DNA from: Bacteroidales bacterium UBA5536
GTDB taxonomy: Bacteria; Bacteroidota; Bacteroidia; Bacteroidales; F082
Direction of reading: 5' to 3'
Assembly (NCBI GenBank): GCA_002426795.1
Contig: DINQ01000011.1
Coordinates: 41,525-105,524 of the forward strand
Length of the DNA stretch: 64,000 nucleotides
Shown here: positions 1-64,000 of the stretch, piece by piece
How the letters are laid out: each line of letters opens with the position of its first letter
Numbering within the stretch: position 1 is the first letter of the stretch
Position numbers and translations under genes: made by a program
The notes under the pieces: generated by a model
Database searches by the model: none
The model's input: the letters and a program-made list of their open reading frames with translations, nothing else
What the model was told of the DNA's origin: nothing

Positions 1-5
1 AATCG

Positions 6-353
6 ATGGAAATACTCAAGAAAACCACGGAAGCTGTTGTGCCATCAACAACATCCAAACCACAGCCATTGAATCAGACTGTGGCAAAACGTAAGTCACT
101 TTTAGTAATCATGAGCAAAACTGGCCTTTGTGAGATCTATATCGACGGGGAAGAGAAGGCCAATATTGGCGTAACCCCTATTGACGGACTGGGAAAAGCA
201 GAGATTGAGCTTGACGCAGGCAATTACCTGCTGATGATTGATGGTTTTGGTGTTTGGTTCGAAAACACCATTGAGGTGGGGAATGGCGAAATCATCAAAA
301 TGAGGGCCGAACCAGATGAAGTGAAAATATTGGGCAGAAGCGAGCGGCAGTAA
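6..353 (+). CDS. hypothetical protein, PEGA-like beta-sandwich region; possibly 5'-truncated by the window edge
   Basis: 115-aa ORF. The frame stays open upstream to the window edge. The segment IYIDGEEKANIGVTPIDGL...LDAGNYLLMIDG resembles PEGA-type domains. Confidence 0.4.
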   Translation: MEILKKTTEAVVPSTTSKPQPLNQTVAKRKSLLVIMSKTGLCEIYIDGEEKANIGVTPIDGLGKAEIELDAGNYLLMIDGFGVWFENTIEVGNGEIIKMRAEPDEVKILGRSERQ

Positions 354-622
354 GCAATTACAGACGCATTTATTCGCTAAAGCTTTGCGGTAAGTTTTCT
401 GGTCATTTTGGATTAATCACTAATGCTTTGTATGCAATTGACCAAGAACGCTAAGCTTGTTTTGGTCCCGAGGTGGCAATAAAAACTCAAAGCACGCAAA
501 TTGACACTTGCCAGAACACATAATTGCAAAATAAACTCACTACCTGAATTTGGTTTCTGTATACCTCCGTTTGACAATCGGTTGAAGTAGCTTGAAGCAG
601 AAAAACCTAATTTTCTGGTAAA

Positions 623-630
623 TACATTTG
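623..630 (+). promoter_or_regulatory. candidate Bacteroidota -7 promoter box (TACATTTG)
   Basis: Exact match to TAnnTTTG, about 55 nt upstream of the ATG at 686. No clear -33 TTTG was found. Confidence 0.3.
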
Positions 631-685
631 ATAAAGCGGTATTCTTTCATTTAATTTGCTCAATTGATCACTTTAATGCAACGTG

Positions 686-1762
686 ATGAAAAAATTATTA
701 CCCTACCTCATTGTTTGTCTGTTCGTTTTAAGCCTTGTTTTTTCCTGTAGCAAATCCAATGACAAGACACTCATTATCAACGATACGATTTATTTAAACG
801 ACACCATTTATCTTCGTGATACCATTCAGAACTTTGATACCCTTTTTATTTTCGACACCATCATTCACACAGATACGCTGGTCATGATTGATACCATCAT
901 TGTTCATGACACTTCTGAGTTTTCTTATCTGTTTAAGCATTACGAACTTGAATCATACGATGTGCTGTTTTATACCATCGACCAACAGAAAAGTCCCCGC
1001 AAAATCTGTAAAATGAAAAGTGATGCGCATCATATCGACATTCTGGACGACGGCAATAAGATGTATCCGGTTTGGTCACCCGAAGAAGACCATATATTTT
1101 ACGTTGATTTTGACAATTTGTCGATTGCCAAACGGAACCTGTTGGGCGGAGAAGTGGAACACATTTATCAAATTGACAGACCCATCTTGTTTTTACGTTA
1201 TTTTCCTGCACAGGATCTGTTTTTAGTGAGCTACGAGGCTTGGTCCGGAAACAATCAAATTGGTGCCATCGATTACCACAACAATCAGTTTTACGAACTC
1301 AGTTCAATCGATGCCGATGAATATAACCCTACATGTAGCGAAGTGGACGACTGGATTTATTTTTCGAGGACAAACCACGGTACAGCAGATATCTTCAGAA
1401 GAAAAATGGACGGAAACTCTGAAGAGGAAGTTTATATCGACCCGGAATTTAACCTGTCAACTTTTAGCGTAAGTGCAGATGGTAAGTTTTTAATAACCCC
1501 TAAATACATCAATGGAAAAGGCTATATAGTTTTTTACGATATCAACCGTCATCGTATTATTCATGAGTTGGATCTGCCCGTCGAAGGTCATCCAATGTAC
1601 GCCTCTCTATCAAAAGACAACAGAGCGATTTTCTTTGTAAACGGAACGCCCTACAATTATACCAAACCAAGAAATATTTACCGGATGGGCCTCGACAAAA
1701 CACAATTATTCCAAATGACCAGTTTTACTGATCAGTTGGCCAGTAGGCCTTTGGTAAAATAA
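686..1762 (+). CDS. lipoprotein with N-terminal DT-hexapeptide repeats and a TolB/PD40-like beta-propeller region
   Basis: Signal peptide plus lipobox (LVFSCSK). Seven and a half DTxxxx hexapeptide units follow. The C-terminal part has PD40-like strands (WSPEEDHIFY, SADGKFLI, SKDNRAIFF). The ATG at 686 is preferred over the GTG at 683. Confidence 0.6.
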   Translation: MKKLLPYLIVCLFVLSLVFSCSKSNDKTLIINDTIYLNDTIYLRDTIQNFDTLFIFDTIIHTDTLVMIDTIIVHDTSEFSYLFKHYELESYDVLFYTIDQQKSPRKICKMKSDAHHIDILDDGNKMYPVWSPEEDHIFYVDFDNLSIAKRNLLGGEVEHIYQIDRPILFLRYFPAQDLFLVSYEAWSGNNQIGAIDYHNNQFYELSSIDADEYNPTCSEVDDWIYFSRTNHGTADIFRRKMDGNSEEEVYIDPEFNLSTFSVSADGKFLITPKYINGKGYIVFYDINRHRIIHELDLPVEGHPMYASLSKDNRAIFFVNGTPYNYTKPRNIYRMGLDKTQLFQMTSFTDQLASRPLVK

Positions 1763-2123
1763 CACTCAGAAGAACTGATTTCGTGTCAATTAAAATAAGA
1801 TTAGCCGCAGAAAACAACAGGCACACTCAATAATTTTCTTCTTGTTCGATCTCATGCAAAATCATCAGTATTTGCACCGATAGTCGTATTGTTTAAGCTG
1901 GGTTAATATCTGTTAGCGGCCAATTCTACTCAGCTTCTCTCATATGCTTCCATGTCGAAAAATACAGAGCAGAGCATCAGTGTTTTGCCTGCACAGAAGC
2001 CAGCGATTGAATCGAGAAAGATTGAAACACATAGCTAAATTGAACGATGGATAAGCTTCATTTCAGGCAGCCATCAGCTACTGTTACTTAGTAAGTTTTT
2101 AAGTCCCTCGCGTAAAAAATATG

Positions 2124-2131
2124 TAGGTTTG
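2124..2131 (+). promoter_or_regulatory. candidate -7 promoter box (TAGGTTTG) for lnt
   Basis: Exact TAnnTTTG match ending 20 nt upstream of the lnt ATG. Confidence 0.3.
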
Positions 2132-2150
2132 CCGGCACAAGCTGTCATTT

Positions 2151-3767
2151 ATGAAACGAATTCATCTTTTAACGCTGTCGGTCCTGAGTGGCTTACTGTT
2201 GAGTGCCGCCTGGCCGGTACATGGCATCACTGCACTCATCTTTGTGGCTTTTGTGCCCTTGTTTTTTGTGCAGGAATACCTCGGAAACAACCGCGATGCA
2301 TTGGGTAAAGGACATCTGTTCCTTTACGCCTTTGTCACTTTTCTCATCTGGAACAGCCTCACCACATACTGGATATGGAACTCCACACCCGGGGGCGGCG
2401 TGGCTGCCATCGGGCTCAACAGCATCTTCATGGCCTCCGTTTTCTGGATGTACCACTACTCAAAGACGCGCCTCTACGACAACAAAAAGGGGAGCATCAT
2501 CATCGTGTTTTTCTGGCTCAGCTTTGAGCTGCTGCACCAGCACTGGGATCTCAACTGGCCCTGGCTGGCACTGGGTCATGCCTTTTCGCCCAAGAACCAC
2601 TGGATACAGTGGTACGAATTTACAGGCGTTCCGGGCGGCACGGTCTGGGTGCTGCTAATGAATCTGCTGGCCTTTCAGGTGGTGAAAGCCCTGCTCAACT
2701 TCAAAACGCAATCGAAACGCTTTTCACTGGCGCTTGTAGCGGCTGTGGTGCTCTGGATGGCACCCGTACTTTTTGGCGAGTACCTCTACCGCAACTACAT
2801 CGAAACAGGCGAGCAGGCCGAAGTGATCGTGGTGCAACCCAATTTCGATCCGTATACCGAACAATATGAACTATCGCCCGCTGTGGTGATCGAGCGTAAC
2901 CTGACGCTGGCTGCAAGCCTCATGAACCGCAAAGTTGATTTTGTGGTCTGTCCCGAATCAGCCATTCAGGAAAGCATCTGGCTGCCCCGCAAGGAAGAAT
3001 CTCCTTCACTCAACGAAATAAAAGCCTTTGTACATCAACATCCCGAAACGGCTGTCGTGATTGGCGCCAGCACCTTTGGCCCCGTGCCCGAAGGCAGCGA
3101 AAACGACCATGCAGCCCGCAAATACGCCAAAACTGAAGGCTATTATTATGCCTATAACACGGCATTTATGATCGACACCAGCAACCAACTGCCTTTTTAC
3201 CACAAATCGAAACTGACACCCGGGGTTGAGATGATGCCCTCCTGGTTCTTCCTGCGGCCGCTCAGCAGGTTGGCCATCGACCTGGGCGGCACAGTAGGCA
3301 CCCTGAAGATTGACGATGAACGTCGCGTTTTTGTGCATCCCAACGGGAAGTTCCGCGTTGGGCCCATGATTTGCTATGAATCGGTTTATGGTGAGTTTGT
3401 ATCGGGCTTTGTGCGCAACGGCGCCAACCTGCTCTTTATCATCACCAACGACGGCTGGTGGGGCAACACGCCCGGGCACCGCCAGCACATGGATTTTGCC
3501 ATCCTGCGTGCCATCGAAACAAGGCGCAGCATAGCCCGCTCTGCCAACACGGGTATCTCCGCTTTTGTGGATCAGCGCGGTGATGTTTTTCAGAAGACAC
3601 CCTATTGGGAACAGGCTGTTATCCGGCAGGCGATCACCACCAACGACCGCCTCACCTTTTATGTACGCTACGGCGACTATCTGTCGCGTACCTCAGTGTT
3701 TATTGCTGCCATCTTTTTACTGACCGCTTTCGCCAGGAGCAGAATGCGCTTTGGGGTAGGAAGATAG
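2151..3767 (+). CDS. lnt: apolipoprotein N-acyltransferase
   Basis: 538 aa. Multi-pass hydrophobic N-terminus followed by a CN-hydrolase domain with the E/K/C triad context (VCPESA, YHKSKLTPGVE, MICYESVYG) and NDGWWG. Confidence 0.9.
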   Translation: MKRIHLLTLSVLSGLLLSAAWPVHGITALIFVAFVPLFFVQEYLGNNRDALGKGHLFLYAFVTFLIWNSLTTYWIWNSTPGGGVAAIGLNSIFMASVFWMYHYSKTRLYDNKKGSIIIVFFWLSFELLHQHWDLNWPWLALGHAFSPKNHWIQWYEFTGVPGGTVWVLLMNLLAFQVVKALLNFKTQSKRFSLALVAAVVLWMAPVLFGEYLYRNYIETGEQAEVIVVQPNFDPYTEQYELSPAVVIERNLTLAASLMNRKVDFVVCPESAIQESIWLPRKEESPSLNEIKAFVHQHPETAVVIGASTFGPVPEGSENDHAARKYAKTEGYYYAYNTAFMIDTSNQLPFYHKSKLTPGVEMMPSWFFLRPLSRLAIDLGGTVGTLKIDDERRVFVHPNGKFRVGPMICYESVYGEFVSGFVRNGANLLFIITNDGWWGNTPGHRQHMDFAILRAIETRRSIARSANTGISAFVDQRGDVFQKTPYWEQAVIRQAITTNDRLTFYVRYGDYLSRTSVFIAAIFLLTAFARSRMRFGVGR

Positions 3768-4234
3768 AAGTCCGATGCCGATAGTTATCGGCAGGAGACC
3801 GGAGACGGAAGATGCACGAACAGTCATTATACCCGATGCCTGCTATTGACCCGACACTTTGGGAAGGCTCCCGAAGGCAAAGGGTAAGATAATAATTAAA
3901 ATGTGGCTTCGAGGGCCTCAGCCACCGAGTGTTGCGATGCCTGAGGCTCCCGAAGGCAGAGGAAAAAAGATGTCTGTTGCCGGAAGTCTTTAGCCAGCAT
4001 GGATAATTTGTCAAAGTCTACGGAACCCCTTATATCCCGCACACAGGAAGTCTAACACTGCTATTTCCATATGGTGCTTTATCAAAGGCATATGGTGCTT
4101 TGTTAAAGACAATTGATGTAGAAACTGTTTTATTTGCTGCGTCCGTTTTGAAACACGCCACCTGCCCGCCGACAATTGACCACAAATCCAATTCATATAA
4201 GGTCAGGTTTTTGCCGGGTGCTGTCTCTCCTGTT

Positions 4235-4549
4235 TCATATACAGGCTTGCAGAAGTCATATGAAGCCTCCGCAAACACGTATGGAGTCTCCGCAAACTCA
4301 TATGAGACGTTTCCATTTCCATAATTGGGAATTCCTATGTCGTATTGTGCGTCCGCCATGTCGTATTGTGCGACCCCCATCTCGTATTTTACGTCCCCCA
4401 TCTCGTATTGTGCGTCCGCCATGTCGTATTGTGCGTCCCCCAACTCGTATTGTGCGTCCCCCATCTCGTATTGCGCGTACCCCATGTCGTATGAAGCGAT
4501 TTCAAAGCCGTATGCTGCTTCCGCAAAGTCATATTTCCCATTTCCATGG
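4235..4549. repeat. 21-bp tandem repeat, about 15 phase-locked units (core of 7 near-identical units at 4340-4486, unit TCGTATTGTGCGTCCCCCATC)
   Basis: Unit starts read at 4235, 4256, 4277, 4298, 4319, 4340, 4361, 4382, 4403, 4424, 4445, 4466, 4487, 4508 and 4529. Two more in-phase copies (CATATGGTGCTTT) sit at 4068 and 4089. ORFs are open in three frames on both strands across it (4030..4485 on the minus strand; 4176..4553 and 4325..4612 on the plus strand). Confidence 0.85.
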
Positions 4550-4983
4550 ATAAAATCTGGAAAATTCCCAACCTGGGAAGGTTTGGCTAACCTGCCAGAA
4601 AGGAAGGAATGATGAATCGATAGGTGGTTCTCGTCATAATCAGAAGTACAACACCTTTCTTGAACTACTATTTAAACACCACATAAAAAGTGTTGAAATA
4701 TTTTTGCAAAAGCAAAAATATTTTTATTTTTAGGGCATGGAAAAACCAGCGCCCGCTGGTAGCTATCGCCTGTTCTGGGCATGGCGGGGTAAAGGGAAAA
4801 AAAATGAATACCGCTTGCGGTAGGAAATAGTGGTTTCTGTTATTGGAGTGTATTAAACATGCGACTCTGAAACGAATTTGAACTTTTATATGAAAACAAC
4901 TTTACTCAATTTGAAAAAAACACAGAAGAAATGTGATCGAATCTTAATTGGAACACAGGAAAGCGCAAAAATTAATCAGCTAT

Positions 4984-5008
4984 AAAAAAACTCCCACCGA
5001 AGCGGGAG
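4984..5008 (-). terminator. intrinsic terminator of the tracrRNA candidate
   Basis: Minus strand CTCCCGC-TTCG-GTGGGAG (7-bp stem with one G-U pair, UUCG tetraloop), followed by seven T residues. Confidence 0.75.
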
Positions 5009-5057
5009 TATAGGAATAATATCCTTCGGCATATAGCCTTGTTGTGATAAGATTAGG
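4984..5057 (-). ncRNA. tracrRNA candidate (about 74 nt)
   Basis: The minus strand reads CCUAAUCUUAUCACAAC AAGGCUAUAUGCC GAAGGAUAUUAUUCCUAUA CUCCCGCUUCGGUGGGAG UUUUUUU. The first 17 nt are complementary to repeat positions 1-17 except for a central 2-nt U/U mismatch. A nexus-like AAGGC..GCC hairpin, a second hairpin and an intrinsic terminator follow. The 5' end is inferred from the promoter at 5061-5091. Confidence 0.7.
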
Positions 5058-5060
5058 TTG

Positions 5061-5091
5061 CAAACATAAACATTGACATCAATAAAACAAA
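5061..5091 (-). promoter_or_regulatory. Bacteroidota-type promoter for tracrRNA (TTTG-N19-TATGTTTG)
   Basis: On the minus strand, TTTG lies at 5091-5088, then a 19-nt spacer, then TATGTTTG at 5068-5061. This matches the -33 TTTG / -7 TAnnTTTG consensus and spacing. The predicted start falls at about 5053-5057, the first bases of the anti-repeat. Confidence 0.55.
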
Positions 5092-5096
5092 ATAAA

Positions 5097-8000
5097 ATGG
5101 CAAAAAAAGTTTTAGGCCTTGATTTGGGCACCAACAGCATAGGTTGGGCAATCGTTGATAAAGAAAATCAAAAGATCTTGGATGCAGGAGTCCGGATATT
5201 CCAGGAAGGAGTAAAAAAAGATACGATAGGAAAAGGAGACAAGGAAGAAAGTAAAAACTCCGAACGCAGACAGCATCGTCAGGCACGCAGACTCAATTTT
5301 AGAAAACGAATTCGCAAAGCACATTTACTTAAACTCCTGATCGATAATCAAATGGTTCCTCTAACTATCGAGGAATTAAACAAATGGCGGTATTGGAACA
5401 AGAATGAAAAAAGTAGCGGCAAAATATTTCCACATTCAGAAGCTTTTGTCAATTGGCTAAGAATGAATCCATATCTGCTAAGAAAAAAAGGCTTGCATGA
5501 GGATTTAACCCTATTCGAGTTCGGCAGAATACTCTACCATTTTATCCAAAGGAGAGGCTTTATGTCCAATCGAAAGGGAAAAGCAAAAGATACTGGGGTG
5601 ATATATAAGGGAAAAGAGAACATGGATGGTGTTGACGAAACACGTGAGTTGTTGCAAAACAGAACCCTTGGTGAAGCTTTATTTGAAATACATCCAAAAG
5701 AAGGAGAGGCGTTTTTTATTCGAAAAGATATTAAAGGTAAAGAAGTAAGAGTAAGAGCCAGGTATACTTTGCGAGAAATGTATGTGGATGAATTTGATCG
5801 GTTATGGGAAAAGCAGTCTGCTCGACTAGGCCTTACTGATAAGATGGTGAGTATAAGAAGGAAGGTTTTCTTGAAAGGTACAATTAATCAAAAGAGAAAC
5901 CAGAATAAGCTCAATCATTTGATTGACAGATACGGAAAAGGAAATGTCATAGTCTATGATGATTCCATTGGCGTTTTGGAAAAGAAACCTTTAAAAGAGG
6001 TTTTGGCAGGAAAAATAGAATCAACTGAAGAAGGTGTGCGATTCAAAAGCAACGAGAGTGTGCTTTTTTGGCAGCGCCCTCTGCGTTCGCAAAAATCTTT
6101 ACTAAGTAAGTGCAGCTTCGAAAGCCAAAAGATTTTTGACAAGAAACTTGACAAGTGGATTGTTATTGGCAAAAGCCCTGCCTATACATCACATCCAGAT
6201 TTCGAGTTGTTTAGAGCCCATCAATTCATCAACAACATCAAAATTGGGAAAGCTAACCATTTGCTCAACGATGAACAAAGAGCAGATGTCCTTGACCTGA
6301 TTAATTCTAAGGATAAGGCGTTTGAATTCAAGGTGATTAAAAAAGCACTGAAATTACCACATGAGTTTTTTAATTACGAGGATGATTTTAAGGTTGCCGG
6401 CAATAAAACGCATGCCAGTGTTGCATCTGTATTCAGTAAAAAAGATTGGGAAGAAATTAAGGAGGAGATATGGCACGACCTGGTTTTTTATGAAGACAGT
6501 GATTTGCTTTCAGCAAAGTTGATGAGACGGTATCATCTTGATGAGCAATCAGCAAATAAGCTATCGAAAATCGAGTTAGAAGAGGGTTATGCAAGTTTAT
6601 CGTTAAAGGCAATTAGAAACATACTGCCTTTTCTTGAGATGGGTTATCGGTACTCTACAGCTGTTATTCTGGGCGGTGTAAAAAATTCATTTGGCGAGCG
6701 GTGGGAAAGGTTTAGTATTGTACATGACGAAATAATACGAGATGTTGTACGCATAACGGAAAACGAAAAACACAAAGAATTTGAGCTGGTTGAGCAGGTG
6801 AAATTGTATTTGTCTGATCCTGAAAACAAATATGGATTTAACAAAGATGACAAAGCATTTAGCAAACTCTATCATCCCTCTCAGGCTATTGAAAAGAAAG
6901 CACTTAAAACACGCTTATCTGAAATCGAAAATCTGCGAAATCCGATTGTTCAAAAGGCATTGTATGAAATGCGGAGACTAATCAATTCCTTGCTCGACCG
7001 CTATGAAGAACCCAATGGTGATGGGTTTAGATTTGATCGTATTCAGGTCGAATTTGGACGCGAGTTGAAAAACAACAAAAAACGAAGACAGGAAATGTCG
7101 ATTCGAAACCGAGAGAATGAAAATAAAAATGCATTGGCAAGGGAACGACTATCAGAATATGGGTTGCGCCCCAGCAGAAACAACATCACAAAATACTTGC
7201 TATATCAGGAAATAGAGCAAAAAAATGGAATTGTGCAATGTCCTTATACTGGACGAACAATTAGTATCAGTGACTTGCTGGGCAATGAAAACCGTTACCA
7301 GATCGAGCACATTGTACCACTTAGTGTTTCATTAGACGACAGCTATGGAAATAAAACTCTTTGCGAATCGAATTTTAACCGTGAAAAAGGGGAATTGACC
7401 CCCTATGAATTCTATCAACGCAATAGTTCGCGTGAACTGTGGGCCGCAAGCAGCTGGGAAGAAGTTGAACAACGAGCCTATAAATTACTGCCATATAGCA
7501 AAGCCAAGCGGTTTACGATGATGAAAAAACCAGGTGCAGACGATTTTATCCAGCGTCAGCTGAACGACACTCGCTATATCAGTAAAAAAGCAGCTGAAAT
7601 GCTTAGTGAAATATGTGATGATGTGAGGGTGTTGCCAGGGCAGCTCACTGCTGAGTTAAGACGGCTATGGGGGCTAAACCATTTGCTGCGTGATCCATTG
7701 CTAAAATCAAAAAATATAACAGTATCAACTGATGGCGAACTGGAGCATTTTGTGGTTTTTGACGAAAATGGTCAGGTAAAACAACTTTTACCTGCACAAA
7801 ACCAAAAACCCTCCAGTGGTTTTCCTGTGCTTTGCATGCCAGGTTATATAGATAAGAATGGGTTGTTTTCAGAAGAAAAGCGCTATAAGCAGCTTCGATT
7901 TGAACAAAACAAAACGGGATTTAAAGAGGGTAAATATTGGGCAAAAACGGAACTTAGCAATCCGCTTGATTTTACATTGATATTCACTGCGCGGCCTCCT

Positions 8001-9701
8001 TTAAGCAATAAGTACATAAGCCTAAGAGGACAAGTTAGTAAGGGAAGGTTTACGCACGATTCCATCAAGCAGAAAATAGCTGCAAATGTAGAAGATGGTA
8101 CTTATTGGGTAAGTTTTCCGGTGAAAAACTTCCAGCTGGTTCCTGCATCACGAGATCAAAAGCCTGCACCCGGCACAAAGGAAATTCTGCTCTTTGGCAA
8201 AGTGAATGGAGGCTTGTTTAGTAGCTATATTTTCGAAACCACCACCGACTTGCCTGATGGTCGCTACTGGCTGATATTAGAACCGGATACAACTACACCA
8301 GAATTTTTGAAAGCCCGCAATATACCTGAATCAAAAGCTGATAATGAGGTGTTTGTTGAAGGCGTAGTAGATGATTTGGGCAAATTTACCTCAGACCAGG
8401 ATCCTGATTTCAGCTTTAAAACTTCTCATGCCCCAGGCAAATATTTTGTTCGGTTTAGAGCTATGAAGACCGAGGGCTATTATCCACTACAAAATGACCC
8501 TCCTGTATTTGGTAAAAATGAAAATCTTGCTCTGGCATACACATGGGTAGATAAAGCCACTGGTGAAATCAAAATAGATGTACAAAAGAATCGTGAAGAC
8601 CAGCGTCACCATGCATTGGATGCCATTGTGGTTGCCATGAGTGAACTTAGCTATCTGAACCAGTTAAGTCGCTATTCAGGTCAAATCAAAGACTGGGAAC
8701 GTGGCAAGGATGAAAGACCTGTTTTTGATTTGCCCTGGTCTGAATTCTCTGATGCTGTAAATACTGCCATTGAACAGATTCTTGTGTCTTATGCACAAAA
8801 CAGAAAGGTGGTAAGCAAGATTAGTAAAATGGTTAATAAAGGGGGTAGAAGCTACAAAAGCTCTGGATTTGCAGCCAGAGGCCGTTTGCATAGAGAATTC
8901 TATTTTGGTCAGCACCCCAGACCTATTCTGCATCAAAAAAACCCGCAAACAGGAGATCTTTTATTTGAGAAAGATAAGTATGGAAACAAGCAGTACTATT
9001 ATCATATCCGAAAAGCGGTAACCACTATCCAGAACAACAAACATGTAGATAAGATCGTGGACGAAGCTATACGGCTATTGATAATCAGTAGACTTGAAAA
9101 GGAATACCATATTGATACCACTAAGCCATACAATATACCTTCCGATTTTTTTTACGACAAGGATAAAAAACCCAATTTATTCCTTCCAAATAAAAACGGC
9201 CATCCTGTGCCTGTAAAAAAAGTACGGATGCGCGAGAATATTGGGAATGCGGAACAACTAAAAAGTGATGTCAACCAATGGGTAAATCCCTACAACAATC
9301 ACCATGTGGTGATTTATGAAGACTTTGAGGGCAATTTACAGGAACAGGTAGTATCCTTGTGGGAGGTAGTCGAACGACTTAATCAGGGATTGAAAACTGT
9401 TCAATTGCCCGTGAATGGCAGACGAATAGTGGAAACCCTGCAGGAGAATGAGATGTTTTTGATTGGCCTGCCTCAAGATATGCGAGATAATCTGGATAAA
9501 AACTTGAATTCTGTCACAGCGCTTTCGCCTTACTTATATAGGGTGCAAAAAATATCGAGTATGTATTATACATTTCGTCAACATTTGGTTTCAAGTGTTT
9601 CAACGGAACAAGGTGAATTGAGCATAAGAAGTTTCAAAGCGTGGGAGGAGCTTAATCCTATTAGAGTTATAATAGATCAAACCGGAAAAATCAGTTTTTA
9701 G
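5097..9701 (+). CDS. cas9: CRISPR-associated endonuclease Cas9, type II-C, large variant (1534 aa)
   Basis: RuvC-I MAKKVLGLDLGTNSIGWA. Arg-rich bridge helix ERRQHRQARRLNFRKRIRK. RuvC-II IQVEFGRELK. HNH YQIEHIVPLS...GNKTLC...NREKG. RuvC-III DQRHHALDAIVVA. The ATG at 5097 is preferred over the TTG at 5073 used in the ORF track. Confidence 0.97.
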   Translation: MAKKVLGLDLGTNSIGWAIVDKENQKILDAGVRIFQEGVKKDTIGKGDKEESKNSERRQHRQARRLNFRKRIRKAHLLKLLIDNQMVPLTIEELNKWRYWNKNEKSSGKIFPHSEAFVNWLRMNPYLLRKKGLHEDLTLFEFGRILYHFIQRRGFMSNRKGKAKDTGVIYKGKENMDGVDETRELLQNRTLGEALFEIHPKEGEAFFIRKDIKGKEVRVRARYTLREMYVDEFDRLWEKQSARLGLTDKMVSIRRKVFLKGTINQKRNQNKLNHLIDRYGKGNVIVYDDSIGVLEKKPLKEVLAGKIESTEEGVRFKSNESVLFWQRPLRSQKSLLSKCSFESQKIFDKKLDKWIVIGKSPAYTSHPDFELFRAHQFINNIKIGKANHLLNDEQRADVLDLINSKDKAFEFKVIKKALKLPHEFFNYEDDFKVAGNKTHASVASVFSKKDWEEIKEEIWHDLVFYEDSDLLSAKLMRRYHLDEQSANKLSKIELEEGYASLSLKAIRNILPFLEMGYRYSTAVILGGVKNSFGERWERFSIVHDEIIRDVVRITENEKHKEFELVEQVKLYLSDPENKYGFNKDDKAFSKLYHPSQAIEKKALKTRLSEIENLRNPIVQKALYEMRRLINSLLDRYEEPNGDGFRFDRIQVEFGRELKNNKKRRQEMSIRNRENENKNALARERLSEYGLRPSRNNITKYLLYQEIEQKNGIVQCPYTGRTISISDLLGNENRYQIEHIVPLSVSLDDSYGNKTLCESNFNREKGELTPYEFYQRNSSRELWAASSWEEVEQRAYKLLPYSKAKRFTMMKKPGADDFIQRQLNDTRYISKKAAEMLSEICDDVRVLPGQLTAELRRLWGLNHLLRDPLLKSKNITVSTDGELEHFVVFDENGQVKQLLPAQNQKPSSGFPVLCMPGYIDKNGLFSEEKRYKQLRFEQNKTGFKEGKYWAKTELSNPLDFTLIFTARPPLSNKYISLRGQVSKGRFTHDSIKQKIAANVEDGTYWVSFPVKNFQLVPASRDQKPAPGTKEILLFGKVNGGLFSSYIFETTTDLPDGRYWLILEPDTTTPEFLKARNIPESKADNEVFVEGVVDDLGKFTSDQDPDFSFKTSHAPGKYFVRFRAMKTEGYYPLQNDPPVFGKNENLALAYTWVDKATGEIKIDVQKNREDQRHHALDAIVVAMSELSYLNQLSRYSGQIKDWERGKDERPVFDLPWSEFSDAVNTAIEQILVSYAQNRKVVSKISKMVNKGGRSYKSSGFAARGRLHREFYFGQHPRPILHQKNPQTGDLLFEKDKYGNKQYYYHIRKAVTTIQNNKHVDKIVDEAIRLLIISRLEKEYHIDTTKPYNIPSDFFYDKDKKPNLFLPNKNGHPVPVKKVRMRENIGNAEQLKSDVNQWVNPYNNHHVVIYEDFEGNLQEQVVSLWEVVERLNQGLKTVQLPVNGRRIVETLQENEMFLIGLPQDMRDNLDKNLNSVTALSPYLYRVQKISSMYYTFRQHLVSSVSTEQGELSIRSFKAWEELNPIRVIIDQTGKISF

Positions 9702-9704
9702 GTC

Positions 9705-10595
9705 ATGATAAGGCGAACCATCTTTATCAGTAATCCTGTCCGTTTGTCACTCAAAGATCAGCAAATGAAGATTGAGGTAAAAGAGAGCGGACAACAAACC
9801 TCCATACCTATTGAAGACGTTGGTTTTTTGGTAGTTGAAAACATGCAAGCCAGTGTGAGTGTGCCGTTATTGGCTGCATTGAATGAACAGAATGTGGGTG
9901 TGATTTTTTGCAATGCAAGCCATATGCCTTCTTCAATGTTGCTTACGCTGGACAGCCACAGTGTGCAAACTGAAATTTTTGCCTTACAGCTGAATGCCAG
10001 CGAACCGTTGAAGAAACAACTCTGGCAGCAAACTATCAAAGCAAAAATCCGAAATCAGAATTTTCATCTTTTGTCAAGAGGTATCGAAGCGCCTGGTTTG
10101 GCCAATCTGGTGAAACAGGTGCAAAGTGGCGACACCACCAACCGTGAGGGTATGGCCGCGCGTATCTATTGGCAAAGTTTGATGGGCAAAGGTTTTGTGC
10201 GCGACAGAAACGGTAGCCCTCCCAATTTTGTGTTTAATTATATCTACATTGTACTGCGTGCTGCTGTAGCACGTGCATTGGCAGGCTCTGGGCTGCTTCC
10301 GGCGATGGGAATCCACCATCACAATCGATATAATAGCTTTTGTTTAGCAGACGATATCATGGAACCTTACCGTCCCTTTGCAGATCAATTGGTGATGGAA
10401 CTGATTGAAGAAGAACCTGAACTGACAGTCTTGGAAACAGTGCACAAAATGAAGCTTCTAAAGTTGTTGCAGGCTGATGTAAGCACAGGAAAGCAAAAGC
10501 GGCCATTACTACTTGCGTTGAGTGAAACCACAGCATCACTTGCCCGGTGTTTCAGGGGTGAATCGAGAGAAATTACTTATCCCAAAATAAATTGA
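9705..10595 (+). CDS. cas1: CRISPR-associated endonuclease Cas1 (type II)
   Basis: 296 aa, starting 3 nt after the cas9 stop. Its length and position between cas9 and cas2 are typical of type II Cas1. Contains the acidic/His C-terminal core (GIHHHNRYNSFCLADDIMEPYRP). Confidence 0.93.
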   Translation: MIRRTIFISNPVRLSLKDQQMKIEVKESGQQTSIPIEDVGFLVVENMQASVSVPLLAALNEQNVGVIFCNASHMPSSMLLTLDSHSVQTEIFALQLNASEPLKKQLWQQTIKAKIRNQNFHLLSRGIEAPGLANLVKQVQSGDTTNREGMAARIYWQSLMGKGFVRDRNGSPPNFVFNYIYIVLRAAVARALAGSGLLPAMGIHHHNRYNSFCLADDIMEPYRPFADQLVMELIEEEPELTVLETVHKMKLLKLLQADVSTGKQKRPLLLALSETTASLARCFRGESREITYPKIN

Positions 10596-10937
10596 TTGGT
10601 GCAATGTACCCGACTAAATGCGTATCAGGTTATGTGGCTCTTTGTATTTTTCGATTTGCCGGTTACAACCAAAAAAGAACGCAAAGCGGCTACGCTATTT
10701 CGAAAAAAATTGGAAAAAGACGGATTCTATATGATGCAGTTTTCAGTTTATACCCGACATTGTGCCAGTCGAGAAAGTGCAGATGTACATACTAAACGTG
10801 TAAAAAGTGAGATACCAGAATATGGACAAGTTAGCATATTAATGATAACAGATAAACAGTATGCAGAAATATTGAATTATTTTGCACACAAGATGATTGA
10901 GCTGCCATCTGGAGGGCAACAATTAGAACTGTTTTAA
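10596..10937 (+). CDS. cas2: CRISPR-associated endoribonuclease Cas2
   Basis: 113 aa. RLNAYQVMWLFVFFDLPV is the typical type II Cas2 N-terminal beta-strand with the catalytic Asp. It abuts the cas1 stop. The start is TTG at 10596 or GTG at 10599. Confidence 0.9.
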   Translation: MVQCTRLNAYQVMWLFVFFDLPVTTKKERKAATLFRKKLEKDGFYMMQFSVYTRHCASRESADVHTKRVKSEIPEYGQVSILMITDKQYAEILNYFAHKMIELPSGGQQLELF

Positions 10938-11070
10938 TTGTATATTTGTTCTTTGAAATACTGTAGAAAAAAAAAAGTGATTTCTGAATCTTCACTTCTT
11001 GTTTGACATATGTTTTTTTTGATATAAAACAGTCTGAAAGCCTTGTAAATTAAGGCTAATGAGTCGGCAG
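10938..11070 (+). promoter_or_regulatory. CRISPR leader (133 nt, AT-rich) with a candidate -7 box TATATTTG at 10941-10948
   Basis: It lies between the cas2 stop and the first repeat, and the degenerate repeat is at the opposite end of the array. There is one exact TAnnTTTG match but no properly spaced -33 TTTG. Confidence 0.55.
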
Positions 11071-13739
11071 GTTGTGATTTGATTAGGAATTCAAGCTTAA
11101 GACATTTGAAATGTATAGGCGGCGCTGCTGGTTTTAGTTGTGATTTGATTAGGAATTCAAGCTTAAGACATTTGCAATGGCACAGGGCAGGTGCAATACA
11201 ACGTTGTGATTTGATTAGGAATTCAAGCTTAAGACATTAATCAGCACATTAATAAAAATAGCCGGTGAGTTGTGATTTGATTAGGAATTCAAGCTTAAGA
11301 CATTAATGAACGACCTAAAAAAACTACTCAACAAGTTGTGATTTGATTAGGAATTCAAGCTTAAGACATTAAAAGTACACCAGCACAACAAAACCGAACT
11401 GTTGTGATTTGATTAGGAATTCAAGCTTAAGACATTCTTTACGGGGCGCTTGCTTCCGGGTGCCGAGTTGTGATTTGATTAGGAATTCAAGCTTAAGACA
11501 TTACAACTTTGAAATTAACCTTCCATTAACCCGTTGTGATTTGATTAGGAATTCAAGCTTAAGACATTAAAACTTTGCAAAATGAAATTGCAAGCCTAGT
11601 TGTGATTTGATTAGGAATTCAAGCTTAAGACATTAATGCAAAAATTATCATTCGTCTCGAACTTGTTGTGATTTGATTAGGAATTCAAGCTTAAGACATT
11701 GGACAAGTAGGCATTGAGTATGACATTATGGTTGTGATTTGATTAGGAATTCAAGCTTAAGACATTTGATGTCGCGCATGAATGGGATACGTCTGGGTTG
11801 TGATTTGATTAGGAATTCAAGCTTAAGACATTTCCGGCTCTTTTTACTTGAGCATATTCACGGTTGTGATTTGATTAGGAATTCAAGCTTAAGACATTTT
11901 TTTTTCTAAGCTCGAGGAGTACATGTGTTGTGATTTGATTAGGAATTCAAGCTTAAGACATTCCAGAACCGAACGCGACGGGCAGCACGTTTGTTGTGAT
12001 TTGATTAGGAATTCAAGCTTAAGACATTGTTGGTGCTTTGCGCGCTGATTCGATAAGGGTTGTGATTTGATTAGGAATTCAAGCTTAAGACATTATCATT
12101 TTTTTCGTGCCACAGCCCGACGGCGTTGTGATTTGATTAGGAATTCAAGCTTAAGACATTAGAGAGTATTTGCAAAATTGTCCGTTCAGGTTGTGATTTG
12201 ATTAGGAATTCAAGCTTAAGACATTTATGCTTACTTCATCGAGCGGTTTGATTTTGTTGTGATTTGATTAGGAATTCAAGCTTAAGACATTGGTGCGGTC
12301 GAAACGGTTGAGGCGCTGCAGTTGTGATTTGATTAGGAATTCAAGCTTAAGACATTCCGCCAATCCACATCAATGCTTTTTGCCACGTTGTGATTTGATT
12401 AGGAATTCAAGCTTAAGACATTTCTTTACTGTCTGCAAAATATTGTTTAATAGTTGTGATTTGATTAGGAATTCAAGCTTAAGACATTAGACTGCCAGCG
12501 CGTTACAATCGAAACACAGTTGTGATTTGATTAGGAATTCAAGCTTAAGACATTCCTGAGTTTCATAAGGCACTTAACGCTATTGTTGTGATTTGATTAG
12601 GAATTCAAGCTTAAGACATTCTCGATCGCTTCAATTGCCGCGTGGTTGAGGTTGTGATTTGATTAGGAATTCAAGCTTAAGACATTAATCAAAACAATTT
12701 TGCTGTGGTTTTTAGTTGTTGTGATTTGATTAGGAATTCAAGCTTAAGACATTCTTCCGATTTTACCACCTTACGTAGCAGGGTTGTGATTTGATTAGGA
12801 ATTCAAGCTTAAGACATTTACGATTTGGAAAACGTTCGACTGCTGCCTGTTGTGATTTGATTAGGAATTCAAGCTTAAGACATTCATTTCGTCGTCGGCC
12901 TGCTTACCGTTCATGTTGTGATTTGATTAGGAATTCAAGCTTAAGACATTTTAAGCGTGTAGTATCATGGAAGAGTTAAGTTGTGATTTGATTAGGAATT
13001 CAAGCTTAAGACATTGTGGAGGTGATGAAGAGCTAACCACACCCCGTTGTGATTTGATTAGGAATTCAAGCTTAAGACATTTCAGAACCATGCCACATGC
13101 ACTCATGCCGTGTTGTGATTTGATTAGGAATTCAAGCTTAAGACATTCTGGTAGAATGAATTTAATGTCCATAACCTGTTGTGATTTGATTAGGAATTCA
13201 AGCTTAAGACATTCTGTTTTACTTCGTGTTGTTGGCTCATTAGTTGTGATTTGATTAGGAATTCAAGCTTAAGACATTAAACATGATCGCAACCATGAGG
13301 AAAACCGCGTTGTGATTTGATTAGGAATTCAAGCTTAAGACATTCAGCCGCCGACAACACCAAAACCGGAACCAGTTGTGATTTGATTAGGAATTCAAGC
13401 TTAAGACATTTCCTATCGATCACGCTCTTATGCACAAATGGTTGTGATTTGATTAGGAATTCAAGCTTAAGACATTGTATTGGAAAGGCTTGTGAGTTCG
13501 GTTGCTGTTGTGATTTGATTAGGAATTCAAGCTTAAGACATTTCGGTCCATTTTTCGTTGTAAGCGATAGTGTTGTGATTTGATTAGGAATTCAAGCTTA
13601 AGACATTAATAGAAGCACCCACCAAAAGCTGGCAGAAGTTGTGATTTGATTAGGAATTCAAGCTTAAGACATTTCAAGTTCGATGCTGTTCGTGATCTCG
13701 TGAGTTGTGATTTGGTTAGGAAGTCAAGTCTACTTCCCT
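11071..13739 (+). CRISPR. CRISPR array: 40 identical 36-nt repeats GTTGTGATTTGATTAGGAATTCAAGCTTAAGACATT plus one degenerate terminal repeat; 40 spacers
   Basis: I located all 41 repeat starts by reading, from 11071, 11137 and 11203 through 13638 to the degenerate copy at 13704. Spacer lengths are 32 of 30 nt, 6 of 29 nt, 1 of 28 nt and 1 of 31 nt. Orientation follows from tracrRNA complementarity and the terminal degenerate repeat. Confidence 0.98.
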
Positions 13740-15559
13740 AATCCACTGATCCTGCTGGCATTCCAGGTTCCGGCTCCGGTTGTACCGGCGCCATCTGGTC
13801 CATACGTCCAGCTCCCTACGCCTACACCTGAGCTGTAGAAAGTACCGCTATAATTGAATATATTCTGCGGTGTTGTCCATGCTGCATAGCCATCATCATT
13901 CAACACACCAATCCCGTAATCGCCCCAGCCTAACAGGTCATGACCCTGTATGCCCATTTCGGACGTCATATTGTAGGGGGCCGAAAATCCCTCGTTTACA
14001 AGTGTACCGGTCATCGAAAATGTCCAGGTTCCATCATAAGGACCTGTCTGAACGCTGTTTGCTTCCTGGGTGATTGTAAAGCTTTTATCCGCAACCTGGA
14101 TGGTGCCCGATCTTTCTTCGGTCAGTCCGTTTGCCAGTACCGAATAGCTGACTTCACCGTTTCCGCTGCCCGATGCCCCGTTTGTGACGGTGATCCATTC
14201 AGCCACCGACACAGCCGTCCATGCACAGCCATTGTCTGTTGATACCGCAAAGGAGCCGCTTCCTCCGTTTGCAGCTATCTGCACAGAACTCGCAGATAAC
14301 CCAAAGGCACAATCAGCAGCTGACAACACATTGCCAAAGGCTTCGCCAAGTGAAGTGCAGCCGTCGATCAGGCTTTTGATTGCGCCGGACGCGTCAGGAT
14401 AAATCTGGTCCGTCACAATGCCACGCAGCATCTCTTCGATACGGCCCACGCCTTGCTGAACAGCCTGAGTGGCAGCCTGGCTATTCACATTGGCAAGGGC
14501 AGCTCCCGTCACAACCTCTAGCCCGCCAGTTCCAATTGTAGCATACAAGATGGCTGCAGCAGGCAAGGCCAGTGCAGCTGCAACCGGTATTTCTGCTGCC
14601 AGGCCAGTCAAAGCAATAAAACCAATTGCCACGCTGCCGGCACCAAAGATCACCTTACCTGCCGTATTGATGGCATCGGGCAGTGAGGAAGCCACGCACT
14701 GCATATGGTTGGAGACAGCGCCGTTGTTGATGCCGGCGCCCAAATCGCCCGTAACATTGTAAGCACTTTCGCTACATGGATTATAAAGCATGGCTTTTTC
14801 AGTATGAATCAGGCCAATTTGATCGGATAAATTCGACTCGCTTAGCGTGTAATAGAGTGCCTGTAAAAACCTGTCGCACTGGGCGAGTTGCGAAACACTG
14901 ATGTTTATTTCGAAGCCGTTGATCGTGCCAAAATGATAGGTTAACTGAGGATCGTCGGATGTATTTACCAGCTTATGGAGATCGGCATGCAGTTTTTCGA
15001 GGTTGTTCAGGTTGGCGCCCAAAGTGAAGAGCATATCAGGATTGGCATGCCCGCTGTTGGCAACCTCCATCTGTAGCTGTTTCAGGTAGTTGATCTGTTC
15101 TTCGAGAAAGACAATAGTCGCCTCACCCGGTTTTGCGTTCACGACAGGCAAATCTTTTATGATAAAACTATTGATGATATTGGAGCCACGTTCGATCAGT
15201 GCATTTTTGTCAATGAGTTGCACGTCCACTGTACCTTCAGCAAACTGACCACTTGTGGCATCGACAAAGGGAGGTACAGCCACCACCAGCTTCCCGGCAG
15301 CATTCTGCAAAACAGGCACATCCACTGAATAACCTGCCTGATCCGAAAAACGTACCCAAAGCTGTTCCCCCTCAACAAATCCCACGCCCTGAATGACCAG
15401 CAGCGAAGTTGGTATGGCAGAGTGGCTGCTCATATTTTGAATCCTGAAAGAATTGTCAGGTGGTGTATCGCCATCATCCTTGCCTGCAGGTTTACAGCTG
15501 ATAACGGTTGTTACAACGATGAAAAACAGTGAAACCAAAAAGCCTACATGCGTTTTCAT
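13730..15559 (-). CDS. hypothetical lipoprotein with an internal Gly/Ala-rich hydrophobic hairpin and a BACON-like domain
   Basis: 609 aa. Signal peptide plus lipobox (VISCKP). Hydrophobic stretch GKVIFGAGSVAIGFIALTGLAAEIPVAAALALPAAAILYATIGTGGLEVVTGAALA. BACON-like segment LSASSVQIAANGGSGSFAVSTDNGCAWTAVSVAEWITV...RSGTIQVADKSFTITQ. Confidence 0.6.
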   Translation of the reverse strand: MKTHVGFLVSLFFIVVTTVISCKPAGKDDGDTPPDNSFRIQNMSSHSAIPTSLLVIQGVGFVEGEQLWVRFSDQAGYSVDVPVLQNAAGKLVVAVPPFVDATSGQFAEGTVDVQLIDKNALIERGSNIINSFIIKDLPVVNAKPGEATIVFLEEQINYLKQLQMEVANSGHANPDMLFTLGANLNNLEKLHADLHKLVNTSDDPQLTYHFGTINGFEINISVSQLAQCDRFLQALYYTLSESNLSDQIGLIHTEKAMLYNPCSESAYNVTGDLGAGINNGAVSNHMQCVASSLPDAINTAGKVIFGAGSVAIGFIALTGLAAEIPVAAALALPAAAILYATIGTGGLEVVTGAALANVNSQAATQAVQQGVGRIEEMLRGIVTDQIYPDASGAIKSLIDGCTSLGEAFGNVLSAADCAFGLSASSVQIAANGGSGSFAVSTDNGCAWTAVSVAEWITVTNGASGSGNGEVSYSVLANGLTEERSGTIQVADKSFTITQEANSVQTGPYDGTWTFSMTGTLVNEGFSAPYNMTSEMGIQGHDLLGWGDYGIGVLNDDGYAAWTTPQNIFNYSGTFYSSGVGVGSWTYGPDGAGTTGAGTWNASRISGLGK

Positions 15560-15964
15560 AGGTCACTTTTTAAGATTAGAAACCAGACGTTTAGATGATC
15601 TCTGTGGGTCAGGATGTCAAAAAAACCAATGTAAAGTTACAGCATTTGTGAGCTGTTATCATTTCTCTAAAAAATATTTTTCAGAGGTTCATTTGACAGA
15701 AATTGCGGTAGCGAAAACAATTGAAAAAAGAAGAGTCAGCAGCTTATCACTCCTTATTATTTGGCAATGATAAAAGAGTATACCTGGGCACCAAGATTGG
15801 GTGCTTCGAAGCTACAGGCTCACAAAAAAACCACCGAAAATAAGAAATGTAGTATTTTCGCACACAGTTGTCAGTCAACAGAATAACGTTTGTATCAGGA
15901 AAAGATCAGAAGATTAAAATTAGTATAAAAACTTGACTTTTAAACACATAAATCCCCAATCCCC

Positions 15965-16975
15965 TTGCCCATTCACCTCAGTCTTGGCCCCTTCCAGGGC
16001 ATAACCGACAGGATCTACCGCAACACAATCATGGAGTTGTTTGGGGGGATTGATAAATTGTACACACCCTTTTTTACCGGCATCCATAAAGACAACAGCC
16101 GCAGTCTGCGCAGCGATGAGATTGATCCGGATTGCAATGATGTTGCTTCGCTCACACCGCAGATTCTGAGCAATGACGCCACCGAAATGATTCGCTTTGC
16201 CGATCAGTGTGGCGGGTTTGGCTATCGCGAAATCAACCTGAATCTGGGTTGCCCCTATCCGCGCGTGGCCAAAAAGAAAAGAGGAAGCGGCTTACTGCCC
16301 CATCATGAGCAAGTGGATGAAATATTGGCTCAATATTTTGCCCATTCGAATATGCGTCTGAGTATCAAATGCCGCCTGGGCTATGAATCGCCCGAAGATA
16401 TCCATGAACTGACAAAAGTATTCAACCGCTACCCAATCAGCGAGCTGATCGTTCACGCACGCCTTGGCAGGCAATTATACAAAGGTGCGGTACTGGAAGA
16501 GGAATTCAGACAGTTGATTCCACAGATCAACACCACTCTCTGGTACAATGGTGATGTGTTTTCGGCAGCCGATGCCAGGCGCTTTGAATCACTTTTTCAG
16601 CCTGTTGATCATTTTATGCTGGGACGTGGTTTGCTTGCCGATCCCTTCCTTGCCCTCGACATCAAAGGGATTTCTTCGCCAACAACCGACCGTAAAAAAG
16701 CCGTTCATGACTTCACTGAGCAGTTATACCTTGCCCGCCGCGAAGCAAGCAACAGCAATCCGCGCGTCATTGGCCGGATGAAAGAGCTTTGGAGCTACCT
16801 CATGTGGTCTTTCGAAACACCTCAGCCTATTTGGCGGCTGATCAGGAAAACAAACAGTTTCGAAGCTTACGAAAGTGCTGTTGAGCAGGTTTTTGACCAG
16901 CACCATTGGGTAGGTGCCGGTTTTGGCAGGGCAAATGGCTTTTCGCAGGAATCGCTTGTAAACGAAGAGATTTAG
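15965..16975 (+). CDS. tRNA-dihydrouridine synthase family protein
   Basis: Motifs FQGITD, INLNLGCPYPRVAKKKRGSGLL (catalytic Cys loop), IKCRLG and LIVHARLG. The exact start is uncertain because the ORF begins with a non-ATG codon. Confidence 0.8.
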   Translation: MPIHLSLGPFQGITDRIYRNTIMELFGGIDKLYTPFFTGIHKDNSRSLRSDEIDPDCNDVASLTPQILSNDATEMIRFADQCGGFGYREINLNLGCPYPRVAKKKRGSGLLPHHEQVDEILAQYFAHSNMRLSIKCRLGYESPEDIHELTKVFNRYPISELIVHARLGRQLYKGAVLEEEFRQLIPQINTTLWYNGDVFSAADARRFESLFQPVDHFMLGRGLLADPFLALDIKGISSPTTDRKKAVHDFTEQLYLARREASNSNPRVIGRMKELWSYLMWSFETPQPIWRLIRKTNSFEAYESAVEQVFDQHHWVGAGFGRANGFSQESLVNEEI

Positions 16976-16978
16976 TCC

Positions 16979-16986
16979 TAATTTTG
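16979..16986 (+). promoter_or_regulatory. candidate -7 promoter box (TAATTTTG) for the sensor kinase / response regulator operon
   Basis: Exact TAnnTTTG match, 16 nt upstream of the ATG at 17002 and just after the dus stop. Confidence 0.35.
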
Positions 16987-17001
16987 ACTCAAAATATTCC
17001 T

Positions 17002-18495
17002 ATGTGGTTTTCACGCCTGCATTTTCACCTCAGCTACCGTATGAGCCTGTGGGCACTCATCGTGGTAGCCATGTTGCTGGCGGGCGGCTATCTCACCATC
17101 TCCTACATCTACGAAATACAGGACGAATCGGCCAACCTGATGCAGGAAAACAAAACCGGTATCAGTCTGGCACGTGATCTGAAAATTGCCATCTACAAAC
17201 TTCAGTCCTCCTCCCTTGAGTTTCTTTACGACACCGAACAGCATACCGAGACGCTTTTTGAAGAGCAATACCAGTTTGAAAAACAGCTCAAAACAGCGCA
17301 GGATTATGCGGAAACGCCGGAAGAGACCCAGTTGCTGCAACAAACATCGGCCCTGTTCGAGAACTACCGTCAAACCCTAAAAGAAGCTATCGTCCTTCAA
17401 AGGCAAGGCAGTCTTTCGCTCTCAGGACGCAAGCTTATCGAAACGAATCAGTCGCTGCTTGAAACCATCGGACAAAAAATCAGTCAGTTTTTACAGATCA
17501 AAGAGGAAAAACAAATCACCCTCGAAGAGGCCATCCACAGCAAAGACACCATCATCCGGAGTGCAGTTTTGGCCCTGGGCATCGGTGGCAGCCTGCTCGG
17601 ACTGCTGCTGGGCTGGTTCGTGGCCCGCATGCTCATCAATCCCATCTATAAAATGGTGCTCAAGGTACGCGATGCCGAAGGCAGCGAAAGCATTGAAAAA
17701 GTGAGGATGCCTTTTGGTAAAGAGCTGGAAGAAATTGATCAGTTCATCAACCGCCTGATAGAACGACTCAAGTCTTCGAACCAAAGTCTGAGTAAAAACA
17801 GGGCCTTACTCGAACGCACAACCAAGCTGGCCGCATTGGGACGTATTGCGCCGGCCCTGGCACACGAAATCCGTAACCCGCTTACTTCCATCAAGTTATT
17901 GATCTATACCATGCTGCAGGAAGAAGGTCTGAGCGAAGAAAAAAAACAGGATTTCCAGGTCATCACTTCAGAAATCAGCCGTGTAGAGGGTTTTATACAA
18001 AACTTCCTGAAGTTTGCCCGACCCACAAAACCCAGCATGCAGCTCATTTCGCTCGACGAAACCCTCAAGGAAGTCATCAGCCTTTTGCAGGCCCGCTTCA
18101 GTCAGGGCAATATACGGGCAAAATTTGACCCCACTAGCGAAATCCGGCTCATGGCCGATAAAGATATGCTGAAGCAGGTTTTCATCAACCTGATGGTGAA
18201 CGCCTGTGAAGCTATGCCACAGGGGGGAGAGCTGTTTGTAAAAATCAGCCTGCGCACAGAACAAGGCAGAAGCATGGTCAACATCAGCCTGACAGACAGT
18301 GGAAAGGGCATTCCGGTTGACATCGAAGACAGTCTGTTCGATCCCTTTGTGAAAGGCAACGACCAGGGAACAGGTTTGGGTTTGTCGATTTCGCAGCGCA
18401 TTGCCGAGCTGCACCATGGATGGATCAGCGCAGCCAACAACTCCGATAAGGGAGCCACTTTTACCGTACATTTGCCAAAACCGGACGAGCAATGA
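17002..18495 (+). CDS. sensor histidine kinase (two TM segments, HAMP, HisKA, HATPase)
   Basis: H-box LAHEIRNPLTSI, N-box NLMVNACEA, G-boxes DSGKGIP and GTGLGLSI. The start is taken at MWFSRLH (17002) rather than 16906, which overlaps the dus gene. Confidence 0.9.
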   Translation: MWFSRLHFHLSYRMSLWALIVVAMLLAGGYLTISYIYEIQDESANLMQENKTGISLARDLKIAIYKLQSSSLEFLYDTEQHTETLFEEQYQFEKQLKTAQDYAETPEETQLLQQTSALFENYRQTLKEAIVLQRQGSLSLSGRKLIETNQSLLETIGQKISQFLQIKEEKQITLEEAIHSKDTIIRSAVLALGIGGSLLGLLLGWFVARMLINPIYKMVLKVRDAEGSESIEKVRMPFGKELEEIDQFINRLIERLKSSNQSLSKNRALLERTTKLAALGRIAPALAHEIRNPLTSIKLLIYTMLQEEGLSEEKKQDFQVITSEISRVEGFIQNFLKFARPTKPSMQLISLDETLKEVISLLQARFSQGNIRAKFDPTSEIRLMADKDMLKQVFINLMVNACEAMPQGGELFVKISLRTEQGRSMVNISLTDSGKGIPVDIEDSLFDPFVKGNDQGTGLGLSISQRIAELHHGWISAANNSDKGATFTVHLPKPDEQ

Positions 18496-19892
18496 ACCAA
18501 AAAACCATCCTGATCGTCGACGACGAAGCCAGCGTTCGCTATTCGTTTCAGAAACTGTTCCGCGAACCCGGCACCACCATCGCCGAAGCTTCAAACGGAA
18601 ACGAAGCCATTGCATTTGTGCAGAAAACAGAAACCGATCTGGTGCTGCTCGACATTGAAATGCCAGGACTCACCGGCCTCGAAACCATTCAGCGAATCAA
18701 GGTGTTACAGCCTACCCTTCCCGTGATTATCATGACAGCCTTTGGTAGCAGCGAACGCGTGATTGCCGCCATGAAATACGGTGCTTTCGACTATCTGGAG
18801 AAGCCTTTCGACATCGAGCGCCTGAAAGCTGTCGTAAAAGATGCTTTAGCACTCAAGGCCTCTGCACAAACCGAAGCCAAAATCGACATTCAACCGGCTC
18901 TTGCAGCAGACGCCACGTTGATCGTTGGCCAGAGTCAGGCCATCAAAGAGGTATATAAGATGATTGGCCGTGTGGCAGCCAGCGATGTGAGCGTGCTTAT
19001 CACAGGCGAAAGCGGAACAGGAAAGGAACTGATGGCCAAGGCTGTACACCGCTTCAGCGATCGTGCCGACAAACCATTTATTGCCATTAATTGCGCTGCC
19101 ATTCCTGACAACCTGCTCGAGAGTGAGTTGTTTGGTTACGAAAAAGGAGCCTTCACCGACGCCTCACAAAGCAAAGCCGGTAAGTTTGAAGCAGCCGACA
19201 AAGGCACGCTTTTTCTGGATGAAATAGCCGACATGAGCATCAACCTGCAGGCCAAGCTTTTGCGGGTGTTACAAGAGGGTAGTTTTGAGCGGGTTGGCAG
19301 CAACAAGACCCAATATGTGGATGTACGTATCATTTCGGCCACGAACAAAAACCTCGAAAATGCCATTGCCGAAAAACAATTTCGCGAAGACCTCTATTAC
19401 CGGCTTAAAGTAGTCAATATCACCATCCCACCGCTGCGCATGCACAAGGAAGACATTCCACTGCTGGTGAATCATTTCCTGGCCAAACAATCGCGCGAGA
19501 TGCGCAAATCGCAAGTGACTGTGCTGCCCGATGCCATGCAAAAAATGATGAGCCACAACTGGCCCGGAAACGTGCGCGAGCTCGAAAACACCCTCAAACG
19601 CGCCCTGCTGCTGAGTAAAAACAACCTGATCACGCCTGACTTACTCAGCAATGATCCAACAGAAATTACAAGAAGTATTGGCCATACAAACCGGTCAAAC
19701 TACATCCCTGATGACATTGACCAACACGAAGGCACACTGTATAAGTTTGTTGTTGAACAAGTGGAAAGAGACCTGATTCAAAAAGTCCTCACGCATCACA
19801 AAGGCAATCAGGTGAAAACTGCGAAAACCTTGGGTATTTCGCGCGCCACACTTCTCGAACGGATGGAAAAATTCAACATCAGTCACGAGTAA
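18492..19892 (+). CDS. sigma-54-dependent response regulator (NtrC/Fis family)
   Basis: Receiver domain (ILIVDDE...DIEMPG). AAA+ domain with Walker A GESGTGKE and GAFTDA (a GAFTGA variant). C-terminal Fis-type HTH (TAKTLGISRATLLERM). The start overlaps the kinase stop (ATGA). Confidence 0.95.
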   Translation: MNQKTILIVDDEASVRYSFQKLFREPGTTIAEASNGNEAIAFVQKTETDLVLLDIEMPGLTGLETIQRIKVLQPTLPVIIMTAFGSSERVIAAMKYGAFDYLEKPFDIERLKAVVKDALALKASAQTEAKIDIQPALAADATLIVGQSQAIKEVYKMIGRVAASDVSVLITGESGTGKELMAKAVHRFSDRADKPFIAINCAAIPDNLLESELFGYEKGAFTDASQSKAGKFEAADKGTLFLDEIADMSINLQAKLLRVLQEGSFERVGSNKTQYVDVRIISATNKNLENAIAEKQFREDLYYRLKVVNITIPPLRMHKEDIPLLVNHFLAKQSREMRKSQVTVLPDAMQKMMSHNWPGNVRELENTLKRALLLSKNNLITPDLLSNDPTEITRSIGHTNRSNYIPDDIDQHEGTLYKFVVEQVERDLIQKVLTHHKGNQVKTAKTLGISRATLLERMEKFNISHE

Positions 19893-20046
19893 ACCAGTTT
19901 CAGACTTAAACTTTCCGAACTTCGCCAAAAAAGGTGTACAAATTTCATACAGCTTGCATGAAATTCATACAGCCAATGTACAATTAAAAATATTTTGATC
20001 TTTTTTAACTCTCATTATCAGTGATTTATATTACTCAATCAAAGTT

Positions 20047-20061
20047 TGGCACAACAATTGA
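20047..20061 (+). promoter_or_regulatory. candidate sigma-54 (-24/-12) promoter TGGCAC-N5-TTGA
   Basis: TGGCACAACAATTGA has the correct GG-to-G spacing, but the conserved -12 C is an A. It lies 60 nt upstream of the ATG at 20121 and directly downstream of the NtrC-type regulator. Confidence 0.4.
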
Positions 20062-20120
20062 CAATAGGTGGCACGAGACTAAAAACGAAAAAAATTCACA
20101 ATTCTAAAACAGAAATTCAA

Positions 20121-20723
20121 ATGAAAAATCAAATCGTAAAAATGATGGGTGTTGTGGCTGTTTCAGCCGTAGTATTTACAAGCTGCGCCAAAGCTCCCGA
20201 AATGGAAGTTACCAATGCCAAAGCTGCTGTTGAAGCTGCAAAAACAGCTGAAGCAGATCGTTACACTCCAACCGAATTCAATGCTCTGCAAGATTCGATG
20301 AGCGTAGCCATGAACGAAATTGAAACACAAAATTCAAAATTCGCCCTCTTCAGAAACTACAAAAAAGCCAACGCAACTTTGACCTATGTTACAGCCAACG
20401 CTCCTATGGTTCAGGAAGCAGCTGTTGCCAAACGCGAAGAAGCTAAAGCACAGAGCGAACAAGCATTGACAGATGCCAACAACCTCGTTGCCGAAGTTAA
20501 AATGCTCATCGAAAAAGCTCCAAAAGGCAAAGAAGGCAAAGAAGTTCTTGCTGCCATCACCAGCGACCTCACTTTGGTTGAATTATCACTGAACGAAGTT
20601 TCAACTTTGATCAACAACAACGACTTCCTGACAGCTATCGACAAAGTGAAAGCTGCTACTGAAAAAGCCAATATGCTGAAAACAGAATTGGAAGAAGCTA
20701 TTGCCAAAAAAGGCAAACGCTAA
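20121..20723 (+). CDS. alpha-helical lipoprotein (DUF4398-like)
   Basis: MKNQIVKMMGVVAVSAVVFTSCAK gives a signal peptide and lipobox. The rest is Ala/Glu/Lys-rich and helical, with the motif AEADRYTPTEFNALQDS. Confidence 0.65.
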   Translation: MKNQIVKMMGVVAVSAVVFTSCAKAPEMEVTNAKAAVEAAKTAEADRYTPTEFNALQDSMSVAMNEIETQNSKFALFRNYKKANATLTYVTANAPMVQEAAVAKREEAKAQSEQALTDANNLVAEVKMLIEKAPKGKEGKEVLAAITSDLTLVELSLNEVSTLINNNDFLTAIDKVKAATEKANMLKTELEEAIAKKGKR

Positions 20724-20784
20724 TCTCAAGTCTGAAAAACACATAGATTTGCCAAACTAAAGGCAGATCCGAACAATTCAAAAA

Positions 20785-20814
20785 CCTCGGAGCCCAAACG
20801 CTCCGGGGTTTTTT
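20785..20814 (+). terminator. intrinsic terminator
   Basis: CCTCGGAGC-CCAAAC-GCTCCGGGG hairpin followed by TTTTTT. Confidence 0.75.
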
Positions 20815-20836
20815 CAAACAAAATAAAGCTGAACCG

Positions 20837-21952
20837 ATGGCCAAGCGCAGCAAAACAAAAAAAATACTTCTCATCCTACTTTCATTTTTCTTGGTGGCAG
20901 CATTAGTGGTTGCCTACCTATATTACACAGCCGATGAACCACCCATCGAGGTGATCGACCAGGCCCGTCAGGAGCTCAGCAACGCCGAACAGGCCGAGGC
21001 CAAGCGCTATGCTCCGGTAGAACTGGCGCAGGCCATGGCTCTCTACGACAGTGCACGCAACGAGTGGCAGCTGCAAAACAAAAAATATTTCTTCCTGCGA
21101 AAGTTCGACAAAGTGCGCACACTGGCCATGGCTGCAATCGACTCAGCTCGAACAGCGCTCACCAGCTCTCTCGAGCAGAAAAGTGGACTACACCAGGACC
21201 TGGCCAAAAAAATGAAAACCATCGAAAGTCGTTTGCGGACCTTCGAAAAAAAATACGCCAAACTTCCGCTCAAGAAATCTATCAGAGACAATTACACCAA
21301 CGCCCATTTACGGTATGTTGAAGCCGAACAGGCTTATCTGAGAGCAGCCTACCAGGAAGCAGGCATCAATCTGGATGAAGCTTTGCGGCTGATTACACTT
21401 GCAAACAAGGCATCTACTGCCTATCTGGAAGATTATTTTAAGGCTTCCGGTCAATGGCAAAGCTGGGCAAGCGAGACCATCGCCTGGTCGAAAAAAAACA
21501 AAGCCTGGGTCTTCATCGCCGATAAATATGCCCATGAATGTTATCTATACAAAAATGGCACGTTGAAGCATACATTTAAGATTGAAATGGGGTCGAACTG
21601 GATTGGCCCAAAACTCTACAAAGGCGATCTGGCCACACCTGAAGGAAAGTACCAAATCAGTAAGAAAAAATCGGGTGTGCTCACAAAATATTATAAAGCC
21701 CTGCTGATCAACTATCCCAATGAGCAGGACAAAGCAAGATACAACGACAACCTGCGTAACGGATTGATCCCGCACAAAGGCATTGGCAACCTGATCGAAA
21801 TACATGGTGGTGGCGGAAAAGGCGTCAACTGGACAGATGGTTGTATTGCCCTCACCAACGAAGAAATGGATATCATTTATTCAGTGCTGCCCAGCGGAAC
21901 ACCCGTAACCATTGTTGGCAGCCTGCGCAAGCTCAACGAATTAAGCAATTAA
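20837..21952 (+). CDS. L,D-transpeptidase (YkuD) family protein with a DUF4398-like N-terminal helical domain
   Basis: N-terminal TM segment, then AEAKRYAPVELAQAMALYDSA. The C-terminal part has IEIHGGGGKGVNWTDGCIALTNEEMD, the His ... Gly-Cys catalytic signature. Confidence 0.8.
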   Translation: MAKRSKTKKILLILLSFFLVAALVVAYLYYTADEPPIEVIDQARQELSNAEQAEAKRYAPVELAQAMALYDSARNEWQLQNKKYFFLRKFDKVRTLAMAAIDSARTALTSSLEQKSGLHQDLAKKMKTIESRLRTFEKKYAKLPLKKSIRDNYTNAHLRYVEAEQAYLRAAYQEAGINLDEALRLITLANKASTAYLEDYFKASGQWQSWASETIAWSKKNKAWVFIADKYAHECYLYKNGTLKHTFKIEMGSNWIGPKLYKGDLATPEGKYQISKKKSGVLTKYYKALLINYPNEQDKARYNDNLRNGLIPHKGIGNLIEIHGGGGKGVNWTDGCIALTNEEMDIIYSVLPSGTPVTIVGSLRKLNELSN

Positions 21953-21964
21953 CATTCGCGTCGA

Positions 21965-22657
21965 ATGGAAACACCTCACACAGCAGCCTCGCACACATCC
22001 TTCAAGGTATTCTTGATCGGACTGGCATTTTCAATCCCGCTCCTGCTTGTTGTGCTGCTGCAAGGCAACACACTCAGCGATGTGGTTTACGGATGGAAAC
22101 ACCCATCTGCACAACAGCTAACTGAAACTACTGAAGTTAAGCCAACACTCGCAGAGCAAAAAAGCGTTTTGAAAAAAATAGAAAAAACCGAAGCAGAACT
22201 CAGGCTTTTTGTGCCACAAAAGCCCTATCTGATTGTCAACACCACTACCAACACATTCAGGTTGATGCAAAAAGACCAGACCATCCGCAGTGGCATGTGC
22301 TCAACTGGCAGCTATACCATGCTCAAAGGAAAAAAGGAACAAAAATGGGTATTCAAAACACCGCGTGGCATGCTACAGATCAGAAACAAGACGAAAGATC
22401 CTGTCTGGAAAAAACCCGACTGGGCCTTTATCGAAGAAGGCTTGCCGGTGCCATCGCCCAACCATCCTTCACGCTTTGATTACGGAACGCTTGGCGACTA
22501 TTCTCTGGCGCTTGGCGACGGCTACCTGATCCATGGCACACTCTACAAACGGTTCCTCGGAATGTCGGTTACACATGGCTGCATCCGCATGGGCGACGAA
22601 GACCTGGAAGCCACGTTCAAAAATTTACAAATCGGTTCAAAAGTTTATATCTACTAG
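21965..22657 (+). CDS. L,D-transpeptidase (YkuD) family protein
   Basis: YLIHGTLYKRFLGMSVTHGCIRMGDEDL catalytic signature, with an N-terminal TM anchor. Confidence 0.8.
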   Translation: METPHTAASHTSFKVFLIGLAFSIPLLLVVLLQGNTLSDVVYGWKHPSAQQLTETTEVKPTLAEQKSVLKKIEKTEAELRLFVPQKPYLIVNTTTNTFRLMQKDQTIRSGMCSTGSYTMLKGKKEQKWVFKTPRGMLQIRNKTKDPVWKKPDWAFIEEGLPVPSPNHPSRFDYGTLGDYSLALGDGYLIHGTLYKRFLGMSVTHGCIRMGDEDLEATFKNLQIGSKVYIY

Positions 22658-22658
22658 T

Positions 22659-23519
22659 ATGAAAATCAATCAAGACCACCTGGTTCAACTTCTGTATCAG
22701 GTACAGGCAAAAGCCTATGGTTTGCGCTATCAGCTACAAAGTAACAAGAAAAGCCGACTTGTATTCTTTGTCGGTTTATTCGTTTTGCCTGTGCTGATGC
22801 TTTTCCTGGTTTTCGCTTCTGCCTCATACACTTACAACCCCATGAGTGGCAGCTATGAAATAATCCAGGCCGATACCACGGCATATAAAGTTGAGAACGA
22901 TAGCGTCCTGAAAAAGCTTGTTGCTTTCCAACAGTTGCAAAACAAACTGAAACAGAAACAAAACGAACTCGAGCTGGCGCGTCAAGACTCTGTTTACCTG
23001 AAGATAAACCTGGCAGATAGCAGCCTGGTACTGGGCATCAAAGGCGTTGATGTGCATGATGTTCAATTGAAGCATATTCGCGTCAGTCGCAATTTAAACC
23101 GCATGCTACCCGGCATCCGCAAACAATGGCAACAGCACATTTTTATGCTCGACAGCAGTGTGGCTACCATTGCCAAAGAGCCAATCATCGTGAAAAATGC
23201 ACCCGATATGCCCGACGACTCAATGCCTGCGCCGATTCCAACCATCCACGATACTTTGCCGGTTCTGTACACCCTCTATTTTCATCCTTCGCTAATCGTG
23301 CAGATTGAACAACTCGAAGCCATCAACCCGGTGCACGACAAATTGATTCATGAATATTACACCGAAGCCCGGGTACCTATACAATCGGGCGTGTTTGGTA
23401 AGCTGTTTTTCCGAAAGCACAAAGAAGCCGTTGTGGTGCATATGGCCATGCCGGCAGAAGATGCCAAATCCATTTACCGTGCCATTCCAACCCGCGCGAA
23501 GGCCATCCTGAAAGAGTGA
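22659..23519 (+). CDS. hypothetical single-pass membrane protein
   Basis: The ATG at 22659 (MKINQDH...) lies 2 nt after the upstream stop. One TM segment (LVFFVGLFVLPVLMLFLVFA). No recognisable motifs. Confidence 0.5.
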   Translation: MKINQDHLVQLLYQVQAKAYGLRYQLQSNKKSRLVFFVGLFVLPVLMLFLVFASASYTYNPMSGSYEIIQADTTAYKVENDSVLKKLVAFQQLQNKLKQKQNELELARQDSVYLKINLADSSLVLGIKGVDVHDVQLKHIRVSRNLNRMLPGIRKQWQQHIFMLDSSVATIAKEPIIVKNAPDMPDDSMPAPIPTIHDTLPVLYTLYFHPSLIVQIEQLEAINPVHDKLIHEYYTEARVPIQSGVFGKLFFRKHKEAVVVHMAMPAEDAKSIYRAIPTRAKAILKE

Positions 23520-23565
23520 TGCAAAAGGAGATTCAGAAGAGAATAGACCCGCAAGAAATAATAAC

Positions 23566-24606
23566 CTACAAAAGTCCCATCGCGCCGGCCAGCCAGGTCA
23601 GCGAAAATGAGAGGACAAACGACAGCAAAGGTGCAACCACCCATACAACCCAAAATTTATGGACGCTGCTCTTGCTGAAGATTTCCTTCCAACCCATCTT
23701 GGCACATCCAATAGCCAGGATAGCTCCGGTGTTGAGCTGAACAAGTGAGGTCGGAATCCCTTTGGTAACAGAAGCCAGCAGCAAAAGCGTGGCCGTGACG
23801 ATAGAAATGACAGAAGCCGAGAGTGGACCCAATTCAACAATTTCCTTACCGGTCGAGCGTACAACCTTATAGCCAAGCAGCGAGCTGCCAATGCCAAAAG
23901 CGGGCGCAATTATCAGGATAGACAGCACCATAATGAGTTTGAAGTTGGCGTCCGTATTGCTGATATGCAGCTCATTCATGATCATCGAGGCGATAGGTCC
24001 GCTGGCATTGGCCACATTGTTGGTTCCGATGGCAAAAGCCACATACAACGAAGAGATAATCACCAAAGCCTGCAGGCCAGGATGATCGCGGATGGTGTCG
24101 AAACGAAAACGTGAGCGTTTTTTATGCATAGGCGGATATATGTATTTTCCGGCAGCATAGGTCAGGCCAAAAGCGATTAAGGGCAGGATAAACCAGGTAG
24201 GCAGAATCTCATAAAACAGCTTGTCAGTTTTCAGTACATCAAAATAAAGGGCGGGGCCCGAAAGCGCAAAAACTGTTGACTGACTTGTCGATTGTGGGAT
24301 TCCTAACAAATTGGCCATCAGCAACGAAAGTGCCACAGATAGCAAAACAATGGATGTTACTGTGATATCCATTGATTGGGCTGGCATAATGCCGTTACCA
24401 AGCGTGATGGCTACATTTTTTCCACCTGTAACAGCCCCGATAAATACCATAATACCAAACAAACCCGGAATCAGGCTTCGCGGGATCAGGCTGGCGCCAT
24501 AGGCTGCAGAAAATGCAGGTGAAGTACCACTCCCTCCCATGTTGATGGCGAGAAAAATGGCGATGAAAAAGGGTAATAACAAGTGGCTGTAAACCGGATC
24601 GAGCAT
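23566..24606 (-). CDS. inorganic phosphate transporter, PiT/PHO4 family
   Basis: 346 aa, polytopic. Paired signature regions NMGGSGTSPAFSAAYGA and IGTNNVANASGP. Confidence 0.7.
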   Translation of the reverse strand: MLDPVYSHLLLPFFIAIFLAINMGGSGTSPAFSAAYGASLIPRSLIPGLFGIMVFIGAVTGGKNVAITLGNGIMPAQSMDITVTSIVLLSVALSLLMANLLGIPQSTSQSTVFALSGPALYFDVLKTDKLFYEILPTWFILPLIAFGLTYAAGKYIYPPMHKKRSRFRFDTIRDHPGLQALVIISSLYVAFAIGTNNVANASGPIASMIMNELHISNTDANFKLIMVLSILIIAPAFGIGSSLLGYKVVRSTGKEIVELGPLSASVISIVTATLLLLASVTKGIPTSLVQLNTGAILAIGCAKMGWKEIFSKSSVHKFWVVWVVAPLLSFVLSFSLTWLAGAMGLL

Positions 24607-24688
24607 GCGTCTGGCTTTTACATTTCAATACAAAGTAACGGCTTTTTAGTGTGATTTGGAAGCCGTGGGCAAAGGATTTTTTTGCTGC

Positions 24689-25990
24689 CTATTGAGCCAG
24701 CACCAGATAATAGTTTTTCTTGCCTTTTTGCACAAGTATATACCTATTGTTGAGCAGGTCGGCCTCTCCAACGAACTTCGATTCATCCACTTTTTCCTTG
24801 TTCACCGAGATACCATTGTCCTTCAGCATGCGCCTTGCCTCACCTTTCGATGGGAAAATTTCGGTATGTGTCACCAAAAACTCAACGATATCCAGGTTTT
24901 CCTTTAAAGCTTCCATGCTGACATTGGCCCGGGGCACACCTTCGAAAACACTCAGCAAGGTCGATTCATTCAATTTGTGCAGAGCCTCGGTTGTGCCCTT
25001 GCCAAACAAGATTTGTGAAGCTTCTTCGGCCATCTGAAGGTCGTCTTCCGAATGGACACGGATGGTGATTTCGCGGGCCAGTGTCTTTTGCAGCAAGCGT
25101 TGGTGCGGTGCCTCAGCATGTTCGGCAACAATTTTCTCTATTTCTTCCCGACTCAGTAAAGTAAATATTTTAATGTATTTGGCCGCGTCTTCATCGGAAC
25201 AATTGAGCCAAAACTGGTAGAAAGCATAAGGCGATGTTTTCTCGGGATCGAGCCAGATATTGCCTGTTTCGGTTTTGCCAAACTTACCGCCATCGGCTTT
25301 GGTAATCAACGGGCAGGTCAGGGCAAAAGCATCTTCCTCGTTGCCAAGCTTGCGTCGGATCAACTCCGTTCCGGTGGTGATGTTTCCCCACTGATCAGAA
25401 CCGCCCATCTGCAGCTTGCAGTTTTTGTGCTGGTACAGATGCAAAAAATCGTAGCCTTGCACCAGCTGATAAGTGAACTCGGTAAACGACATCCCAGACC
25501 CGCTTTCGGGCGACAGTCGTTTCTTTACAGAGTCTTTTGACATCATATAATTCACGGTGATATGCTTGCCCACATCGCGGATGAAATCCAAAAAACTGAA
25601 ATCTTTCATCCAGTCGTAATTGTTCACCATTTCGGCGCGGTTGGGGGCGTCGGTATCGAAGTCGAGCAGTTTCCTGAGCTGTTTTTTCAGACATTCCTGG
25701 TTATGTCTTAAAGTTTCTTCGTCGAGCAGGTTGCGTTCTTCCGATTTTCCTGAAGGGTCGCCGATCATCCCCGTGGCTCCGCCCACCAGCACGATGGGTT
25801 TATGCCCGCTGCGCTGCAGATGCTTCAGCATCATTACACCCACCAGATGGCCGATATGCAGCGAATCGGCAGTAGGATCAATCCCCACATAAGCCGTTGT
25901 CATTTCTTTGAGCAGTTGTTCTTCGGTTCCGGGTGTCACATCATGGATCATCCCCCTCCAGCGCAGTTCTTCAATAAAGTTGCTTTGCAT
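24689..25990 (-). CDS. tyrS: tyrosine--tRNA ligase
   Basis: HIGH motif (SLHIGHL), KMSKS-type motif (KFGKT) and a C-terminal S4-like domain. The start is taken at [13 protein letters not shown] (25990). Confidence 0.93.
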
Positions 25991-26081
25991 GTCAGCTGAT
26001 TTGTAAAAAGTGCAAAGATAGCAGCTTTCAGCAAAAAACATGGGCCATCAAACAACAGACGGCATTTTTTACGAGCTTTGT

Positions 26082-28592
26082 CTATTGTGCTTTCACCTTT
26101 ACAAAACGGCCTGTATAATAGTTGTCATCACTTCTGATGATGTAGGTGCCTTCGGGTAAATCCTGGATGCTAACCGGACGATCCAATCCAGTTCCGCTTT
26201 TTACCAACTGACCACTCAGGTTGATGATTTCCCATTGCACGCCTGCTTTTCCGGCGGCCACACTTATCGCATTGCTGGCAGGACTGGGATAAACTTTCAG
26301 CTTTTGAGCCATGTTGTGCTCTAAACCAACCGTACCCATCAGCAAGGTGTCAATTGAAATAGATTGGATCGATCGGGCAAAGGTACCTGCAACCAATCTG
26401 TTGTTCACATAATCAATATCCATGTCGAAAATGATCAGATTGGGCATGTCTCCGGCCTTGTCCCAGCTTTCGCCACCATCTTCTGTGTAGAACACGCCTG
26501 CATCAGTTCCGACAAAAAGAACCATATCACTTGTTTCGTGCAGGGTTTGAATGCTGTTTACACCAATCTCGGGCATGTTGCCGGCAACCGAATACCAATC
26601 GGCACCAAAATTGTCAGAAGCATGGATCAGGGGTGTATTATCGCCATCGCGATAACCGGAATGAACCACAAAAACCCGGCCTTCAACCGCGTCAGAGGCA
26701 ACAATGTCAGTTACATAGCGATCGGGCAATCCTGCTGTGATATTGGTCCAGTTGCCGCCGGCATTCTGACTGACCCAAACCCGACCGTCGGAGGTTCCTG
26801 CATACAACACATCCGCATTGATAGGTGATTCGGCCAGGGTTGAAATCACATGCCGGTTGGCCGGATAGAAATTTGGCGGACCAGTCAGTTCGTCCGAAAT
26901 CGACTGCCAGAATGAATTGGGCCCGTTTGAGGCCCTGTAAACCTTGGTCGTGCCGGTATAAAGCACCTGCGAATTATGACTGCTCATCATCAAAGGAGCG
27001 TCCCAGCCTACTCTTTCGCTGCCAATACCAGAAGTGAAATCGTCGAAGCCAAAACCGTTTTGCACATAGATCAAGCCGTTTTGTGTCATAGCATAAAACA
27101 CCGAGGGGTTGCTCCAGTCGTACAAACACTGGAAGCCATCACCACCAAGAAGTCTGGGCCAGTTATCGGCTGTTTGGTAGCTGCCGCTTGCGGTGCCGTT
27201 GTCCTGCATCCCGCCGGCATAAACACCCGGAATGTGTGGGTTCACGTCAATACGGTAAAATTGCGAAATTGGCAGGTACGACTTGTACTGCCAGTTGTTG
27301 AAACTACTGCTTCCAGTGTAGAGTCCGCCATCAGTAGCCAGCCAAAGTTTGCCGGTGGGAGAATAAACCAGGTCGTGCATATCGGCATGAACCTCATAAG
27401 TGTACCAATCGGGGGTGCTCTGAAACCAGGAATTGCCACCATTGTTGGACGTATGCAACTCAACACCTGCCACCGACACTTGATCGGCATTGGCCGGATT
27501 CACCACAATACGACCAAAATACCATCCAAAGCCGCCCTGGGTACCCTGCAAACCGGAACTGTTCAACTCGGTCCAGCTGTCGCCAAAATCGTTTGAACGG
27601 TAAACACCTTCTATCTCGTAACTTGTCGGATCAACAAAGCTGACATAAACCACTCCGGGATCGGAAATGGAGACATCCAAAGCAGCTCTCACCAGGTTGC
27701 CACCCGGCAAGCCATTCGACAATTCTTCCCAGGTGTCGCCTCCATCGGTAGATCGGTAAACGCGGCCTTCAGGCCCTGACGTAATAGAAACCTGGTTGTT
27801 GCGGATACGGTTCCAGCCACCGGCAAAGATAGTATCGGGAAAATCGGGATGGAAAACCAGTGAGCTGACACCGGCTTGAGGCGATAAAAACAAGACTTTT
27901 TCCCAGCTGAGGCCACCATCAACTGAGCGATAGACTCCACGATTTTCATCTTCGTAATAAGGAGTGCCCATCGAAGCCACATATAAAATATCAGAATCGT
28001 CAGGATGCACCAGGATTTTACTGATGATACCAACATCCGCAAGACCGAGCAATTCCCAGCTCAATCCACCATCGGCTGATTTGTAAACACCACTGCCTGT
28101 TTTGGGCGTGCTGCTGATATTGGGATCGCCAGTGCCCACGTAAATCACGTCGGTGTTTTGTGGATCATAAGCCACCGATCCGATCGACATGCTGGCAAAG
28201 ATGTCACCGCTGCTTTCCCAGCTTTCGGCTGCATCAGTGGTTTTGAAGATACCACCCGCGCTGGTCCCAATGATAATTTCGTCTTCGTTGTTGGGGTTGA
28301 TGGCAATGCAATTGACACGCCCGCCAATGTTCAGCGGACCTTCGACCCTCCAGCTCACATCGCTGCTTCTGCTGTTGGCGAATCGCATAGCAACATCCTG
28401 CATCACTGCATCATACTTCTGATCGTCGAAGCTGATGTTGGGATAAGTCCAACGTTCCCAGAGATACTCAGCCGGGCCATAGGCGTTAAAATCTTTGGCT
28501 TCTTCAGCCTCTTTTTTTTGCTCTGTGCTGCAAGCGGCAAAAGCCGTCAGCAACACGAAAAATATCAGGATTTTTTTTGTCATCATATGCAT
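26082..28592 (-). CDS. secreted BNR/Asp-box repeat beta-propeller protein with a T9SS C-terminal sorting domain
   Basis: Repeated Asp-boxes (DGGLSWE twice, DGGDTWE, DFGDSWT, NGGNSWF, AGGNWT, DGGESWD). Signal peptide plus lipobox (FAACS). C-terminal KVYPSPASNAISV...GTYIIRSDDNYYTGRFVKV. Confidence 0.8.
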   Translation of the reverse strand: MHMMTKKILIFFVLLTAFAACSTEQKKEAEEAKDFNAYGPAEYLWERWTYPNISFDDQKYDAVMQDVAMRFANSRSSDVSWRVEGPLNIGGRVNCIAINPNNEDEIIIGTSAGGIFKTTDAAESWESSGDIFASMSIGSVAYDPQNTDVIYVGTGDPNISSTPKTGSGVYKSADGGLSWELLGLADVGIISKILVHPDDSDILYVASMGTPYYEDENRGVYRSVDGGLSWEKVLFLSPQAGVSSLVFHPDFPDTIFAGGWNRIRNNQVSITSGPEGRVYRSTDGGDTWEELSNGLPGGNLVRAALDVSISDPGVVYVSFVDPTSYEIEGVYRSNDFGDSWTELNSSGLQGTQGGFGWYFGRIVVNPANADQVSVAGVELHTSNNGGNSWFQSTPDWYTYEVHADMHDLVYSPTGKLWLATDGGLYTGSSSFNNWQYKSYLPISQFYRIDVNPHIPGVYAGGMQDNGTASGSYQTADNWPRLLGGDGFQCLYDWSNPSVFYAMTQNGLIYVQNGFGFDDFTSGIGSERVGWDAPLMMSSHNSQVLYTGTTKVYRASNGPNSFWQSISDELTGPPNFYPANRHVISTLAESPINADVLYAGTSDGRVWVSQNAGGNWTNITAGLPDRYVTDIVASDAVEGRVFVVHSGYRDGDNTPLIHASDNFGADWYSVAGNMPEIGVNSIQTLHETSDMVLFVGTDAGVFYTEDGGESWDKAGDMPNLIIFDMDIDYVNNRLVAGTFARSIQSISIDTLLMGTVGLEHNMAQKLKVYPSPASNAISVAAGKAGVQWEIINLSGQLVKSGTGLDRPVSIQDLPEGTYIIRSDDNYYTGRFVKVKAQ

Positions 28593-28804
28593 ATTTCCAT
28601 CTTAGTTAGCCATCTCTTCTTTTGTTTACCTGCCAAATCTGCCTGGTAGCAGCCATTTTATTGCATTTTACCCGACGGGACATCAAAGAAAGCAAACATT
28701 TCGCTTGTGTTGTAAAAAAATAAACAAGAAAGGCCAATTTGTGTTCAATCCAAAAAGGCTTCTTTACGAGATGCTTGTATGCATCAGTTCACTACTTTTG
28801 TGAC

Positions 28805-29818
28805 ATGATATACATCACAGGCGCAACGGGATTAGTAGGCTCGCATTTGCTGGCAGCGCTGGCTGCCAAAGACAAACCTGTCAGGGCATTACGACGCGAA
28901 AACAGCGACTTATCGCTTGTAAAAAAAGTTTTTGCGCGGCAGTTTGAGGATGCTGAAGCGCAATTTGATCGAATTGAATGGGTGAATGGCGATGTGCTAG
29001 ATTATTACTCATTGGAAGAAAGCCTTAGTGGAATCGATGAAATTTATCACTGCGCTGCTACCGTTTCTTTCCACAAATCAGCCCACCAAGCCATGCTTCG
29101 GGTCAATATCAAAGGCACCGAAAACCTGGTAAACGCTGCACTGCACCAAGGCGTGAAAAAGTTCTGTCATGTGAGCTCCATTGCGGCTTTGGGTCGGGCC
29201 GAAAAGGGCGTTTTGGTTACTGAGCAAACCAACTGGAAAAGCTCGGGAAACAATTCAGTGTATGCCATTTCGAAATACGGGGCCGAACGGGAAGTGTGGC
29301 GTGGCATTGCTGAGGGCTTACAGGCGGTCATCATTATCCCATCTGTAATTCTGGGTGCAGGAAACTGGGACAGCGGCAGTGCCGAGCTGTTCAAACTTGT
29401 CGATCGCGGACTGAAGTTTTACACCAGCGGCATCAACGGTTTTGTGGATGTACATGATGTGGTAAGGACTATGCTGTATCTAATGGAAAATGAACATTTT
29501 GGCGAACGCTTTATCGTTTCGGCACAGGATGTCAGCTACAAGGAGTTTTTTGCGTTGATGGCCGAAAATCTGGGAAAAAAGCCACCAAACATCGCTGTAA
29601 ACCCCTGGATGAGCGAAATAGCCTGGCGTTTGCTGGCAGTCAAATCAATGCTTACGGGTAAAGCTTCTGCGATCACCCGCGAAACTGCCCGCACTGCCAG
29701 CAATAAGCATTATTACAGTTCAGAAAAACTGAAGCAGAAAACAGGATTTGTTTTTACGCCCATCGCACAAAGTATCGCGGATATCTGCACCATTTACAAG
29801 CAGGAAAACAGAAAATAA
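28805..29818 (+). CDS. NAD-dependent epimerase/dehydratase (SDR) family protein
   Basis: MIYITGATGLVGSHL Rossmann motif and the YAISK catalytic YxxxK. The start is taken at 28805. Confidence 0.8.
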   Translation: MIYITGATGLVGSHLLAALAAKDKPVRALRRENSDLSLVKKVFARQFEDAEAQFDRIEWVNGDVLDYYSLEESLSGIDEIYHCAATVSFHKSAHQAMLRVNIKGTENLVNAALHQGVKKFCHVSSIAALGRAEKGVLVTEQTNWKSSGNNSVYAISKYGAEREVWRGIAEGLQAVIIIPSVILGAGNWDSGSAELFKLVDRGLKFYTSGINGFVDVHDVVRTMLYLMENEHFGERFIVSAQDVSYKEFFALMAENLGKKPPNIAVNPWMSEIAWRLLAVKSMLTGKASAITRETARTASNKHYYSSEKLKQKTGFVFTPIAQSIADICTIYKQENRK

Positions 29819-29928
29819 TCGCCCTTTGGATTCTTTATTTATACACATTCTAAAAAAGACCCTTACAACTCAGGCCCGAATAATAGTCTTAATTTTACGC
29901 CATTAAATCCTGATCAATTCATACCACT

Positions 29929-30453
29929 ATGAAAAAGACAATTTTGTTATACTGGGCTCCGGGCGGAAATGTAGAAAAAGCTGCCAGGCAAATACAAGCG
30001 CAAATTGGTGCTGACAAACTGGAAATGCTGGATGTTGCAAGCTTCAATGTGAGTCGCATGGATGCCTACGAAAACTTTATTTTTGGGATTGCCACCATTG
30101 GTGCCGAAATTTGGCGCGATGCAAAAGGTGATAATAAATGGAATGAGTTTTTCGTAAAAACCGAAAACAAAGATTTTTCCGGTAAAACATTTGCTTTTTA
30201 TGGGCTTGGCGATCAGGTGCTGTATCCCGATCATTTTGTGGATGCTTTGGGATTCCTGAAAGAAGAGGTAGAAAAACGCAATGGCAAAATTGTAGGTTTC
30301 TGGCCAACTGAAGGCTACACTTTCACCGATTCGGAAGGCGCGGCTGACGGCAAGTTTTTTGGTCTGGCACTTGACGAAGACCAGGAAAACGAAATGACAC
30401 CTGAACGCATCAAAAAATGGACAGCCCAAATCAGCCAGGAAATGAAGCTGTAA
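29929..30453 (+). CDS. fldA: long-chain flavodoxin homologue
   Basis: YGLGDQVLYPDHFVDALG, WPTEGYTFTDS and FGLALDEDQENEMTPERIKKW match long-chain flavodoxin. The N-terminal phosphate loop is atypical (APGGNV). Confidence 0.75.
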   Translation: MKKTILLYWAPGGNVEKAARQIQAQIGADKLEMLDVASFNVSRMDAYENFIFGIATIGAEIWRDAKGDNKWNEFFVKTENKDFSGKTFAFYGLGDQVLYPDHFVDALGFLKEEVEKRNGKIVGFWPTEGYTFTDSEGAADGKFFGLALDEDQENEMTPERIKKWTAQISQEMKL

Positions 30454-30473
30454 GCCATTAACCAAAACCAAAT

Positions 30474-30498
30474 AAAAGCCCTTTTGAGGGCTTTTTTT
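30474..30498 (+). terminator. intrinsic terminator
   Basis: AAAAGCCC-TTTTGA-GGGCTTTT hairpin running into a T-tract. Confidence 0.75.
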
Positions 30499-30546
30499 GT
30501 TTAAACAATCAATAGATGATTGCCTTGCTTACGTAGTGAATGATTC

Positions 30547-31989
30547 TCATTGTGAAATCAGGTTCCGGTAGTGGTCGTAACGCTCGGTAATCTGATCAAC
30601 AAAGGCATAGGTCTCTTCGCCACGCGCATAGCCATAGTAAACCACCGGGTCGTGGTAAAATGCCGGCTTCGATTTGTTGCGCATAAAAAAGTCAACATTG
30701 TCGTCCCAAACATCGGGGTTTTTGTTGTACTTGGCTGCCAATCGTCGCGCATCGAGCACATGGCCCACACCTGCATTATACGCCGCCAGCACAAACTTGA
30801 TGCGCTCTGCTGAATCTACCACGCTTTCCGGAATTTGCTTGTCAAGATACTGGATAAATTTACCGCCAATCCTGATCTGTTCCTGTGGCGAAGCGGTTGA
30901 ATCAATCCCAAACTGCTCCATCACCACCGGCATTAGCTGCATGAGACCATAAGCACCTGCCCAGCTCACAGCATCGGGTTTAAATTCAGATTCCTGATAA
31001 ATAAGCGAAGCAAGCAGACGCCAGTCCCAACCAATCTCTCGAGCCACTTCCTTGATGGTTTTGTCAAAGTCGGATAGTCGTCCCCCATTAAATGAGTTGT
31101 ATTCGCTGCGTGCCAGATAGCGGGTGCGGTTGCTTTTAAAATACTTGTCGTACAACAGCCTCGATTCAAGTGTATTGTCAAAATCGCCCAGCCAGTGATT
31201 GATCTCTTTGAGCAGGGCATTGTTCTTTTCTTTGCGTAATGCCCAGGCGAGTTTTTGCGGAAAACTCACAGGCATCTTCACATCAATCTGAGGATAATTG
31301 CGTTCGTTTACCAAGGCAATATGTTCATCGGCCACTGTATAATCAATTTCACCATTGGCAACGGCAGCAATCAGCTCTTCTACCTCCCGTTTGTCTTCCT
31401 TGATAATGATGGTGTCGCCAATTTCATCAGCGAGGGTTTCGAGTCGCTTTTTGAATACACTGCCGGCCTGCACATAAATGGTTTTACCGGCGAGTTCAAG
31501 GCTCGAGCGCAGCAACTTGCTTTCAATTTCGTCACGTGTTTGCATGCGCTGCCAACCTTCGGGCATTCGTTGAACCAGCACCTGTCGTGTTATAAAAATG
31601 GGATTGGTAAAGTCAAAACGCTCCTGTCTTTTCCCGGTGACAGTCATGCCAAGCGCAATGATATCAACATCACCCTTTTCGAGCTGCCGCATTGCTTTTT
31701 GCAGGTTGTCTTCGATACGCAATTCAAGACGCACCCCCAGGTTTTGCGAGAAAGCCTTGAGCATCTCATACTGATAGCCCATTGGCTCGCCGCGATAAAT
31801 GTAATAGTTGATTGAATTATAATCGGTGAGGGCAATAATTTTACCCCGTTCAACAACACGCTCCAGTGAATTTGGCCCCATTTCAACGGCATCTTTCTCT
31901 ATTTTGCTGTCCTGTGATGGATTGCAAGCTGTAAATACAGCAAGAAAAATTACCACTAAAACTAACCACAAATGATGCTTTTTCCGCAT
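30547..31989 (-). CDS. mltF: membrane-bound lytic murein transglycosylase F-like protein (SBP_bac_3 plus SLT domains)
   Basis: N-terminal solute-binding-like domain. SLT motifs ESEFKPDAVSWAGAYGLMQLMP and AAYNAGVGHV. Lipobox FTAC. The start is 31989 or 31998. Confidence 0.8.
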   Translation of the reverse strand: MRKKHHLWLVLVVIFLAVFTACNPSQDSKIEKDAVEMGPNSLERVVERGKIIALTDYNSINYYIYRGEPMGYQYEMLKAFSQNLGVRLELRIEDNLQKAMRQLEKGDVDIIALGMTVTGKRQERFDFTNPIFITRQVLVQRMPEGWQRMQTRDEIESKLLRSSLELAGKTIYVQAGSVFKKRLETLADEIGDTIIIKEDKREVEELIAAVANGEIDYTVADEHIALVNERNYPQIDVKMPVSFPQKLAWALRKEKNNALLKEINHWLGDFDNTLESRLLYDKYFKSNRTRYLARSEYNSFNGGRLSDFDKTIKEVAREIGWDWRLLASLIYQESEFKPDAVSWAGAYGLMQLMPVVMEQFGIDSTASPQEQIRIGGKFIQYLDKQIPESVVDSAERIKFVLAAYNAGVGHVLDARRLAAKYNKNPDVWDDNVDFFMRNKSKPAFYHDPVVYYGYARGEETYAFVDQITERYDHYRNLISQ

Positions 31990-32305
31990 GGAAATCATTG
32001 TCTTTGTGAAGCTAAAAATAATAAAAAACAAACAGCTACAGTAGTTTTCGTGTTTTTAGGCTTGATAACGCAAAATTTTAAGTTTTGGTTTTTGGCCTAT
32101 TAGTTTGCTTAGTTAAAGATTATTAAAATGCATCATAAAAAATCATTGACACATTAAACGAAAAAATTTAACTTTGTTAAATTGATAACACCAACCCTTT
32201 TTTCGTCAGGCATTGGCCAGGGAGACTGCTTTTATTCCACTCATTTTGGTTGGTGATATCAAGAATTTGCGTGTTTTAATGGATCAGAAAACTTATGATA
32301 AACAT

Positions 32306-33031
32306 ATGAAAACCAATCATTACAAATGGCTATCTAGCCTGCTTCTGTTGATTTTTCCAGCCATGCTGATGGCACAGGAGCTTCCGGGAAATACACCTGT
32401 AAACAAGGTTGAATACAATGAATCAACTGAGTTAGGAACTGGTTTTGGGCTGGGGATTGGCGTCAAGATGAACACTTTTGGTCCCGGCGTTGAACTGATC
32501 GGGGCTTTTAGCGACAAGCTACACCTGCGACTTGGCTTTAATTCGATGGGGATCAACTACACCTACAGTGATACTGATCTGGAAGTAAAAGCCAGCGCCG
32601 AAGTGCGGCTACAGGATGTCTCACTGTTATTGAATTATCAGCTGGCCAGGGTGCTTTTCATCAGCGGTGGTTTCATCTACAACAACAACGAAATCAAGCT
32701 GATTGGATTCCCCACCGGATCCATCATCATCGGTGATATCACGGCTGGTCCGGATGATGGAAGTACTTTGACGGCCCGCATCAGGCCAGGATCAAGCGTC
32801 AATCCCTATGCCGGAATCGGAATTGGCCGTTCTCTGTCGAAGAATGGTGTTGTCTCCTTTGCTTTTGAAGTTGGAGCCGCTTTTCAGGGAAGCCCGACGG
32901 TAGAACTAGTTGGAAACGGCAATCTGAACGAAATTGGCAGCGAAGAAAACCGTCAATTGCTCGAAGAAAACATAGCCTTTTACACCATCCATCCGGTTGT
33001 TAGCCTGCAGCTGTCGTTTCGGTTTTTGTAA
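32306..33031 (+). CDS. outer-membrane beta-barrel protein
   Basis: Signal peptide MKTNHYKWLSSLLLLIFPAMLMAQ. Alternating amphipathic strands. C-terminal LSFRFL ends in an aromatic residue context. Confidence 0.6.
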   Translation: MKTNHYKWLSSLLLLIFPAMLMAQELPGNTPVNKVEYNESTELGTGFGLGIGVKMNTFGPGVELIGAFSDKLHLRLGFNSMGINYTYSDTDLEVKASAEVRLQDVSLLLNYQLARVLFISGGFIYNNNEIKLIGFPTGSIIIGDITAGPDDGSTLTARIRPGSSVNPYAGIGIGRSLSKNGVVSFAFEVGAAFQGSPTVELVGNGNLNEIGSEENRQLLEENIAFYTIHPVVSLQLSFRFL

Positions 33032-33252
33032 GGTTAATATTGTTCAGCCATCATAAATCGCATGAAACACGCTGAAGTAAGACAAAATACTTAATTTAGA
33101 AAAATCTTTGTAAGGCTGGTTCTTGCCTGTTTTACACTGCGAAAATAAATAATGTCAACCATTGCTGTATGTCAACTAAGTTCAGCTGTGTCACAATCTG
33201 AAACAAGTATCTGAACATTGGTTAGGCGCAGCTGGCTATAAAAAACAAATGA

Positions 33253-35391
33253 ATGACTCTATTTAAGAAAAGTTGTAGTTACTTTCCTTTAGCTCTCTTT
33301 ACACTTTTTGCCTTTACTTCATTTTCATCATTGGCAGGGTCCGACAGTTTAATCAAAGTCCTGAGCCATAGCAGTAAGGAAGCAGATCAACTTTATGCCA
33401 AAGTGTTAATTGCCAGGAATTTAATCCCGGATAATATGGACTCAGCCAGAATGCTGCTCGATCAGGTTAAACCTATTGAGTCAGGCCTAGACAAACTTAG
33501 CCGGGCTGAATACAACAATGTAAATGGGTTGTACTACTGGTTTACCAGCGAGTATGACACTTCGATCAGCTACCTGATGAAAACGGCAAGGCTAACCTCA
33601 GAGCCCGAATTGGATCAGCTCATTGTTGAAGCTTGCAACAATGGCGGGGCGTTATTGGGCAAAACAGGACAACCCGACAGCTCATTTAAATACCTGAGCA
33701 AAGCACTCGACATCGATGTTCATAGAAACAACATAAAGGGTATCGCTAAAACAAATTACGATCTAGGTGTTTTTTATCGCAGAGCCGGAAAATACAGACT
33801 TGCACTGCAATACCAACTGGCCTCAATCAATGCACTCGAAGAACTGCAAGACACTTTCAGACTGGCAAATGGCTACAATGCCCTTGGCTCGCTTTATGCC
33901 AATGTTGATAAAAATGAAGATGCTCTCGAAGCATATCATCATGCACTCAGGCTGATTCAATCCCAAAACATGATTAGTTTAATACCTACAATTTACAACA
34001 ATATCTCCTCTATCTACCTGGATCACATGAAAGATATTGATAAAGCAAAGACTTATGTTTTGAAAGGTATCCGAAGTGCTGAGGCCGGAGACGATGTTTT
34101 GCCCTATCTTTTCTCAAATATGGGGCAGATTTACATCAGAACCAAGATTTATGATAGCGCTGCATACTGCTATAAAAAAGCGATTTCGCTGAGCAAATAT
34201 TATAAATTGACCAACAATCTGCTTCCGACTTATTCCTTTTATGGCACTTTGCTCAGCAGTCAAGGTAAATTCGATTCTGCTTATTATTACTATAACCTAT
34301 CGCTAAAGCTTTCTGAAAAATTGGGTATTCCGACATGGAATACCAACACATATTTAAACCTTGCCAGCACCGATAGTGCACGAAATGATTTCAAGAGCGC
34401 ATTTTTGCACCTGAAAAGGGCTATGGAAATACGTGACTCGTTGACTGAAAGTGAAATCAGGTTGAAGTTTGATGAGCTTCAGATCATCTATGAAACACAA
34501 AAGAAAGATGCTGAATTGTCGGCCTTAAATAAGCAAAACAAGCTGAATGAACGTATTATTGATAATCAGACCTATGTGATGCTGCTCAGTTTTTTGGTGA
34601 TTATTCTCTTTGTCATCCTAATAGTACTGCAACGCAAGTCGAACCAAAAGATCCTGTCACAAAAAGAGGACATCCAGCGAAAAAACGAATCACTGACTCA
34701 GCTAAACCATACAAAAGACAAGTTCTTCTCAATCATCTCGCACGATTTGCGCGGACCTTTCAACGCCCTGATCGGTTTACTTGACATTCTGGGCGATGAA
34801 TATGACAATATCTCCGATGCAGAAAAACGGCAAATTTTGGATGCGGTGCGCAAAAGCAGCAACAATACTTACAACCTGCTGGTCAACCTCCTCGATTGGT
34901 CACGAGCACAGCGCCAAAAGATCGAAAATGAGCCTGTGGTGGTTGATTTGCATGAAGCTGTGGAGCATGTTTTTGAAATTCTTAGATCGCGTGCCAGAAA
35001 AAAAGACCATCAGCTGACCAATGAAATATCACCTGGCATAAAAGTGATGTGCGACACAAATATCCTGAACAGTGTATTGATCAATCTGGTGAATAATGCC
35101 ATTAAATTTACGCATCAGCATGGCGATATCCGCGTAAACGCACAAAACAAAGAGGATAAAGTCTTCGTTTGTGTGACCGACAATGGAATTGGCATCCCGG
35201 AAGATCATTTGGACTCTATCTTTCATATCGACTCCGATTTTAAGCGCCCAGGTACCGAAGAAGAAGTTGGAACAGGTCTTGGGCTTATTCTGGTCAAGGA
35301 ATTTGTCGAACTGATGAAGGGCGAGATCACCGTGAAAAGCAAGCCAGACAAGGGAAGTACATTTTGTTTCAGTGTTCCACCTGCGAGCTAA
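33253..35391 (+). CDS. TPR-repeat sensor histidine kinase
   Basis: Signal peptide, long TPR-like region and one TM segment. H-box FFSIISHDLRGPFNAL, N-box LVNNAIKFT, G-boxes DNGIGIP and GTGLGLILV. Confidence 0.9.
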   Translation: MTLFKKSCSYFPLALFTLFAFTSFSSLAGSDSLIKVLSHSSKEADQLYAKVLIARNLIPDNMDSARMLLDQVKPIESGLDKLSRAEYNNVNGLYYWFTSEYDTSISYLMKTARLTSEPELDQLIVEACNNGGALLGKTGQPDSSFKYLSKALDIDVHRNNIKGIAKTNYDLGVFYRRAGKYRLALQYQLASINALEELQDTFRLANGYNALGSLYANVDKNEDALEAYHHALRLIQSQNMISLIPTIYNNISSIYLDHMKDIDKAKTYVLKGIRSAEAGDDVLPYLFSNMGQIYIRTKIYDSAAYCYKKAISLSKYYKLTNNLLPTYSFYGTLLSSQGKFDSAYYYYNLSLKLSEKLGIPTWNTNTYLNLASTDSARNDFKSAFLHLKRAMEIRDSLTESEIRLKFDELQIIYETQKKDAELSALNKQNKLNERIIDNQTYVMLLSFLVIILFVILIVLQRKSNQKILSQKEDIQRKNESLTQLNHTKDKFFSIISHDLRGPFNALIGLLDILGDEYDNISDAEKRQILDAVRKSSNNTYNLLVNLLDWSRAQRQKIENEPVVVDLHEAVEHVFEILRSRARKKDHQLTNEISPGIKVMCDTNILNSVLINLVNNAIKFTHQHGDIRVNAQNKEDKVFVCVTDNGIGIPEDHLDSIFHIDSDFKRPGTEEEVGTGLGLILVKEFVELMKGEITVKSKPDKGSTFCFSVPPAS

Positions 35392-35427
35392 CTGTTCAAG
35401 ATTCTAATTTTTATTTTTTACTCAACC

Positions 35428-36201
35428 ATGAAGTCATCCCTGAGTTCCCGTACGGATCAATACCAGATTGCCTGGCAAGATGTAGATGCAAATGGCAAAA
35501 TGACACTACGGGCCTTTTCCAATTTCCTTCAGGAGTCGGCATGGCGCCATGCCAATGAAGTCGGCTTCGGATTCAACTACCTGAAACAATTTGGAGCCGT
35601 GTGGGTTCTCACCGCAATCAGGGCACAAATCGAACAATATCCTGCCTGGAACGACATCATCAGGCTGACTACCTGGCACAAAGGACATCAAGGGATCATC
35701 GCCTCGCGCGATTTTGAAATGCATAACCTGCAAGGACAGAAAATTGCTGCTGCTTCGACCGACTGGATCATCATCAATTTCGAAAGCAGACGCCCCATGC
35801 GACCCCACATTATTGAACAGTTTAGCGATACGGCATTGCTTCATCACGCACTTGCGCAGCCTTTCCTTGACCTTGAAATGCCCGCAACAATTTACGATCA
35901 GCAGTATCATGTGGTTCACTTTTCAGAACTTGACATGAACGGTCACACCAATAATATGCGCTATTTCGAATGGATTGCCAATGCATTTGAGCCATCCAAT
36001 ACTACCCAGCTTGCTTTTCACCAGTTTGAAATCAGGTTTGTTCATGAGTGTGTACTGAACGACAAAATTGAAATGACAATCCGGCAGGACGCGTCGGTAT
36101 TTTTCATCCATGGAATCAGGCAACGTGATAATAAACAGGTGTTTGAAGCCAAAGCCAGGCTTCGTCCGTCAGGCGACTTTTTTATAACGCCAAACGGATA
36201 A
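35428..36201 (+). CDS. acyl-ACP thioesterase family protein
   Basis: 257 aa with a double hot-dog layout. The N-terminal YQIAWQDVDANGKMTLRAFSNFLQESAWRHA is typical of FatA/B-type thioesterases. Confidence 0.7.
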   Translation: MKSSLSSRTDQYQIAWQDVDANGKMTLRAFSNFLQESAWRHANEVGFGFNYLKQFGAVWVLTAIRAQIEQYPAWNDIIRLTTWHKGHQGIIASRDFEMHNLQGQKIAAASTDWIIINFESRRPMRPHIIEQFSDTALLHHALAQPFLDLEMPATIYDQQYHVVHFSELDMNGHTNNMRYFEWIANAFEPSNTTQLAFHQFEIRFVHECVLNDKIEMTIRQDASVFFIHGIRQRDNKQVFEAKARLRPSGDFFITPNG

Positions 36202-37281
36202 AGAAAGTACAGCTGCAGCGTAAACCACCAGTGTATAAAAAAGGTTGCTGAAGTCGCTGAAACCCGATCCTTTCAGCATAATCATCCGGTTGATTTTGAT
36301 GAAATACGAAACCGGATTGAGTTTGTTGAGATACTGCGCCCAGTCGGGCATGCTTTCGACAGGTGTAAAAAGCCCGCTCATCAGAATAAACACAACGAGC
36401 AAAAACCACGAAATAAACATCGATTGTTGCATGGTGTCGGCCACGGTTGAAACAAACAGGCCAAACCCCAAAACTACCAGCAAATAAACTGCTGCAACAC
36501 CCAATAACAACGGCAAGCTACCCAGGAATGGCACCTGAAACAAAAACCTTGCAATGGCCAGGCCAAAAAGCAATTCAAACATAGCTACCATCCAGAATGG
36601 CAGCAATTTACCAATGATAAACTGGTATTTTAAAATCGGGGTTACATTGATCTGCTCGATGGTCCCAAGCTCTTTTTCTTTCACCACATTCATGCCCGAT
36701 AAAAACATAGCAATAATGGTGACAAGCAATACCAAAATTCCGGGCACCATATAAGTCAGGTAATTAAGGCGTGGATTATACCAATAAGAAGATTCAATGC
36801 CAATGGGTTCGGTATGCGTTACCGATGGCATCTGCTCCACAATCAAATATTGATTGAAATTATTGATGATTGCCATGGCATAGGCGCTCATCAGGCTGGC
36901 TGCGCTGCCGTTGATGGCATCTGTAACCAACAGCAAATCAGTGCTGGTGTGATTGATGATATTGCGTTCAAAGTTTTCAGGAATGACAATCAGCTGATCT
37001 GCATCTCCATTTTTGAGAAACTCAGCTGCCTGCTGATAGGTTTCGGCTTGGGCAGTAACAATATAAAAAGCAGAGCCTTTGAAGCGAGAAATGAGCTCAC
37101 GCGATTCAGCAGATCGATCCTGATCAACCACTACCAGACGCGTATGCTTAATTTCGAAAGTTGCCGTAAACGAAAGTATCACCAGCTGAAAAACAGGGAT
37201 GATAAAAATAATGGGCAGCATGGTTTTGTCGCGAAACAGCTGACGAAATTCTTTTTGTAAGATGAAAAGTATGGTACGCAT
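36169..37281 (-). CDS. ABC-2 type transporter permease
   Basis: 370 aa. N-terminal TM segment, large periplasmic loop and a C-terminal cluster of five TM segments. Paralogous to the adjacent gene. Confidence 0.85.
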   Translation of the reverse strand: MRTILFILQKEFRQLFRDKTMLPIIFIIPVFQLVILSFTATFEIKHTRLVVVDQDRSAESRELISRFKGSAFYIVTAQAETYQQAAEFLKNGDADQLIVIPENFERNIINHTSTDLLLVTDAINGSAASLMSAYAMAIINNFNQYLIVEQMPSVTHTEPIGIESSYWYNPRLNYLTYMVPGILVLLVTIIAMFLSGMNVVKEKELGTIEQINVTPILKYQFIIGKLLPFWMVAMFELLFGLAIARFLFQVPFLGSLPLLLGVAAVYLLVVLGFGLFVSTVADTMQQSMFISWFLLVVFILMSGLFTPVESMPDWAQYLNKLNPVSYFIKINRMIMLKGSGFSDFSNLFYTLVVYAAAVLSLSVWRYKKVA

Positions 37282-37287
37282 CAGCAG

Positions 37288-38385
37288 CTATTTGTTAAGT
37301 CGGATATTGAATTTTTTCACACTCAGCAAAATGAACAATGCCGTCATGCCAATCAAAATCAGGGTTTCTTTCCATACATACCCCATTCCCAGGCCTTTGA
37401 GCATGATGTTCTTAACGATGATGATAAACCATTTGCTCGGCATGATGTTGCTAAAAATCTGCAAGGGAAGCGGCATGTTTTCGATAGGGAAAATAAAACC
37501 TGACAGCAGAATCGTAGGCAGCATCAAAACAAACATCGAAAGCAGCATGGCCGTTTGTTGTGTATTGCTCACCGTGGAGATAAAGATGCCCAGCGAAAGT
37601 GCCATCACAATAAAAAGGATGGTCTGCAAGAGCAAAAGCAACAGACTACCCTGTATGGGCATGGCAAAAACCGTATAGGCCAACACCAGAATGAGTAAAG
37701 CATTTATAAAGGATAAAACAACATACGGAAGCACCTTCCCTATGATGATCTGACTAGGTTTCAACGGAGAAACCAACAACACCTCCATTGTTCCCAGTTC
37801 TTTTTCGCGGGCAATGGAGATGGAAGTCATCATGGCCGAAACCAGCATCAACAAAACTGTAATGGTTCCGGGCACAAACATGAATACGCCTTTGAGTTCG
37901 GGATTGTACAGCATGGTTGTTTCAACATTTACCAATGTTCTTCCGGCATTGGGATTGCTTTTCATGGCGTAATCGCGGATAATCCCTGCGGTGTAGTTGT
38001 TAATCAGGTTGGCTGTATTGGGGTCGCTGGCATCTGTAATGAGTTGAATGGTCGTCTTTTCTCCATTCTGAAGTTTTTCTGCAAAATGTGGTTCAAACAC
38101 CACCACTTCCTTGATTGTGCCTTTCTCAAAAGAAGCTTCAATCTGATTGGGATCGTCAATCACTTCGTGTAACCTGAAATAACCTGACGAAAGTAGTTTG
38201 TTGGTGATTTCGGTACTTGCAACATCTTTGGCCTGATCGAGGATGGCAATGTCAGCATTGTTGATCTCGTTGGTGATGGCAAAACCAAATAAAAGAACCT
38301 GCGCAATGGGCATTCCGAACAGAATAACCATGGTGCGCAAATCGCGGAAAATATGCATGAACTCCTTAAAAATAAACCCTTTCAT
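37288..38385 (-). CDS. ABC-2 type transporter permease
   Basis: 365 aa with the same architecture as 36169..37281. Confidence 0.85.
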   Translation of the reverse strand: MKGFIFKEFMHIFRDLRTMVILFGMPIAQVLLFGFAITNEINNADIAILDQAKDVASTEITNKLLSSGYFRLHEVIDDPNQIEASFEKGTIKEVVVFEPHFAEKLQNGEKTTIQLITDASDPNTANLINNYTAGIIRDYAMKSNPNAGRTLVNVETTMLYNPELKGVFMFVPGTITVLLMLVSAMMTSISIAREKELGTMEVLLVSPLKPSQIIIGKVLPYVVLSFINALLILVLAYTVFAMPIQGSLLLLLLQTILFIVMALSLGIFISTVSNTQQTAMLLSMFVLMLPTILLSGFIFPIENMPLPLQIFSNIMPSKWFIIIVKNIMLKGLGMGYVWKETLILIGMTALFILLSVKKFNIRLNK

Positions 38386-39128
38386 TCAGTGTTTTTTTGA
38401 GCCCTTGCCAGGCGGATAAATACTTCGTTCATTGATGCGGCCTGATAAGTTTCTTTGAGTTTCTTCGGACTGTCGAGCGCTTCGATGCGGCCATCGACCA
38501 TGATGGAAACGCGCTGACAATATTCTGCTTCGTCCATATAGTGTGTTGTCACAAAAATGGTCGTTCCGCGATTGGCTTCTTCATATATCAGCTCCCAAAA
38601 CTGTCTTCGGGTAATGGGGTCGACACCACCTGTTGGTTCATCCAGAAAAACAACTTCCGGGTTGTGCATTACAGCCACAGAAAAAGCCAGTTTCTGTTTC
38701 CAGCCAAGGGGAATATCGCGCAACACTTTGTTGGCAGCATGTTCCAGATCGAGCCTTTGAAGCAATGTTTTGGTGCGTTCACGAATCAACTTGTTCGATA
38801 AGCCATAAATTCCCCCGTAAAACCTGAAGTTTTCGCTCACAGTCAGGTCTTCATACAAAGAAAATTTCTGGCTCATATAGCCAATGTGCTGTTTGATCTT
38901 GTTGGTTTGCGTATACACATTAAAACCAGCCACTTTGATATCGCCCGAAGTGGGCGATTGCAAGCCGCATAAAATTTTGATGGCAGTGGTTTTACCGGCG
39001 CCATTGGCACCTAAAAATCCGAAGATTTCTCCGCGTTTCACTTCAAAATTCAGGTGATCGTTGGCCACAAAACTGCCAAACTTCTTCACCAGATCTTTCA
39101 CCACAATTACGGTATCTGCTTTCGTCAT
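38382..39128 (-). CDS. ABC transporter ATP-binding protein
   Basis: Walker A GANGAGKTT, PLGWKQKLAF signature variant, Walker B VVFLDEPTGGVD. Confidence 0.9.
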   Translation of the reverse strand: MTKADTVIVVKDLVKKFGSFVANDHLNFEVKRGEIFGFLGANGAGKTTAIKILCGLQSPTSGDIKVAGFNVYTQTNKIKQHIGYMSQKFSLYEDLTVSENFRFYGGIYGLSNKLIRERTKTLLQRLDLEHAANKVLRDIPLGWKQKLAFSVAVMHNPEVVFLDEPTGGVDPITRRQFWELIYEEANRGTTIFVTTHYMDEAEYCQRVSIMVDGRIEALDSPKKLKETYQAASMNEVFIRLARAQKNTE

Positions 39129-40063
39129 CAGTTTGGGTCGTTTTTACTTTTCGATTTCATCAACATGATAAAACAGTCTTCGATCACGGGTGTAATGGGT
39201 TCAATAACAACGTTTTTTTGTCCAGATGATGCCAAAGCTTTTTGAATAATCTCCGGATCAATATTCCTCTCGCTGACGTAATGAATCCGGTCGCCAAAGC
39301 GATAGGCAGCTGCAGTATCCGGGATGTTTTCAAGCTGGTGCAACAGGTCAAACATATTGTCGCTGCTCACCGCCAACAACTCCCCTTTAAACCCGTCAAC
39401 AATACGCTGTGGTGTATTGGTGAGCATGATTTCTCCATTTTGCATCAGTGCAACCCGATCGCACAAAGCCGCTTCATCCATATAAGGAGTCGAAACCACA
39501 ATGGTAATCCCCTGTTGCTTGAGCTTGCGCAACATTTCCCAGAATTCCATGCGCGAAACGGCATCCACTCCTGTCGTGGGCTCATCCAGAAAGAGCACTT
39601 CCGGTTTGTGAATGAGTGCGCACGAAAGCGCCAGTTTCTGTTTCATCCCACCACTGAGTTTGCCTGCCCGACGGGTTTTAAAAGGCTCAATCTGCTTGTA
39701 AATGTCTTCGATCAGGTGATAGTTCTCGGCAATGGTTGTATTAAAAATGCCTGCAAAAAAATTCAGGTTTTCTTCCACAGTCAGGTCCTGATAAAGGGAA
39801 AACCTGCCAGGCATATATCCCACAATTTTTCTGATGGCAGCATAATCGGCAACCGTATCAAATCCCCTGACCGAGGCTGAACCTGTATCGGGAATGAGCA
39901 AAGTAGTCAGCAAATGAAAGAGGGTTGTTTTACCGGCTCCATCAGGTCCGATGAAACCAAACAACTCTCCGTTCTCAATTTGAAAACTTACTTTTTTCAG
40001 GGCCAGCTGACTTTTATATGATTTGGTCAGGTCATTTGCTACGACTGCCGGTTGTTGCTTCAT
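39128..40063 (-). CDS. ABC transporter ATP-binding protein
   Basis: Walker A GPDGAGKTT, signature LSGGMKQKLAL, Walker B VLFLDEPTTGVD. Confidence 0.9.
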   Translation of the reverse strand: MKQQPAVVANDLTKSYKSQLALKKVSFQIENGELFGFIGPDGAGKTTLFHLLTTLLIPDTGSASVRGFDTVADYAAIRKIVGYMPGRFSLYQDLTVEENLNFFAGIFNTTIAENYHLIEDIYKQIEPFKTRRAGKLSGGMKQKLALSCALIHKPEVLFLDEPTTGVDAVSRMEFWEMLRKLKQQGITIVVSTPYMDEAALCDRVALMQNGEIMLTNTPQRIVDGFKGELLAVSSDNMFDLLHQLENIPDTAAAYRFGDRIHYVSERNIDPEIIQKALASSGQKNVVIEPITPVIEDCFIMLMKSKSKNDPN

Positions 40064-40070
40064 TGAAAAT

Positions 40071-40526
40071 CTATTTTACACGGGTCCACAAGGTGGTGCG
40101 TCCGATAAATGAAAAGCCGATATAGCCTCTGATTTTGAGGGTGTCCGCGTTTTCAAATTCCATATAACAGCTGTAGGTTTTACCGCTCTTGGGATCGTAG
40201 ATTTCACCCTCATTCCATTCGTTATCGTCGGCATCAAACACAAAATCTTTCAGGATCACAAGTCCCCAAACCGGCCTTGATTTGAGCGCTTCATCAGGGT
40301 TTTTTTTGTCGAGCTTGGGTTTGTTTGTTTCGTCATCAATAGGGAATTTGAGCCAGACAAGCTTACCATAAAATTTCCCATTTTCTTGATAGATTTCTAC
40401 ATGTGCATCTTTGTCTTCATTGAGAAATGTTCCCAGCACATCTTCAGCTTTGTTCTGCGCATGCAATTGAGGTAGGGCAAACAGCATCATGGCTGCTATC
40501 CATAAAACGGCATTTTTCATCTTCAT
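40071..40526 (-). CDS. DUF2147-like periplasmic protein
   Basis: Signal peptide MKMKNAVLWIAAMMLFALPQLHAQ. GTFLNEDKDAHVEIY...GKLVWL...DKKNPDEALKSRP..GLVIL...W.EGEIYDPKSGKTY...L.IRGY....GRT.LWTRV matches the DUF2147 pattern as I remember it. Confidence 0.65.
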   Translation of the reverse strand: MKMKNAVLWIAAMMLFALPQLHAQNKAEDVLGTFLNEDKDAHVEIYQENGKFYGKLVWLKFPIDDETNKPKLDKKNPDEALKSRPVWGLVILKDFVFDADDNEWNEGEIYDPKSGKTYSCYMEFENADTLKIRGYIGFSFIGRTTLWTRVK

Positions 40527-40542
40527 AAATAATTGTTTTTTG

Positions 40543-41439
40543 TTAATGATTGATTTTGATTTCGCCCGGCATACCAATTTTGATACTGCCATCGTTGCTG
40601 ACCCTTACCTTCATGGCATAAACAAGGTCGACACGCTCTTCTTTGGTTTGAATGGTTTTGGGGGTAAACTCAGAACTGGTTGCAATCCAGCTAACAATGC
40701 CCGTAAGTTGATTGTTTTCATCTGCATTTCGGTCGTAAAGAACCGTAACTTTTTCGCCAATTTTGAATTGACTGAGCTGGCTTCCACTGATGTACACTTT
40801 GAGATCCATCGAACTGAGGTCGCCAATTTTATACAATGGTTTCCCAAAATTGACTGTTTCTGCGGCTTCCACATACTTTCCGATGACGGTACCTTCGATG
40901 GGGTTGATCACGGCTGATTTTCTGATGGCCTCATTGATTTGATCGATCTGACGCGTGATAGCCTCTGCTTCGTTGTTGATGCTGCCAATTTGTGAACGTG
41001 TGGCAGCTTCCTGTGCAACAATCAGACTCACAGCGCCATCGATATCATCTTTTTGTTTGGGCGTGGCTGCCCCATCTTCAAAAAGTTGGTGGATGCGTTT
41101 CTGATCGTTCTGTGCATTTTGCAGTTGTTGCCTGTTGACGGCAAGCTGCGCGTTTACAGAAGTGAGTCTCGAAAGTGAAGCCTGACGCTGGCTCTGCAGC
41201 TGCAACTTGCGCAGGTACAAATCCGTTGTATCGACAAGACCAACCATCTGTCCTGCTTTAAGCTGGTCGCCTTCTTCCAGGTTGAATTGCACCAGCTGTC
41301 CGTTTGCCATGGCCGAAACGATGACTTCTGTGGTCTCAAAATTGCCGTATGCATCTGAAAGTTCATCTTTTTCTTTACAAGAAGTAAAACTGAGCGCAAA
41401 CGCTACAAAAACTAGCGTAACAACTTGATATTTATTCAT
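40543..41439 (-). CDS. HlyD-family periplasmic adaptor (membrane fusion protein)
   Basis: Lipobox FTSCK, coiled-coil hairpin region, and beta-barrel C-terminus (GMPGEIKI). The start at 41439 overlaps the tolC stop by 8 nt. Confidence 0.85.
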   Translation of the reverse strand: MNKYQVVTLVFVAFALSFTSCKEKDELSDAYGNFETTEVIVSAMANGQLVQFNLEEGDQLKAGQMVGLVDTTDLYLRKLQLQSQRQASLSRLTSVNAQLAVNRQQLQNAQNDQKRIHQLFEDGAATPKQKDDIDGAVSLIVAQEAATRSQIGSINNEAEAITRQIDQINEAIRKSAVINPIEGTVIGKYVEAAETVNFGKPLYKIGDLSSMDLKVYISGSQLSQFKIGEKVTVLYDRNADENNQLTGIVSWIATSSEFTPKTIQTKEERVDLVYAMKVRVSNDGSIKIGMPGEIKINH

Positions 41440-42715
41440 TTTCGTTAAAGTTTCCGGTGATAAATTTGTATTCATAAATCGCATTCAGCAGTTGAATCTG
41501 GTTGATTTCCTTGTTAATTTGGGCTTTGCTCAGTTGCTCGAGTTCAGTCAGATAATCTGCCGAGGTAATGACCCCTGCTCCGAACTTTGATGTGGCTGTT
41601 TTCAACACAGAAGTCTGTAATGTGACGATGGTATCATCTTTTTCGATGAGCCGGCGGTATTTTTCAATTTGGTTGAGTTGAGCACGAAAAGCAGCATTGA
41701 CAGACTGTTCAAAATCCTGCTGTTGGGTCTCTACGACGGATTGCTGCAGCTGAATAAGCTGCTTGTCATTGCGGGTGGCATGCCAATCCCAAAGTTTATA
41801 GCTCATGCGCAAACCCAATACATAATAACCCGTAAAATTGTCGTCGAGCATATTAAGGCCTGGCCTTCCGTAACCTGCCTGCCCGAAAGCCTGAATAATA
41901 GGTCGACGTTTAGCAGTTGATGCTAGCTTCAGCTGATCGAGCTTGAGCAGTTGACCATGAAACAAAGCCAGTTCGGGTCGTTGGTTCATCATCACGATAT
42001 GGTTGGTTTGCACCGCCGGTATTGCAAATAGATCATTTTGATTGAGATCGATTTTGGTGTATGCCGATAACATATCAATGGTTGCATTTCTGCCCGCCTC
42101 TGCCTCAATGATTTTCTGCTGAAGGCCCAGGAAATTAACCTGAAGCTCGTCTAAATCGGATTGCAAAATGCTGCCTGCAGTGAGCGCTGACTCCATTTGT
42201 TGGATGGTCGACTGAAGGCTTTTACTGGTTGAAGCAAGAACTTTTAGCTGTTGGTCGAAAAGCAAGATCCTGAAATACAGCTTCATGATCATTTCCTTGT
42301 AGGCATATACCTGTTTTTCAATGGACTGGAGTTCAACAAAGAGACCAGCCTTTTCAATTTCTTTTTGCTGGCTGGTGATGCCACCATCGTAAACCATCTG
42401 TGTAACATCGAGATTGAGTTTGTACCAATCCTGAGATAAAACAGGTGCCTTAAAATTTGGAATGGGAATATTGATCTGTGTGACATCCGACTGATACGAC
42501 ATCTGGCCATTGAGCAGCAGCTGTGGCTTGAAGTTGGCATTGATGTTTTCGGTCCGCAAGGCGCTCATCTGCGATTGCATAGCGCTTTGTTTGATGATGG
42601 AATAATTGGCCAGGGCACTATCAGTGAGCTGCTCTAAACTCCAGCTGCTGCCGGGATTTTGTGCCGCTAAACCAAAGGTCGAAAACAAAAGAATAATAAC
42701 AATGAATCTTTTCAT
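41432..42715 (-). CDS. TolC-family outer-membrane efflux protein
   Basis: Signal peptide MKRFIVIILLFSTFGLAAQ, then two repeated helical/beta halves typical of OEP/TolC. Confidence 0.85.
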   Translation of the reverse strand: MKRFIVIILLFSTFGLAAQNPGSSWSLEQLTDSALANYSIIKQSAMQSQMSALRTENINANFKPQLLLNGQMSYQSDVTQINIPIPNFKAPVLSQDWYKLNLDVTQMVYDGGITSQQKEIEKAGLFVELQSIEKQVYAYKEMIMKLYFRILLFDQQLKVLASTSKSLQSTIQQMESALTAGSILQSDLDELQVNFLGLQQKIIEAEAGRNATIDMLSAYTKIDLNQNDLFAIPAVQTNHIVMMNQRPELALFHGQLLKLDQLKLASTAKRRPIIQAFGQAGYGRPGLNMLDDNFTGYYVLGLRMSYKLWDWHATRNDKQLIQLQQSVVETQQQDFEQSVNAAFRAQLNQIEKYRRLIEKDDTIVTLQTSVLKTATSKFGAGVITSADYLTELEQLSKAQINKEINQIQLLNAIYEYKFITGNFNENE

Positions 42716-42722
42716 ATCTATG

Positions 42723-43355
42723 CTATTGGGAATGCTCATTCGTTGGTAAATTGGTTTCGCTTTCGATCCGCAGCGACAAAAGTATTGTTTTGATGACCTC
42801 AACGACACGCTCGTCTAAAAACCGCTCATATCTTTCCTTGTCATTTTGAAAAATCACCGCCTCCATAATGGGGCGTGCCATGTATGGAAAGACGGTCATG
42901 GCCAGCATATTGATCAGGAAATGCTCGGTTGAGATTTGCCTGATTTCGCCCCGCTCGATCGATAGATAGAGTAGTTCATGAAGTTTTTGCAGCGGAAATT
43001 TCTTTACCTGCATCATGCCGGCAATACGACTGGGATTTTGCGCAAGTTCGTGAATGACAAACTGCGGCAGAAAAGGCATGTCATTCAATATCTTGATGTA
43101 GTTGGGCACAAAAAACCGGACAAACTCGGGTACATTGTCTGCCCGCTCAAGAGCCACGGTCATCGAAGGCAGAATCTTTTCAAATGCCTCATCAAAAATC
43201 CTGGCAAACAGCTTGTCTTTCGACCTGAAATAATAATGCAACAAAGCTTTGTTGATACCGGCTTCATCGGCGATTTCCTGCATACGTGTGCCTTCAAGTC
43301 CTTTGATCATAAAGAGCTTTCGGGCAGCATCTAATATTTGTTGTTCAGTATTCAT
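42723..43355 (-). CDS. TetR/AcrR-family transcriptional regulator
   Basis: N-terminal HTH ILDAARKLFMIKGLEGTRMQEIADEAGINKALLHYYFRSK. First gene of the efflux operon. Confidence 0.9.
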   Translation of the reverse strand: MNTEQQILDAARKLFMIKGLEGTRMQEIADEAGINKALLHYYFRSKDKLFARIFDEAFEKILPSMTVALERADNVPEFVRFFVPNYIKILNDMPFLPQFVIHELAQNPSRIAGMMQVKKFPLQKLHELLYLSIERGEIRQISTEHFLINMLAMTVFPYMARPIMEAVIFQNDKERYERFLDERVVEVIKTILLSLRIESETNLPTNEHSQ

Positions 43356-43558
43356 TGTATTAACCAAATAATTTAACCATATAGTTAAACCATACGGCAA
43401 AACTACAATAAAATTCTTCTTTGTCAAGTTTTTTTAAAATTTTTTAGTTGGGAACGTGACAGGTTTCAACTGAGGAAGTTGTATCATTTGCTTAAAAAGC
43501 AGGAATAGCGGTGCTTTTATTTGAAATTTTTTGATGTACTTTTGCCAAAAATTCATTC

Positions 43559-43963
43559 ATGAAACAGTCCCTATTTTTGCGCAATCTTATAGTATTTTCC
43601 ATCTTCACCCTGCTGATATCATGCTCTTCATCACCCGAAAGCAAACTGATCGGAACATGGAAGGCTGATGTTGTCAACATCAATTTTGACGAACAAAAGG
43701 CAAGTCCTCAAATGGTTCAGCAGGTGGCTGAGCGCGAAAAACAAACCATTTTAAAGTTTACGAACGACACCTCACTCAACATCATCGACAACAACGTTAC
43801 CCATCGCACGGTATGGAAACTCGATGCTGATCAGAAAATCTGGTACCGTTTCGAAAATGACGGCCCTGCCATGAATGAGTTAGGCACCTATGTAGACGGA
43901 ACCATTAAGGCCGAAAGCACCACTGCCCTCGGAACCATTGAGATTGTTTATAAGAAACAATAA
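43559..43963 (+). CDS. hypothetical small lipoprotein
   Basis: Signal peptide plus lipobox (LLISCSS). 134 aa with no recognisable motifs. Confidence 0.55.
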   Translation: MKQSLFLRNLIVFSIFTLLISCSSSPESKLIGTWKADVVNINFDEQKASPQMVQQVAEREKQTILKFTNDTSLNIIDNNVTHRTVWKLDADQKIWYRFENDGPAMNELGTYVDGTIKAESTTALGTIEIVYKKQ

Positions 43964-43966
43964 TCT

Positions 43967-44974
43967 TTATTTGGTGTCATCAACCATTTCAAGGCTATAG
44001 AGAATAGCCTCCATCTGCCTTAAATAATCGCGTTTGTCTTTGTTGGGTGCATACACATAGCCCTCAACGGTAATCAGCCGTCCGTGTTTTTGATCAACAA
44101 TAGTATAGGCCAGGTAGGGACCAGCCATAAAATCGCCAACAACATTCCAAACCCCTCTGTTTTCGATGGCAAAATCTGTTACGAAATGCGATACGCGCTT
44201 GATTTCGGGTTTGATAAATTCTTTGTCGGTCGACATAAATGAGCCTTCTGAAGGTCCTGGAATAAATTTCTGCAGGAGCGAATCTCTCACCTGTATGATC
44301 CGGTTATCGCTCAGATCGAGCGTATCGCGATAGGGTAAAGTGTAAAGAATCAGTCCCTGGCTGTAATCCGCTACTTCCTTGCGAATCCACATAAAATTAC
44401 CTTCGTTTTTAGCCACAAAAAAACCTTCAGGAATCATCAGCTTAATGCCAAGCGTCTTGCTTACTTCTTCGATCACTTTATAATCTGCAGTCGGACGGTA
44501 TATGTTCATCAGGCGCTCACGTTCAGATTTGTCATACAAAAGCCTGATTCCGTCTTTTTGTTTTTCGAACGCTTCTACCCATTGCTGCTGACTGGCAGCT
44601 GCAATTTTAACCACGCGTTGCGGTTTCGACCACAAATCGGTTCTGGTTTCCACCACTGCTTCATCCAGCTTTGGATCAATTTCGACAACCAGGATGTTGC
44701 GGTGTTTTCTGAACATGTCAGAGAGATTACTCACATTGATGTTTGCAATTCTGAACAAGGCTTCAGGTTGTGGAAGTCCATATTGTTCCTGACCAAAATA
44801 ATTACGGATGGCTTCTCCGGCCATACCTTCCCATTGGTCTTCACTCTGCGTAACAACCAATAACTCTGAAGTTGCGCCAACGGACCGTGCGATTCTTGGC
44901 GTAGGCTCTTTGCATTGGGTGAGGAACATAACTAAACCCAAAAATCCCAGGATAAGTCGAAAAGAATGTTTCAT
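43967..44974 (-). CDS. hypothetical lipoprotein (possibly DUF4837-type)
   Basis: Signal peptide plus lipobox (LTQCKE), 335 aa. The family assignment is from memory of size and phylum only. Confidence 0.5.
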   Translation of the reverse strand: MKHSFRLILGFLGLVMFLTQCKEPTPRIARSVGATSELLVVTQSEDQWEGMAGEAIRNYFGQEQYGLPQPEALFRIANINVSNLSDMFRKHRNILVVEIDPKLDEAVVETRTDLWSKPQRVVKIAAASQQQWVEAFEKQKDGIRLLYDKSERERLMNIYRPTADYKVIEEVSKTLGIKLMIPEGFFVAKNEGNFMWIRKEVADYSQGLILYTLPYRDTLDLSDNRIIQVRDSLLQKFIPGPSEGSFMSTDKEFIKPEIKRVSHFVTDFAIENRGVWNVVGDFMAGPYLAYTIVDQKHGRLITVEGYVYAPNKDKRDYLRQMEAILYSLEMVDDTK

Positions 44975-45108
44975 GACAATTTGGTATTTTGATGAACTGC
45001 ACAGCAGGAAATATGCTCATCACAGCGCACTTTCAGCTAAAGCGCATACTTCCGAAAGACCAAACGCAAAAACGTTCTGTTTTCGTATAAAACCCACTGC
45101 TTTTAGCG

Positions 45109-46839
45109 TTAACCTACAGTGGCAATTTTGAGTTTCTGGCCTGGTTTTATACGAGACTTGTTGCCAAGCTTATTGAGTTTTTTGATCTGGTCCACTGTTA
45201 CTCCATCATATTCGCGGGCAATATCCCACAAGGTGTCACCAGAGCGAACAGTGTGAATGATATATTTGCCGCTGGTTTCGGTGCTCTTTGCAACTGGCTC
45301 ATCCGGCTTGTAAACGCGAAGCTTTTGTCCGGGACGAATTACATTTCCGGAAATACCATTCCATTCGCGCAAATCGGTCACCGAGCATTGGTATTTTTTT
45401 GCAATCAGACCCAGATTTTCACCTGATTTCACGACATGAAAAGTTGATGAGGACGAACGTTTTACAGGTGTTTCACCTGCCTGCGCCATTGGAGCTCCCG
45501 AACTGTAAACAATGAGTTTCTGACCGGGATAAATAGTTGTTTTGCGCATATTGTTCCAGGCTTTGAGCTGATTGATACTCACCCTGTATTTTCGCGCGAT
45601 GAGTCCCAGATTTTCGCCACTACGGACAATATGCACACTGCGGTCGCTAACTTTTTTGATTTCTTCAAGCAACTTTTCGCGCTCAACACCTTTTTTGGTT
45701 TTAAACGCATACAGCTCTGTTTCGTTGTTGAGATAGGCTCCAACGTACTGCGATGGAAGTCTCAGTATATAAGGGTTTTCAGTTGAAGCAGGAATGATGT
45801 CTTTTTTGAACTGTGGATTGAAAAAACGCAAATCGCCCATGGGCACTCCCAACATTTCGTTGAGCTGGTCGAAGGACAATACATCCCGAACGGTTACCGT
45901 ATCTGTTCCACCCATGATGATGCCGGGATGAGTTGGGTAAAGATTGTGCTCTGCTGCATAATTCATCACATAATTAACCGCGATGAAGGCCGGTACATAG
46001 CCCCGAGTTTCGCGCGGCAGGAAAGGCCAGATGGCCCAGTAGTCTTTCACGCCACCGGCCCGACGAATGGCACGATTCACATTTCCGGCACCTGAATTAT
46101 ATGCCGCCAGCACCAAAAACCAATCCTGATAAATGTCATAGAGGTCGAGCATATGCTGGCAAGCAGCTTCTGTAGCTTTATAAGGGTCGTAGCGGTCATC
46201 TACCAGCGATGTTACTTTGAGCTTGTACACTTTTCCTGTTCCATACATAAACTGCCACAGACCTTTGGCACCCATGTGCGATCCGGCAGTTGGATTGAGT
46301 GCCGATTCAACAACAGCCAGGTATTTCATTTCCAATGGAATATCGTATCTGTCGAGTAATTCCTCGATCATCGGGAAATAAACATATGACAAACCCAGAA
46401 CGCGGCTTGTGAGCTCTCGCTTTTTTACTGCATATAAGTCGATAAATGACCTGACATGTTTATTATACGTGAATTGTATGGGAGTTTCGCGGTTCAGCGC
46501 TTCAATGCGTTGGTTATAAATGCTATCGGCAAACTGTGGCACTTCAGCAGGCTGATAACCAAATTGATTCACGCTGGCCGAATCGAGATAGAACAGGCTG
46601 TCGTTAAAATATTTAATTCGGAAAAGGCTGTCGAGCATCTTCGTAATTGGCGAGTCTTCGACAAAAGCCAGCCCGGAGTTTTGCGCTTCAATTTCGTCAT
46701 CAGTAAGCCCTGGGATTGAATCAGCTTCAGTAGCTGTTGTGTCCATCAGCATTTCTTCTACCTCTGACTGCGCCAAAACACGGGCACTTAACAGTACGAA
46801 AATAAACACGATAATGGTAGCGAATGTATTGTGTTTCAT
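45109..46839 (-). CDS. mltD: lytic transglycosylase (SLT domain) with three C-terminal LysM domains, MltD-like
   Basis: SLT motifs ESALNPTAGSHMGAKGLWQFM and AAYNSGAGNV. Three LysM units (HIVRSGENLGLIARKY, HVVKSGENLGLIAKKY, HTVRSGDTLWDIAREY). The start is taken at 46839. Confidence 0.88.
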   Translation of the reverse strand: MKHNTFATIIVFIFVLLSARVLAQSEVEEMLMDTTATEADSIPGLTDDEIEAQNSGLAFVEDSPITKMLDSLFRIKYFNDSLFYLDSASVNQFGYQPAEVPQFADSIYNQRIEALNRETPIQFTYNKHVRSFIDLYAVKKRELTSRVLGLSYVYFPMIEELLDRYDIPLEMKYLAVVESALNPTAGSHMGAKGLWQFMYGTGKVYKLKVTSLVDDRYDPYKATEAACQHMLDLYDIYQDWFLVLAAYNSGAGNVNRAIRRAGGVKDYWAIWPFLPRETRGYVPAFIAVNYVMNYAAEHNLYPTHPGIIMGGTDTVTVRDVLSFDQLNEMLGVPMGDLRFFNPQFKKDIIPASTENPYILRLPSQYVGAYLNNETELYAFKTKKGVEREKLLEEIKKVSDRSVHIVRSGENLGLIARKYRVSINQLKAWNNMRKTTIYPGQKLIVYSSGAPMAQAGETPVKRSSSSTFHVVKSGENLGLIAKKYQCSVTDLREWNGISGNVIRPGQKLRVYKPDEPVAKSTETSGKYIIHTVRSGDTLWDIAREYDGVTVDQIKKLNKLGNKSRIKPGQKLKIATVG

Positions 46840-47009
46840 GACAAAAAAATCAGAAAATTTGAACAAAATTACATTAAGATGATTTGCCGGAGTTTATGAA
46901 CATAAAAATCAATCAACAGCAGTCCGTTGATAACCAAAACGCACGCTATGCATGTTTATTGGACATACATAACATCAAATTCACTTAAAAGGTATGTTGT
47001 GATCAGAAA

Positions 47010-47204
47010 TTATTTTTCGTCTTTGTTTTTTTCTGATGACTTTTCCTCATCACCGCTGATTCCTTCTTTGAACTCCCTAACACCGCGACCCAATCCGCGC
47101 ATGAGTTCAGGAATTTTCTTGCCGCCAAACAGCAGCAACAAAACCAGGACGATAACAACTACCTGCCATGGGCCTACAACCCCTAAAAGAATTGATAAGT
47201 TCAT
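47010..47204 (-). CDS. tatA: twin-arginine translocase subunit TatA/E
   Basis: 64 aa. TM helix followed by FGGKKIPELMRGLGRGVREFK. The start is taken at MNLSILLG. Confidence 0.88.
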   Translation of the reverse strand: MNLSILLGVVGPWQVVVIVLVLLLLFGGKKIPELMRGLGRGVREFKEGISGDEEKSSEKNKDEK

Positions 47205-47303
47205 ATGAAATTGGTATTTTCCGTGGCAAATATACAACAAAAACGATAGGTGCTTTGGGCCGATTGTTTACCTTTGGACAATTAAAAAAATATCTGGATT
47301 TTT

Positions 47304-49325
47304 ATGAAAGCACTTTTTTCATTTGCAGTTTGCAGTTTTTTGGTCCTGATCGGGTTTCAGGGTCATGCGCAAACGCAAAAACAGCCTGATTGGCGCAAGC
47401 TTCATTATTTATCGGCAGAAGAAATGTCGTTACCTGCAACAAATAACGTCAACTTCACAGAAACCGATCCACCTGAGGGAGGCGGCAGGATGGTAGCAGA
47501 GTTTGAACCTATGCAGGCAGTATTGATTCGTTATCCACTTGGCATTCCATATAGTGTAATTGCTGAAATGGCATCAGATCTTCCTGTCATCACCATTGTG
47601 AGCAGCAACAGCCAGGCCACGCAGGTTCTGAATCTCTACACACAAAACGGCATCAACACCGACAATTGTTCATTCCTGATTGCAGCTTCTGATTCGTACT
47701 GGACGCGTGATTACGGCCCATGGTATGTTTTTGATGGCAACAAACAGCCTGGTATTGTTGATTTTCCATACGACAGACCCAGACCCAATGACAATCTAAT
47801 ACCTGTAAAAATGGCTGAACACCTTGGAATCAACCTTTACGGGATGAACCTGGTGCACACAGGTGGCAATATGATGGTCGACGGACGCGGCATGGCTGCT
47901 TCAACCGATCTTGTTTATGAAGAAAACACCAATTACACCACACAGCAGATTCAGGAAAAGGTGGAAGCCTATCTTGGTGTAACACGCTATGATGTTACCA
48001 TCGACCCGCTTGACGATTACATCAAGCACATTGATTGTTGGGGTAAATACCTGGCTCCTGATAAAATTCTTATCGGTCAGGTGCCCGAATCTGATTATCG
48101 CTATGCTGACTATGAAGCTGTCGCCAATTATTTCGAAACTACGCCATCAGCTTATGGTTATCCTTATAAAGTATACAGGACCTATTCGCCCGGAACCTCA
48201 CCTGGAACTCCTTATACCAACTCTTTGATTCTCAATAATAAAGTTTTGGTTCCACTCACAGGCAGCCAGTGGGATGACGAAGCAATGGCTGTATACGAAG
48301 AAGCCATGCCGGGATACGAAATCATTGGTGTGCCATGGGGAAGTTGGTATAATACCGACGCTTTGCACTGCCGAACCAAAGGCGTTGCCGACCTGGGCAT
48401 GCTGTTTATCGACCACCGTCCTGTTTATGGTACGATTGAGTGGCAGGACTCCGTTGCTGTAACGAGTAAAATCATCCCCTATTCGGGCGAGGCACTTGTG
48501 ACAGATTCGGTTTTGGTATTCTACAGTATCAATGGTGGTAATTACCAGACCAGCCTGCTTACAGCCGATGGAAATGATATGTATACCGGATATATCAAAG
48601 GTTATTCTGATGGTGATACTGTTGATTATTACGTTTTTGCCAAAGATGAGAGTGGCCGAAGGCTCTCACAGCCTTATATGGGCGCATTAGATCCGCACGA
48701 ATTTATCCTGGAAGAAAATACAACTGGTTTGTTAACTATTTCTCCAGACACACTCGTTTTCGATTGGGAATTTGAACGCACCTTCTCCATCGCCAACCAA
48801 ACCGGCAGTGATGTCACCCTCCAATCTATCGAAAACATCACGCCTGAAATTCAATTTGCCATGATTGAAGACGAAAACCTTCCGGCAATGCCTTTTGTTT
48901 TGCACGATGGCGAAACACTTCCGGTGCTTGTTACTTTGTTAATCCCCGTTGAAAGCATAAATCCGATTAATTATTACGATGAAACCATCCGAATCACTTC
49001 CAGTGCTGGCGTACAGGATTTGCCGGTAAAAATTAACATGGACCTTGTGAGTGGAAACCAGGAGTTGAACAGGCTAAGCATGCTTCAAATATATCCAAAT
49101 CCTTTTACGGGTAGTTTTACCATTGAATTTAGTTTATCTGAGGCCGAATTGACTCAGATCGAGCTGATAGACCTGACTGGTAGAGTCGTTGCTGTTGTTA
49201 TGAACCAGACGATACCTGCCGGTATGCAAGTAATCCCGTGGGATGGACGACTTGAAAAGGGAGTTTACTTCTGTCGCATCAATGCTGGAAACCAGACCTT
49301 GATTCAAAAAATCATCAGGCAATAG
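47304..49325 (+). CDS. secreted agmatine deiminase / Porphyromonas-type peptidylarginine deiminase family protein with a T9SS C-terminal domain
   Basis: Signal peptide. WTRDYGPWYV, DFPYDRPRPNDN, HTGGNMMVDGRG, HIDCWGKYL and the catalytic-Cys context TDALHCRTKG. C-terminal LQIYPNPFTGSFTIEF...GVYFCRINAGNQTLIQKII. Confidence 0.8.
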   Translation: MKALFSFAVCSFLVLIGFQGHAQTQKQPDWRKLHYLSAEEMSLPATNNVNFTETDPPEGGGRMVAEFEPMQAVLIRYPLGIPYSVIAEMASDLPVITIVSSNSQATQVLNLYTQNGINTDNCSFLIAASDSYWTRDYGPWYVFDGNKQPGIVDFPYDRPRPNDNLIPVKMAEHLGINLYGMNLVHTGGNMMVDGRGMAASTDLVYEENTNYTTQQIQEKVEAYLGVTRYDVTIDPLDDYIKHIDCWGKYLAPDKILIGQVPESDYRYADYEAVANYFETTPSAYGYPYKVYRTYSPGTSPGTPYTNSLILNNKVLVPLTGSQWDDEAMAVYEEAMPGYEIIGVPWGSWYNTDALHCRTKGVADLGMLFIDHRPVYGTIEWQDSVAVTSKIIPYSGEALVTDSVLVFYSINGGNYQTSLLTADGNDMYTGYIKGYSDGDTVDYYVFAKDESGRRLSQPYMGALDPHEFILEENTTGLLTISPDTLVFDWEFERTFSIANQTGSDVTLQSIENITPEIQFAMIEDENLPAMPFVLHDGETLPVLVTLLIPVESINPINYYDETIRITSSAGVQDLPVKINMDLVSGNQELNRLSMLQIYPNPFTGSFTIEFSLSEAELTQIELIDLTGRVVAVVMNQTIPAGMQVIPWDGRLEKGVYFCRINAGNQTLIQKIIRQ

Positions 49326-49346
49326 CAGCCTAATTGATAAAAACTG

Positions 49347-49380
49347 AAAATCCCATCCGATTGTTCGAATGGGATTTTTT
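49347..49380. terminator. bidirectional hairpin terminator between convergent genes
   Basis: AAAATCCCAT-(loop)-ATGGGATTTT, with an A-tract on one side and a T-tract on the other. Confidence 0.7.
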
Positions 49381-49498
49381 ATACCAATATCTGACTCAGA
49401 TAGATCGCCATGGCCAGCGAGGCCAGAATGATCCAGAACGTCAGGCTCTGAGGCAAATCATCCTTTTCGGGATCGTAATCGAAATCACTTTTTTTCAT
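49379..49498 (-). CDS. possible 39-aa membrane peptide (MKKSDFDYDPEKDDLPQSLTFWIILASLAMAIYLSQILV)
   Basis: I translated this by hand; it is below the ORF-track size cutoff. An acidic N-terminus is followed by one clear TM helix, and the stop lies in the hairpin terminator. Confidence 0.3.
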   Translation of the reverse strand: MKKSDFDYDPEKDDLPQSLTFWIILASLAMAIYLSQILV

Positions 49499-49590
49499 GG
49501 AATGCGTATTAATAGCTAACGCTGATGGTGACAAAGATAGATAAACTTAACGAAAAGTCAATCTCTAAAAAAATCTGCAAAACCTTTGGC

Positions 49591-50829
49591 TTATGGAAGT
49601 TTATCTAGTCGTACACCATTTTTAAATGCCACAATAAAAGCATCATACACCTTGTTTTGGGATCTTATGCTATTACGTTTAACTACTGCCTCATCATAAG
49701 AGGCAAAGTTGCCAATCGTGTATATGAAATAGCCTTTGTGTGTCGACTCCATGATTTCATCCTGGGGAAGGTTGTAACTTCTGGCCAGCTCAGCTGTGGA
49801 TATTTTGTGTCCATATCGAGCTCGAATTTGCACCCTGTATTCGATTCCATCTGATTTGATGTATTGGGGTTTTGGAGTCTCTTTTACCACTTCGATTTCA
49901 GGTTCTTTGACTTCTATTGGTGCTTCAACATCCAACACATCTATCACCCTGTTAAACGCATTGGTGCCCTGTGGGTTTTGGTTGCTTTCGGGCTGAACAG
50001 GCTCTTCTTCATACTGTGGCATCGTGATCGGCACAATTTCCTGATCATCTTCGGGCACCAGTTTAACCTTACCAATTCTTCTATTGAAAGTATAAGCTAT
50101 ACCAAGTGATGTATGATTGTATACATCATACTTAAACATGTTGACATAATTATCCAACAAATCAGAATTAATTCCTCTGTTGGCTGACTCCAATCTGATT
50201 GCCCAATTATCATTCAGGTGAATATCGACACCAAAACCACCCAGTAAAAGGCCTTCGAGTGTGCGACCACCTATACCTTTACCATTTCCAAAACCAAGCG
50301 TTGAAACAGTTTTATTGCTTCCGAGCTCGTAGACGGTTGTGTTATAATTCAACAGACCAATACCAAATATCACATGAAATGAAATTGGTTTATCTCTTAA
50401 AAATCCACCTATCAAATTATTAAGATTGACAGCGGTGCTCAGGTTGAATTCGATGAGTTCTGAGTTGAAATACTTCTTCCAGGCGCGACGGGTACCTGCC
50501 AGTTCAGAATAAAGTCCTTGCCCACGGATACTGAAAACAGGGCTGATGGATCGTTCGAGCATCAGATTGCCACCAAAACGCCATTCACTTTCGTAGTTAG
50601 TGACAGGATAATACTGGTATTGCTTCATGTCGCCAAAAAACAAAGTGGGACCACCCCCAACACTCAAAGTCCACCTTCCCTTAAAAGAACTCCCTTCTGT
50701 AACTGTCTGATTACCAATTTTTGTAGAGCGTGTATAAGTTGATTGGCCGCTGAGTGACGATGTAGCAACCCCAAAAAACATTACCAGAAAACTAATAACG
50801 ATTCGTTTGTCAGATAAAAAGGCTCTCAT
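49591..50829 (-). CDS. outer-membrane beta-barrel protein with a C-terminal SPOR domain
   Basis: Signal peptide and beta-barrel-like N-terminal half. Pro/Glu-rich linker. C-terminal YRVQIRARYGHKIS...GYFIYTIGNFASYDEAVVKRNSI is SPOR-like. Confidence 0.65.
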   Translation of the reverse strand: MRAFLSDKRIVISFLVMFFGVATSSLSGQSTYTRSTKIGNQTVTEGSSFKGRWTLSVGGGPTLFFGDMKQYQYYPVTNYESEWRFGGNLMLERSISPVFSIRGQGLYSELAGTRRAWKKYFNSELIEFNLSTAVNLNNLIGGFLRDKPISFHVIFGIGLLNYNTTVYELGSNKTVSTLGFGNGKGIGGRTLEGLLLGGFGVDIHLNDNWAIRLESANRGINSDLLDNYVNMFKYDVYNHTSLGIAYTFNRRIGKVKLVPEDDQEIVPITMPQYEEEPVQPESNQNPQGTNAFNRVIDVLDVEAPIEVKEPEIEVVKETPKPQYIKSDGIEYRVQIRARYGHKISTAELARSYNLPQDEIMESTHKGYFIYTIGNFASYDEAVVKRNSIRSQNKVYDAFIVAFKNGVRLDKLP

Positions 50830-50980
50830 TTTGGATGGTGGTTATATGCGGAATTGGGCAAACGGATACTTTAGCGGCTAATTTAGGCAAGAAATACAGG
50901 GCAACAGACTTTAAAAAAAGAGGTTTATAAACATGAATATGTTCATAAACCCCTACTTTTGCTCCAAAAAATAAGTGTTT

Positions 50981-52699
50981 TTATTTCAACCAGGCTTCAA
51001 CCGTGTCGATTTGAAGAGCCGGAATGTCCAGCTTGTTTTTCTTACGAAGTCCGTTCAACTTTTGCATCAAAACAGCCGGTTTCTCTTCCTTAAAAGCCTC
51101 AAGACTTTGGTAACCTGCCTGCACAATCCATGTGGCCCATTCTTCCGGAACACCAAGTTTCACAAAATCTGAAGTTTCAGCCATTTTTTTCACCTTTTCA
51201 GGACGCATCTGAGGAAATAACAGCACTTCCTGAATCGACGACTGACCCGTGAGCAACATTACCAGCCTGTCGATACCAATTCCCATGCCGGAAGTCGGCG
51301 GCATACCATATTCGAGTGCGCGCAAAAAGTCCTGATCAATAAACATGGCTTCGTTGTCGCCTCTTTCCGAAAGACGTATCTGTTCTTCAAAACGACGGCG
51401 CTGATCGATCGGATCGTTGAGCTCAGTGTAGGCGTTTGCTACTTCCTTTCCGTTGATCATCAGCTCAAAGCGTTCTGTGAGTTCAGGATTTTCGCGGTGA
51501 CGTTTACACAAAGGTGACATCTCAACCGGATAATCGGTAATGAAGGTCGGCTGGATATAATTGGGCTCGCATTTTTCACCAAAAATTTCGTCGATCAGCT
51601 TTCCTTTGCCCATGCTTTCATCCGTTTCTATTCCGAGTTTGGCACACACTTCCCTCAGGCCGGCCTCATCCATGCCCGAAACATCGAATCCTGTATGTTC
51701 CTTGATGGCATCGAGCATGGTAACGCGCTTAAAGGGACGCTGAAAACTGATTTCATGGTCACCAACCTTCACTTTATCGGTCCCGGTTGTTTCTTTTACG
51801 GTGCGTTCGATCATGGCCTCGGTGAAGTCCATCATCCAGAGATAATCTTTATATGCTACATAGATTTCGAGCACCGTAAACTCAGGATTGTGCATGCGGT
51901 CCATGCCCTCATTCCTGAAGTCTTTCGAAAACTCATATACGCCATCAAAACCACCAACAATCAGCCGTTTGAGATAGAGTTCGTTGGCAATCCGCAAATA
52001 AAGCGGAATATCAAGTGCATTGTGGTGCGTAACAAACGGACGAGCAGAGGCTCCTCCCGGAATGGGTTGGAGAATTGGCGTCTCTACTTCAAGATAACCA
52101 TGTTCGTTGAAGAAATTTCGCATGGCATTAATGGCCTTGGTGCGCTTGATGAAGGTATCTTTTACCTGCTCGTTTACAATCAAATCAACATACCGCATTC
52201 TGTAGCGCTGCTCCGGATCGGTAAAGGCATCATAGAGCTTGCCGTCCTTTTCTTTAACGATGGGCAGTGGCCTGAGCGATTTGCTCAGCACTTTCATTTC
52301 CGTGACATGAACTGTTATTTCACCCATTTGGGTTACAAACACAAAACCACGTACACCGATGATATCGCCAATATCAAGCATCCGTTTAAACACATTGTTG
52401 TAGAGGGTCTTATCCTCTCCCGGACACAAATCATCGCGTTTGAAATACAGTTGGATACGGCCTGCGCTGTCCTGCAACTCAACAAAAGAGGCAGCTCCCA
52501 TGATGCGTCGGCTCATGATGCGACCCGCAATCGAAATGTCCTGGAAGGCATCCTTGTTTTCATTAAACTGCTCAGTAATTATTTGGGTATTGGTGGTCAC
52601 CTCAAACTGTTCCGGAGGATAGGGATTGATCCCTGCCTGGTATAGTTCGGCCAGTGATTGTCGTCTCACTTGTTCTTGTTCGCTCAGCATCAGACTCAT
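50981..52699 (-). CDS. lysS: lysine--tRNA ligase, class II, with the Bacteroidota-type C-terminal extension
   Basis: OB-fold N-terminus. Motif 2 context [19 protein letters not shown]. Motif 3 [11 protein letters not shown]. About 70 extra C-terminal residues. The start is taken at [10 protein letters not shown] (52699). Confidence 0.93.
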
Positions 52700-52732
52700 A
52701 TTGAAAAAATTTCGGCAAAGATACGCAATCTG

Positions 52733-52762
52733 CACAAAAACAAAGCCCGCCAATTGGCGGGC
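52733..52762 (-). terminator. intrinsic terminator of the large T9SS-cargo gene
   Basis: Perfect GCCCGCC-AATT-GGCGGGC hairpin, followed on the minus strand by TTTGTTTTTG. Confidence 0.75.
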
Positions 52763-52796
52763 TCTGAAGAATTTATCGGGCTGTTAACAGCAAGGA

Positions 52797-55700
52797 CTAT
52801 CTTTTAATAATCAGCTTGCGGCTTACCCTGATGCTCCCATCTACTACCAAATTGTAAGAACCAGATGGCAGATTTGTCAGGTTCAGCTCGGTTTTACCTG
52901 TATTTGTTGTGAGTTGTTTCTGTTCAAAAACGACGGTTCCGTTGGCATCAAAAACTCTCAACTGTACATTTTGACTGGCTTTGCTTTGCAAATCCATGAC
53001 AAATCGACCATCGCCAGGATTTGGATATACTTCCAGACTGATGGCTGTGTTTTCATTGATGCCAGTGCAGTTGATAAAGTCAATCATCACCTCATCAGAA
53101 CGCTTCACGCAATTGTTTTCGTTGGTGAGTTCTACCCAGAATGTTTGTGCACCATAACCAACACCTGTGGTATCGGCCGCAATGCTTTGCGTTGTTGCAC
53201 CGTTTGACCATAAATAGGCATAGCCTTCGAGACCGGCATCCAAAATAGCCTGATCGCTACCACAAATGGTTTTGTCAGGGCCAAGTTCAGCCAGAGGAGG
53301 TAATTCGTTAAAGGTAACCTGCATTGTATCTGCATTCACACAGCCATACTCACTCGTAACCTGAACCCAAATTTCATGTGTTCCAAAGCCCAATTGTGCG
53401 CTTCCCAGTTCAAGTTGCTGGCTGGTTTCGCCTGTAGACCACAAATAGCTTGCGCCTTCGTTGGCAGCATCGAGCATAATGGTTTCTTCGCCACAGGCAG
53501 CCATATCAGCACCCAAATCTACAGCAGGAATTTCGCCGATAGTAACCATGAGCGTATCAGTGTTTGAACAACCATGCTCAGAAGTGACTTCAACCCATAT
53601 TTCGTGCATTCCTGTACCAAATGTGGCAGCCGATACTTCGAGTGTGGCTGAAGTTTCGCCATTTGACCACAGATAGCTTGCACCTTCCATGGTGGCATCC
53701 AGCATCATGGTCTCATCACCACACAAATTGGCGTCTGCTCCCAGCTCGGGTTGTGGCAAGGGGTAAACTGTTATTGTAACAGGTTCGCTAGAAATGGTAT
53801 CCATTTCCACAATCATATTTGCAATATATGTCGTTGTTACCTCAGGACTCAACTCAGCAAATTGTGTTTCAGCAACAACTTCTCCTTCAGTAGTTTTCCA
53901 GAAATAAACAAGATCTCCGGAAGTACCTGTTGGTTCGGCTACCAAAGTAGTTGTGTCACCGGCGCAAATTTCTGAAGGTTCAGCAGTTGCGGTCAGGTAA
54001 ATAGAAGACACTTTCAGGTGCAAGGGCACGAGTGATAACAAGTTATCCGGATCGTTATTGGCAATCTTGAGGTTTGCATAGTAATCGCCTTCTTCTACAT
54101 CAGTTGCGTTAAAAGTAACCGTAATTGTATCTGTTGCACCAGCAGCAATTACACCTTCGTTTGGTGTATAATTCAGCCAGCTGATTACGTTGAGTGTATA
54201 ATCTTCAACTTCACCGTAGGTAGTTGTTCCACAAGGACTAACTTCGCCGGTATAGGTGATGCGGATACGTATCCGGGTTTCACCTGAAGGGGTTCCTGTT
54301 GGTGGTTCGATCATGGCAGTATAAGGTCCGTTTCCTGGAGTTCCGGAAACAACAACCGGTTCGTCATCAAAAATACCGTTCTGATCCCAGTCGACCCACA
54401 CACCACACTGATCGCTGCTATATGAATTTCCATTGGTAACGGTAAGCATCAATGGCTCACCCGTTTTCACTTCTGCAGCCATATAGGTATAGTCGCTGTA
54501 GCCGTCTTCGCCACTGCTGTTATTGATCGTCCCCAGCTCAACCTGCGAAATAAACTCATCGCCACCACCAGACGCAGCGCAATAATCGTTAACTTCACGA
54601 TTCACATCGATTATTTCTGAGCTAACGCTATACAACAAGTCGAGCTGTCCTGTATTAGTCACAATCAATTGTTTGCTGCCGATTTCACCGGGTTGGAGCA
54701 ACTGATACAAACTAGCCGGGTCTACAGCGATATGTGCATCGCCCCATTGAACAGAAGCACGCGAAGCACCACTTTCGCCATCATTTTCATAGGCTGCAGT
54801 AACGCTGTAGCTATAGATGCCATAGTCGGGAAGTTGGTCGATGTAGGTCGTATCTTCGGTAGTGCCCACCAATTCATTGTCGCGATAAATGTTGAAGTGA
54901 AGGAATTGAGGTGCTGTAACATAATGCCATTCGAGACTGGTTTCGCCAGTTTCAAATTCCACTACAGCTGTGAGTTCAAACGGACGGCTGAGCGCATTGG
55001 TTTCGTAAGGAGAACAGAAAGACATGACATGACCCAAACGGTTGTCGGGCCATACTGGGAACACTTTGCCACCACGGGCATCAATGCCCAGGTAATCGCC
55101 CATATAGCCACCTGCAAGTCCTGGTATAGGAGAAGGAGTAAAAGCGACGTCTGAAACTTTAAAATCTTCCCAGGTTTCTCCTGCATCGTAACTATTGGCG
55201 CAATAAACCTCGCATTGTGTTGGGAAAACATTGCGGTCATCATAAAAAATGGCACTCAGGATTCCGTTTTCAGGGTCGCAGGTAATCCATGGCATATAAT
55301 GCTCTTTACCGACCCCAAATTCATCCTGATTAACTCTGACAGGGTCCGACCAGGTAATGCCCTGATCTGTTGATTTGATCATATAAACATCGATGCTGAC
55401 ATTTTGATTGACACCGGGCTCACCCACGTTTGTCCAAACGACATAAATATTTCCGTCATTTTCTCCACCCGAAATATCAACTGCCATCGACGGGAAGCTG
55501 TTAACACGGTGGTTTTTGCTGGTTTCGGTATTGCGAATACCTCTGATGTTGTTCATGATGCGAATGGCCGGATCCCAGGTTTCGCCGCCATCGAATGAAC
55601 GTGCAAAACCAAGTGCGCCTTCGTCTGACGGCCAACTATTATAAATTGCCCAAACTGCATAAACTTCACCATTAGGTCCGGTTGATAAGTTAACTCCCTG

Positions 55701-56492
55701 ATTGTGACTTCCGGCATTAACGGCTGTACTGATTGGTGCACGGGCACTCCAGGTCTCCCCGTCATCAGTAGAACGTGAAACAACAATTTCGTTATCGTTT
55801 GGTCCACCAAAATCAGTCCACGCGTTGTAGAGGTGTCCTTCGTATGGTGAAACCGGGCTGTTGTCAATCCAGAAATGATTTTTGTCAGCCAAAGATCCTG
55901 GGTTTGGAGCAATGGTTTTGCGTGTCCAGGTTTGGCCCTGGTCGTCGCTAAAAGCAACACCCTGTCCTCCAGGGTTGGTGATATAGTTCACATACCAGCG
56001 TCCATTTAACCCCATGGCAACAGCCGGGTCGCCACTATTACTTCCACCTGCTCCTTCAACCTCACCTTCCCAGCTTTCGCCAGCATCAAAAGTGTAAAAG
56101 TCATTAGCTCCATAGAGACTGCCTACAGGGTTTTGCGTGGAGTTGTTCGAGTTGAGAACATTGTCCGGATCGAGCGGATTGACAAAAATCGAGTTCTCAC
56201 TTTGGGTAGAATTGATATCAGTTACCGGCACATCCGGAGAGTCGTCAGTTACAACTGAATAAGCCTTAATCTTACTCCCGGTGAATACAGCCTGAGGGGC
56301 ACGTACATCAGGATTAAGGGTATACAATCCCTGGCTGGCCAATCGCTGATAATATCCATTATTGTCGATACGGGTATCGACCATGTGGCGTCTTTCGCGC
56401 TCAGTTTTACTGTCGTTGCTTATCACCCACTGCAACCCTGCAGCAAGCAGCACAAACGACACCAGGAGAAGAAGGGTAAATTGTTTTCTCAT
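52797..56492 (-). CDS. large secreted multidomain protein: sialidase-like BNR propeller, GEVED domain, three tandem Cys-containing repeats, T9SS C-terminal domain
   Basis: Asp-boxes (DQGQTWT, DDGETWS, DGGETWD, DQGITWS, DAGETWE). TTYGEVEDYTL. Three tandem repeats of about 75 aa. C-terminal LEVYPNPGDGRFVMDL...GSYNLVVDG. The start is taken at MRKQFTLLLLVSF (56492). Confidence 0.8.
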   Translation of the reverse strand: MRKQFTLLLLVSFVLLAAGLQWVISNDSKTERERRHMVDTRIDNNGYYQRLASQGLYTLNPDVRAPQAVFTGSKIKAYSVVTDDSPDVPVTDINSTQSENSIFVNPLDPDNVLNSNNSTQNPVGSLYGANDFYTFDAGESWEGEVEGAGGSNSGDPAVAMGLNGRWYVNYITNPGGQGVAFSDDQGQTWTRKTIAPNPGSLADKNHFWIDNSPVSPYEGHLYNAWTDFGGPNDNEIVVSRSTDDGETWSARAPISTAVNAGSHNQGVNLSTGPNGEVYAVWAIYNSWPSDEGALGFARSFDGGETWDPAIRIMNNIRGIRNTETSKNHRVNSFPSMAVDISGGENDGNIYVVWTNVGEPGVNQNVSIDVYMIKSTDQGITWSDPVRVNQDEFGVGKEHYMPWITCDPENGILSAIFYDDRNVFPTQCEVYCANSYDAGETWEDFKVSDVAFTPSPIPGLAGGYMGDYLGIDARGGKVFPVWPDNRLGHVMSFCSPYETNALSRPFELTAVVEFETGETSLEWHYVTAPQFLHFNIYRDNELVGTTEDTTYIDQLPDYGIYSYSVTAAYENDGESGASRASVQWGDAHIAVDPASLYQLLQPGEIGSKQLIVTNTGQLDLLYSVSSEIIDVNREVNDYCAASGGGDEFISQVELGTINNSSGEDGYSDYTYMAAEVKTGEPLMLTVTNGNSYSSDQCGVWVDWDQNGIFDDEPVVVSGTPGNGPYTAMIEPPTGTPSGETRIRIRITYTGEVSPCGTTTYGEVEDYTLNVISWLNYTPNEGVIAAGATDTITVTFNATDVEEGDYYANLKIANNDPDNLLSLVPLHLKVSSIYLTATAEPSEICAGDTTTLVAEPTGTSGDLVYFWKTTEGEVVAETQFAELSPEVTTTYIANMIVEMDTISSEPVTITVYPLPQPELGADANLCGDETMMLDATMEGASYLWSNGETSATLEVSAATFGTGMHEIWVEVTSEHGCSNTDTLMVTIGEIPAVDLGADMAACGEETIMLDAANEGASYLWSTGETSQQLELGSAQLGFGTHEIWVQVTSEYGCVNADTMQVTFNELPPLAELGPDKTICGSDQAILDAGLEGYAYLWSNGATTQSIAADTTGVGYGAQTFWVELTNENNCVKRSDEVMIDFINCTGINENTAISLEVYPNPGDGRFVMDLQSKASQNVQLRVFDANGTVVFEQKQLTTNTGKTELNLTNLPSGSYNLVVDGSIRVSRKLIIKR

Positions 56493-56667
56493 TTGGGTAT
56501 AATTTGAAATGAATGTTGGTGAATAAAGCCCAAAAATAAGCAAAAAATAATGCGGGCTAATTTTTACAGTTAAATCTCGTGCTTTTTTGGTGGCAACAAG
56601 CAAGCACGGAGTACAGAAAAATGAAAATTGCGCAAAAAAAAGTAGATGTAAAAAGTTTCGCTAAATC

Positions 56668-57753
56668 CTAACGGTATATCTTAGGAATAGTTTCACCATT
56701 GATGACACGCAGGCCATTCATGGCCAGTGCTTTTAGTTCATCTTCGCCCGGATAAACATGCACTGGTGCTATCCTGTGAACACGCTCGATAATTTGATTT
56801 ACAAAGTACTTATCATGGGCAATTCCACCAGTAATCAGGATGCCGTCAACCTGGAAATACAATACTGTAGCCATGGCCCCAATTTCTTTTGCAACCTGGT
56901 AAGCCATAGCATTATAAACCAGCTCAGCTTGCTTGTCTCCGGCCTGAACTCTTTGCTCCACTTCGTAGGCGCTGTTTGTTCCCAGGTATGCAACCAATCC
57001 GCCTTCCCCCTTGATCATCCTGCCCACTTCTTTCAAAGTGTACTTTCCGCTGAAGCAAAGCTTTGCCAAAGCACCAACAGGCAGACTTCCAGTTCGTTCA
57101 GGTGAAAATGGCCCATCACCATCAAGACCCTGGTTTACATCAACCACACGACCTTTTTTGTGCGCTCCAACGGTGATTCCACCACCAAGATGCACCACAA
57201 TCAGGTTCATCTCTTCATATTTTCGCATGATGCTTTTGGCATGCTGCCTTGCCACTGCTTTTTGGTTGAGGGCGTGAAAAATAGATACACGAGGCAACAA
57301 CGGATGGCCCGATAAACGTGCGATGTCGTCCAGTTCGTCAACCACAACCGGATTGGCAATGAAAGCCTGTGCATCAGGGAGTGAATTGGCAATATCGAAA
57401 GCGATCAAACCGCCCAGGTTGCTTGCATGCTCACCAAGTGGACTATTGCGCAAATCGCGAAGCATGGCTTCGTTTACTGTATAAACCCCGGATTCTATAG
57501 GTTTAAGCAATCCACCTCGACCTACAACTGCGCGAATGCGATCTAGCTCGATATCAGATTCCTTGAGCTGATTCAGTATCAATTCTTTGCGAAACTGAAA
57601 TTGATCAGTGATTTTTTCAAAAGGCTCCAAATCCTCGGCCGAATGACGAATGGTTTTGATAAAAATCGGGTCAGTTCCTGAGAAAACAGCAAACTTGGTG
57701 GATGTTGAACCTGGGTTGATCGTAAGGATGCGAACGTCTTCCGGAATTGTCAT
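56668..57753 (-). CDS. buk: butyrate kinase
   Basis: 361 aa. ILTINPGSTSTKFAVF and VVHLGGGITVGAH are acetate/butyrate-kinase family motifs. Size and ptb adjacency favour butyrate kinase. Confidence 0.88.
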   Translation of the reverse strand: MTIPEDVRILTINPGSTSTKFAVFSGTDPIFIKTIRHSAEDLEPFEKITDQFQFRKELILNQLKESDIELDRIRAVVGRGGLLKPIESGVYTVNEAMLRDLRNSPLGEHASNLGGLIAFDIANSLPDAQAFIANPVVVDELDDIARLSGHPLLPRVSIFHALNQKAVARQHAKSIMRKYEEMNLIVVHLGGGITVGAHKKGRVVDVNQGLDGDGPFSPERTGSLPVGALAKLCFSGKYTLKEVGRMIKGEGGLVAYLGTNSAYEVEQRVQAGDKQAELVYNAMAYQVAKEIGAMATVLYFQVDGILITGGIAHDKYFVNQIIERVHRIAPVHVYPGEDELKALAMNGLRVINGETIPKIYR

Positions 57754-57797
57754 AAGCTTAGCTGTTTGCGCTGTCAGTATTTTTTATAAGCATCAAC

Positions 57798-58703
57798 TCA
57801 TTTGGCGGTTAATGCAGCAAGGGCAATTGAGTAGAGTTTTGTTTTGGTGCTGTCGCCACGCGATGAAAGCACGGCCGGAACCCTTGCTCCCACAACGATT
57901 GCGCCCTGTTCGCCACCAGCTAACTTGGTGTTCATTTTATAAAACACATTGCCCGATTCGATATTGGGGAACACAAGACAGTCGGCATCGCCAGCCACCT
58001 GGCCACCCACTTTCTTGATTTGTGCACTTTCGGGGTCGATGGCAACATCCAATGCCAAAGGACCATCTACCCAGGCACCTTTGATTTGTCCTCTATCGGC
58101 CATTTTTGAGATCAGTGCTGCATCAACACTGGATTGTATTTTAAATGAAACCTGCTCGCTGGCTGCTATTAACGCAACTTTTGGTTTTTCAATTCCAAGC
58201 GCGTGAGCTGTATTGATCAGGTAATTGGTGATGGCAATTTTTTCAGGCATTTCAGGAGCAGGCAAAATAGCTACATCACCAACAATCAACAGTTTATGAT
58301 AGTTCGGGTTTTCCAAAACAGTTACATGACTCAGAATTGCACCTTTGTTCATCAGCCCGTTTTCTTTGTCGAGAATAGCACGCATATATTTGTCGGTACT
58401 CACCAAACCTTTCATTAAAAGATTGCCCTGACCTTTGTTGATCAACTCTACAGCCTTGTATGCTGCTTTCATTTCATCCGGTTCGTGCACAATGGTAAAT
58501 TTATCCAACCCAATCTGGTGCTCCTTGCAAACTTTTTCTATTTCGTTTTTGTCGCCAACAAGCGTTCCGTCAACGAGTCCCATATCAATTGCCATGCTCA
58601 CGGCGCTGACAGAATGTTCATCATTTGCATATGCGGCAACGAGTACCTTTTTTTTGCTGCTGCGCAGCGCTTCAAACATTTGGTCGAGTTTGGTAATTTC
58701 CAT
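57798..58703 (-). CDS. ptb: phosphate butyryltransferase (PTA_PTB family)
   Basis: About 300 aa. C-terminal GDADCLVFPNIESGNVFYK is typical of PTA_PTB enzymes. It lies upstream of buk. The start is taken at MEITKLDQ (58703). Confidence 0.85.
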   Translation of the reverse strand: MEITKLDQMFEALRSSKKKVLVAAYANDEHSVSAVSMAIDMGLVDGTLVGDKNEIEKVCKEHQIGLDKFTIVHEPDEMKAAYKAVELINKGQGNLLMKGLVSTDKYMRAILDKENGLMNKGAILSHVTVLENPNYHKLLIVGDVAILPAPEMPEKIAITNYLINTAHALGIEKPKVALIAASEQVSFKIQSSVDAALISKMADRGQIKGAWVDGPLALDVAIDPESAQIKKVGGQVAGDADCLVFPNIESGNVFYKMNTKLAGGEQGAIVVGARVPAVLSSRGDSTKTKLYSIALAALTAK

Positions 58704-58800
58704 AAAATCAGGGTTATTGCGTTCTATTGTTAATTTCTTCACATGAATGCTGCAAAAGTAGGAATTTGACAGAAACCTCACAACCAGTCCGATGAAAAAA

Positions 58801-60072
58801 CTAATCCGAATAAAAATGAATCATGTTGACGATCGCTTTGTTACAAGCCTCGCAAAACACATCACCCTTAAATGTCTTCATCAGACAGTCGATTTTCGGC
58901 CTGTAAACCCCATGCGCCACATAACCTCCTCCTTCATAAACTCCCAGGATGGTCGCCATGCTGTCAGCGGCAGGCGTGGGGATTGGGGTTGAAGGATCCA
59001 TCATGGATTTCCATTTGCTGTCAAAATCGACCAGCGTAGTCAGGTTGGGCTCCCAGGGCTCAACATCCGGATTATAAAAGTCACTGTAAGAGGTAGATGA
59101 GTCGTAATATTCGTCGCCCAACCCAGCAAAAGCATGACCAAACTCATGTACAATGATTTTGGATGACAAGTCATTTCCACTGGCACTCAGGCTGTAAAAA
59201 TTGAAAATGCCGCCTCCACCATATTTTGTTGTATTGGCCAGGATATAAATCTGGTCGTAGGGAACCTGTCCGGCCAGATTGCGCACGGATTTATTGTCGT
59301 AAGTCATGCAATAGCGCTCGCTATCAAATGTATAAAAACTGCTTGAAAGTGCAGTTTCTGGCCAGTAATCATCAGCTGGCACCGCAATTCCGGTCTCAAA
59401 GGATGGCGCCAAAACTGCTCTGATGCGAAAGCGGTCTTTCAGTTGTTTGTAAGGTTCAAACTCGAGCAAACTCTCAGCCAAGCGCCGGCTGTCGTCGATA
59501 AATTTGCCCAGTTCATCCATGGTATAACCATCAGGTAAAATTACGATGTCGACAGCATGTGCCGGATCGGCCTTGCCAAAAACATCAAAAACAGGCCATT
59601 TTGCTTTTTTCACAGGCTGAATAAAATAATTGTCTGGGTCAATGTCCAGTCGAAAAATGGTATCCCATTCCCCCGAAAACAACCTGCTGTATAACAGCAC
59701 CTTTACTGGCATTTTCGGAAATGGCATGAGTAAGGTTTCGCTCAAACTCCGACTGGTAGTTTTAGCTTCCGGTGTTGTTTGCCATTCACCAAATAAGCTG
59801 CTGAAGCCACGCGAATAAATGCACTGCTTTGTTGTCGCATCGAAAACTTCGAAAAAATATTTCCCATACCGTAAAGTGTCGATCAGATTCGTTTTTGAGC
59901 CTCCCCAAAAGGCTTCTTCTGACAAAGATTCGATTGCAACCCATTCGCTGTTGCTAGTCCCGGCATGCACGTAATCAATCCGCAGACTGTGGCTGGTGAA
60001 AAGGCTGTCGAACTGCGCCTGGGTGGCAAAGGGAAGACAAACAAGCACAAGGAATAAAAATCTGGTTTTCAT
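58801..60072 (-). CDS. M64-family (IgA-peptidase-like) zinc metallopeptidase
   Basis: Signal peptide and IVHEFGHAFAGLGDEY (HExxH plus GLxDEY). Confidence 0.75.
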   Translation of the reverse strand: MKTRFLFLVLVCLPFATQAQFDSLFTSHSLRIDYVHAGTSNSEWVAIESLSEEAFWGGSKTNLIDTLRYGKYFFEVFDATTKQCIYSRGFSSLFGEWQTTPEAKTTSRSLSETLLMPFPKMPVKVLLYSRLFSGEWDTIFRLDIDPDNYFIQPVKKAKWPVFDVFGKADPAHAVDIVILPDGYTMDELGKFIDDSRRLAESLLEFEPYKQLKDRFRIRAVLAPSFETGIAVPADDYWPETALSSSFYTFDSERYCMTYDNKSVRNLAGQVPYDQIYILANTTKYGGGGIFNFYSLSASGNDLSSKIIVHEFGHAFAGLGDEYYDSSTSYSDFYNPDVEPWEPNLTTLVDFDSKWKSMMDPSTPIPTPAADSMATILGVYEGGGYVAHGVYRPKIDCLMKTFKGDVFCEACNKAIVNMIHFYSD

Positions 60073-60241
60073 GTGTAAATAATTTTGATTTCATAGGTCA
60101 AATAGAATATCTATGTTTTTTCATTCAAATTGGGCATATTACTATTCTTTTGGATATTTCATTTGACAAGATTTAGTTTGATGCTGTAAATTTATATTTT
60201 TTGATGTAACCAATCACAGCTTACAGCGTCATAAGTGCAGT

Positions 60242-60817
60242 ATGGAGCAAATCGACGATTTCAGTTGTATCGATCAGGTTCTAAAAGGCAACAAAAAGGC
60301 CTTTGGTATGCTTGTCGTAAAATACCAGGACATGGTTTATACCATTGCTTATCGGGTTTTGCAGCAACGTGAAGAGGCTGAAGATGTTGCACAGCAGGTG
60401 TTTGTAAAGGCTTTTCAAAAACTGGATTCGTTTCAGCGTACGGCACAGTTTTCGACATGGCTTTTCCGGATCGCCTACAATGCTGCCATCAGCGCACAGC
60501 GAAAAAAAGGGGCAATATCAGCGATACGCACCATTGAATTGAAGGAAAACCTGAAGGCAGCAGTTGAGTTTGAAGATGAAAGCAGCAGTGAAGACGAACT
60601 TGAGCAACTGGAACAAGCACTGGAACAATTGCCGGCTGCCGACAAGGGCATCATCAGTTTATACTATTTGCAACAGCAAAGCGTTGATGAAATAAGCCAG
60701 ATAACCGGACTGAGCCAGTCTAATGTCAAAATCAGATTGTTCCGTATCCGAAAAAAACTGCAGGAAATGATGCAGCGAGAAGTAAAAAAATCAACCAGAC
60801 TAAGCGTATTGCTATGA
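60242..60817 (+). CDS. RNA polymerase ECF-type sigma factor
   Basis: Region 2 (AEDVAQQVFVKAFQKLDSFQRTAQFSTWLFRIAYN) and region 4 (SVDEISQITGLSQSNVKIRLFRIRKKL). Confidence 0.9.
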   Translation: MEQIDDFSCIDQVLKGNKKAFGMLVVKYQDMVYTIAYRVLQQREEAEDVAQQVFVKAFQKLDSFQRTAQFSTWLFRIAYNAAISAQRKKGAISAIRTIELKENLKAAVEFEDESSSEDELEQLEQALEQLPAADKGIISLYYLQQQSVDEISQITGLSQSNVKIRLFRIRKKLQEMMQREVKKSTRLSVLL

Positions 60818-61221
60818 CACAGGACCAACATATCGACAAACTTTTACAGCAGCTCAGACTCGAAAAAGCACCTGAAGATTTTGCGCTCGACGTGATGAAA
60901 CAGATTGAGACATTGCCTGAGCAGAGCACCGTACAGCAAGAGATAAAGCCAGATCGGTATTTTCTGTTGCTAAGTCTCATCGCGGTAGCCATCACCTTAA
61001 TTTTCACTCTCGACCTAAGTTTTGTTTCAACCTGGATCAGCATGAGTAGCAGCCTGATCAATCAATTGCTCCAACCCAATCAGCATGAGCTCACCAAACT
61101 GCTGCAGACCATTCAAAGCCTGCCTTCACTTGCTGTGATTGTAGCTTTGGTGATCAGCGCCTTACTTGTCTTTGAAAATTTAATTTCAAAGAAAATATCA
61201 GACAAAAGCCTGTTGATGTAA
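60814..61221 (+). CDS. putative membrane anti-sigma factor
   Basis: 4-nt overlap with the ECF sigma gene. 135 aa with two TM segments. No conserved motif, so the call rests on context. Confidence 0.5.
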   Translation: MTQDQHIDKLLQQLRLEKAPEDFALDVMKQIETLPEQSTVQQEIKPDRYFLLLSLIAVAITLIFTLDLSFVSTWISMSSSLINQLLQPNQHELTKLLQTIQSLPSLAVIVALVISALLVFENLISKKISDKSLLM

Positions 61222-61258
61222 GCTTTAGACACGTGATTTTTTCGGTAAATTTGCTGAC

Positions 61259-62140
61259 ATGTTACCATTATCACTGGTCGGACCTATCGAAAAAATGCTC
61301 TCCATCCACCTGCAAAAGGAAGGCTTGATTACCCAAACCCAATCAGTTGGCGGGGGATCCATCAATGAGGCATGCCGGCTGCAATATGAGGGTGCCAGTT
61401 TTTTTGTCAAATGGAATCGGGCAGCAGCATTTCCGGAGATGTTTAAAAACGAAATAGACGGCCTTGAAGAATTGCGCACCGCCAAAGCAATCAGAATACC
61501 CGAAGTTATTGGCACAGGACATACGGAAACCACTGCATTTATTCTGATGGAGTACATTGAGCCTTCAAGACCAGTGAAAGGCTTTTGGGAATCGTTTGGT
61601 TATAATTTAGCATCCCTGCATCAAATATCTCAGCCTCAATTCGGAAACCATACATCCAATTATATTGGTTCATTGGCGCAGTCGAATCTACCACATGATG
61701 ACTGGGTTTCATTTTACTGGAATGAGCGACTTCTTCCACAGCTCAAAAAGGCAGAAAAGAATGGGCGAATCTCGGCTGCAATGCGCAAAAAATTCGACAA
61801 ACTATTTCTTCGTCTGCCCTCGCTGTTTCCCGTTGAACCTCCTGCCCTTTTGCATGGTGATTTGTGGAGTGGAAACTTCCTGTGCGACCGTAATCAACAG
61901 GCCGTTTTGATAGATCCTGCTGTGTATTATGGATTTCGTGAAATGGATTTGGCGATGACGAAACTTTTTGGGGGATTTGACAGTGCATTTTACGACGCCT
62001 ACCATGAAGCTTTTCCGCTCGAAAATGGCTGGCAAAGCCGCATCTATTTATGTAATCTTTACCCGTTGCTGGTGCATGTAAACCTTTTTGGAGGCGGCTA
62101 TGCGCACCAGCTTGATTATGCAGTTTCAAAATATATCTAA
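61259..62140 (+). CDS. fructosamine/ketosamine kinase family protein
   Basis: GGSINEACRL..., FFVKWN and LLHGDLWSGNF are kinase-fold motifs of the fructosamine kinase family. Confidence 0.85.
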   Translation: MLPLSLVGPIEKMLSIHLQKEGLITQTQSVGGGSINEACRLQYEGASFFVKWNRAAAFPEMFKNEIDGLEELRTAKAIRIPEVIGTGHTETTAFILMEYIEPSRPVKGFWESFGYNLASLHQISQPQFGNHTSNYIGSLAQSNLPHDDWVSFYWNERLLPQLKKAEKNGRISAAMRKKFDKLFLRLPSLFPVEPPALLHGDLWSGNFLCDRNQQAVLIDPAVYYGFREMDLAMTKLFGGFDSAFYDAYHEAFPLENGWQSRIYLCNLYPLLVHVNLFGGGYAHQLDYAVSKYI

Positions 62141-62280
62141 TCGACTTGATTCGGGCTGACTTTGATTTTTTGATTCATATCTATCAATATCCTCCTGCTC
62201 CTGATTGGTAATATGTGTGAAAAAGCCTTAATTTTGTCGGCTTGATTCGGCTATATTGAATCAATTTCAACACCTTGCAT

Positions 62281-63984
62281 ATGACCACAGATCACACCGA
62301 AGAATCCGGAAAAGAAAAAAAATCACTCAATTTTATTGAGGCCATCATAGAAGAAGATATCCAAAACCGCAAAAACGATGCACGGGTTCACACGCGCTTT
62401 CCGCCCGAACCAAACGGCTACCTGCACATCGGCCATGCCAAATCGATTTGCCTGAACTTTGGGTTGGCAGAGGAATACAACGGAAAATGCAACCTGCGTT
62501 TTGACGATACAAATCCTGAAAAAGAAGACACAGAATACGTTGACTCTATTATGGAAGACGTACGTTGGCTGGGTTTTCAATGGCACGGCCAGCACCTATA
62601 CGCTTCAGACTATTTTGACCAGCTTTTTGAGTGGGCCTTATTAATGATCCGCCAGGGCAAAGCCTATGTTGACGACCAGGCGCAGGATGTCATCAGCCAG
62701 CAACGCGGAACACCAACACGTCCGGGAATTGAAAGTCCATTTCGTAACCGTTCAGTTGAAGAAAACCTGGATCTTTTCATGCGCATGAAGGCAGGCGAAT
62801 TCCCCAACGGATCGCGTGTGTTGCGCGCCAAAATCGATATGGCCTCACCCAATATGCACATGCGCGATCCGGTGATGTACCGCATTCTTCATGCCGAGCA
62901 TCACCGCACAGGAAACAAGTGGAAAATCTATCCGATGTATGATTATGCACACGGACAAAGCGACTACCTCGAAGGCATCACCCATTCTTTGTGTACACTG
63001 GAGTTTGAAGTGCATCGTCCATTGTACGACTGGTTTCTCGATCAGGTAACTGAAAGTGCTTACCGCCCGCGACAGATTGAATTTGCCCGCCTCAACCTCA
63101 GCTATACAGTGATGAGTAAGCGCAAATTGCTCGAATTGGTCAAAAAAGGTTATGTAAACGGCTGGGACGATCCACGCATGCCTACCATTGCAGGTATGCG
63201 TCGCCGTGGTTATACACCAGCTTCGTTACGTGCTTTTGCTGACCGGATTGGCGTTGCCAAGCGCGATAACACCATCGACGTGGGATTGCTTGAATTTATG
63301 GTGCGCGAAGATTTGAATAAGATTACGCCCCGTGTGATGGCCGTGCTCGACCCGGTAAAGCTTATCATCACCAATTATCCTGACGGACAAACCGAAGACA
63401 TTGAACTCATTAACAATCCCGAAGATGCTGATAGCGGAAGCCGAATGGTTCCTTTTGGCAAAGAGTTGTTCATTGAGCGCGATGATTTCATGGTTGATCC
63501 ACCCAAGAAATTTTTCCGCCTTGGCCCAGGAAGACAAGTCAGACTCAAAGGCGCTTATGTGATTCAATGTGAAAATTTTGAACTGGATGAGCAAGGACAG
63601 GTATCCACGATCTACTGCACATATGATCCCGAAACAAAGAGTGGTTCGGGCAGCAGCCAACCCAAAGTAAAAGGGACTTTGCACTGGGTTGATGCTTCAA
63701 AAGCCATTGATGCCGAAGTTCGGCTTTACGATCGTTTGTTCAGCGACGAAGATCCTGCTGGACATAAAGAACAGGATTTCCTTGAGTTTCTGAATCCTGA
63801 CTCCCTTAAAGTGTTGCAAAACTGCAAACTTGAGCCCATGCTTGCTACTGCAAAAGCAGGAGAAAAGTTTCAGTTTCAACGCATTGGCTATTTCTGTGTT
63901 GATCCTGACAGCAAAACAGACAAGCCGGTATTTAACCGCACAGTATCATTAAAAGACAACTGGGCGAAAATGAACCAGCAATAA
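62281..63984 (+). CDS. glnS: glutamine--tRNA ligase
   Basis: [17 protein letters not shown] (HIGH), VMSKRKL (KMSKS) and C-terminal anticodon-binding beta-barrels. The ATG at 62281 is preferred over the TTG at 62275. Confidence 0.93.
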
Positions 63985-64000
63985 TAGCAATATTAGTGCT

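Follow-up and report, generated by a model that had tools for sequence, protein, structure and literature searches.

A short tracrRNA gene with its own predicted sigma-A promoter upstream of cas9 in a type II-C CRISPR-Cas locus of Bacteroidales

In the genome of Bacteroidales bacterium UBA5536, a sequence resembling half a CRISPR repeat stands in front of cas9, next to letters that read as a Bacteroidota promoter. This arrangement raises the question of whether a tracrRNA gene can take its promoter from the same captured repeat that supplied its anti-repeat, or whether the promoter is older than the arrangement in which it is now found. A preliminary description of the window, by which we mean the whole stretch of 64,000 nucleotides that was analysed, had read the minus strand as a tracrRNA gene of about 74 nt, and had proposed that the proximal half of a captured repeat serves as the anti-repeat and that its distal half turned into the promoter. 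The letters and positions on which that description was built all hold, including the 15 matches among the 17 nt of the proximal half.

The locus has the organization of a type II-C system (Table 1), in which cas9, cas1, and cas2 are tightly packed, with neither csn2 nor cas4. A 133-nt leader and the CRISPR array follow directly 3' of cas2, and the tracrRNA gene is divergent to the cas9-cas1-cas2 operon, 39 nt upstream of the cas9 ATG. The box TATATTTG in the leader is found ~120 nt ahead of the first repeat and has the identical sequence in the relative L022; no -33 TTTG is present at this box, which is the likely promoter of the pre-crRNA. A promoter on the sense strand of the array repeats themselves was considered and rejected, since the repeat sense strand is devoid of TAnnTTTG, the -7 consensus. 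A tandem array of 21-bp units, at positions 4274-4546, separates the upstream genes from the tracrRNA terminator.

Table 1. Features of the CRISPR-Cas locus and of the predicted tracrRNA gene (positions in the window)
Feature	Position	Strand	Remarks
tracrRNA gene (predicted)	4984..5058	-	anti-repeat and scaffold conserved in 46 relatives, covariation, terminator
Intrinsic terminator	4984..5009	-	8-bp stem (5009-4990), UUCG loop, U7
Hairpin 2 (AGGAUAUUAUUCCU)	5012..5025	-	compensatory changes at 3 of 5 pairs
Nexus AAGGCUAUAUGCC	5028..5040	-	GGC/GCC stem, UAUAU loop; invariant in 41 aligned relatives
Anti-repeat CCUAAUCUUAUCACAAC	5041..5057	-	pairs with repeat positions 1-17
Segment resembling the distal repeat half (TTGCAAACATAAACATT)	5058..5074	+	contains the -7 box
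Putative -7 box TATGTTTG (TAnnTTTG)	5061..5068	-	plus-strand letters CAAACATA
Putative -33 element TTTG	5088..5091	-	CAAA on the plus strand; 19-nt spacer to the -7 box; distance to the cas9 ATG, 6 nt
cas9	5097..9701	+	1534 aa; TIGR01865, E 4.7e-156
cas1	9705..10595	+	
cas2	10596..10937	+	
TATATTTG box in the leader	10941..10948	+	4 nt past the cas2 stop
CRISPR array	11071..13739	+	40 identical 36-nt repeats GTTGTGATTTGATTAGGAATTCAAGCTTAAGACATT, ~30-nt spacers
Degenerate 41st repeat	13704	+	array end distal to cas2

On the plus strand, positions 5041-5057 read GTTGTGATAAGATTAGG and match positions 1-17 of the repeat (GTTGTGATTTGATTAGG) at 15 of 17 nucleotides, with the two mismatches at repeat positions 9 and 10. 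A search of the 64-kb window returned 42 repeat-like matches (1.65 expected by chance), of which 41 belong to the array, and this proximal half is the sole repeat-like sequence outside it. The orientation of the anti-repeat suits an array transcribed from the plus strand, with its degenerate repeat at the far end. The in silico co-fold of repeat and anti-repeat, which the preliminary description had named as a check, gave a duplex of 8 bp, a 2x2 U.U internal loop, and 7 bp. The mismatch behind this loop, TT at repeat positions 9-10 versus AA at 5049-5050 on the same strand, is kept in nearly all relatives, with few variants, which indicates a conserved U.U/U.U internal loop and not a decay of the pairing. 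The bulge-like feature that had been noted in the 17-nt anti-repeat is thus a property of almost the whole family. [quoted passage not shown]

Relatives of this locus were gathered by Cas9 similarity from metagenomes and assemblies, which gave 46 distinct loci with the RNA module. In all of them the same minus-strand module is located upstream of cas9, and its parts follow one order: an anti-repeat of the form ...AUCUUAUCACAA(C/U), the nexus AAGGCUAUAUGCCG, a second hairpin, a terminator of the form CCCNC-UUCG-GNGGG, and a U-tract. Five loci constitute the W-clade, namely this window, L021/L022 (two copies of one relative), L104, L105, and L083, and the Cas9 proteins of these relatives are 80%, 71%, 66%, and ~62% identical, respectively, to the Cas9 of this window. 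Among assembled genome contigs the Cas9 search found one relative only, L021, and the taxonomic neighbours contain distant Cas9s only. The L021 locus (JBFWIF010000103.1), a 7.3-kb contig with a Bacteroidota-type organization, 80% Cas9 identity, and a TAnnTTTG promoter, is filed under a metagenome-assembled genome of Acidaminococcaceae, probably by a binning error or as the outcome of a transfer. In another relative, a second, unrelated array with the 30-nt repeat CTCTTAATCGCACCATTTTGGAATTGAAAC is located just upstream of the tracrRNA gene and cas9 (L046:5-1374).

The folding of the module was evaluated in an alignment of 41 sequences, in which 95.6% of the cells are paired, as compared with 83% in shuffles and 39-49% when the partners were slid, and in which 93 cells carry changes on both sides, as compared with 32 in shuffles. 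Compensatory changes occur at 8 of the 13 variable pairs of the hairpin 2 and terminator helices. Five of the eight pairs of the terminator stem have such changes, and 98% of its cells are paired. Both 3' hairpins covary strongly across the 41 relatives, and the nexus does not vary at all; the nexus, second hairpin, and UUCG/U7 terminator that had been read from this one sequence are thereby real elements of a family. An Rfam scan of positions 4000-14500 gave no match at E <= 1, and this tracrRNA family is absent from Rfam. An anti-repeat to the repeat of its own array, a position adjacent to cas9, and a nexus followed by hairpins and an intrinsic terminator are among the features by which a tracrRNA is recognized, and each of these three is found here. 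Judged by its sequence and conservation, the minus strand at 4984-5058 is a tracrRNA gene, as had been proposed, and the same module recurs in the 46 relatives.

The promoter of this gene was proposed to be TATGTTTG with a TTTG 19 nt upstream. On the minus strand between 4700 and 5350 there are two exact boxes, TATGTTTG and a second one at 4720-4713, already downstream of the terminator of the tracrRNA. Exact TAnnTTTG occurs in the window at 0.0004 per nucleotide per strand, so that an exact box right at the anti-repeat is unlikely by chance. Among the relatives, the RNA strand has an exact TAnnTTTG at a distance of 19-48 nt upstream from the nexus in 37 of the 46 loci; the chance expectation for such a 30-nt interval is ~2%, and the opposite strand of the same interval has an exact box in 2 of 44 loci. 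Most of the relatives without an exact box have a one-letter variant of it. In the W-clade the -7 box is at distance 20 in all five loci, with variable letters at the "nn" positions (TATG, TATA, TATC), and a TTTG with a spacer of 18-19 nt accompanies it in each; in the family as a whole, only about half of the members have the -33 element. The reading of TATGTTTG with its TTTG-N19 as a conserved Bacteroidota sigma-A promoter of the tracrRNA, predicted from sequence, is thus well supported.

The start site was derived from the position of the box and a consensus rule. In the start-site map of Flavobacterium psychrophilum the sigma-A box is located at -12 to -5 (PMC9723704), which would place position +1 here at 5056 +/- 2, on the first bases of the anti-repeat, and would give an RNA of ~73-76 nt. 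The predicted primary transcript would extend from ~5056-5058 to the U-tract at 4984-4990, in agreement with the earlier proposal of a start at the first anti-repeat bases and an RNA of about 74 nt.

The origin of this promoter is a separate matter from its function. According to the preliminary description, what lies upstream of cas9 is a captured repeat, whole and inverted, of which the proximal half is used as the anti-repeat and the distal half has mutated into the -7 box. The segment 5058-5074 scores 8 in a semi-global comparison with repeat positions 18-36, a nominally significant likeness that was noticed post hoc and may include some true homology; its p is 0.001 when compared with all 17-mers of the window, 0.01 when compared with shuffles, and 0.007 once the six promoter letters are fixed. 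The antisense strand of the repeat reads TAAGCTTG, one C-to-T change away from TAnnTTTG, at 4 nt before CCTAATC, which is the matching distance; accordingly, TAAGCTTG is present on the minus strand of every array repeat between 11071 and 13673. In the relative L045 the box overlaps a sequence that aligns to the L045 repeat, and relatives with a longer tracrRNA show that the ancestral anti-repeat spanned most of the repeat. The recruitment of a repeat as an anti-repeat is, moreover, an accepted scenario (PMC6546382).

The closest relatives nevertheless argue against a repeat-derived promoter. Compared with their own distal repeats, L022, L104, and L083 score 3, 4, and 2, and they keep the box at the same place despite having no likeness to those repeats. 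The likeness in this window is created by the C at repeat position 22 and by the ACATT that follows the box, and these letters are genome-specific on both sides of the comparison. The near-box within the repeat is likewise specific to this genome, and the corresponding sites in the repeats of L022 and L104, TAAGCTTC and TAGACTTC, are two mismatches away from the -7 consensus. A captured whole repeat would be recognized by a full-length likeness that goes beyond the promoter letters and is common to relatives, and the likeness at 5058-5074, nominally significant in this genome even with the box fixed, is not shared by L022, L104, and L083. It is probably for the most part due to chance together with the fixed letters of the box, and we regard the derivation of the promoter from a captured repeat as rather unlikely. 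If this derivation were true, a single flipped repeat would have supplied both the guide-pairing segment and the promoter; Bacteroidota could in this way acquire or reset a tracrRNA in a single step, and the repeated switching between short and long tracrRNAs in this Cas9 family might be explained as well.

The spacing of the promoter relative to cas9 also weighs against capture. When the region between the nexus and the cas9 ATG was aligned, the W-clade and its sister clade (L028 and L029) differed by a single clean gap of 19 nt, positioned between the proximal anti-repeat and the box. In both clades the distance from the box to the cas9 ATG is 27-28 nt, and in the sister clade the box is 19 nt further from the nexus, beyond an anti-repeat of 27-29 nt and a short leader. 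Since the box-to-ATG spacing is kept across the 19-nt indel, the promoter looks orthologous and inherited rather than remade from a repeat, and the location of the sister-clade box beyond the 27-29-nt anti-repeat implies that the box predates the short form. The part of the preliminary description in which the distal half of the captured repeat became the promoter is not supported by these comparisons.

In the 46 relatives, the distance between the box and the nexus is bimodal, being either 19-27 nt (short class) or 36-48 nt (long class). Members of the long class have an anti-repeat of 25-30 nt and a leader of ~10 nt. On the Cas9 tree, members of the two classes alternate with each other, so that the 5' part of the tracrRNA has been shortened or lengthened repeatedly. 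From the prevalence of long forms we infer that the 19-nt indel of the W-clade was a deletion.

The explanation that we consider fairly probable is that of a type II-C tracrRNA gene with its own ancestral sigma-A promoter, which a change of ~19 nt moved up against the proximal anti-repeat. RNA polymerase would recognize the TTTG at 5091-5088 and TATGTTTG at 5068-5061 on the minus strand, and transcription would start at ~5056-5058 and stop at the UUCG hairpin and U7 (5009-4984), yielding a product of ~75 nt. The first 16-17 nt of this RNA would pair with the 5' part of each repeat in two helices of 8 and 7 bp around the U.U/U.U loop, and the nexus, hairpin 2, and the terminator hairpin would form the scaffold bound by Cas9. 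The tracrRNA of this window would then be a short-class member of a family in which long forms occur as well, and the ~19-nt change, most simply a deletion of the distal anti-repeat and the 5' leader, would have brought the ancestral promoter to the proximal anti-repeat.

A different primary transcript can also be envisaged, in which transcription starts upstream of 5075, in the region of the cas9 start, and the RNA carries a full-length imperfect anti-repeat that is cut by RNase III, the box at 5068-5061 being a secondary promoter or unused. A hypothetical start at 5078 would add 12 pairs with the distal repeat and lower the co-fold energy to -51.9 kcal/mol, as compared with -44.6 kcal/mol, and the longer duplex would suit RNase III better, for which an interrupted duplex of 17 bp is short. 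Two tracrRNA promoters are known from Streptococcus pyogenes (PMC6546382). Upstream of the hypothetical start, boxes with one mismatch are located on the minus strand at 5095-5088 and 5108-5101, but no exact box is present there. The extra pairing is not conserved in L022, L104, and L083, whereas the conserved exact box with TTTG-N19 indicates the short start in all W-clade loci, and a 17-nt anti-repeat works for the related Ghe Cas9 described below. We consider the longer transcript unlikely.

As to RNA data, positions 4600-5600 are not covered by contigs in either of two RNA-seq runs from the same sample, and two other runs contain fragments of relatives only. In a marine metatranscriptome (X17), a 95-nt contig, which is an assembler product and not a mapping of 5' ends, matches the long-class tracrRNA of a relative (L064:9810-9904). 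It extends from 12 nt beyond the shared anti-repeat, just after the position of the box in the relatives, to the U-tract, and may represent a full-length molecule. As RNA of a relative, it is indirect evidence of expression. The contigs found in X18, X20, and X23 extend beyond both RNA ends and are thus uninformative on the ends of the transcript.

The lack of same-sample RNA-seq contigs over the region might be taken to mean that the anti-repeat and scaffold persist as an untranscribed relic, or that the entire system is inactive. However, standard RNA-seq assemblies usually miss small RNAs. With intact cas genes, 40 identical repeats in the array, and a promoter, scaffold, and terminator that are conserved and match the consensus, a silent relic is very improbable, and we infer that the short tracrRNA is expressed in this organism.

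The position of the tracrRNA promoter may have consequences for the mRNA of cas9. Seven compact loci (this window, L022, L104, L105, L083, L028, and L029) were searched on the plus strand within 330 nt upstream of cas9, and none has an exact TAnnTTTG there. That strand has a single shared near-match, TAGCCTTG, which six of the seven loci contain within the tracrRNA nexus. The predicted tracrRNA promoter (-33 to -7) takes up the space to within 6 nt of the cas9 ATG. Transcription of cas9 probably begins within the tracrRNA gene or beyond it, and the mRNA would then be antisense to the tracrRNA.

With the tracrRNA gene identified, the annotation of the type II-C system of this genome, which apparently works, is complete, and a concrete guide of ~75 nt can be proposed for a large Cas9 that has been little studied. 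At the level of the family, two points were absent from the open-access papers that we searched, namely the conservation of a TAnnTTTG promoter directly upstream of the tracrRNA across the Cas9 family, and the existence of two tracrRNA length classes, with the box ~20 or ~40 nt from the nexus, that were interchanged several times. Both should be modestly useful to CRISPR specialists, and the accepted view of how tracrRNAs work is unchanged by them. The short class also poses the question of whether RNase III is needed for crRNA maturation with a duplex of 8 + 7 bp.

The closest characterized counterpart is the Ghe Cas9 (no. 64, clade IX, 1525 aa) in the catalogue of Gasiunas et al. 2020, Nat Commun 11:5512 (PMC7606464, supplementary file 4). 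It belongs to the same large (~1500 aa) family, a 160-aa fragment being 38% identical to the Cas9 of this window (E 6e-28), and its tracrRNA has the same scaffold, ...UCUUAUCACAAU AAGGCUAUAUGCCGAAGG-hairpin-CCUAUACUCCCGCUUCGGUGGGAGUUU. The Ghe repeat begins with GUUGUGGUUUGAU and keeps the U.U/U.U mismatch, which is also present in the published sgRNA, and the Ghe tracrRNA is of the short class, with UAACUUUG located 3 nt before the anti-repeat. The two systems differ in the repeat from position 14 on and in the letters of hairpin 2. The Ghe sgRNA, composed of 17 nt of the repeat, GAAA, and 17 nt of the anti-repeat, yielded a PAM in a cell-free in vitro assay (PMC7606464), and its activity indicates that a Cas9 of this family can function with an anti-repeat of 17 nt. 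The tracrRNA in that catalogue was predicted in silico and counts the promoter box as part of the RNA, and neither a promoter nor a start site is discussed there. The scaffold sequence was not found in the main texts of papers and turned up only in the PMC7606464 supplement. The tracrRNA family described here is thus already known from the Ghe Cas9 scaffold, though it has no Rfam model.

The type II-C systems of Flavobacterium columnare and F. psychrophilum share with this locus the cas9 family, a divergent tracrRNA upstream of cas9, and a 36-nt repeat, which begins with GTTGTGGTTTGATTAAAGATTAG. The TAnnTTTG grammar is common to both as well, and the nexus and terminator module is found in metagenomic loci with the repeat GTTGTGGTTTGATTAAAGATTAG... 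By contrast, the Flavobacterium tracrRNAs are of the long class, with an anti-repeat of ~25 nt, a leader of ~10-15 nt, and the box 39-42 nt from the nexus. The mechanism of tracrRNA transcription was stated as not determined in the study of F. psychrophilum (PMC10309648).

Parallels are also offered by other II-C systems. The tracrRNA of Campylobacter jejuni is also compact, at ~75 nt. As in the tracrRNA predicted here, its main 5' end is inside a repeat-like sequence, with repeat-like letters upstream of the start (PMC3737331). The C. jejuni gene, however, belongs to another phylum, has a sigma-70 promoter and an unrelated sequence and scaffold, and occupies another position in its locus. In the II-C arrays of Neisseria meningitidis and C. 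jejuni, as far as they are summarized in PMC10309648, the end of the repeat carries a promoter element, which is the same concept; there, crRNAs are transcribed from promoters on the sense strand of genuine array repeats. The box in this window, in contrast, lies on the antisense strand of a solitary repeat-like sequence, and its product would be the tracrRNA.

The origin of anti-repeats has been modelled by Faure et al. 2018, RNA Biol 16:435 (PMC6546382), who proposed that an anti-repeat is a recruited repeat that later diverged and gained bulges. Under their model, the sequences that flank the relocated repeat would supply the promoter and the terminator, whereas in the preliminary description of this locus the repeat itself had supplied the promoter. 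Comparison of the tracrRNA genes of the W-clade, its sister clade, and the wider family suggests that the data fit a promoter derived from the flanks (PMC6546382) better than one derived from the repeat.

Follow-up and report, generated by a model that had tools for sequence, protein, structure and literature searches.

The type II-C cas9 gene in the window (the whole 64,000-nucleotide stretch of Bacteroidales bacterium UBA5536 DNA that was analyzed) raises the question of what a segment of 307 residues could be doing directly in front of the RuvC-III catalytic histidines, and whether any described Cas9 has its equal. The encoded protein matched TIGR01865 (521.8 bits), and Pfam identified HNH_4 together with RuvC_III, the latter in two separate stretches. 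A protein in public data (P0002; 1534 aa) shares 100% identity with it. The initial annotation had placed an insert of ∼300 aa between the motifs LRRLWGL and DQRHHALDA, and its coordinates were exact: LRRLWGL (aa 854 to 860) ends at nt 7676 and DQRHHALDA begins at nt 8598, with 307 residues in between; the four motif pairs it quoted from tandem modules were also located correctly. The insert lies in the loop leading from the W-G-L helix to the RuvC-III catalytic helix, a few residues before the catalytic histidines, and the Pfam RuvC_III, NCBIfam TIGR01865, and PADLOC Cas9 models each break at residue ∼861. Beyond it, the R, H, H, A, D, and A of DQRHHALDA were invariant in 117 sequences. The initial annotation credited the insert with much of the protein's unusual size, and it explains most of the extra length (307 of the roughly 450 to 500 residues beyond II-C Cas9s of ∼1000 to 1100 aa).

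An artifact can practically be dismissed, be it a chimeric assembly, an intein, a mobile element, or a frameshifted stretch misread as protein. The insert is in frame within a single 4.6-kb open reading frame, its GC content is in line with that of the remainder of cas9, and its presence in independent assemblies, isolates, and metagenomes, together with a confident AF2 model, refutes this explanation. It had no Pfam match of any kind, whether to an intein, a transposase, or a homing nuclease, and no evidence in favor of an artifact was found.

Table 1. Features of the cas9 locus and of the Cas9 insert (nucleotide positions in the window)
Feature	Position (nt)	Strand	Basis
cas9 CDS, 1534 aa from MAKK, type II-C, host of the insert	5097..9701	+	ORF and translation
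Helix with LRRLWGL (aa 850-864), last RuvC element ahead of the insert	7644..7688	+	AF2 helix H2-16
Whole insert, 307 aa (aa 861-1167)	7677..8597	+	Flanking motif positions, relatives' lengths
Low-confidence linker (aa 861-880)	7677..7736	+	AF2 pLDDT
U0, N-terminal half-module (aa 881-909; predicted strands 882-888, 894-899)	7737..7823	+	Module HMM, CbCas9 alignment, AF2
U1 (aa 910-971)	7824..8009	+	hhalign, module HMM, AF2 strands
U2 (aa 972-1028)	8010..8180	+	hhalign, module HMM, AF2 strands, single-sequence alignment
U3 (aa 1029-1082), best conserved full module	8181..8342	+	hhalign, identity, isolated-module AF2
U4 (aa 1083-1141)	8343..8519	+	hhalign, module HMM, AF2 strands
U5, C-terminal half-module (aa 1142-1164; predicted strands 1143-1151, 1158-1163)	8520..8588	+	Identity, hhalign
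K1164-N-R1166, RuvC re-entry	8586..8594	+	By-eye sequence alignment to SpCas9 K974-V-R976
DQRHHALDA, RuvC-III catalytic motif (aa 1168-1176)	8598..8624	+	Translation
cas1	9705-10595	+	Pfam Cas_Cas1, 3e-27
cas2	10596-10937	+	Pfam CRISPR_Cas2, 9e-19
CRISPR array, 36-nt repeat GTTGTGATTTGATTAGGAATTCAAGCTTAAGACATT, period ∼66 nt, ∼38-39 units	11071..13679	+	Tandem Repeats Finder

Comparison with described Cas9 proteins

Compact type II-C Cas9s (GeoCas9, 9ar4; NmeCas9, 6jdq; and genome-derived Cas9s of ∼1000 to 1100 aa) have the RuvC/HNH core in common with the window Cas9, as well as the flanking motifs (W-x-[FL] N KNRE..HHA.DA), but their loop measures 0 to 32 residues rather than 307; nine small II-C Cas9s from genomes had 16 to 32 aa at the insert position. 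In the GeoCas9-type chains, a single residue, 710, is the counterpart of both query residue 861 and query residue 1163, so these chains lack the insert. The best PDB sequence match (E value, 2e-47) was CbCas9 from Chryseobacterium (8iyq/8wmh, partner PcrIIC1), likewise a large Bacteroidota type II-C Cas9 (1442 aa). It carries an insertion in the same loop, in which the hairpin KDFTAWNENHQKFLPTVP aligns with U0, but it lacks all four modules, with WGLN and HRHHALDA only about 50 residues apart. A short β-hairpin already found in CbCas9-type loops appears to be the origin of the insert.

No model for the insert was identified in Pfam, NCBIfam, or PADLOC. Searches of PDB sequences returned no match, and no solved Cas9, not even the closest (CbCas9, 8iyq), matched the insert; Foldseek gave no significant match in PDB or BFVD, and no description was found in the literature searched. 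The proposal of a new domain thus held, and the insert represents an undescribed Cas9 domain.

Module organization and predicted fold

Repeats were assessed in the window sequence by Smith-Waterman alignment against 2000 shuffles and at the profile level by hhalign, using module profiles from 117 orthologues and reversed-sequence controls. In the window sequence alone, U2-U3 was the sole significant pair (z = 5.0; 0/2000 shuffles), pairs with U1 were marginal (z, 2.1 to 2.5), and U2-U4 and U3-U4 were not significant. By hhalign, all six pairs aligned with probabilities of 97 to 99% and E values of 1e-11 to 1e-18 (2e-14, 1e-15, and 1e-15 for U1 against U2, U3, and U4, respectively, and 1e-18 for U3-U4), versus 0.05 to 0.5 for the controls; U1 also matched the module HMM (iE, 1e-14). 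Since the family profiles align, the four modules are real, with the proof coming from the family and not from a single sequence. The tandem modules of ∼55 to 60 aa noticed in the initial annotation are thus, at the profile level, homologous units of ∼56 aa. The layout is a β-meander of b1 (hhhxGxV), b2 (xFxS), b3, b4 ((D)GxY[WF]hxh), and a tail strand; the conserved aromatics F, Y, and W are present in each module, and K/R-P motifs are conserved in the intermodule linkers.

The four modules are flanked by two half-modules. The U0 region matched module HMM positions 22/31 to 56 in orthologues (P0146 iE, 1e-8; P0130, 7e-5) and only at an iE of 0.14 in the window protein, which suggests that U0 is the counterpart of the C-terminal half of a module. 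Conservation within the insert peaked in U5 (67% mean pairwise identity versus 31 to 43% for the other segments, U3 having 43%). When fused, U5+U0 matched U1, U3, and U4 (hhalign E values, 2e-5 to 1e-4; reversed controls, 0.055 to 0.24), and no match to U2 was obtained (E value, 0.13). U5 and U0 therefore probably pair as a split fifth module, with one half at each end of the insert, an arrangement that would let the chain exit and re-enter RuvC at one place. The statistics for this closure are weak with respect to the comparison with U2 and to U0 of the window protein.

AF2 modeled the insert as a compact structure made up entirely of strands (pLDDT, 89.9; pTM, 0.79; model residue i corresponds to aa 848+i). 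The linker scored lower (pLDDT 52 to 76 as 10-residue-block means; model residues 11 to 30, aa 861 to 878) and had no regular secondary structure. The insert is a genuine domain specific to its clade, predicted to be all-β and to fold independently. Modeled in isolation, U3 (pLDDT, 90.2) formed the four strands b1 to b4 with the tail unstructured; the tail strand would therefore need a neighboring module. In their repeated antiparallel meanders of about four strands and ∼55 aa, and in the partial end units that seem to complete one unit so that the N and C termini meet, the modules resemble “Velcro” β-propellers. However, no β-propeller was among the Foldseek matches (350,542 PDB chains), and some of the predicted strands reach 16 to 17 residues, which is atypical of propeller blades. 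The five-unit closed arrangement had no counterpart among the Foldseek matches.

Distribution and conservation of the insert

All of about 200 full-length relatives examined carried the insert, which measured 301 to 323 aa in all but one of them (345 aa). They belong to Bacteroidales, Marinilabiliales, Flavobacteriales, and Neomarinimicrobiota and are 45 to 100% identical overall, with identity dropping to 26 to 33% inside the insert. The insert is therefore a trait of a whole clade, comprising hundreds of FCB-group Cas9s, and not peculiar to the window protein, and the number of its modules is practically constant. Among 1.84 billion representative proteins searched, the module was convincing only in these Cas9s. 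The sole non-Cas9 matches of its profile were SdrD_B, CarboxypepD_reg, CARDB, and PPC-type repeats (Ig-like or transthyretin-like surface repeats), which have a dGxY-h-x-h β-hairpin motif in common with the modules; these matches cover only ∼20 to 25 profile positions, their significance comes from summing 6 to 10 repeats, and the Cas9 modules had no match to the corresponding Pfam families.

Mean pairwise identity was 40% for the insert versus 57% for the remainder of Cas9, so the insert evolves faster, in a scaffold-like manner. Its near-invariant residues are G, F, Y, W, P, and a single Asp, and no conserved polar cluster was identified across the orthologues. Cas9 orthologues tolerate many clade-specific insertions, and the lower conservation and lack of a conserved polar site would also fit a neutral structural decoration, that is, a hairpin expanded by tandem duplication and kept because its removal destabilizes RuvC. 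This explanation is quite improbable, as decay or variation would be expected, whereas insert length is constant within about 20 residues, five units are kept over several Bacteroidota orders and Neomarinimicrobiota at insert identities down to 26%, and no intermediates with one to three modules were seen in the same 1.84 billion representatives.

Possible roles at the RuvC active site

In SpCas9, which lacks an inserted domain at the corresponding position, K974-V-R976 aligns by motif with K1164-N-R1166 just after the insert. K974 and R976 of SpCas9 are located in the RuvC active site and contact the non-target strand, and the K974A/R976A mutation selectively impairs non-target-strand cleavage (PMC5680257). 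The alignment would put the insert on the non-target-strand side, which fits the orientation proposed initially. Given near-invariant residues without a polar cluster, the insert is likely noncatalytic. By exclusion and position, we tentatively lean towards a noncatalytic steric or scaffold domain at the mouth of RuvC, without holding this as established. Such a domain would form a rigid wall or cap adjoining the RuvC active site and the path of the non-target strand, and could shape or gate access of the displaced strand, or of other proteins, to RuvC, sterically rather than by general electrostatic DNA binding. Counted for this reading are the high conservation of U5 alone, the RuvC-proximal segment, and the lack of a partner gene in the loci.

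The same position next to the equivalents of residues contacting the non-target strand (PMC5680257) would suit a single-stranded DNA binder, in which OB/TOBE-like barrels hold the displaced strand in the manner of RPA or SSB, stabilizing the R-loop and feeding the strand to RuvC. The only credible local structural resemblances point in this direction: two consecutive modules superposed over 117 columns on the C-terminal, TOBE-like double β-barrel of the ABC ATPase GlcV (1oxs/1oxx/1oxu; Foldseek prob, 0.94 to 0.99; E value, 0.04 to 0.09), and the FbpC regulatory domain (3fvq) gave the best TM score for one module (TMq, 0.41 to 0.50). The aromatics conserved in all modules could also serve such binding, but they form part of the core pattern of the repeat and probably lie buried. 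Moreover, the Foldseek E values (0.04 to 5) were not significant, there was no sequence similarity to GlcV or FbpC, no Pfam TOBE or OB match was found in the insert, and the isolated module is predicted to be a four-stranded sheet rather than a closed barrel. The net charge is negative in most orthologues (median, −5; pI, 5.7) versus +48 (pI, 9.5) for the remainder of Cas9, and this mild acidity argues against a simple or general DNA-binding role. Overall, single-stranded DNA binding seems improbable. The whole-domain charge is still compatible with a binding strip of basic or aromatic residues in one part of the domain, and the weak TOBE-like (OB-type) resemblance to GlcV leaves room for a ligand or single-stranded DNA.

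Rather than gating RuvC sterically, the insert could present a variable β-repeat surface that binds another protein, as a docking or oligomerization platform; the bound protein could be Cas1-Cas2 (during acquisition), a host factor for repair or replication, or another Cas9. Closed β-repeat domains often serve as interaction platforms. An acidic domain that lacks a catalytic signature, keeps its fold and length while its surface diverges, and has regulatory domains of ABC ATPases as its nearest fold matches would suit this role. Protein partners do occur among related large Bacteroidota Cas9s, CbCas9 working with PcrIIC1, but PcrIIC1 binds a C-terminal helix of Cas9, a different site from that of the insert (PMC13153721). 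Neighborhood clustering of 17 insert-bearing loci plus the window identified only cas9, cas1, and cas2 as conserved, with no further partner gene and no PcrIIC1-like gene beside cas9. A docking platform is unlikely, though it deserves consideration. In a variant of this explanation, the insert shields Cas9 surfaces from anti-CRISPR proteins, which, if so, would explain its faster evolution.

Boundaries of the inserted segment

A fifth of the 1534-aa Cas9 encoded in the window is an insert, which separates the W-G-L helix from the RuvC-III motif. The initial annotation had placed about 307 residues and four motif pairs between these two landmarks; a length of 307 aa was confirmed, all coordinates were exact, and each motif pair lies where it had been put. 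The Pfam RuvC_III model (aligning in two stretches), TIGR01865, and the PADLOC Cas9 models all break at residue ∼861 and resume past the insert. Chains of the GeoCas9 type lack it, since query residues 861 and 1163 both align to chain residue 710. The loop between the two motifs spans 16 to 32 residues in nine small II-C Cas9s recovered from genomes and ∼50 residues in CbCas9 (PDB 8iyq; 1442 aa; E value, 2e−47), the closest solved relative. Apparent partial matches among the Cas9s from genome contigs (L018 to L026) were ordinary small Cas9s with loops of 16 to 32 aa.

Coordinates of the insert, its units, and the features of the surrounding locus
Feature	Position (nt)	Strand	Residues (aa)	Remarks
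lnt-like apolipoprotein N-acyltransferase gene	2151-3767			flank of cas block
Tandem repeats	4068-4513			21-nt unit, 63-nt super-unit, ∼7 copies, 84-92% matches
CRISPR-repeat-like stretch	5041-5074	+		28/36 positions matching, 2 gaps
cas9	5097-9701	+	1-1534	start MAKKVLGLDLG
W-G-L helix, LRRLWGL	ends at 7676	+	854-860
Insert	7677-8597	+	861-1167
U0, N-terminal half-module			881-909
U1, full module			910-971
U2, full module			972-1028
U3, full module			1029-1082
U4, full module			1083-1141
U5, C-terminal half-module			1142-1164
RuvC-III motif, DQRHHALDA	starts at 8598	+	1168-1176
cas1	9705-10595			Pfam-confirmed
cas2	10596-10937			Pfam-confirmed
CRISPR array	11071-13679			∼38-39 units, 36-nt repeat (Tandem Repeats Finder)
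Degenerate partial repeat	13704-13728			23/25 positions matching
609-aa ORF	13730-15559	−		N-terminal hydrophobic stretch and Cys, candidate lipoprotein signal by eye

Forty PDB Cas9 sequences matched the window Cas9, none of which covers aa 894 to 1161, and a profile of the modules found no match among PDB sequences. The initial annotation had left room for the segment being a known Cas9 domain, but searches of the insert and its modules against Pfam, NCBIfam, and PADLOC returned no model for it. None of the described domains (REC, bridge helix, WED, PI, HNH, and the CTH of CbCas9) matched the insert in the PDB sequences compared or among the 50 Foldseek matches listed. An intein or mobile element was also considered and rejected, as no Pfam match of any kind was obtained and the insert is uniformly present at a fixed length in the clade. 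An artefact was excluded.

Repeat units and predicted fold

In Smith-Waterman comparisons of the window protein alone against 2,000 shuffles, only U2 and U3 matched significantly (z = 5.0), whereas pairs involving U1 were marginal (z, 2.1 to 2.5) and U2-U4 and U3-U4 gave no signal. An alignment of the insert from 117 orthologues was then split into units and the unit profiles were compared; all six pairs of U1 to U4 aligned with 97 to 99% probability (E values, 1e−11 to 1e−18; 36 to 56 columns), against E values of 0.05 to 0.5 for reversed-sequence controls. The four modules proposed in the initial annotation are thus mutually homologous at the level of family profiles, with a thin signal from the window protein by itself, and their shared pattern was reproduced by the consensus of 111 aligned module sequences (hhhh-G-x-V-(4)-F ... 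G-x-Y-W ... P).

The module HMM also identified a fifth stretch in many orthologues. It falls in the insert's N-terminal flank (aa ∼881 to 907 in the window protein), and its match is restricted to the module's C-terminal half (profile positions 22/31 to 56). Its iE value was 1e−8 in P0146 and 7e−5 in P0130, both homologous proteins, but only 0.14 in the window protein. When the C-terminal flank (aa 1142 to 1164) was fused to the N-terminal flank, the composite aligned with U1, U3, and U4 (E values, 2e−5 to 1e−4) and not with U2, with controls at 0.055 to 0.24. Five units, then, most likely make up the insert: the four full modules and a fifth, split one, whose halves at the two ends are predicted to complete one another. 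Such closure would bring chain entry and exit together, as an inserted domain requires. U5 is highly conserved across the family, and the window protein departs from its consensus at aa 1146 to 1163 (nt 8532 to 8585), reading LALAYTWVDKATGEIKIDVQK where the family has L.EG.IWVDK.TGEIKFDPKK.

CbCas9 carries the sequence ...WGLNDVWNDLILPRFERMNQLTNSKDFTAWNENHQKFLPTVPIEFSKGFSKKRIDHRHHALDA at the same loop, within which KDFTAWNENHQKFLPTVP aligns with EHFVVFDENGQVKQLLPAQNQKP of U0. The U0 hairpin would therefore predate the four modules, and given the likeness of U0 to the latter half of a module, tandem duplication of this hairpin may plausibly have produced the domain.

An AlphaFold2 model of aa 849 to 1181 only, built with an alignment of 116 homologues, was obtained with a mean pLDDT of 89.9 and a pTM of 0.79. 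The domain was predicted to be all-beta, flanked by the W-G-L helix on one side and the catalytic helix on the other, with a ∼20-residue low-confidence linker after the first helix. A pTM this high speaks for a single compact domain and against a beads-on-a-string arrangement. In the model, every module consists of a b1 strand of 8 to 9 residues, short b2 and b3 strands, a b4 strand of 9 residues, and a tail strand, which in two modules continues from b4. A single module modelled alone (pLDDT, 90.2) formed b1 to b4 only and left the tail unstructured; the tail strand probably pairs with a neighboring module.

Using Foldseek, no solved structure similar to the insert model was found among 350,542 PDB chains (E ≤ 1e−3), no Cas9 chain appeared among the 50 matches listed, and neither the whole domain against BFVD nor one module against the PDB (E ≤ 1e−3) gave a match. 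The fold may be new. Matches to GFP-like, capsid, and baseplate structures were noise (TM < 0.12; rmsd > 20 Å). GlcV, an ABC ATPase whose C-terminal domain is a double beta-barrel, gave the sole credible local match of the whole domain to that C-terminal domain (probability, 0.94 to 0.99), but with E values of 0.04 to 0.09 and an rmsd of 5.6 to 6.7 over 117 columns. The analogous domain of FbpC gave the best TM for a single module (TMq, 0.41 to 0.50; E value, ∼5). An isolated Cas9 module was modelled with four strands; a closed TOBE/OB barrel would have five. The Pfam families TOBE, TOBE_2, and OB matched neither the insert nor the 111 module sequences; a BRCA-2_OB1 match to one module (E value, 0.14) was noise. 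As regards a putative ring closure by partial terminal blades, as in a beta-propeller, U0 matches the C-terminal half of the module HMM and fused U5 plus U0 matches three of the four modules (E values, 1e−4 to 1e−5). No beta-propeller was found among the 50 Foldseek matches listed, where the best whole-domain TMq was <0.2 and nothing reached E ≤ 1e−3. Ig-like and transthyretin-like folds (CarboxypepD_reg, SdrD_B, CARDB) were rejected, as only profile positions ∼15 to 40 were involved, compared with domain models of ∼80 to 110 aa, and the three Pfam models did not match the insert.

Distribution and possible roles

Searches with two full-length queries, the window Cas9 and its orthologue from Flavobacterium orientale, each returned >5,500 Cas9 clusters (E < 1e−30), and insert lengths were taken from the best 120 of these per query. 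Among the matches listed, all full-length proteins with both motifs (117 and 64, respectively) carried an insert of 304 to 317 aa, except for one of 345 aa. Named sources were Gaoshiqia, Mangrovibacterium, F. orientale, F. marginilacus, Kaistella, Halpernia, Bizionia, Gelidibacter, and Lutibacter, and metagenome-assembled genomes (MAGs) were assigned to Bacteroidales, Marinilabiliales, Prolixibacteraceae, 'Chlorobi', and Neomarinimicrobiota. The module profile identified only 45 of 1.84 billion representative proteins at E ≤ 1e−3. Approximately 30 were Cas9s or Cas9 fragments, and every one with both motifs had an insert of 301 to 323 aa. The others were giant surface proteins (SdrD_B, CarboxypepD_reg, CARDB, and PPC repeats) sharing a hairpin motif of ∼20 to 25 residues only, and these were not regarded as homologues.

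Neither genome contigs nor the 1.84 billion representatives yielded a Cas9 with one to three modules. Given this and the rejection of the non-Cas9 matches, the copy number is essentially fixed and the module confined to this Cas9 clade; the variation among relatives that the initial annotation had wished to see checked was thus not borne out. The sole copy-number variant among roughly 200 full-length proteins was P0046, whose 345-aa insert includes, following U0, an additional partial module (module HMM positions 1 to 42). When the 307-aa insert alone served as the query, a word-index search returned one fragment, though hundreds of full-length relatives carry the insert; this is a sensitivity artefact for a fast-evolving domain and not rarity. 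No relative was found in viral contigs. The Cas9s of Flavobacterium columnare and F. psychrophilum were absent among the best 120 matches of the Flavobacterium query, and an experimental study of these enzymes contains no domain analysis. Three near-identical Cas9s from an 80%-identity cluster (L001, P0123, and P0124) were labelled Bacteroidales, Acidaminococcaceae, and Cloacimonadota in different MAG records, probably reflecting mis-binned short contigs rather than true cross-phylum spread.

It seems well established that the segment is a clade-specific, noncatalytic, compact beta-repeat domain inserted beside the RuvC active site. The chain re-enters RuvC at K1164-N-R1166-E-D-Q-R-H-H, which aligns with K974-V-R976...H982-H983 of SpCas9, and the domain lies one to three residues from the equivalents of K974 and R976, which in SpCas9 keep the non-target strand in place at the RuvC site (PMC5680257). 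Across 117 orthologues the insert had a median net charge of −5 and a pI of 5.7, compared with +48 and 9.5 for the remaining Cas9. In the repeat core, G, F, Y, W, and P were near-invariant, and one Asp was as well; no conserved polar cluster suggesting catalysis or a specific ligand site was identified in the insert alignment. Given where the domain lies, how rigid and acidic it is, and that conserved functional residues are lacking, the favored role is a steric or scaffolding one at the entrance to the non-target-strand groove, in which the domain would shape or gate the path of the displaced strand or limit access of macromolecules to RuvC. An RPA-like array binding single-stranded DNA would agree with the location of the insert and its faint resemblance to TOBE/OB folds; the charge and the nonsignificant fold scores disfavor it. 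Neutral decoration is likewise disfavored, as length and unit number are strictly kept across orders and phyla.

Mean pairwise identity was 40% in the insert and 57% elsewhere, and within the insert 31 to 43% in the modules and 67% in the RuvC-proximal U5. A role in protein docking or in countering anti-CRISPRs would account for the faster evolution of the surface and is nearly as likely as the steric or scaffolding role. An accessory partner like PcrIIC1 was considered and rejected, since only cas9, cas1, and cas2 were conserved over 17 related loci and the window; PcrIIC1 itself binds the C-terminal helix of CbCas9 and not the insert loop (PMC13153721).

Databases already contain Cas9s with the insert, under the plain annotation of Cas9, and no description of the inserted domain was found in the literature searched. 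Neither a Pfam, NCBIfam, or PADLOC model nor a solved structure covers the domain, and for want of an existing Pfam family the module could become a new one. Cas9 is among the most studied enzymes, and the solved structures all lack this domain (40 PDB Cas9 sequences compared). The insert is of interest for both mechanism and engineering. A new fold together with a new regulatory feature of RuvC has a realistic chance of being correct. Its fuller form, a closed ring of five strand-exchanging beta-meander modules with a new regulatory function at the RuvC site (for example, the non-target strand might be gated or trimmed there, or a partner recruited from the host or among the Cas proteins), is offered tentatively. 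Were it true, DNA would be cut or handed over unlike in all characterized Cas9s, and the loop would offer a natural graft site for large domains near the RuvC center, already validated by evolution. If the domain controls RuvC access or recruits partners, it would add a layer of regulation to widespread CRISPR systems of environmental and fish-associated Bacteroidota. As the loop tolerates a compact 300-residue domain in nature, it is a candidate fusion site near the displaced strand, and the insert is an obvious deletion for shrinking such large Cas9s.

The type II-C locus

The CRISPR-Cas locus in the window is a minimal one of type II-C, comprising cas9, cas1, cas2, and an array, without csn2 or cas4 and with no extra ORF between cas2 and the array. 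Its Cas9 matched TIGR01865 (521.8 bits; cut-off, 100), HNH_4 (6e−20), and RuvC_III (1.9e−31), and contains the motifs DLGTNSIGWA, EHIVP, and RHHALDA, so that RuvC-I, -II, and -III and HNH are all present. The mechanical ORF starts at a TTG codon, eight codons 5′ of the MAKK start. A protein in public data, P0002 (1534 aa), is 100% identical.

The GC content of the cas9-cas1-cas2-array block is 36 to 42% (4500 to 13500), compared with 50 to 54% in flanking genes (2000 to 4000 and 13500 to 15000), a contrast which suggests a horizontally acquired island. The CRISPR-repeat-like stretch upstream ends 23 nt before the cas9 ATG and, if read from the minus strand, would be a putative anti-repeat of a divergently transcribed tracrRNA. 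A nonsignificant Rfam match to rsmX (E value, 0.41; 4987 to 5077, minus strand) overlaps it. The degenerate partial repeat just beyond the last regular CRISPR unit is probably a decayed terminal repeat of the array. A 1.3-kb gap separates the lnt-like gene from cas9; the tandem repeats within it give rise to repetitive ORFs on both strands, e.g., MGDAQYELGDAQYDMADAQYE.
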